Origin: Ministeria vibrans ATCC 50519
Taxonomy: Eukaryota > Protista > Filasterea
Direction of reading: 5' to 3'
Length of the DNA: 42,793 bases
Assembly (NCBI GenBank): GCA_943704425.1
Contig: CALSCP010000159.1
Coordinates: 1 to 42,793, forward strand
Positions 1-42,793 of the stretch are shown here, piece by piece. Each line of letters begins with the position of its first letter. Within the stretch, counting starts at the first letter, position 1. A program made the translations under genes and the position numbers. The notes under the pieces are model-generated. The model did not search any database. It was given only the letters and a program-made list of their open reading frames with translations, and was not told where the DNA came from.

Positions 1-57
<57 letters not shown>

Positions 58-117
58 CAAAGTGATAGAGAGAGAGAGAGAGACAAAGCGATAGAGAGAG
101 AGAGAGAGAGAGAGAGT

Positions 118-822
118 CTAGTGTGAGCACTCGATGGAACTGATGATCAAGCGGGCTATTCGTGTCTGTACGGTGTGGGCGGCACTGTCGGCGACAAAGA
201 GCTGCGATGCATTTGCCGGATTCAAAACCAGATTTTCGGGGGACTGAAGGCCTGCGTCTGCAACGACAGTGAGGGCGAAGGTGCGGCTGTCCCATAGCCC
301 AATGCGACTACGGTCACGATCGGCAAAGTACAGATGATGGGAGTTGCCGCTGGGGCTGACAGTGATGGACAGTCCTGTCGGATAGGTGAGAAAAGTGCCG
401 GTTACGACCGAGCTGATGATCCCCGCTGCACGATCGATGCGTCGGATACGCGAACTTGTTGAATCGGATACGTAGAAGGACTGCGCGTCGGGCGCCATCA
501 CTAGTGTGTAGGGTAATGCGAGCCTGAAATTCAAAAAAAAAAACAAAATTCAAATTTTCTCATGTCAATCAATGACATGCTTATTGCGGAAAAGAGTGAC
601 ATCGCGAAGTGACAGAGCAATGTTCATGGGTTAGGAGCCAGGGACAGGGGGGACACAAGTGGCATCAGCCTACCCAGAAGCAGTGGCGGCACCACCATCG
701 CCGGTGTAGGCTGGGATTCCATTTCCAGCTGCCGTTGAAATCGTTCCAAAGCTAATGTCAGCGTCAACGACATTAAAGACTGCTGCTACAAGTCCCACAG
801 CTATGGTGCAAACACGAAACAT
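118..822 (-). CDS. Secreted NHL-repeat (beta-propeller) protein, 5' part; probably continues past the window start
   Basis: ATG at 822 opens MFRVCTIAVGLVAAVFNVVDA (signal-peptide-like), then ISTAAGNGIPAYTGDGGAATASG. GT-AG intron 673..524. Exon 2 LALPYTLVMAPDAQSFYVSDSTSSRIRRID...PTGL...LYFADRDRSRIG...LFVADSAAHT shows typical NHL repeats. Likely donor near 171, ahead of a (GA)n intron. Confidence 0.8.
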
Positions 823-1019
823 TTTCGATCAAAATAATTAATAGTTTTTAAGATCCATGAAGTTTATTTTGACTTGAATTGATTACGTCGCCAATGCTTT
901 CTTTCGCGGTCACCTTATTCTGCCTCGGCAGTTTATTTCTTAATCGTTTTGGTTCGTCCAACTACCAACTTCGTCCCACGACGACTGCTTGGGGTCGCGG
1001 GTGTACAGCACGCACATGA

Positions 1020-1672
1020 GGACGAACCGAAATGATTAAGAATTCTGAAAACCCTCACTTCACTAAGTCCTTTGAGGTACACCGCCCCTCCCCGTGTCCT
1101 CCGCAGCGCCCTCTCCGATACCAGCGGCCGCTCGCCGTTGTCTCGGCCGCCCTTGTTGTGTTTCCACGTCGATTTGATGTGTGTTTTCTTTTCCTCCATT
1201 GCATTTTCTCGCGTTTTGCGCTCTCTCCAAGCCTTATCGGTCGCAAGTCTGTGGATCGCGGGATGGGGGGTTTTCAGACGATTCTCTTGCCTCTCGACTG
1301 GACAAACGTTGATGTGTTTTTTTTCATTATTATTTTTTGTGTTTTCGACACACACTCGAACAACCAAACTTACTCTTCCTCCTTTGCCATCTCCACCTCC
1401 ACCTCCACCTCCACCTCCACCTCCCTCTGTTCTCCTTCTAGGTTGTGTACTACTTTGAGGAGCTGCAGGAGCTCCTGTTCCGCGTCTACGATGTGGACAG
1501 TCCCAAGGCGAACCTGAGCAAGCAGGACTTTGTGGGCGAGCTCACCTGCCACTTGGGTGAGATTGTGGGCTCGCCCGGACAGAAGTTGAGTCGCCCCTTG
1601 GCCAATTCGGCGGCTGGTGGACGCAAGAATGGTTCTATTACAGTTTCGGCCGAAGAAATGACCGACATGAAA
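1020..1672 (+). pseudogene. Copine (CPNE-family) C2A-domain fragment, two exons, truncated at both ends
   Basis: GRTEMIKNSENPHFTKSFE | intron 1077-1441 (gtac...ctag) | VVYYFEELQELLFRVYDVDSPKANLSKQDFVGELTCHLGEIVGSPG...GSITVSAEEMTDMK | gtgagg. Matches copine C2A. In-frame TGA at 1017-1019 upstream; no C2B or vWA exons downstream. Confidence 0.75.
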
Positions 1673-1725
1673 GTGAGGGGGAGAGAGAATAGCGTTGAAA
1701 GAGTTTATTTCCCTTGGGTTCACAA

Positions 1726-2600
1726 TCAAGTATCCTCTGTGGAGGATCCGGCAAGATAGTCGTTGAGAAGGACTTCGATTTCAGCAGGCGAGAGAGGTGC
1801 TGTTCCGTCATAACTCATAAGCGACCGATGATCAGTTGGCGGGTTGGCCATGCAGCCGTCGGTGCCATGGTCCACATCATTGCCGGGCTTCTGCGCATCA
1901 AAAAACTCGTACAGAGACACAAAGTCCTCGCCAAAGATTTTCTTCTCTTCCATCTCGTCGTAGTCCGCCGCTGACGAGTCGGGGACGGACTTGCTATCGG
2001 TCGTCTTAGTCTTCTTATGCGGCGTGTGCGACACACTCTCGTCGCTGTTGTCACTGCCACGACAGCGCTTGGTGGACGACGTTTTCGTCTGTGAGACGAC
2101 ACCAGCCGTAGCGTCGGGGTTGAAGACGGGGTATATAAAATCCGAGAGCGGTTGGGAGTCGGCGGCCGGCTTCATGAGGTCCCCGTCACGCTCCGAGAGC
2201 GGTTGGGAGTCGGCGGCCGGCTTCATGAGGTCCCCGTCACGCTCCGAGAGAGGCAGCTCAGCGTCGTCGTCTGGGTGGCGCTCGTTGCGTGTTCCGTGAA
2301 CCTCCCCCAAATGATTAAGCAATTCTTTGTGGGTGCCATGCTTGGTGTTGCCATGCTTGGAGCCGCACTCACAGCACTCCAGGTTGCTGTCTTTGTGGCA
2401 ACCTTTCACAATTTTGTGCTTGTTCCGCAGGTGATCGACGAAGCGGCTGTATCTAAAGGTCGTTGTGAGTCGCAGGTCGAGCAAAAAACTGTATTAATTA
2501 TAATGTACCTGTCAAAGATACTCGAGCAACACTTGTATATAATCACTTGTGGATCTGACTGGGAGGTTCCAGTAAGATCACGAACATGCTTAGCGGGCAT
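1726..2600 (-). CDS. C2H2 zinc-finger protein, paralog 1 (~272 aa; 2 fingers, the first with an atypical CC spacing; acidic C-terminus)
   Basis: Exons 2600-2509 and 2452-1726, GT-AG intron 2508-2453. YKCCSSIFDRYSRFVDHLRNKH and LECCECGSKH...THKELLNHLGEVH. Clear homolog of 5016-6186. Confidence 0.75.
2142..2250. repeat. 51-bp in-frame tandem duplication (SERDGDLMKPAADSQPL x2)
   Basis: ccgagagcggttgggagtcggcggccggcttcatgaggtccccgtcacgct occurs twice back to back; single in paralog 2. Confidence 0.9.
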
Positions 2601-3856
2601 GCGACAGCAGACGAAGACAACGTCCTTGAGGCAACACCTCCACTGGGAGAAGGCAAGCGGGAAAAAAAAGGGAAAAAAAGTGGAAATGAGCCTTCCATCG
2701 ACGATCCGCGTACTGGTGCGGGAATGGAGCATGCGCCATAATGCGTGTGCCGCAGTGGGTGTAGGGTATTTGGGAGGCAAACCCTTTCTTTTTGAGGCTC
2801 AAAAAAACTTCTTTTTCTTTTTTCCCTCTTAGATTGAATAATTTTGCAAGTGCACTCATCATATGAATACAACGCGAAGGAGCGCGTTATGGATTGGGAC
2901 GCAAGACCACACTTAGAGTGGCACTCTAGGGGTGACAATAATGGGCAGTGTTGACGTGCTGCAGCGGGTNNNNNNNNNNNNNNNNNNNNNNNNNNNNNNN
3001 NNNNNNNNNNNNNNNNNNNNNNNNNNNNNNNNNNNNNNNNNNNNNNNNNNNNNNNNNNNNNNNNNNNNNNNNNNNNNNNNNNNNNNNNNNNNNNNNNNNN
3101 NNNNNNNNNNNNNNNNNNNNNNNNNNNNNNNNNNNNNNNNNNNNNNNNNNNNNNNNNNNNNNNNNNNNNNNNNNNNNNNNNNNNNNNNNNNNNNNNNNNN
3201 NNNNNNNNNNNNNNNNNNNNNNNNNNNNNNNNNNNNNNNNNNNNNNNNNNNNNNNNNNNNNNNNNNNNNNNNNNNNNNNNNNNNNNNNNNNNNNNNNNNN
3301 NNNNNNNNNNNNNNNNNNNNNNNNNNNNNNNNNNNNNNNNNNNNNNNNNNNNNNNNNNNNNNNNNNNNNNNNNNNNNNNNNNNNNNNNNNNNNNNNNNNN
3401 NNNNNNNNNNNNNNNNNNNNNNNNNNNNNNNNNNNNNNNNNNNNNNNNNNNNNNNNNNNNNNNNNNNNNNNNNNNNNNNNNNNNNNNNNNNNNNNNNGTC
3501 GTTGAGCTTTTGGTGGAAGAAGGTGGGATTCTTGGTGGGGGACGACATGGTGACAAAGGGCGTATGTGTGTGGCTATACGCGCGTGGGCGGCGGCGGCGG
3601 CGGCGGGGAACTGGAATGTCTGGAAACGTGAACGGGAAATTGACTGATCAATGAGCAATCCGGATTTTATTCTGGAAGTAGAATGGATGAACTTCCCACT
3701 ACCTTCTCGGCCTCCCTCTGCCTTTCGAATGGATGTACGCTTTTGAAAGGGTAAAAAGGAACGGTTCTGACGGCTTCCCCAGAGAGAACTCAAAGAAAGG
3801 GTCAGCAGGAGAGCGCGATTTGCGTTTCGTCAATCGACGCGCAATAATGTGTGTGT

Positions 3857-3891
<35 letters not shown>

Positions 3892-5015
3892 TTAGCTTAC
3901 AAAAGTGCGACGGACCAGAGTCTGCAAAGGCCGCTGATCCATCGTCCATCGATCGAGTCGTTTGCAACGAAGAGGATCGCTAGTTCGCTACGATGTGTCG
4001 ATGTCGAACAGTACGAAGTTGCTCTCCCTCAACATCCTTGGGGGCTGATCATCATCAGTATTACACTCTCGAGCGATTAACCCTTTGCGAATTGCGACCA
4101 GTTTTCTTTCCGTCGATGATTTTTGCCGCCGATGGCTCTCACCTCTTCGACAGTTCGACTTGGGTCAATGCTCTTCTGTCGTGAATCGTGATGATGCCCT
4201 CTATTTTGCTGTGCTTGTTCGGCTAGACTGCCCTGGCCCAGCGACTCCCTTCCCGACTGCACAACTGTTGGGACGCCACTCTGGCGCTCGTCGTCGTCGA
4301 CCCCACTGGACAGACGCCGCCATTGACATGTTTCAGGACGAAATAAGCGAGTCGGAGGGTGAGCGCTGGTCACGTCACTTTGGAGTTACTTTGCACTCCC
4401 TTTGCACGTATACATTGCGCATCTGGCGGGCCTTGGGTCCGCTCGCTCGCGAGCGTGCCACGGCCGAGTGACGCGAGGGACGTGTGCAGGTCAATGCCGA
4501 TATAAAAGCGGCAAAGGAAGTGTACGGCAGCGAGCTCCCTGTTCACCAACTTAGCAAGCATTCCAACAGTGTCCAATGTTGAGGACCCCGAGGAACTCAA
4601 CATTCTCCAGAGTTGCTTGATAGTGACCAAGGTGGACAGTCAGTGTCTCATGAGCGTTGGCATCCAGTTCTTCCTTTCCCTTTTGAGGGCCCTCCGGCGC
4701 ATTAAGCGTGAGGGGCGCCGCAATGGTGCACCGAGGAGTGTACAGGGTCTACGTGTGCGATGTATCCTGAGTGGGCCTCATAAGCTGCTTGAGTATGTGT
4801 TAAACGTCTGAATACAATCGTAAAGTTCATGTCTCGGTCTACCTGTGCCTCCGTACATTGTTTCTCATGGGTGTATCAGTGGGTTTCATGGGCTTCTTTT
4901 GGGACATTCTCTTCTAGAAGTCTACGGCGGAAGTATTGCGCTGCTCTTTGTTATTAATAATGTTAAATGCAGATTACGTATTACTGTTTATTTCCCTTGG
5001 GTTCACAATCAAGTA

Positions 5016-6186
5016 TTATAATTCCATGTCGACGTCGAAGATTTTGATGTCGGGCATGTTAACACGGTTGCCAACATCTAACAGAACCTCTGTGGAGGAT
5101 CCGGCAAGATAGTCGTCGAGAAGGACTTCGGTTTCAGCAGGCGAGGGAGGTGCTGTTCCGTCATAACTCATAAGCGACAGATGATCAGTTGGCGGGTTGG
5201 TCATGCACTCGTCGGTGCCATGGTTCACACCATGGCCGGGCTCCTGCGCACCAAAAAACTCGTACAGAGACACAAAGTCCTTGCCAAAGATTTTCTTCTC
5301 TTCCATCTCGTCGTAGTCCGCCGCTGACGAGCCGGGGACGAATTCGAAAGAGAACATGGACAGCTCGTGCGACGACTTGCTGTCGGTCGTCTTAGTCTTC
5401 TTAGGCGGCGTGTGCGGCACATAGTCGTCGCTGTTGTCACTGTCAACCATCTTGCGACAGCGCTTGGTGGGTGATTTTTTCAGCTGTGGGACGACACCGG
5501 CGCTAGCGTCGCGGTCAACACGCGGGTTCTTGGGCGGGCGGCCACGGGGGCGCTTGGGGGCGGGCATAGGCTCAGCAGCCATGGCAGCAGCACACTGCTC
5601 GTTGTAGATGGGGGACAATGAGGTGTAGGAGGAGATGCTGCTGCAGGGCGATGGAGCTTGGCTCCACTCGGAGTCGGAGAATAATTGCTGGCTACTCGCA
5701 GGTGAAGAGGGCACCAGAACGGCCGGGCTGTCCGCTGCCGTAGCGCTCTTCCTAGCAGCGCTCTCGTCCTCACCCAGCAACTCAAACTGCTTCATGAGGT
5801 CCCAGTCACGCTCCGAGACAGGCAACTCAGCGGCGTCGTCTGGGTGGCGCTCGTTCGGTTTGATCAGACGTGTTCCGTGTTCCTCCACCAAATGATCAAG
5901 CAGTTCGCGGTGGGTGTTACGCGGTGCGTCGCACAGACAGCACTCCAGGTTGTGTTGTTTGTGGCAGCCTCTCACAATATCGTGAACGTCCCGCAGGTGA
6001 TCGTGGATGCGGATGAACCTAAAGGTCGTTGTGAGTCGCAGGTCGAGCAAAAAATAATATAATAATGTTGTCTAGCTTTTACCTGTCAAAGCGACACGGA
6101 GGTGAGCACTCGTTGCACTCGTACATGGTCACGTGTGCGTGCGTCTTGGAGGCTCCGGTAAGGCGACGGGCACGCACAGCGGGCAT
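5016..6186 (-). CDS. C2H2 zinc-finger + AT-hook protein, paralog 2 (~368 aa), putative transcription/chromatin factor
   Basis: Exons 6186-6083 and 6018-5016. YECNECSPPCRFDRFIRIHDHLRDVH, LECCLCDAPRNTHRELLDHLVEEH, AT-hook PKRPRGRPPK, basic NLS-like patches, acidic/hydrophobic C-terminus. Confidence 0.8.
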
Positions 6187-8568
6187 GCGATAGCAGCAGA
6201 TGTCAAAGTGTTTGAGAAGCCACTGGAGAAAAGCAAGCGGAAAAAAAAAGTGGAAATGAGCCATCCGTCGACGATCCGCGTTGCTGCGGCTGGCGCTACT
6301 GGTGAGGAAATCAGGGCATACGTGTACCGCGGTGCAGTGTGGGGTATTTGGGAGGGAAAGTTTTTTTGCAGGTCAAAAAAAAAAAAAAAGCAACCCTCCA
6401 AAAAAATTTTTTTTCCCTCCTAAATTTTGCGAGTGAGCTCATACGAATACAACGTGAAGGAGCACGCCATGGATTGGGGCGCAAGACGACACTCTATTGG
6501 TGACAATGGGCAGTGGCGATGTGCTGCAGCGGGTGTAGGGGCTGCAAAGTGTGTTTGGGAAACAATTTGGTCGTCAAAAATTTGAGGGTCGCGTTGTGTC
6601 ATCCCCACGAGCCGAGGTTCGGGGAGATGTTTCGGCCGTGAGATAGTGCATTGGGTCACTGTAGCGTAGCCGGCGGCGAGATGGAAGCGGTATTGGGAGA
6701 GAACGAGACTTTGAAAGTTTGAAGGTTGAATATGTGTTTTTTTTTTTGCCGTGAGACTCAGCGCAAAGACGAAGGGAGAGGCCGCCTTACCACTTTGATG
6801 GTGTAGTCGGACACACGGCCTGGGGATGTCTTTGCGTGGCGGCGGAAGGCGTCGTGGATCTCCGATTCGGCGACATATGTGTTTTTCAGGGAGCGCTTTG
6901 TTGAGTTGCGCAAATCGCACAGTTGTTGGCTGAAGACAGTGGGGTTCTCGGTGAGGGACGACATGATAGCAAAGAGTGTATGTGTATGCGTGTGTGCGTG
7001 CGGCGGCGGCGGCGGTGGTGGGAGGGATCACACCAGAGCAACAGTGGAAATTGACTGAATTAATTATTCATTATTCACAGAAAGCCAAATTAATAATAAT
7101 AATAATTGTAGGAAAAACAACACTGCGGGAATTTTTCTCAGCTCTCCTCCGTCTCTCTCTGTCTTTCAGATGGATGTACGCTTCCGAAAGGGTAAAGCAG
7201 AATGTGTTTGACGGTTCCCCCGCGAAGAATTCGAAGAAAGAGAAGGCAAGAAGGCGCATATGGCGTTTCGACAGTCGACGGGCGACGCTATTTTCTCGTA
7301 TCATATTCAACTTTTTGAGGGTTAATCGATCACGATTCAAACAGCACGCACAACCGGAGCGCGCGGCATATGTCCATATCCGCATTAGTGATTAGTGAAT
7401 AGTGATCTGTGATACGTTACAACGAGGAGAGTCAGGAGACTGGATACACCGCTGAATTCTTCCAATGAAACTCACTGTTTTTCCTTGTCGATTTTTTTTA
7501 ACTGTGAACTTTTTATAGGTCGATGACATTTCAATTTCACAATTTTTGAGGGCTGAATTTGCGATCCACAAAATTGTACTATTGTTGTAATTTGAGAATT
7601 GAGACTATGTACCAGTTTGTGAGTCACTTAGAGTCAGTGCTGTGCGTTGAGCGCGATAACTGGCTCTTGGGGGGTTCTTATAATGTTTGTTTCAAAAGCT
7701 AATCACCGCGTCTCCACGATCTTTCATCGCAGCACCCACACGAATCTTTACCCTTTAGCATTAGCAGCATGCATGTATACGTGCCATAAAGATCACACGC
7801 GAGATCAGAAGCTGTCCCCTGAGACGATGTTTCCGCCAACTCCCGTGCAACACCATTCCCCGAATGGTCCGAGCACGTTGATCGTGCCCGCGGTAGAAGC
7901 TCCCTCCCGCGTTGCTGTATTGCATGTGTCTTATCCCTTGCCAGACTGACCTGGCAGCTGGACGGCACCCTCCAATTCCAAGCACAGTCAGATGCCACTG
8001 ACTAAGCGCCTACACCCCTCTCCACGTCCAAGACGACCTTTCCCTCGTATCGAGCATCCCAACTCATCATCATACAACTCTGTGCACCACAACAACACTG
8101 TCTGGCGCAGTCCACTCGACGTCCGCATCGTATACATCGTATACAATAGGCCGCAGACGACCCCCCCCCTCCCCNNNNNNNNNNAGAGACCGTGGCGCTC
8201 CACAAAATTGTCCGTTGAGACCATCTCGATGACACCTGCGTGACACGCTACAAGGACTTCTTCGCGTACAGTGCATCCAGGGCCAATTGTTCACTCACCA
8301 CCACCGTGAACGCCAATGGCTCTCACGCACGCACGCACCCGTGGTCATGTTGTACGCGGTGGGCGACGCCGCAGTGCACAGTACACACCGCTGATCACTC
8401 TCTCCATTTTTCTTTGCGTAATTGTGTTTTAAACGCTGCTGCGCCAAATCATCGAGCGGACAGAGTGTGGTTGAGACAGCAGCTTGCCAAGGGAGCGCGT
8501 TCTTCTTTTTCGTACAATATCATATGCATCACACTCAGTATGTACAACACCAATGCAAGTCGACAATC

Positions 8569-8866
8569 CTATTCGGGCGGTACTCGTCGCGCAGGAAGAA
8601 ACAGTCGAGCAGCGGCCGCCCCAATCAAGACTAAAAACAGATAGTTGCACCACACGTCTTCAAACAGTACAAAAACACACACACGAGAGAGACAGAGTGG
8701 CAAACGTACCACTTCCAACAATTGTCACCCACACAATCTTATCACGCGAAGCACCCTCTGCACGCATCGCACGTCGTTGCCACAACAAGTAGGAACCAAT
8801 TCCGCCAAAGCATATGGCGCCAGTGACGCGACAGGTGAGACAGTCGTTGTCAAGTGGGCCAGACAT
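8569..8866 (-). CDS. DMAC1/TMEM261-like (DUF4536) small membrane protein, 72 aa
   Basis: Exons 8866-8710 and 8630-8569. MSGPLDNDCLTCRVTGAICFGGIGSYLL...VLIGAAAARLF: DCxxCR motif plus two hydrophobic segments. Confidence 0.75.
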
Positions 8867-9114
8867 GATTAAAACTGAAACTCTGATAATCAGAATAAAA
8901 TTTAATTTTAGTATTATTATTATTATTATCATTATTATATTAATGTTTTTAATGTTTTTAATTTTTCTTTGATTTTTGACTGATTTCAGTTGCGTCACTA
9001 AAAAGATGAGAATACTCAAGGAGTCAACTCACTCAGTCAAGTTGTATAGTTTGAACCGAATGATGGAAGTTTCAAAAGTTTGTTTATGATACAGTCAAAG
9101 AGAAGGAGTGTGGC

Positions 9115-11024
9115 TCAATAGCGGGAGTACTCTTGAAAAGCGGGAGTGTCGCGGAAGAGCTCAATGTACCGGGTTTCTGCAGCAAGAAAAGAATCACAAG
9201 AGAGTATTAATACACATCGACCTTTCGGTGAATAATCATTCTTTGCGTGTCGTACGCATTTTCTCACGATCACGACGCATCGCTTGTAGAAGGTCGGCCT
9301 CCGAGGCAAAATCAGCAAAGCCCTCGCCACTGGGCTGGCCGCGTTGGTTGAGCTTGAGACGAACAGAGACGACGGGAATGGGAGCAAAAAAGTCAAAGAC
9401 ATCGCGATCGGAGGCACGGAAGGGTAGGCCACGCATGCGGAGGGTGAAGGAGGACGAGGGGGAGGAGGAGGAAGGGGCGGGTGCTTGGGGTGAGGGATAG
9501 TGGGGTTGGCGAGGGGGAAGGGAGTAGGGCGACGACTGCTGCTGTTGGTCGGTGTAGAGAGAAGAGCCGTGTGTGCCGGCGGTGTAGGGAATACCGGAGA
9601 GAGGGTCGAAGCCACCGTAGTAGGACGAAGAGACGACCGCGGTGGATTGCGATGGTATTGAGGAGGCGGAGGAGAGAGGGTGCTGTTGCTGATGGTGGGG
9701 TGGAGGTGGCTGGTAGCGATGCGTGGTGGGGGGCGCGCCTTGGTGGTACGGCAGGGGCGCGTACGGGCCATGCGGGTCGTACGGACGCCTGTACGCCGAC
9801 CCACTGCTGCCATTCTGACTACCGCTATAGTTACGACTACTACCACTGCTGGGATGATAATGGTCGTTGGGGTGTGTGCGGTGGGGGCGTCGCATGGCGC
9901 CGCCGCCACTGTGCTGCTCTGTGTGCTGCACCATCTCGTCATAGCTGCTCTCGAACACTTCAATGTACCGATGGCCCATGTGCTGTCGGTTGCGTGCCAC
10001 TGCAGATGATTGTGCGTCGCTGCTGGGCAGCACAATGAATGCTTCACCGGTGGGCCGCCCGCCGTCATTAAGTGTCAGCACTACTCCATTCTCGACAATC
10101 TCAGTGCCTACAATCGGACAAATGTGGTGTGAATTGTTGTTCTTGATCGTGTAGACCTCAAGGGTACCTGAAAAAAACTCGCGCAGGTCGGCAATGGTGC
10201 ATGAGAAAGGAAGGCCGCGACAGCGACAGACGTAGTCCGTCTGAGGCGGAGGACCACCGTGACTTGGGGCACCCCCTGTCGCCGGCCCACTGCCGCCACC
10301 GCCCGCCATGGAGAGGGCATCGGCAGCCGCACGACGAGCAATGGTGGCGTCTGCTTCCGTGTGCGATGACTGGATGATTTCAATGTAGCGTTTGTTCATG
10401 TAGCCGCCTTTGAGCGCAAGAGCAGGGGCAAACTCCGCCTGAGATGCAGAATAAGCAGAATAATTAGTGCTGATGATCAAAAAGAGGGGAAATGAGAGTG
10501 ACTTTACCTCAGACTGAAGATAGAGAAATGCTTCGCCGTTGGCGCGGCCATCGGGATGCCGCACAAACCGGATGGAGGACTCTGGATCACTCTACAAACG
10601 ACGGAACGTGCCAAAAAAGAGAGAGAGAGAGAGAGAGTGACAAAAAAAAAAAAAAAAAAAGAGATGAAAAAAAGAGAAAAGTCAGTTGTGCGACTGAAGC
10701 GACAAGAAGAGCGTGAGGGGGAGGGGCCAAGTGACGAAGAGGAAGGAATGTGAGTGGGGAGGGAGGGGGCGGGGTACCTTGAGCTTGCAGGAGGCGAAGA
10801 AGGTCGCAATGTCGTCGACGGTTGCGGCGAAGGGAAGACCGCGAATGCGCACGACTGCGTCGGTTGACGGGGGTGGCGCCGGCACAGGTGCATGCGTCGC
10901 GGACGTCTGGAGGGCGGGGGCGGAGAGAGAGAGGAAGGGGAGGAGAGGGGGAGGGCGGGTGAGCGGTGAGAAGAGACACGGGCGATCGCCTGACCTGGCT
11001 TGCTGATGCTGGTGAATCGGACAT
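9115..11024 (-). CDS. hnRNP F/H / GRSF1 / ESRP-family RNA-binding protein, three quasi-RRMs, 6 exons
   Basis: Three copies of the qRRM signature: VVRIRGLPF..GEAF..RYIEI; VCRCRGLPF..GRPTGEAFI..MGHRYIEVF; LRMRGLPF..GQPSGEGF..RYIELF. GT-AG introns join them in frame; stop at 9115. Confidence 0.9.
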
Positions 11025-11217
11025 GTGTGGAGTCCGAGCGGCAGGGGGGAGGGAGTAGAGAGAGAGAGAGAGAGAGAGACTGAGAGAGACTGAGAGACTG
11101 CGTGCGTGTGTGTGTGTGAGAGAGAGACTACACACGTCTCGATACGATTGAAAAGAATTGATTGAAAATTTGAAAGTTGAATAACTTTCTGATACTTTTT
11201 TTTACTAGTTTGCTAGA

Positions 11218-13806
<2,589 letters not shown>

Positions 13807-13878
13807 GAAAAGGTGTATTGTGTACAAAAATTGACTCTTTGAGATTGGTTATACAAAATATGTGTGACTTCCGCCGTG

Positions 13879-14378
13879 CTACGTGGCGTAACTGTAGAAA
13901 ATGGCAATGATGGAGAAGACAATGCCAGAGAACATCTGGGGATCAAAGCCCTTTCGCGACGTGGCAAAGACGTGGAGACCACAGAAGAGAGCCATCCAGC
14001 CCATCCACTTGTACTACGGCAACGGGTGAGTCCAGGACGGGTGGAGGGGGGTGGGTGTCGGGTGTCAGGGGGTCTTACGCGAAACCAGGTGGCGCCCATG
14101 GCGAGCATTAGGCCGCTAATGTGGATCAGCTCAGACTGTAAAAGTGAGAAAATGACAACTCGTGTTACAGAGACGAATTCAAGCAATGCTGCTGCCTTTC
14201 CACACACACACCGAGGGATGCAGCCGTATGGCTGAGTAGGGGAGGAAGGGCAGAGGGGCAGCGTGCGGCTGTGGCGTACGCGAAAGGTCATTGATGAAAG
14301 TTGCATCCAGTGTTGCTCTGTCTCGATCTTTTCCGCGTCAAACGGGACTTCGCGTTCGGAGCGAGCAGGTGAGCTCAT
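13879..14378 (-). CDS. PAT complex subunit Asterix (WDR83OS/UPF0139)-like, ~96 aa
   Basis: Exons 14378-14280, 14135-14079, 14013-13879. ELIHISGLMLAMGATWFRYKWMGWMALFCGLHVFATSR..QMFSGIVFSIIAIFYSY resembles the Asterix core. Confidence 0.7.
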
Positions 14379-14680
14379 CGTAATTCCAGGGTAAGGCGAA
14401 AATAACAAGAATACTGAATAACCTCAAATGACTGAAATGAGTGAAATGACTAATAGGGCAGTTACTCACAAACAGAGAGCACAAATCCCAGTCAAAACAT
14501 GGAAAGTCCATGTAAAGTTGGACACGGTATTAACCTAGAGTATAGATAAAATTGGATTTTGCGTGTGGTGTGCGCCGAAGTAGAGAAGTTGAGCGATTGA
14601 AAGAATATTAGGCGTTTCCGTCACGATCACTGATCATTCTTACACTTCTCAGTTGTCAGTTGTCACACTAATTATCTATC

Positions 14681-15232
14681 ATGCTTCACTTACGCTCGCG
14701 TCAGAGTGTTCGATCGGTTCTGGCAGCAGGGTCGGCTCGCGCGGCCGTGTCGCGACCGTTTGCAACGGCGACGGCGGACGAGAAGAAGGCAGTTCATGCG
14801 CGCGTGAAACGGTCGGTGAAGCTCCCGTCGGCCGCCATGGGCATGCGACCGGACCCGGCCGTGCACAAGAGGATTGCTGCGTCGTGGTAAGGAGGGCGGC
14901 GGTGGCCGGGAGGGGTTGTGGGAAGCGGAAGGAAGATCCTCAAAAGACGCACTAACGGCTGACTAGGAAACAAGTGTATGCCCAGCAAGCGCAGACGAAT
15001 CCCGGCGAACCCTTCTTCCTGCGTGACGGCCCTCCCTATGCCAACGGACCCGTCCACATGGGCCATGCTCTGAACAAGGTAGGCTTCTCTCTCTCTATCA
15101 CTTTGTTTCTCTCTCTCTCTCTCTCCCTCTATCACTTTGTTACTTTCTCTCTGTCTGTCTCTCTGTCTGTCTCTGTCTCTCTCTCTCTCTGTCTCTTCTC
15201 TGTCTCTGTCTCTGTCTCTGTCTCTGTCTCTG

Positions 15233-15263
<31 letters not shown>

Positions 15264-17836
15264 GTCTGTCTGTCTGTCTCTCTGTCTCTTTCTCCTCTCT
15301 CTTTCCGATTCGCTATGTGACTGACTGTGTCAATTGTTACTCACTCTCGATCTCTTGACTGGACGAGTAGATTCTGAAAGATGCAGTCAATCGCTTTCAG
15401 ATTCTGCAGGGACGTCGAGTCGAGTATATCCCTGGCTGGGACTGCCACGGTCTTCCAATTGAACTCAAGGCGACGGCGGAGCTCAAGAAGAGCGGTGGAA
15501 CGGAGAAGGCGGACGCAGACACAGTGCGCAAGAAGGCCAAGGCGATTGCATCCAAGTGTCTCAAAGACCAACGCAAAGCGTTTGTCTCGTGGGGTGTGCT
15601 TGGTGACTGGGACAATCCCTATTTAACCATGACCAACAATTACGTCGAGGCAGAGGTAGTCTCTGGAGTGACAACCAACGAAAAGAACAACTAAAACGTG
15701 TTTTGTGTTTAGTTGAAAGTGTTCGAGCAACTTTTGTCGCGGAAACTGATCTTCCGAGCACATCGGCCGGTACACTGGTCACCGGCAACGCAGACTGCGC
15801 TGGCAGATGCGGAATTGGTCTACGTGTCGGATCACACAAGTCCTGCAATTACTGTCAAGTTCCCTCTCACGTACGAATTATTATTGATTGGTTTGTGTCT
15901 TACTGCATTCAATAGCAGTCACTGGCACACATTTCACCTCAAACGATACCCACGCGAGAGATCAATTACTTTTACATTGTCATGCACTTTTTTTTCTTCA
16001 CCGCACACACACTTCATTTCTGACTCTGCACCGCCTCTTCTCCCGCACAGGTCGTCCACGGGTGTCCCCCTCGGCAGTGCACTTGTGTGGACCACCACCC
16101 CCTGGACCCTCCCGGCCAATGCTGCTCTTGCCGTCCATCCTCTTCGCTCCTATGTTCTTGTCATGTACGCGCACCAACTCACTCTCTCACACGCATACAC
16201 GAGTCTCTCTCTCTTTCTATCACTTTGTTTCTCTCTCTCTATCACTTTGTTTCTCTCTCTTTCTATCACTTTGTTTCTCTCTATCACTTTGTTTCTCTCT
16301 CTCTATCACTTTGTTTCTCTCTCTATCACTTTGTTTCTCTCTCTATCACTTTGTTTCTCTCTCTCACTCTGTCACTTTCCTTTGTCACTTTGCTTTGCCA
16401 CTTTGTTTCTTTCTCTCTCTCTCTTGATAGCTGATACTCTTCTGAATAGGTCTGAGAGAACAAGTGAGGTTTATCTGATTGGGAAGGATTCTGAGCTGAT
16501 TGACTCAATCGGACCGTTTGAGGTATGAATCAAAGTCAGAAAAAGAGAGATTGGCTTATGATTTTGATTTAGGTTTTGGAAGAGAGTACGGGAGCAGAGC
16601 TGATTGGAATGAAATATTCCCATCCGCTGGACTACAGTCGGATTGAGAGTATAGTGAGTGCCGATTACGTCACTTCAACAGGTTCGCTTTTCTCTCTCGC
16701 GATTCTTCTTCCCCTCTCTTTTTGTCGATTATAATATTCATGTATTGTCCACTCTAAACCATGAGTGTGCGACCTTGCTCGTATTGTTTTTTCTCTGTGT
16801 GTGTGTGTGTCTGTGTATGGGGTTTGCATACGCACCGACTCTCTGCTCTCTCTCATCACCTTGTTGTTATCCCTCCTTTGTGTCACTCGCACTCTATGCG
16901 TGTGTTCCATTCATGTGCTTTTCCACCCACTGACTGGCAATGTTTTTCTCTCCTTCTTGTCTTCATCTCCTTGTCCTTGCTCTCAGGCACGTCGATTGTG
17001 CACATGGCGCCCGCCCATGGCTACGACGACTACATTGCGCTGGGTGCGACTGTGCAGCGCGACTCCGCCCACGCACTCGACCTGGGTCTTTTCCAGTGTG
17101 TAGACGATGCAGGTTGCTTTGAGAATGTCAAGGCTGTGACTGGCTGTGCTGAGAAACTTGTTGGTATTTATGACTTGTTTCGCATTGATGCTGTTGTTTT
17201 GATTGAGATATTGTGTGTGTGTGTGTGTAGGTCAAAGTGTGACGGGAAGTGGAAATGAGATGGTGATTGAACTGCTCAAGGAACGCAATGCGCTGTTTGC
17301 ACACAAGTCCATCTGTCACTCGTATCCGTATGACTGGAGGAGCAGTAAGAGGAATGAGAGGGACTTTCTGTTATGTGTGGATTAACATGGGTTTGTAGAT
17401 ACTCCGACGATTATGAGAGCGACTGAACAGGTATCAAGAGTGAGAGAGAAAAAAGAAGCGAAGTACCAGAGAGAGAGAGAGAGGAGGGAGGGAGGGAGCG
17501 AGTGGGCGACAGACAGACGATAGAGACTTATATTTCACTCACTTTTAGTGGTTTATGGAAGTGGGCGAGATTGCAAAGGACTGTATCAAGGCAATTGATG
17601 AGATCCAATTTGAACCGAGCGTAAGAGTGAAGTCAAAGATGCTTACAACATGAAAAGTGACATATACATCTACCGACACACACTTACTTCGCTTTTCTGT
17701 TTGTAGACTGGAAAAGCACGACTGTTGGGGACCATGAAGGGACGGCGCAACTGGTGTCTTTCCCGCCAGCGAACTTGGGGGGTTCCTATTCCGGCGTTTC
17801 GTGAGACTGCCACTGGCAAGGTTGTGACATCTCCAG
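14681..17836 (+). CDS. IARS2: Isoleucyl-tRNA synthetase, mitochondrial/bacterial type 1, N-terminal half (12 exons; stops before the KMSKS region)
   Basis: Arg/Ala-rich transit peptide; [18 protein letters not shown] (HIGH motif); [11 protein letters not shown]; [15 protein letters not shown]; [11 protein letters not shown]; [16 protein letters not shown]; HSYPYDWRS; RATEQWF; [14 protein letters not shown]. Then a (GA)n intron and an N gap. Confidence 0.95.
16203..16424. repeat. Intronic minisatellite: 7 copies of CTATCACTTTGTTT separated by (CT)n
   Basis: CTATCACTTTGT at ~16217, 16239, 16263, 16281, 16303, 16323, 16343, plus degenerate copies. Confidence 0.9.
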
Positions 17837-17873
17837 GTCAGAAGAAGAGAATAATAGAAACGAGAGAAACAAA

Positions 17874-17976
<103 letters not shown>

Positions 17977-17982
17977 NNNNNN

Positions 17983-18075
<93 letters not shown>

Positions 18076-18095
18076 GTTCCCTATGGGCCTCGCAG

Positions 18096-18477
18096 TCCTT
18101 CTCCAATGACGACGGTGTTCTTTTCTCCTCTCCCGAGAACGTCCCGCAACTTCTCGATCCGGTCTGTCAAGGCAGTGTCATTGTAGATTCATCCACGGGT
18201 ATTGTCTACCTCTCCAACGCTGACAATGCCGTCTCTCGAATCAACGGGACTGTCCACTACTCAACGTACTGTTACCCTCAACAGCACCACAGTCATTTCT
18301 TACACTCATGTATATATATTTAGTGATGACGGACAGTCCTATCAACTTCTGCGCGTGCTCGATCCCGGTCCGTTTGCCTACAGTGCCATCAACATGCTCA
18401 ACACAACGCATCTTGCCGTCCTCTACGAGCAGAACAACATGATTTACTTTCAACCGGTGCAGAAGGTGTCGTCTTGA
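18096..18477 (+). CDS. GH33 sialidase (BNR/Asp-box) C-terminal two exons; 5' part absent
   Basis: SFSNDDGVLFS...LLDPVCQGS...YLSNAD..SRINGTVHYSTDDGQSY...GPFAYS...LAVLYEQ: two Asp boxes, third-triad Arg, catalytic Tyr (AYS) and LYE motif. Confidence 0.8.
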
Positions 18478-18996
18478 ATGAAGTATTATTACACGCTAAC
18501 TCTGGAATCGCACCAAGAGTAATTCAATCAAATCCAATATCAATAATAATATTAATATGAAGACATACCTTGTTTGATTATAAGGGGTCCTCTTAAAATT
18601 ATTTGGAACGATCAAATCTCAAATGAAGATGAATAAGTTGAAATTGGAAAAGAATCACTCGCTGACGACTCTGAGAGGGTTACTCTCCTGTCTCATGTAT
18701 GATGCAAGGTACTTCAGTCAGTGTGGCTCTGGCGGATCATTCGTATCTACACTCCTAGCTGGATCCCTTGCGCCGTGTATCCTGTCAGAGAATGTTGTAA
18801 CTTAGCAGCAGTGGAAGAACAGTATGGAAGCGGAGGACGCACCGTTGTCGATACCGCAGTCAGTTGACAGAATTTCAGTCAAGTCACTCACTTGTTGTGA
18901 CTTGTGACTCTCAATATTTATTATTAATTATATTTTCTTTGATCCACTTTTACTTTTCTCGCTCAGTCGCCCCCCCCTCCCCTTACTTAACCCACC

Positions 18997-20007
18997 ATGG
19001 CTGACGACTACGACCAAGAAATCCCCGACGAGGAGAAGATCAAGATCGCCAGCGACTTTATCAAAAATGCGCCCGCCGGCGAGTTTAACGAAGTCTTCAA
19101 CGGTACGCGTTGCTGCCAGGGGGCCCTCCAGCCATCGCCCGTGTCGCTCCTGTGCTTCGCTTTCTGCTCTTCTCGAGACGTTTCCCCTCAAAATCAGCTT
19201 GAGCGTTTTTTTTTTCTCTATTCTCTCATCACCGACTTTCTCGTTGTGCTGTGCTTCCCGCACTCCCTGGCTCTTCCCGCCGTGTTGTCTTTGCCCACAC
19301 TTTCCCGTCTGGCCGCTCTTTTGTGCGCGCTCTCTCTCTCTCTTTCTCTCTCTCTTTCACTTTACAGTTTGTCTGTTTGAGAAAAGTCTCTTTGATAAAA
19401 AAAAATACCTTCTCTCTCACACCACCGTGCCACGCACCTCTGCCTCTATCCACGCAACCCCTTTGCATTTGGGCGCTGTGGTTTTGCGTGGCGCCCTTCC
19501 TTTGTCGTCTTGTTGTGATTGCGTTGCGTTTTCAGCCGAAATCTCACTCTTCTGGGCTTCTCTCGGCGCCCTCTCTGCCGCGACATGCACACCAGTGCCC
19601 CTGGGTGTCCTCTCGAGTGGAGATTGCGGCTGCGGTTGTGCTGCAATTTCGGTGTTGATCGTTTTTTCTGTGGCGTAGACGTTCGCGTATTGCTCGGCAA
19701 CGACGAGCTTCTCAAGGAGGGTGCTGCCCAGTCATTTGCACGGTACAACAGGGATCAGTTCACTCCCGTCGAGATGGAAGGCGAAAAACGCAAGGTTCGC
19801 ACAAGAGGGCAAAAACTTGTTTTCCTTATGTCTCCTTCGTTTTCTTTAGACACTCATCACAGAGGTTGGAGACCTTGGCGAGGGCCGATTTCTTGACCCG
19901 ACGTCAGGAAAGTCGTTTGCCTTTGACCACTTGACCAAAGCCGTCTCGGACATTCAAGAGGAGGAGCGTGATGCTACATCCGAACCTTTCCGGTACACTC
20001 ACTTGTC

Positions 20008-20048
<41 letters not shown>

Positions 20049-20842
20049 ACACGTCTCATTTGCTCCTCTCCTGATACTTTCTCTCCAGACTCGCAATGGA
20101 CTTTGCCGCTGCCAAGTACCTGACTTCACATTTCCCCGCGGGCAACCTGACGGTCTACGGCAAAAGCAGTGGCGACGAGGTGACACTGACTGTCTGTCTC
20201 GAAGACCACAAATTCAACCCAAAGAACTTTTGGAATGGCCGTTGGCGCTCAAGTGTAAGTGAACAAGAGAATAGATAGAGAGAGACAAGAGAGAGCCAGA
20301 GAGAGAGAGAGACAACGTGTTAGAGAGAAGCAAAATCATATATATATATGTATATATATAAAACAAAGACGTAATAGAGAGAGCAAGCGTGTAATAGGAG
20401 CATGTGTTTGTGTGTGTAGTGGACAGTGAAGTTTGGAGCGGACGGTAGCGGCGGGAGCATTACGGGGGTGATGCGGATCCAAGTGCACTACTACGAGGAC
20501 GGCAATGTGCAGCTGCAGTCAAGCAAGGACGTTTCAGGGGCAGTCCCGGCGACCTCCGACCCCGAAGCCATTGCGCGCGCTGTCGTTGATCTGATGGAGA
20601 CGCAGGAGAATGACTACCAGACGGCCCTCAATGAGAACTACAATGTCATGTCCGACACCACATTTAAGGTAGCGCGCAAAATAATGGCGATACAACTCAA
20701 AAGCCACTCACTCTCGAAATTGTATGTGTGTGTGCGTATGTTTTTTTAGGCTCTGCGACGTCAACTTCCCGTGACCCATTCCAAGCTGGACTGGAACAAG
20801 ATTCTCGCGTACAAACTTGGTGCGGAAATGGACAAGAAGTAA
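18997..20842 (+). CDS. CAPZA: F-actin capping protein subunit alpha, 6 exons
   Basis: [31 protein letters not shown]; [14 protein letters not shown]; [12 protein letters not shown]; [16 protein letters not shown]; stop TAA at 20840-20842. Confidence 0.97.
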
Positions 20843-21030
20843 CTTGTGTTTTGCTCTGTGTGTGTGTCAAAGAGTGCGAAAAGAAAGTGAGAGTAAATGA
20901 AAAAAGTTAGAACGATCTTTTCTTGTGAGTCAGAGGAGGTGATAATTGTTACAAATTAATAATAACTTTATAACAGTTATAGTGATTCTGTCAATATATG
21001 ATTAATCGCAACAGATTGCATAATAATAAT

Positions 21031-24000
21031 TCACTCAGTCTGAGTCTGAGTGTCACTCGCCGTCTTTTCTACCCCCTCGTTTTCTTCTTTTTCTTCTTCT
21101 TTTTCTTTTTCTTTTTCTTCTTCTTTTTCTTCTTCTTCTTCTTCTTCTTCTTCTTCTACCACTTCCCATGAGTCTGGAATGTCTTCCTCTTTGTCTGATG
21201 TGGCAGCCTTGATTGTTGCTTGGAGTGGCGTGTCGTCGCGCAGAGTCGCAATAATGGCACGCGCATTGAACAGCTGATCGACTGACGGTCCGCCGAATGA
21301 GCTGACGGGCGGCGCAGCTGTGTCTCGCCCGCTCTGCGTGTGTTGCTGTGGCCGTTTGCCGTTGGTGTTGTCGTGTGACGCTGTGACTGTCTCAGAGAGA
21401 AGCACAGTGGGCAGACGCGAGTGAACGTTGCGCGTGAGGATAACGGAGCGTTTGGGTTCTGCGTCGACCGAAAGAGCAGTGACGTTGTAGAAGGGAGCCA
21501 TTTCATGGACAAGGTGTCGCACACTGGCCTTCATGACGGGCAGATGAGTGGCGCTCATGGTTGTGCCTGCGAGCGAGACGACAAGCTCATGAAAGTGCGA
21601 CTCTAGTTGGCGCACGAGCGGACGGTTGATGCGTACGGCGTCGAGAAGGGATTCGGGGTAGTCCGGCACGAGCGACTCGCGCTCGGCTTGACGAGCCGCT
21701 CGATCGACGCTGAGTGCGTCTGCGAGACGACGATTGCGCTCTTCGATAGCACAATCGGTGTCACAGTCGAGGACGTTGCCACGCAGCGCATGCGAGAGCG
21801 CAGCCATCTGGTAGGGGGTGGACGCGTCGAGCGCACTGGTGATCACACTTGACAAAGGACAGGTGGCAGATGAGGTTGCAGTGGTGGTGGAGGTGGTGGT
21901 GGTGGAGGCGGTGGCAGTAGATGCCGAGTCGGCATTGCGTGTGGTGGTCTGACCGCAGAGACTGCGTCCCTTGCGACGACCACACGGACACTGAATGTCG
22001 ACGGGCGTCTCGCAGGGCGCATCGGGACATTCGCTGAGGTCCGGGTGGCAGGGCACGTTGCACGGATGACCGCACGAGTCGCGCTTAGCCGTGCATGGCT
22101 GTACACAATCGTTGGGAGCGCAGGAGCCCTCGTGACATGGCTGGATGCATCGGTGACCGCAGGGAAACGGGCGACCGCACTTGCGACCGCACGAGAAGGC
22201 GGTCGAGCTACAGGTGACGGTGCGAGACTCGTGAGCGCCCTTGCATGGGCGCTGAACGAGCACGGCACACGGAGGACATTGGGGCAAGTTATGACAGGTG
22301 TGCATCACAGCGTGGTCGCAGCGGTGTTCGCGGGCACAGCGTTGCTTGCACTGGGGTGGTGGTGTGCCGCACTTGACGGGTGGGAAGAGCACGGTGAGAC
22401 CGCAGTGACACGCAACTTCGTTGTACTCGGCCATGAGACAGGGCGGACAGCGACCGCGGTGGCAGGGTGCCTCGCAGGCGTGCACGCCACACTGCAGACG
22501 CCGACCGCACGTGAGCATGCAGAAGTGCTCATCGGGACCCTTGGCGGCGCAACAGCGAGTGCTGCAACGGTGGCGGCCGCACGACTTGATCTCGTTGCAC
22601 AAACTGCGACAGCGGAACTCAAACCCCGGCTCGTGCTCCGCGCACACCACGTGCATGCTCTCGGCGCCACAGACACACGCCAGCTCAAGCTCAACGGTGC
22701 ACGGACCACAGTCGCCTTCGTGGCAGGTGCGCGGACAGCCATGACCACACGGCAGCTGACGGCCACACGGGAGGGTTGAGTCGCACAGGGGCACGGGGGC
22801 ACGACAGCTGAGGCGCGCCCGACGCTTTTCGTGCGTCAGCTCGCGACGACCACACGGACACGTGCTCACTGACTGTGTGTCGGTACGGCACGAGCCACAC
22901 GAGCCCGCGTGGCACAGCAGTTTGCATTTGCAGTTGCCGCAGCGCAGTGGGGCGTCACAGGGCTCGGCACACGAGTAGGTGCCCTCCTGGCCCGGCTCAC
23001 GCACCCGCTCGACACACGACATGGTGCGCTTGTGCTTGCCGCAGAAGCAACGGTCTTGGTAGGTGACAGGACACGACTCACAGGGACCCTCGTGGCAGAT
23101 GGCGCGGCAGCGATGACGTCCGCACTCGAGCTGACGGTTGCACAAGCCACCACAGCTGACACGCTCCAAGTTGCCCTTGCACCGCACTGTCGTGCTGATT
23201 TTGCTGCACCAACAGCGACGCGTGACCATGCCAGCGCACGGTGGACAAGGACCCGGATGACACAGCTGCGCACACTTGTGTGTCTTGCACGATCGCTTCT
23301 TGCCACACAGTGCGCCACACGAGTGTGGGGTGGTGGAGGGATCGTCGCGCGGCGAAACCACTTTGCCGCAGAAGCAGCGGTACTGTGAAGGATACACGGT
23401 GGATGTGGTCTGACAGGCGGGACAGCGCCATCCAGTTTGGGCGCCACCCGGGGCACTCGATCGAATCCACTTGTGGAGACAGTGCTTGTGGAAGATGGCA
23501 AAACATTCTTGGCAGGAGAGGACATGGTCCTTGCGACTCACAATCGAGCAGCACACCATGCACTCGAGCTCGTTGGAATGGAGCAGACGAATGAGTTCGT
23601 CGGCTCGCGACAGACTGCCCGTGGGCTCTGTCGAAGAGAAGTTGGGCTGTGGTTGAGGTTGTTGTTGTTGATGATGATGATGATGGACGGCAGACGACGA
23701 CGACGACGACGACTTCTTCGGGTGTTGCTTGCGCTCCTTCTTCGTTGTCGTCGTTGTTGTTGTTGTCGTCGTCATGGTCGTCGTCGTGGTCGTAGTTGAC
23801 TCGGATGTCGCATCGGCAGCAGCAGCAGCAGCCGCCGCCGCCGCAACCTCTTCGGATGGCACAAACGGCGCAGCGTTCACGCGAAGACCTGCACCAGCCG
23901 ACGATGACGCGCTGTTTCGTCCACCGCGCGCCCCACTGCGGCCGCGACTACCGCCCCCACCACGTCGACTACCACCACCCCCACCACGACCACCGCGCCG

Positions 24001-24237
24001 TGACGATGCTGACGAGCCACTCGATGGAGTAGGCGACGAGGACGACGCACGTTGCGTAATCGACGCCTCCATTCCTCGACCCGTCTCCTCAGAGGACGAT
24101 CCCGTCGAGTTCGAGCCTGCAGCACCGCCCCGCGCACCTCCACGGCCACCGCGACCTCCTCTTGATCGACCCCGACCGCCAGGCTCGCGGCTTTTCCCGC
24201 GATTCGGAATTGCTTCAGATGTAGATGTGGTTTCCAT
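21031..24237 (-). CDS. NFX1: NF-X1-type zinc-finger protein NFX1/FAP1/shuttle craft (PAM2, RING/PHD, NF-X1 repeats, R3H), single exon, 1068 aa
   Basis: LRVNAAPFVP (PAM2-like); ECMVCC..CQECFAIFHKHCLHKW..WRCPAC; repeated C..LxCGxHxC..xCHxGxCxxC; CDTDCAIEERNRRLADAL; RHLVHEMAPFYNVTALSVDAEPKRSV (R3H). Confidence 0.93.
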   Translation of the reverse strand: METTSTSEAIPNRGKSREPGGRGRSRGGRGGRGGARGGAAGSNSTGSSSEETGRGMEASITQRASSSSPTPSSGSSASSRRGGRGGGGGSRRGGGGSRGRSGARGGRNSASSSAGAGLRVNAAPFVPSEEVAAAAAAAAAADATSESTTTTTTTMTTTTTTTTTTKKERKQHPKKSSSSSSSAVHHHHHQQQQPQPQPNFSSTEPTGSLSRADELIRLLHSNELECMVCCSIVSRKDHVLSCQECFAIFHKHCLHKWIRSSAPGGAQTGWRCPACQTTSTVYPSQYRCFCGKVVSPRDDPSTTPHSCGALCGKKRSCKTHKCAQLCHPGPCPPCAGMVTRRCWCSKISTTVRCKGNLERVSCGGLCNRQLECGRHRCRAICHEGPCESCPVTYQDRCFCGKHKRTMSCVERVREPGQEGTYSCAEPCDAPLRCGNCKCKLLCHAGSCGSCRTDTQSVSTCPCGRRELTHEKRRARLSCRAPVPLCDSTLPCGRQLPCGHGCPRTCHEGDCGPCTVELELACVCGAESMHVVCAEHEPGFEFRCRSLCNEIKSCGRHRCSTRCCAAKGPDEHFCMLTCGRRLQCGVHACEAPCHRGRCPPCLMAEYNEVACHCGLTVLFPPVKCGTPPPQCKQRCAREHRCDHAVMHTCHNLPQCPPCAVLVQRPCKGAHESRTVTCSSTAFSCGRKCGRPFPCGHRCIQPCHEGSCAPNDCVQPCTAKRDSCGHPCNVPCHPDLSECPDAPCETPVDIQCPCGRRKGRSLCGQTTTRNADSASTATASTTTTSTTTATSSATCPLSSVITSALDASTPYQMAALSHALRGNVLDCDTDCAIEERNRRLADALSVDRAARQAERESLVPDYPESLLDAVRINRPLVRQLESHFHELVVSLAGTTMSATHLPVMKASVRHLVHEMAPFYNVTALSVDAEPKRSVILTRNVHSRLPTVLLSETVTASHDNTNGKRPQQHTQSGRDTAAPPVSSFGGPSVDQLFNARAIIATLRDDTPLQATIKAATSDKEEDIPDSWEVVEEEEEEEEEEKEEEKEKEKEEEKEENEGVEKTASDTQTQTE

Positions 24238-24524
24238 GAATAATAATGAAGATCAAAATTCAATCGTGATTCAATCAGAGCCTTATGACTTATGCCCGTC
24301 CCTCTCACGTCCCTCTCAGGATATGGTGTATCTGGTGCCTATTGCATCACTTGTCTGGCCATCAGGAAATCTGTCTCCGCTCCCTATCGACGCTCCCGTA
24401 GCTTGAAAAGTGGTTCTGTTGTCGCTTTTCGTTTGTGATCACTTTGTGATCGATATTATCTTCTTCTTCTCATTAATAATTATTAATTATTCATTATTAT
24501 TCATTATTTCTCTTACATTTACAT

Positions 24525-27500
24525 ATGTCTGTCGCCTACGAACAAATTGGCCGAACGGCTGTGCTTACGATCAACAATCCGCCGGTGAATGCGCTCGGGT
24601 AGGCAAATACAAGATGGGACAACACACAATCCACAACAAACCAACTTTCATTCACAGCTCCTCAGTGCGACTTGGCCTTCAAGACGGCGTCAAGGTGAGC
24701 GCTACTAGCTGCGATGATGGTCTACTCGCCACTGACTGACACGCTCCGTTTTTCAGCGTGCACACCGGGAGACAGGAGTCGATTCCATTGTCATCATGGG
24801 CGGTAAGCACACACGCGATGGTTCAGTCGCTTTGCGCCCATGTTCACTCTCTACTCTCCTCCCAGGCGGTCGTACCTTCCCGGCCGGTGCCGATGTGACC
24901 GAATTCTCGGACATGACCAAGGCAATGTGCGAGCCACGACTGCCGCAACTGTGCACGCAAATCGAGTCGTCGCCCAAACCCGTCGTGGCCGCCCTGCACG
25001 GCACCTGCTACGGCGGAGGCCTTGAAATCGCCTTGGGCTGCCACTACCGCATTGCTCTTGCTTCTGCGCGTGTCTCCTTTCCCGAAGTCCACCTGGGCAT
25101 CTTGCCTGGAGCCGGTGGCACGCAGCGCCTTCCGCGCGTCGTCTCCATTGAACATGCCATCGACATGATCACAACGGGCCGGCCTGTCCGCGCTGCGACC
25201 GCCCTCGAATGGGGTCTTCTTGATCAAGTGGTTCCAGACAACGCCAAAGATCCACGCGCGCTCCTCAAAGCAGCGCTCCAGTGCGCCTCAACGGCTGTCG
25301 CCTCCTCCAGCTCAACGCACCTCCGACGCGTCTCCGCCAAACCCCTCCACGACCTCACCACAGCGCCCGCCACCCTCGCCGCCGCTCGAACCCGCCTAGA
25401 GCAGCGCAACCCACACTTTGAGGCGCCTCTGCGGTGCATTGATGCGCTCCAGGCGGCATACACCCACGGCCAGGCGTCGTTTGCGCGCGGCATGCAAGCG
25501 GAGGAGGCCCTTATTGCGTCGCTCATGCAATCCCCACAGGCGCGTGCCCTTCAACATCTCTTCTTTGCCGAACGCCTTGCCGCTCGCATTCCAGGGCTTC
25601 CCAACAGTCCCGCCGCCACAGTGAACTCAGTGGGGGTCATTGGCGGAGGGACAATGGGCTGTGGCATTGCCCAGTGCTTCCTCGACAAACACATTGCAAC
25701 GACACTCATTGACACCTCTACAGACGCCATTGCGCGAGCACTCGCCACTATCAAGCACACATATGCTGTCCGTGTCAAGCGCAACACCCTCACTTCCGCA
25801 CAAGTCGAGTCGCGTCTCGCTCTCCTCTCACTCCACACCGAGCTCAAGTCTCTTGCACACTGTGATTTGGTCATTGAAGCAGTCTTTGAGAACATGCAGA
25901 TTAAACAAAAGGTATGAAGCACAATAGTGTGTGTGTGTGTGTGTGTGTGTGTGTCATTGTCTCGGTTTCACTAATTATTGATAATAAGGTTTCTTATAAA
26001 ATATATATTATAATGTTTCTCTGATTGGTTTCCTTTTTCTTCTTCAGGTGTTTAAGGAATTGGATTTGGTCTGTAAGTCCGACGCAGTTTTGGCGTCCAA
26101 CACATCCACACTTGATATTGAACAGGTGATGATAGTGTCATTTGTGCAGAGTTTGTGTGTGTAGTAGTATGCGTGTGGGCAAACTTAAGTGTGAGTTGTG
26201 ATAGAGTTGAGTTGAATTGTGTGATGACTGATTGGTATAATTGTGTGATTGGTATGTGATGTTTGAATTGTGTGATGACTGATTGGTATGATTGTGTGAT
26301 TGGTATGTGCTGTTTGAATTGTGTGATGACTGATTGGTATAATTGTGTGATTGGTATGTGCTGTTTGAATTGTGTGATGACTGATTGATCATTTGCGTTG
26401 ATTGCGCTGTACGGTGCTTGTGTTGATTGCGCTGTACGTTGCTTGATGTGTGTTGAATGAACTGCGTGTGATAGATTGGGATGTGTGTTGATGATTGGAA
26501 TTGTGGTTGATTGAGTGATTGACTTTGATTGTATTGTGTACTGCGTGTAGATTGCGAGTGTGACAAGTCGACCCGATCAAGTGGTAGGAATGCACTTTTT
26601 TGCACCCGGTAAGAACAACAGCTCACACAGGAAGTCGGAGAATTCAGTGTGGATTCTATTCTTATCGATTTGTGCTCTCACCAGCGAACGTCATGCGTCT
26701 TCTGGAAAACATCCGAACACCGCACACGTCAGCACGGGCAATTTTGACTGCGATGGAGACGGGCAAACGCATTGGCAAACTTGCTGTGCTTGCGCGCAAT
26801 TGCGATGGGTTCATTGGGAACCGCATGATCGAGTTTTACGGGCGAGAGGCCATGTTTATGTTGGAGGAAGGTGCATTTCCAGAGCAGGTGTGAACAGATA
26901 AGGGAGCAACGAGATCTGACTGACCGTGTTGTGTGTGTGCGTGTGTTAGATTGATAGAGTGATGAAGCAATATGGAATGCCAATGGGACCTTTTGAGATG
27001 GCCGATCTGTCTGGGAATGATATTGGGTGGCGGATCCGACAGGGCAAAGGCTACACGACAGCTAAAACCCTGCCGTTCCGGTACAGTGCGCTCGGAGGTG
27101 AGTTGAACACCCATGTAAGGTGTATATGTGTCTGATACATCACAAAATTAGATAAACTGTGCGAACTGGGGCGATTTGGACAGAAGACGGGCAAAGGATG
27201 GTACTCGTACGCCGAGAAGAGCCGCAAAGGAACGGTGGACGAGCGAGTGCACCAGCTGATTGTGCAGCACAGCGAAGACAAAGGGTTCCAGCGCAGAGTC
27301 ATTGAGGACACAGAGATTCTCCAGCGCTGTCTTTTTCCGCTGATGAATGAGGGGTATCGCTTGTTAAAGGAAGGTACAGACTACCTCCCGCCACTAAGCA
27401 CACTGAACACACACACACACACACCACAAAGACATACACTCATGCACACACACATACATACATACACACACACATACACACACACACTCACACACACTAA

Positions 27501-27855
27501 GCACACACACTAAGCACACACACACACACTTTCATCACTTCATTTCGATATGGATATTTTGATTTTGACATCAATCTCGTTTTCTATTGCAGGAATTGCG
27601 ATCCGGGCAAGTGATATTGACATAGTGTTGTGTTATGGCTACGGCTATCCGCGCACAAAAGGTGGGCCACTCTTTGACTGCGAGCATTCCTATGGACTCG
27701 CCCGTGTCCACTCGTTTCTGTCTGACTATCTCTGCGCTCATCCCACATCGCTCCATTTCGAGCCGGCGCCACTCTTGACTGAGCTTGTTGAACGTGGCAT
27801 TGGAGTGCGCGAGTGGGAGGCACTGCGTGATCGCACGGAGAGAGCCAAGTTGTGA
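24525..27855 (+). CDS. EHHADH: Peroxisomal bifunctional enoyl-CoA hydratase / 3-hydroxyacyl-CoA dehydrogenase (EHHADH-like), ~10 exons
   Basis: NNPPVNAL; FPAGAD; [13 protein letters not shown]; [19 protein letters not shown]; [14 protein letters not shown]; DLVIEAVFE; LASNTSTL; [15 protein letters not shown]; GFIGNRM; [12 protein letters not shown]; C-terminal PTS1 -AKL. Confidence 0.93.
26212..26388. repeat. Intronic 51-bp minisatellite, ~3.4 copies
   Basis: Unit gaattgtgtgatgactgattggtat(a/g)attgtgtgattggtatgtg(a/c)tgttt starting at 26214, 26265, 26316, 26367. Confidence 0.9.
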
Positions 27856-28310
27856 GAAGAATGCACTCTGATTTCATGCACTTTTGAACTCTGTGGTCAA
27901 CGAAACAGTCTTATTAAATGGCCAATCAGGCACTGGGATGGGTGCCAAACTCATTCGCCTTAACAGTACCGTTGCTTCAATAGTTGGAGCAAATAATGGC
28001 AACGAAGGGTCCGTCGTCTGATCACTTTTCATGGACAGGGTGATCACTGATCAATCATCAACCCATCTTTTTCTTGCCGTATTGACGCGATAAAGCGCTT
28101 GTGTGTCAGAGGGTTTATACGACGTATAACCCTTCAGCTAAACCCCAAAACCCCCCATAGACCCCACAGAAACGAAATGGGACTCGGGCGAAATGTGTTT
28201 GGTTGTGTGTAAACTAATCTTTACTCATAATCACTACTCGTCGTAATTCACTATTCACTATTCACTCATAATAGTTAATAGTACCATCAACACCAGTAAC
28301 AAAACCAACA

Positions 28311-28463
28311 ATGGCACGCGGAAAGAAGAGGGCCAACGCCAACACGCCGGCGCAGGCAGCAGCAGCCGCAGCGAGCGGCACGAAGGAGATCACAGCAGAC
28401 ATGCTGAGCCCACGCACTGTCGCTGGCTCGCTCGCCTCCCACCCGCTCAGCCGCGATGTCCAG
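28311..28463 (+). CDS. First exon of an ABCF2/ARB1-like ABC-F protein; remaining ABCF exons absent from the window
   Basis: MARGKKRANAN...RTVAGSLASHPLSRDVQ|gtacc. The RxxxGxLxSHPxSxD motif precedes NBD1 in ABCF2/Arb1 proteins. Confidence 0.7.
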
Positions 28464-28662
28464 GTACCCTCGTTGCTCTTCTCTCCGCCCTCCCAGTGCA
28501 CTCTGTTCCTCACCTCTTGACTGTCATACGAACATAAGAAAAATTAAATGTGAAACACGTTTTCCTTTTTTTTTTTTTTTTTTTTTCTTTCTTTTTTTTT
28601 TTTTTTTCTATCACATGTTTCTTTCTCCCTCTCTTTTCTCAAAGTCATCAACTGTTTCTTAG

Positions 28663-29371
28663 ACTGTTCTGTTTTCTGTGGGTCGAGTGCTCAGTCAAAT
28701 GTGCGCTGTGATCTCTCCCTTTCTTGCGGATGAGACTGCTGCGCATTTCTCATCTGAGACTCACTCACACATCCGACACAGTGATCGTTTGTGGAGTGAA
28801 AAGGGCCATTTGGAGTCGAATTTGGAGTCTCTGTTGCAAATGCGATGGGCCAAACTGAACCCACAGCTCAAAAACGTATCGAGAAAAACTAGTTATTATC
28901 ATTATTAGTCTCAATATGGCACATCTATATTCTTGTGATAGGAACGTGTGGTGGAATCAATGGGAGTGCTATTGCGATTGCGAACAAAGTTCAATGTGGA
29001 GTTGGAACTGTTGAAGAAGGAACGTAATGAGGGCAGTCTGTCGACGGAACAGGTACCGAATTGCGTCTGAATCTTATTGCTAAGCTGTGTTCATGTTCAT
29101 GGGTTTCTACTAGTTTGATGTGAGTGCGATTGTGCGTGAGAGTGATCTTGCGCTGATTGAGGAGCACACGAGCGGCCAGAGTGAACTTCTGGAAGTGCTA
29201 CAGTGTGCTTCAGTGACACTGAGTGGCGGGGAGAGTGAGTGTGTGCGCATTGTGCGTGCAACGGAGCAGCCAAAGTGTCAGCGCTGTTGGCGCTATCGAG
29301 TGCCCTCGCGCCAGACTCCCCTTTATTATGGACATGTCTTGTGCGAGAGGTGTGCTGAACATTGTCAATGA
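28663..29371 (+). CDS. IleRS C-terminal part (anticodon-binding helices + FPG/IleRS zinc finger), 3 exons
   Basis: Exons 28663-28875, 28942-29052, 29114-29371. TVLFSVGRVLSQMCAVISPFLADE resembles class Ia QTVL...APILPF.AEE; ends KCQRCWRY...LCERCAEH*. Confidence 0.85.
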
Positions 29372-29597
29372 ACACTAAAATAATATAATATTATTGTATT
29401 GCATCTGTTCTTGTCTCTCGACCTCGGTTCTTTTCCGCTCTCTATTACTTTGTTCTTTTCTCCTCTTCTTTCTCGGTATATGAATACCAATTGTTTATTG
29501 CAATAATAATAACATTCATAATAATAGGAATATAAAGTGAAAATAGTACTCAAGGAGAAGAAAGAAATTGTATACAATAAGAGTAAGAAAATGTTCA

Positions 29598-30926
29598 TTA
29601 AGAAAAATCCAGTAAGAATGGTGGAAGCATTGCATTACGATCGGGCAGGTCAGTATCCGTGGTGTCTCGTGGGGAGTAGTGTGGACCAACGATGGAACGA
29701 ATGCGAGAGGGTTCACGCTGGATCGAGGAAGGGCGGTCCCCAGTTGCGGACGGGTTTAGGGCAGTCACGGAAAGCTCGTAGCTGTGATTTCGTTTCAGGA
29801 TTGGTACGGGAATGTCAAGAAGGTGGGAGCCGGAGTGAGATTCGACTGACTCGGGGCGACGCTCAAGAAAGGCGGACTGACCATCGCTCAGTCCGCTCCG
29901 AGTGCGCACCATTGGAGACAGTGCATTCGGGTCGAGCTTGCGCCACAAGTCACGATCATTCATGACAAGGAGGTCGGCAGCGGAGAGACGCAACGGCTCA
30001 CGCGCCTCGTCATTGTGCGGTTCCATTTCGCCCGTTGTGAACCTAGCCTCGCCCTCAAAGCTGAGAGGGATATCCTCATCCCCGGCCCACAGGCGGTTGG
30101 TGCCCTGAGTTTCTGCCACATGCGTATTGGTATTGGTACGCCACCAGGGAGTGCTCGAATCATGTTCAATCACAACTGCTTGCAGGTTTCGTGGCATTTC
30201 CGTGATCTCCTTCTTCGGTCCACAACAACGATGATGCATTGCGTGCAGCACACGCACGATACACACAAGAAGCAAGAGTGCCATGGTCACGTACACCACG
30301 AAGACCATGGCCACACCCACCGCATGGGTCACGGAGCTACTCAGTGTGGAAGTGCCAAACACAATCACAGCAAGAAGGGTATACAGTAGAATGAGGCCCG
30401 CCGTTGAGATGCCCTCAAGTGTGTACCATACTCGCTGTAGTATTTAAAAATAAAAATAAGAAAATAATTAATAAAGAATGATTAGTATTGGTATGATAAA
30501 AAAGAGTGGGGATCGTACTTGATGGAGTCGATACGGACGGAAGAATTTGAGAAGGCCAATATGCAGAAAAAGAACGATTAGGACACCGAGAACTTGAAGG
30601 CGTGGAGAAGTGCCCATGCCATAGAGGAGGGCAACAAACAGACGACGGAAGAGAACTGAGAGGAGGAAGTAGCGCGCAGACCATGTGTACATCCATGTTG
30701 CACTGGATATGATGACACCCATGTAAGCTTGACGTCGCAGTTGGTCGCGGTGCTTGGCGACCGAAACTGATGGGTCGGTGACGCCACGGTTCCAGGAGTG
30801 CATCATACGGAATATTAGGACCAAAAAGGCGATAACAACTACAGCCTGTATAGGTAGGAAAAGAAGTGGAAGAAAGATTTTATAAGAATGAGCACACACA
30901 AGATGGAAACAATAATAATCATAAAT

Positions 30927-30961
<35 letters not shown>

Positions 30962-33653
30962 CATTATTATTATAATAGCGACGTACCAAGAAGATGGCTG
31001 CAACAACCTGCGAGGCGATGGACCAGCCATACGAATCACTCGGCGTAGAATCAAAGTCAGCGGCATGAGCAAACACATACGAAGCACCCAACGCAATGCC
31101 AAGAAAGGAGAACTGGGTCCAGCGAAAGAGGAAGGCAAGAGGAAGGGTCCACCAAGGACGCGAGTGGTTGTTGCTGCGACCGTGTGTCCAGTGTTCCTCC
31201 GTGAACTTGACTTGGTTTTCTTTCGTACGTCTAACGGAAGATCGCCGGCAGGTGGTCCAGAGATAACAGAGAACCCCAAAAATAAGACTCACCGCGGCAC
31301 CGATAAGATACACGACAGCAATTGGCGGAAACCATGCCTGCGACACCTCGAGAGCATTGGCAGTGGCATCTCGCAAGATTGATCCTTGGTAGTCCAGTGT
31401 ACCGCGACGAGACAATCCCGATGTGTCACGCAGACCCGCCGACGAGGCATACTCCTCAAAGCCAATGAGAGTGGAACGGTCAGAGAAGGGCAAGGGTGCG
31501 TCCGAAAGAATGGTCCATGACAAACATGCTGTCAAATTGCCAAAGTAGCGACAACCATTTGTCGTACAGCTGTGGTCGGTCATGCCGGCCACCGTCACCA
31601 TCTGCATAAAATCAGCGAGAACCCACACAAAGCTCGGCGATATAAGGGGGGTCAATTGAGCGCCAAGAACCCCGCCAGCAAGTAGCACAAAAATGCCGCC
31701 CCGGCATCCCGAGTAGCTTGGGTCAAATAGAACGCCGGAGCTGTCGAACGATGCATTGCCTGTCGCAGGTGTGTCTGTTGGCGATGGAGTGGGCGAACTT
31801 AAATCCAGAACAGGGGTTGGAACCGAGATGATGAGAGCAGGGCCAGGCGTTGTCATCGCAGGGCCAGGCGTTGTCATCTCAGGGCCAGGCGTTGTCATCG
31901 CAGGGCCAGGCGTTGTCATCGCAGGGCCAGGCGTTGTCATCTCAGGACCAGGCGTTGTCATCTCAGGACCGGGTGTTGTCATCTCAGGACCAGGCGTTGT
32001 CATCTCAGGACCAGGCGTTGTCATCTCAGGACCAGGTGTTGTCATCTCAGGGCCAGGCGTTGTCATCTCAGGGCCAGGCGTTGTCATCGCAGGACCAGGC
32101 GTTGTCATCTCAGGACCAGGTGTTGTCATCTCAGGGCCAGGCGTTGTCATTTCAGGACCAGGCGTTGTCATCGCAGGACCAGGCGTTGTCATCTCAGGGC
32201 CAGGCGTTGTCATCTCAGGACCGGGTGTTGTCATCTCAGGACCAGGCGTTGTCATCTCAGGGCCAGGCGTTGTCATCTCAGGGCCAGGCGTTGTCATCTC
32301 AGGGCCAGGCGTTGTCATCTCAGGACCGGGTGTTGTTGGGTTGGGTACTGCCGTTGTGGGACATTCACAAGGTGCACCCACCGCGGTCGAGCCGGAGGGA
32401 AATGGAAGATCGCTCTGTGCAACAGCAGATGGTTCCGGCAAAGGTTCGACGCACTGACTTATACTGCAGGTAGCTTCAAAGCACACCAAGTCACACAATT
32501 GTGTGTCGTTCAGGCACTGGAGTGGTACGGAGAAAGACGGGGCGCCAATGGCGCACTCGGAGCATTGGCAGATTTGCTGTGGTAGGGTGACGTTGGCAGG
32601 GACGTCGGGTATGCCGACGACGCCACTCGGCAACTCGGGCGTGACTGCGACGTAGTGTCCTTCAGGGCACGAGCAAACCGTCTCGGGCTGAACTGCCACC
32701 AGTGTGGGCTGCGCAGGGACCGATGTGGCCGTCACATCGCATGAGTAGGTCGTACACGCGTTTTCAAGGCACACAGAGTCGCACAAGAGCGAGCCGCCGA
32801 GTCCTGGAGCGAGCGCATCGCAAGCGGTGAAAAACCCGAACTCTTTTTCCTAACAAGGATTGAAAAAAAAAAAAAAAAAATCAGATACAGTCTCAGTTGG
32901 TACACACGTTTCGCCCTGTCGGATATTTCTAAAGCAGCATGGGGTGTAGGGCGGACGTCGCAGGACACAGGATGCGAATTTACAATGTCGATAGATTCAC
33001 ATAAAACTCCGAAAAAACTCCGTGGCGAAAAAAAAGGTTGAAAGAAAGAAGAATGCTCACGTTTAAGCACGAGCCATATAGCAGTGTAAGCAGACAAGGG
33101 GAAAATGGCGTTGCGAAGCAAGATTTACTCAGACAAAGCGACGCACATGATAAGTCCGATCGGTTTCGATTCAAGATTATGTTGTCGATGATGTCACCAA
33201 AGGCAAAATAAGAGAAAGAAAAAAAGAACAAAAAGAAAGAACAGCAGAAGATGGGGGAGGGGGAGGGGAACGCTAGACGGATGATAGTGGGCTATGGGTC
33301 GCTGTCTGTGGGCTGCATGGGGCGGACGGCGCACAGCACCAAAAAACGCGAAACATCGAGATCGCATCGCGATCCCCCAACGTCACTCACGTCCTTACGA
33401 AAGTGATCTCGTTGTCGGGGGAAACCTCGGCGCAGCTCTGGCAGCCACACACACCGAACGTCTCGGAGACCTCGCAGACGCCAGAGACGCAGCCAAACAT
33501 GGCACACTCATCTTGGCACTCACTGCACCGATCGACGACCACAGTGGGCGGGCACGTCAATGCGCCCGCCGTGCATGCACACGTCGCACCCATGCATGGC
33601 CCAATGCATGCCGCGACGATGACCAGGATGGCGATTTGGCTGAGATAATTCAT
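29598..33653 (-). CDS. ~1093-aa cell-surface protein: signal peptide, Cys-rich repeats, mucin-like TTPGPEM array, multi-pass TRP-like (fungal Pkd2/FLC-type) membrane domain, cytoplasmic tail
   Basis: Exons 33653-33399, 32849-30987, 30845-30519, 30434-29598, all phase 0. DFMQMVTVAGM and YFLLSVLFRRLFVALLYG..LQVLGVLIVLFLHIGLLKFFRPY resemble the TRP (Pkd2/FLC-like) C-terminal domain; 7 or more hydrophobic segments. Family assignment is by motif recognition only. Confidence 0.75.
31833..32337 (-). repeat. Coding 21-bp tandem repeat, ~24 x TTPGP(E/A)M
   Basis: Near-identical units (c)aggg/accaggcgttgtcatct/gc; translation in ORF 30930..32786. Confidence 0.95.
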
Positions 33654-33769
33654 AACCAAAAGTTGAAAAAAAAAATGAAACAATACTTAAAAATACGATT
33701 TTCAACTATGCAACTATTACATTCAATTTTAAGAAAACATTATAATCTTTCTCCTCATAATCTAACACA

Positions 33770-34119
33770 CAGTCACGACAACAAGCACACCAGCCGCCCT
33801 ACAGCCGACCCGCCCCGCCTGTGTACCACGGGAGCGCCCCGCAGCCACCTGGACTTGCCGCCGCCGACCACCGATCCGATTGCCTCAACCACGACTTCGA
33901 CTTTACACTCCTTGCCGACAGACACCTTCATGGTGTCAGAGTCCTAAGCCTCCACTGGGGGTATGGCGTACCATCGCGATTGCCTCACTGGATAGCGTGA
34001 AGATAGCGTCGACACAGCACTATGACCCGCCACCCTGCTCCCATTACCTCTAGAGTTTCGGTCACGTGGTTTCGGTGGAGTTTGCAAGGCGGTCTGGCTG
34101 TGTCTTTGCGTGGTGACTG
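33770..34119. mobile_element. Candidate non-autonomous Tc1/mariner-like MITE (~350 bp)
   Basis: GC-rich island in AT-rich intergenic DNA. Ends CAGTCACGACAACAAGCACACCAGCCGCCCT and (reverse complement) CAGTCACCACGCAAAGACACAGCCAGACCGCCTT form imperfect TIRs. TA on the right flank, CA on the left. Confidence 0.5.
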
Positions 34120-34433
34120 TATCATTAATAAATGGGCTGCATTCTTCTAATAAATCAATGTGACTGTTAACTGTATCATATTCATTAATAAATGGGTTGT
34201 ATTCGGATTGTATTCTTCTTCTTCTTCAATGAATCAATGCAATGATCTGTCCGAAAGACAGACAAAGACTGTGACAGTGCGACCTCTCCGCTTACAAGTT
34301 GTAGGGGCTAACGACGATGATACAGAAACTATAAATATTGTGTTGTAGAATTCTTTGCAATCACACGCACGACACTTTATTATTATGCGTTCATTAATCA
34401 TTTTATCTTTTTCCTCTCACGGACTCACCCTCT

Positions 34434-36847
<2,414 letters not shown>

Positions 36848-37085
36848 GTATTTTGTATCGGTATTGTCGAGAGAGCAGGATGGAGGCAAGGACTCACTCT
36901 GATGAAAGATTGTTGCCTAAGTAGCAGACTCTTTCTGTCGTTACTCACTCCTGACTCTGTTCTGAGTGATCTCTACTCTCTGTGAGACTTTGGCTTGTTT
37001 CTTCAGACAATAGTAGATAAATCTGAATATGAAATTATCAAAATTTATAAATCAACAAATTTTTTGTTTTGTTTTGTTTCTCAGA

Positions 37086-39566
37086 ATGCGTTTTGTCTTC
37101 TTCACTCTGGCCATCTACATCGGCGTAGTCTGCGGTGCCCTCAATGACGAGGACATGGACGTTGTTCACGCCCGCATCGTGGCGTCGCTGCTGCCGACAA
37201 GCCAGGCGTCGGCCGAGAGGTACAAGACGCGATGAGCACAACTTGTCAACAAACCATTGTGTTCTTTGCCGCATAGCCTGGCAAAGACGGCGCTTGGCTA
37301 CTCGCAATCCCTCCTGCCCGACGGCCATTGGGCAGACATTGACTACCAGGACCAAGGGCGCGCCAACTGGCTGCCGCAGCAGCACATTGCGCGGTTGCAA
37401 GACATGACGTACGCGTGGGCGTCGAATCTCACCGCGACCTACCACAACGCAACGCTGCTCGGACGCATTCACTCTGCCCTTGACTTTTGGCTTGTCAACG
37501 ACTTTCAGTGTCCCAACTGGTGGTTCAACCAGATTTCCATTCCCAAATCGATCAGCGACATTTATTTGTTGTTGACTCAGGCCAACTTGAACGACAAAGA
37601 GATCGCAAAGGTGAGTGGGGACAACACAGCTGCGAAGTACGCGCTCTGTAACGTTGCACACATTCTCTCTTTCCCTTTCCACACATGATCGTAGGGCAAC
37701 ACGATTATGTTGCGTGCGGACTGGCGCAAGTGGACGGGCGCAAACCTCATTGACATGACCTATGTGCAAATCAATCGAGGGCTCTTCTTCGACAACCACA
37801 CGCTTGTCGCGGAGAGTTTCACGGGATCGTGGAGCGAAGTGAAGCTGTCGGCGCAGAGTGGCGATGATATCCAGTACGACGGGAGTTTCCACCAACACGG
37901 CCCTGAGCTGCTGGCCGGCTCGTACGGCGCCGGCTTCACCCACAATCTGCTGTCGTTTATGTCCGCCTCGCGCGACACCGTCTTCTACATTCCGGCGTCG
38001 CAAATGGACGTGTTTGCACATTTGGTGCTTGACGGACAGCAGTGGATGATTGTCGAGGGCGCTGCGTTCGACTACAGTGTTGCGGGACGCGCCTCAACGC
38101 GACCCAACGACTCTTTTGACTGCTCCTTCCCTCCGACCTATCTGCGCCAGGTGCGCTCGAGTCGCGCGTCCGAATTCAATGCTTTTGCCGATCGACTTGA
38201 GGGCAAGACGAACGTGTCACCGCTGGTGGGCCTGCGAGTGTACTACGACTCGGACTATGCAGTGCACCGTCGGCCCGACTTTACCGTCTCCGTGCGCATG
38301 TTCAGCAAGCGCACCATCAACGCCAAGTGTGTCAATGACGAAGGAAAGCTGTCGCGCTTCACGGCTGACGGGCTGACCAATGTTTTTCTGGCCAAGGATT
38401 CCGCGTACCCCTATCACGATGTGTTTCCTGTGCTCACCTGGACACGGCTCGGGGGCACCACCGTGGCCCAGCGCCCGCTCACCCCTTGCTCGAGCACACT
38501 AGTTTCTACCAAGGCGACGTTTGTGGGCGGAGTCAGCAACGGCGAGCACGGCGCCGCCTGTCAGGATATTCAGACGACGTCCGACGTGAATGCGCGCAAG
38601 GCCTGGTTCTTCTTTGATGCGGGCGTGATGGCGCTTGGAAGCAAGATTGACGCACTCACAAATGAGCGAGTGCTAACGACCATTGCGGCTCAGCTGCTCA
38701 CGACCGACGTGTCTGTTGCCTTTGCGAATGGCACGCAGGTTAGTGCGCTTCCCATGGGCTCACGCGTGTACTCTGCAAGTACGGGCGGTGGAGTGCGCAC
38801 TGTGGTGCACGCGAGCACGGGGTATCGTTTTGGAAGGTACTGTGCTTGTGTGTGTGTGTGTGTGTGTGATTGTGTGCTCATGAAAAGATGTGTACGTATA
38901 TAGTGCCGTGGACATGAGTATTGCCAATGAGGGGCGGTGGGGCGACTGGGACGCCATTGGGGTGTCGTCAGGCAACATTACTCGTAATCTATTTGAGGTA
39001 TATGTGGACCATGGACAAGGGCCCTTTTCTGCCAAGGACTATGCGTACCTCATAGCTCCCAATGTGTCCTCTGTGGCGCACGTTGAAGGTAGAATCAAAG
39101 TGATATAACAAAGTGATAGAGAGAGAGAGAAAGTAATGTCAGTGTGCAAACTAATTGAGAGCTCATTGATTGTTCATTGCTGGTTGTAGCGGCTTGGGCG
39201 TCGCTGAGTGTGATTGCGAACAGCGACAATGTGCAGGCGGTGGCCAACCGATCGGCGGGTGTTCTCAGTGCTATCTTCTGGAGTGACAATGTTGTTTTGA
39301 ACACGACTCTTGTCGCCCCTCTTGTTTCAGTTGCGCCCACGAAAGCATGTGCTCTGACGGTTGTGGCGTCGGCACAGGCCTTGCAGGTGTCCGTTGCACA
39401 GCCCAGTGCGAGCGGCACAGCTGCCGTGGCTCTGTCGCTTGTGCCGGGGGTCGTGTATGCAGGCGATGGATGTGTGCAAAAGGGGGATGTTTTGACGGTG
39501 ACTGTTACTTCTCCCAGTGGCAACAATCAAGGCGAGACTGTCGTGGTGTTGTGTCGCAAGCAGTGA
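37086..39566 (+). CDS. Secreted polysaccharide lyase family 8 (chondroitin AC / hyaluronate lyase-like), ~723 aa, 5 exons
   Basis: Signal peptide MRFVFFTLAIYIGVVCGA; DGHWADIDY; NWWFNQISIP; TGAN; IQYDGSFHQHGPELLAGSYG; GRASTR; VRMFSKRT..NDEG; FVGGVSNG; ARKAWFFFD. Exons 37086-37219, 37277-37610, 37695-38836, 38904-39088, 39190-39566. Confidence 0.92.
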
Positions 39567-39877
39567 AGTGCTATGACTTTTTATTTTGGGAGTGTCAGAT
39601 GTGTAGACTGTAATCGTACTTCGTACTCAATGTCAAAACAAGACAATATACAAAACGAATAAGTTTTAATAATAATACGAAAATATATAGAGAATCGAGA
39701 GCTGTACTTGAGCTGTACTCCGTCTCCTACGGAGTAGTCTGTTATAACATATCTGGTGTGTGTGTATGTGTGTGTGTGTGTGTATGTATGTATGTGTGTA
39801 TGTGTATGTGTGTGTATGTGTGTATGTGTATGTGTGTGTATGTGTGTGTATGTGTGTATGTATGTGTGTGTATGTGT

Positions 39878-39937
<60 letters not shown>

Positions 39938-40101
39938 CTGTGTGTGTGTGTGTGNNNNNNNNNNGGGGGGGGGGGGGGGGGGGGGGGTCTACTGTGATGA
40001 CTTTTGTTTTTTTAGGTTTTGGTGAGATCGTGGTGAGATGTATTGATGAGTCGAATATCGAATTTTGTTATTCTTTTTTGTTCCTTACTATATATAATTG
40101 T

Positions 40102-40835
40102 ATGCATTCCGTTTTGTCGCGAACCAATGCCGTTACGGCGTACACGCTGAGTGTCATGGCTGTGCTTGCGGCCATTGCGGCACTTTCCAGTGTTGCTCGT
40201 CTGCAGGACGCACAGGTTTCATTGACCATCAAGAACATGCGAGTGTAAGCCAGAACGGGGTGGGAGGGGGGAGGGAGGAGGAGGAGGAAGGACCGAAGCG
40301 ACGGCTGTGTCGAATGGGGCGTCGTACGTGTGGGAAAGGGCAAACGAGAAAAAAGGGTTCATTCGTCGCACTCACTACTGCATCGTTGTTCGCTGTAGAC
40401 GTCACGTGCAAGAGTACCCATCGTCGCCGTACGTGGACGTAGGGATTTTCAATTTTGACTTGGATGCAGGTGAGTGTGGACCGAATGAGTGTGTGATGAA
40501 TTCTCTGGTTCTGAAAGCGTTTTGTAGATTTCTCTCCTGTCTTCGACTGGAACACCAAACAGCTGTTTGTGTACTTTATGGCGGAGTACACGACGGACAA
40601 GCACGCGCGGAACGAGGTTGTGGTGTGGGATGCGATCATTGAGCGCGACGACGCACGGGTGATTCGCGTGGAGAACCAGGGCATCAAGTACGGGCTGTTT
40701 GACCACGGCAGTGGCCTCGTCGCCAACAAGAACGTGTCCTTTTCCATGCACTGGAATGTCATTCCGTACGTGGGCATGATTCCGCGACGGAGTGCCCACT
40801 ACGGATCGATTGAGATGCCCGCCAAGTATGTGTAA
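40102..40835 (+). CDS. SPCS3: Signal peptidase complex subunit 3 (SPC22/23), 3 exons
   Basis: MHSVLSRTNAVTAYTLSVM; FDLDADFSPVFDWNTKQLFVYFMAEY; NEVVVWDAII; KYGLFDHG; MHWNVIPYVG. Confidence 0.95.
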
Positions 40836-41318
40836 ATGTAAAAGTATACTGCATCAACATAATTTCATATTTCGGTGACTCTGTGGTTTGTGAACTGTGA
40901 AGGCTGAAGACTAAAGAGTCTAAAGACTGAAGAGGGGTCTCACGATTGAAGAGTCTAAAGACTGACTCGTCACTGCAAGAAGGTGTTTAACTTTCAATTT
41001 ATCATTTTGTGAGGTCGTAAAAAGTATGTCACCCACGATCCACTTAGTAGAATCGCAGTGACTATTGAGCTTGTACTAAACAGTTAACGAACTTAACGTA
41101 CTGTTAACTGTGTTAAGTAGTTCGTACTGATCGTACAGCATGCAGAATAACATAAATGATACAGTGCTACGCAATACGTTTAATTAGGAAAATAAATAAA
41201 AAATATAATAATAATAAAATAATAATAATTTATTATTATTATTATTATAAAAGCTTAAAAAAACCAAAAAAAAATATAAAAGCAAAAATAATAATACAAA
41301 AATGCAAAAAAAAGACAT

Positions 41319-41391
41319 TGCCTTGCAGCAGATTTGAACTACTGACCTTTGCATTACTAGTGCAATGCTCTGCCAACTGAGCTAGCAAGGC
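41319..41391 (-). tRNA. tRNA-Thr (AGT), intronless
   Basis: GCCTTGC TAGCTCAGTTGGCAGAGC A TTGCA CTAGTAA TGCAA AGGTC AGTAG TTCAAAT CTGCT GCAAGGC A. All four stems pair; a T-run Pol III terminator follows. Confidence 0.93.
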
Positions 41392-41627
41392 GGCGTCTTC
41401 AGAACAGAAATGTTTTCTGAACAGATGAATGAGAAGTGGCGTAATGTGATATAAAACCTAAATTTCATTTTCTTCGTATCAAAATATCACTCTGTTGACT
41501 TGGTCTGGCTGTAGTAAGCATATTGAATGGGTGGAATCTAAGAGAAATGAATGAAAAATCAACAAAACACGAATACAATTTATTTTTATTTTCTAATTTT
41601 CAATTATTTTTTTCTTTCCTCATTCAA

Positions 41628-42613
41628 ATGTCCTCACCGCCGGCGTCACCTCCACCGGGCGAACCTCGGAAGCGAAAGCGGCGCATCCTCAACCTCTACT
41701 ATGGTGTTGGCGAGAAGAGGTAATACAAATCGCATTATCAGAACACATCCGCCACACCACTCGCTTCTTCGTCACGCCCCTCCTCGCCCTCGCATCGGCA
41801 TTTATCCAGCCGGGTCACATCCAATCTAGAATGGTCGATGAGGGATATTTTTTTTCTCGCAAATTTTGTTCTTTTCTGTCGATCGGTCTTGGTTGACTCT
41901 CTCCCTCTGGTCCCTTCCATGCCTGCTATCGCGATAGCTTGCTCTCATACAACCCGGCTCATTGCTAGCCATAGTGCCTGACGCACAATACTAACCTGTC
42001 GGGCTCTCTCGTCTCTCAGCGACATTGGCGAGAAGAGCGTCGTCGATCCCTGCAACATTGATGGGCCCCACTTTGATGCCAAGGTACGCGCGTGAACGAA
42101 CCACCTCAGTGCAGTCTTTGAATTCTTTTCTTGTGCGTTGGTATCTCCTAGGCGTACCTCGACAAGCAACTTCAGGCATGTCAACTTCCCCAGCTCTTGC
42201 AACTCTCGCAGAAGGTCTCAAGTGGTACGACGACGCACATCAATCATTTCATGATATCATGTGGGTCTCACCCCTTCCCCGTCTTGTTCTCTGTGCAGAA
42301 TTGGGTTCTCTCGACGGCGACATGCAAACGCTTGTCTACGAAAACTACAACAAATTCATCAGTGCCACCGACACCATCAGACAAATGAAAAGCAAGGTAC
42401 ATACATTCATCCGACCTCTCAAATTTCTTTTCTGTATCCTTCTAATCCACACCGGGAATTCAGGTTGAGTCAATGGAAGAAGAAATGCGTGCACTCGACA
42501 ACACAATGCAGACGATCAATGGATTCAGCGAGGGCATCAATGCTGCCCTCAAAGACAAACACACACGCATTGCAAAGCTCTCCTCGGTTCATCTCCTCCT
42601 CAAGAAATTGCAG
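41628..42613 (+). CDS. VPS51: GARP/EARP complex subunit VPS51 (Ang2), first 5 exons; continues beyond the window
   Basis: LNLYYG; [18 protein letters not shown]; [27 protein letters not shown]; [15 protein letters not shown]. Confidence 0.93.
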
Positions 42614-42672
42614 GTATGCATTTTCTCCTTCAGATTTTTTGTCTGACACACACACACATACATACATACATA

Positions 42673-42791
<119 letters not shown>

Positions 42792-42793
42792 AC

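Follow-up and report, generated by a model that had tools for sequence, protein, structure and literature searches.

The KRAB-ZNF and PRDM9 proteins of animals are conflict-driven systems with long tandem finger arrays and positive selection at helix positions -1, 2, 3, and 6. Vertebrate PATZ1 joins C2H2 fingers and a minor-groove AT-hook in one protein, which also has a BTB/POZ domain. Transcription factors may end in acidic activation domains, tails in which composition is conserved, sequence is free to vary, and silent differences normally accumulate. Here we analyzed a stretch of 42,793 nucleotides from the filasterean protist Ministeria vibrans ATCC 50519 (the window; contig CALSCP010000159.1), in which two tandem zinc finger genes, copy A and copy B, both lie on the minus strand. 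A reading made from the sequence alone had likened the pair to KRAB-ZNF and PRDM9. It resembles those systems in its fingers of C2H2 type, in copies that are born and lost within a lineage, in tandem duplication, and in fast protein divergence. Unlike them, it has two fingers, almost unchanged contact positions, a whole-gene dN/dS of 1.0, and a local replacement excess only in the acidic tail, and Pfam found no KRAB or SET domain in this pair or family. PATZ1 provides another lead, with a minor-groove AT-hook and C2H2 fingers in one small nuclear protein, as is predicted here. However, no sequence relationship to PATZ1 was detected, and in place of a BTB/POZ domain there is a family-specific N-terminal domain plus an Arg-Asp-Trp-Asp-Leu motif.

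The features of both copies are listed in Table 1, with coordinates of the whole stretch. The alignment of five paralogs indicates that the earlier gene model, which began in the middle exon, is incomplete: the gene has a further upstream exon of 58 codons, which all five of these paralogs conserve. Since this exon is part of the gene, the run of N falls within the copy A gene. The middle exon is extended in frame, and the extension is preceded by a polypyrimidine tract and AG and is conserved in all five paralogs. The last exon of copy A begins at a GT..AG intron boundary, phase 2, that is common to copy B and paralog C. Intron 1 ends in 36 nt that are identical between the copies, an identity already claimed for the shared intron and reproduced here. 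Searches, folds, and dN/dS blocks were run exon by exon, with the split Arg codon at the junction described only.

Table 1. Features of the copy A and copy B units and of the spacer between them.
Feature	Position	Strand	Details
Copy A last exon	1726..2452	-	242 codons including stop TGA 1726-1728; in-frame reference 1729-2451; open frame
Copy A acidic C-terminal block	1734..1986	-	84 codons; 19 acidic and 4 basic residues; 94.5% identity to 5087-5339
Copy A-only 51-nt tandem duplication	2141..2250	-	2.2 copies, perfect (100% matches), in frame; Tandem Repeats Finder
Copy A finger 2	2296..2376	-	Cys-x2-Cys, 17 residues versus the usual 12, His-x4-His; alignment of five paralogs
Copy A finger 1	2416..2531	-	Interrupted by intron 1; adjacent Cys pair; translations compared with paralogs C, D, and E
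Copy A intron 1	2453..2508	-	56 nt, GT..AG, phase 2
Copy A middle exon	2509..2642	-	Acceptor CAG/TGG, 14 codons, then Met at 2600 (start in the earlier model)
Copy A intron 0, readable 3' part	2643..2969	-	74% identity to copy B
Assembly gap within copy A gene	2970..3497	.	Covers ~41 exon 0 codons together with the exon 0 donor and the 5' portion of intron 0
Copy A exon 0, first 17 codons	3498..3548	-	ATG at 3548; homology to the corresponding exon in four paralogs
Copy A upstream (promoter) part of duplicated unit	3549..3850	-	Patches 76-78% identical to 6965-7300; homology stops at 3850
Inter-unit spacer	3851..4987	.	Dispersed repeats; dozens of 85-100% matches on other contigs
Copy B last exon	5016..6018	-	334 codons including stop; in-frame reference 5019-6017
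Copy B acidic C-terminal block	5087..5339	-	17 acidic and 3 basic residues
Copy B AT-hook	5520..5555	-	Arg-Gly-Arg-Pro core, basic residues on either side; translations and alignment
Copy B finger 2	5877..5942	-	Cys-x2-Cys-x12-His-x4-His
Copy B finger 1	5982..6117	-	Interrupted by intron 1; Cys-x2-Cys-x14-His-x4-His; spacing as in paralog E
Copy B intron 1	6019..6082	-	64 nt
Copy B middle exon	6083..6222	-	Acceptor CAG/TGG, 12 codons, then Met at 6186
Copy B intron 0	6223..6790	-	568 nt, donor GTAAGG, phase 0; frame-compatible splice, counterpart in paralogs C, D, and E
Copy B exon 0	6791..6964	-	58 codons, ATG at 6964; the family's conserved N-terminal domain; alignment of five paralogs
Copy B upstream part of duplicated unit	6965..7300	-	Homologous to 3549..3850

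The genome holds at least five paralogs of this family and one relic. Relatives outside this genome were found neither by a word search, nor by a profile search of 1.84 billion representative proteins, nor by a metagenome scan. The tandem pair, the additional paralogs, and the three empty outside searches agree with the earlier description of a young, lineage-specific zinc finger/AT-hook family. Apparently, this is an orphan family of DNA-binding type with a conserved N-terminal domain, so far found only in this marine protist. Its members have an N-terminal domain of ~57 residues, two C2H2-like fingers, and the Arg-Asp-Trp-Asp-Leu motif; the middle is long and of low complexity, the tail is acidic, and there is usually one AT-hook. 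Small nuclear regulators that bind DNA are laid out in this way, and we infer a regulator function. The exon 0 domain has no match in Pfam. An Arg-Gly-Arg-Pro core with basic flanks, which we took as the mark of an AT-hook, is present in copy B and paralogs C and E and absent from copy A and paralog D; Pfam gave no AT_hook match. Protein-atlas neighbors offered weak zinc finger leads and nothing more. Together, the three-exon model and the five-member family would define an apparently orphan DNA-binding-type family in an organism whose regulators are otherwise unknown.

Could the two copies be an assembly artefact, either haplotypes left uncollapsed or a wrong scaffold join at the N gap? The gap does sit within unit A, the assembly is fragmented (2860 contigs), and dispersed repeats separate the two units. 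However, the homology is bounded on both sides: it stops at 1705/4988 (3') and at ~3850/7300 (5'), and beyond these points identity is 45-46%. Noncoding divergence of ~26% with many indels is far above allelic levels, and the rest of the assembly contains no other near-identical copy. Both gap flanks match copy B in order and orientation: 2969 aligns near 6534, and 3498-3548 aligns with 6914-6964. The counterpart of the gap in copy B is 6536-6913, or 378 nt, versus 528 N in copy A. These collinear flanks and lengths make the join across the gap plausible. We therefore rejected the artefact, which we regard as highly improbable, on the bounded homology, the noncoding divergence, and the collinear gap flanks.

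The case for diversifying selection had been built on codon tallies, and the tallies themselves were largely recovered. In the C-terminal block, said to hold 14 nucleotide differences in 13 codons and no silent change, the ungapped 253-nt alignment of 1734-1986 with 5087-5339 gave exactly these counts, with 6, 7, and 1 differences at the three codon positions. The frame of this block is the only stop-free one of six; coding in a wrong frame or antisense was rejected as the source of the 14:0 ratio after all six frames were scored, because no alternative makes the changes mostly silent. For the stretch from the exon junction through the fingers, described as 13 replaced and 2 silent codons, we count 14 replaced and 1 silent among the 32 ungapped codons with which the last exon begins; the codon split by the junction (Arg/Arg) is a further silent change. 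Of the 23 codons from the previously assigned ATG, 13 are replaced and 1 differs silently, as claimed. In this last block, though, 7 of the 13 replaced codons differ at position 3 too, and counting by substitution gives Sd 7, Nd 15, and dN/dS 0.58. Here, the codon tally is misleading because it hides silent-type changes within replaced codons. The claim that the copies diverge almost only by amino acid-changing substitutions thus holds for the C-terminal block and weakly for the first 29 codons of the last exon, but fails elsewhere, as in the block with dN/dS 0.58.

Across the whole gene, NG86 dN/dS is 0.98 (220 codons) or 0.88 (249 alignable codons). ML estimates are 1.17-1.27 (p=0.40-0.60 against 1), or 1.00 when divergence is block specific (p=0.998). 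Strong diversifying selection, as proposed in the sequence-only reading, is not supported by these values (0.88-1.27, never significantly different from 1; p=0.40-0.998); a whole-gene ratio not significantly above 1 is what that reading had itself named as its refutation. Differences between the copies are spread evenly over codon positions in the first 220 codons (33/29/25). In exon 0, dN/dS over the first 17 codons is 0.30, which shows purifying selection on this exon. The pair is a cautionary case: codon tallies from two paralogs resembled strong positive selection, and substitution-level and likelihood tests give dN/dS = 1.

Silent divergence is a mosaic. Between blocks, dS ranges from 0.009 to 0.76, and the tail differs from the rest in silent-site divergence (Fisher p = 6e-6 to 9e-5). 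Over the 29 nt adjoining the tail, the 3' UTR is 100% identical between the copies, and other noncoding DNA is 74% identical. The near lack of silent divergence in the tail indicates recent gene conversion, and the mosaic, read from two sequences, suggests that such conversion is patchy. As in tandem paralogs subject to patchy conversion, near-identical segments alternate sharply with ~75%-identical ones, including silent sites and the adjacent UTR. Unlike what conversion plus neutral drift predicts, the converted-looking tail has replacement differences only, in a comparison of two sequences.

Altogether, we consider the following account rather probable, though far from assured: a tandem duplication, near-neutral amino acid change with open frames, patchy conversion, an ancestral copy B, and a remodeled copy A. 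A unit of ~2.1-2.3 kb, with promoter, three coding exons, and poly(A) signal, would have been duplicated in tandem to give two copies of one family member. The amino acids of both copies would then have changed at a roughly neutral rate except at a few motif residues, with selection holding the frames open. Short conversion tracts may have reset the acidic tail together with its 3' UTR, the block that follows finger 2, and the end of the intron, which would make the divergence a mosaic. Relative-rate counts of amino acid changes are symmetric (A-unique:B-unique = 5:3, 2:3, and 2:4), so both copies evolve fast.

The tail deserves separate consideration, with dS 0.009, dN 0.072, and dN/dS effectively infinite. 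As a rival to the near-neutral account, selection may truly diversify the acidic C-terminal module, and perhaps the finger region too, or set the paralogs apart there, with conversion keeping silent sites alike and amino acid differences being favored or protected; a whole-gene average of 1 would mask a mix of constrained and positively selected sites. The excess of replacements (0 of 14 differences silent) has LRT p=0.002-0.007 (0.007 at fixed kappa) and simulation p=0.008-0.02. A two-ratio model is better than a single ratio (p=0.004, with a partition picked post hoc), and the first 29 codons of the last exon, the finger 1 helix block, have dN/dS 3.6-4.4 (p=0.09). Maintained reading frames also favor this rival, as do the conserved zinc ligands and motif residues, which imply that other sites must average slightly above 1. 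However, the tail block was singled out after seeing the data, and its excess does not clearly survive correction for nine blocks (Bonferroni ~0.06 by LRT, 0.07-0.18 by simulation); the omnibus test of heterogeneity across blocks is borderline at p=0.051. No outgroup was found to polarize the changes. The C2018 relic was rejected since it derives from copy B, and paralogs C, D, and E were rejected for the tail since its divergence is too high. We consider this rival unlikely, although it deserves a hearing.

The composition of the tail is informative here. Bulky hydrophobic residues stand among 17-19 acidic residues in 84, and 9 of the 13 changes alter charge, yet net charge is conserved (-15 versus -14). 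The charge changes offset one another, which is what turnover in a disordered segment rich in acidic residues should produce, and in this the tail would resemble acidic activation domains. Unlike in such domains, silent differences are missing. Most likely, the 14:0 pattern is an extreme that arose from small numbers in a tract converted not long ago, and not proof of an arms race. That the acidic module is a true target of diversifying selection within a conflict or recognition system (transposon control, virus defense, or self-recognition), acting through protein-protein contacts and not DNA-reading residues, with conversion wiping out silent differences and amino acid ones driven or protected, strikes us as quite doubtful. 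If the tail signal is true, it would be an unusual case of selection on an activation or interaction tail and not on finger contact residues.

The fingers lend the selection rival no support at their base-contacting positions, which are not enriched in changes, and the KRAB-ZNF/PRDM9-like signature of conflict proposed earlier is not seen. In finger 1, both copies have R,R,D at -1/3/6, as had been noted; finger 2 changes only at +2 (conservatively) and +6. The zinc-ligand His residues are retained, again as claimed, along with the finger 2 Cys pair. The classical pattern Cys-x2-4-Cys-x12-His-x3-5-His is matched exactly by copy B finger 2 and by both fingers of paralogs C and D, and finger 1 of copy B and paralog E has an x14 spacer. 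Both copy A fingers lie outside the pattern: finger 1 has adjacent Cys residues, and finger 2 has an x17 spacer from a 15-nt (5-residue) insertion, each unique to copy A within the family. Pfam gave no matches at all for copies A and B and paralog C, and paralogs D and E matched zf-C2H2 and zf-C2H2_4 only below the gathering score (E 0.026-0.17; 13-16 bits versus cut-offs of 25-27). Single fingers seldom reach these cut-offs. Folds were tested per exon, and finger 1 of A, B, and C crosses the intron, leaving its halves unjoined. For the first 77 last-exon residues of copy B, AlphaFold predicts a beta hairpin and helix over finger 2 (pLDDT 72-77, mean 66); for paralog D, the model built from a single sequence is poor (pLDDT 46). 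Foldseek gave no match at E<=0.001, with weak matches mostly to C2H2 fingers (CTCF, Kaiso, BCL11A, and ZNF406), and sub-threshold PDB sequence matches were nearly all C2H2 proteins (E 0.006-0.3).

What has become of copy A? It is alone in the family in showing together a Trp-to-Gly change in the conserved motif, the adjacent Cys pair, the finger 2 insertion, and no AT-hook. Copy B keeps the family architecture, probably the ancestral one. A pseudogene, dead or dying and either untranscribed or nonfunctional, would explain the pattern as neutral decay beside a functional copy B. This fits the copy A-only lesions at family-invariant features (finger 1 Cys spacing, finger 2 spacer, motif Trp, and AT-hook loss), as well as a 70-nt deletion that removes the conserved C-terminal end, costing 23 residues, truncating the tail, and shifting the frame only at the extreme C-terminus. 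The coding sequence also carries the 51-nt duplication, which is perfect and hence very recent. Against decay, coding indels are multiples of three in 9 of 10 cases versus 3 of 11 noncoding ones (Fisher p=0.006, binomial p=0.0004); in intron 0, the count is 3 of 10. Frames are maintained despite many indels, probably by selection, and for copy A the earlier claim that both ORFs stay open extends to the readable exons. The 286 readable codons of the readable exons contain no internal stop, intron 1 is GT..AG, and splice sites and poly(A) signal are intact, so the readable part does not look like a pseudogene, with the gap covering the exon 0 donor and leaving only the first 17 codons of that exon readable. 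Measured against the outgroup paralogs, amino acid substitutions show no asymmetry between the two copies, and purifying selection on copy B would push pairwise dN/dS well below 1, not the ~1 found. We therefore hold a pseudogene to be improbable. Under the favored account of duplication and near-neutral change, copy A would be a remodeled derivative, probably without sequence-specific DNA binding, that may be drifting toward loss or a nonbinding role.

Outside the coding exons, Rfam reported no structured RNA over 1-8000, the conserved intron end included. In the spacer, a tRNA search found none, and Pfam found nothing on the ORFs. The minus-strand end of the spacer is a run of 33 A (3858-3890; a T33 run).

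Copies A and B, the neighbouring zinc-finger/AT-hook paralogs of this window (contig C159 of a 29.7-Mb assembly in 2860 contigs), are best read from their sequences as a young tandem pair with near-neutral evolution and gene conversion, an ordinary kind of event; one local excess of replacements remains that this reading does not explain. Self-comparison delimits two homologous units, with both genes on the minus strand, and the homology is bounded on both sides (identity past the borders, 45-46%). The stretch 1734-1987 matches 5087-5340 at 94.5% identity, whereas the remaining aligned pieces reach just 76-82%.

The sequence-only reading drew each gene with two exons. These exons and the intron between them are correct as drawn, but the gene starts further upstream, in an added coding exon (exon 0). 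In copy B, exon 0 is an open frame of 58 codons ending in a phase-0 donor, GTAAGG; then, at 6223, a CAG acceptor preceded by a polypyrimidine tract opens a frame that reaches the formerly proposed start Met after 12 codons. All five copies (A, B and the paralogs on contigs C13, C837 and C945) have an exon-0-like frame leading to a phase-0 donor, and share an AG/TGG acceptor followed by 10-14 in-frame codons and Met-Pro. The exon-0 peptides are alignable across all five, and A versus B gives dN/dS 0.30 (17 readable codons). Because exon 0 belongs to the gene, a gap of Ns lies inside copy A's gene, covering about 41 exon-0 codons together with the donor and the beginning of the intron that follows (intron 0). 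The flanks are collinear with copy B, which makes the join plausible, with continuity and frame hidden by the Ns.

Features of the duplicated units and their coordinates in each copy (minus strand)
Feature	Copy A	Copy B
Homologous unit	~1705-3850	~4988-7300
Exon 0		6964-6791
N gap and its counterpart	2970-3497	378 nt
Met of the two-exon model	2600	6186
Intron 1 (splits finger 1)	2508-2453	6082-6019
Identical intron-1 island (36 nt)	2453-2488	6019-6054
Last exon	2452-1726	6018-5016
Tandem duplication (51 nt)	2141-2250	
Tail block (acidic C-terminal 84 codons)	1734-1986	5087-5339

In the tail block we reproduced the count on which strong diversifying selection had been proposed: 14 differences in 13 codons (6, 7 and 1 at the three codon positions), none of them silent, a pattern for which alternative frames do not account. 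Two further codon tallies also gave the same numbers, but they mislead, as third-position changes are hidden within replaced codons. In the N-terminal block, 7 of 13 replaced codons carry a third-position difference as well, and substitution counting puts dS (0.59) above dN (0.34). Over the whole gene, NG86 on 220 securely aligned codons gives dS 0.147, dN 0.144 and dN/dS 0.98, and ML gives dN/dS 1.17-1.27 (p 0.40-0.60 against dN/dS = 1). With the new coding segments added (249 codons), the values are dS 0.184, dN 0.161 and dN/dS 0.88 by NG86, and dN/dS 1.00 (p 0.998 against 1) by ML when nine blocks are each given their own divergence. Whole-gene dN/dS is thus not significantly above 1, the outcome that the sequence-only reading had itself named as speaking against its proposal, and the selection claim is not established although the counts are real.

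The tail itself is a suggestive local anomaly. Taken alone, it gives p=0.002-0.003 by LRT when kappa is left free, p=0.007 at a fixed kappa of 2.8, and in neutral parametric simulation the probability of at most 0.5 silent changes given about 14 differences is 0.008-0.02. A two-ratio model (tail versus rest) fits better (p=0.004) on a partition picked post hoc; after nine-block correction the tail p is about 0.06-0.18, and the omnibus comparison of nine ratios with one gives p=0.051. Net charge of the tail is -15 versus -14 although 9 of the 13 changes alter charge, as expected under compositional rather than positional constraint.

Divergence is mosaic, with dS by block ranging from 0.009 to 0.76. 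Silent-site divergence in the tail is far below that of the rest (Fisher p = 6e-6 to 9e-5), and 29 nt of the adjoining 3' UTR are identical between the copies, against 74% identity in noncoding DNA elsewhere. From these two sequences we infer patchy gene conversion. The intron-1 island is 100% identical beside an exon of ~75%, and is retained with one mismatch in a relic on contig C2018; it may represent a short tract of conversion, or else an element acting in splicing or regulation, and an Rfam search found no match.

Is copy A still a gene? Coding indels between A and B are in frame at 6, 6, 6, 15, 12, 51, about 231, 9 and 33 nt, with one further 70-nt deletion at the extreme 3' end of copy A; noncoding indels measure 1, 1, 3, 5, 6, 7, 8, 8, 10 and 15 nt, and intron 1 contributes one more of 8 nt. 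Since 9/10 coding versus 3/11 noncoding indels are multiples of three (Fisher p=0.006), the frames have been under selection, which argues against a long-dead copy A. Alone in the family, copy A has an adjacent finger-1 Cys pair, a 5-residue insertion in finger 2 and a Gly for a conserved motif Trp, and it has lost ~77 residues, AT-hook included, and the final 23. Its perfect 51-nt tandem duplication (2.2 copies), also unique in the family, lies within the coding sequence; it arose very recently or else stems from the assembly. Amino-acid relative-rate counts against C, D and E, more distant paralogs elsewhere in the genome, are symmetric; therefore copy B is fast-evolving too. Converging on the 3' end of copy A is a plus-strand open frame (1445-1700), copine-like, whose C2-domain match stays below threshold (E 0.014).

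Family members share an N-terminal domain, an Arg-Asp-Trp-Asp-Leu motif, two fingers (Cys-x2-Cys-x12(or 14)-His-x3-4-His), a low-complexity middle and an acidic tail, usually with one AT-hook; paralog D has neither the AT-hook nor the finger-1 intron. The paralogs on C13, C837 and C945 (L004 667-2616; L015 1237-2786; L016 679-3170) carry the exon-0 N-terminal domain (~57 residues, no Pfam match), the acceptor and both fingers. Searches and folds were run on single exons, and in A, B and C an intron interrupts finger 1. Pfam C2H2 matches are below threshold and confined to D and E, and sub-threshold matches in a PDB sequence search are almost all C2H2 proteins. AlphaFold models finger 2 as a hairpin and helix with moderate confidence (copy B's first 77 last-exon residues); weak Foldseek rows for this model are mostly C2H2 fingers, none significant. 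For finger 1, paralog D, where a single exon encodes it, stood in, and the single-sequence model was poor. The family is apparently an orphan: neither a word search, nor a metagenome scan, nor a profile search against 1.84 billion representatives found a relative beyond this genome. Since those collections lack the genome's own proteins, close relatives of the organism may just be unsampled.

Dispersed repeats, with dozens of copies at 85-100%, make up the 1.1-kb spacer between the units (3851-4987). Its stretch 4055-4638 matches contigs C402 and C928 at 96-98% identity; an 82-nt element at 4757-4838 recurs in at least 30 copies (94-100%), many of them lying at the ends of contigs, and 4836-4960 in at least 15 (85-92%). 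On the gene strand the spacer terminates in A33 (3858-3890), immediately upstream of unit A. These repeats and the A33 end, which resembles that of a poly(A)-tailed retroelement, suggest retroposed or transposon material; Pfam found no match in the spacer's ORFs. The C2018 relic (68459-68760; L008 1501-1800) is a dead remnant of copy B: it keeps the final ~45 nt of intron 1 and the 52 nt that begin the last exon (92% to 5967-6066), and these join straight onto the flank upstream of copy B (7262-7420). The family thus shows birth-and-death dynamics. Elsewhere in the window, long simple repeats of the (GA)n/(TC)n type occur at 1-116, 12730-13000, 17890-18075, 39750-39954 and 42646-42788, several adjoining the scaffold's short N gaps.
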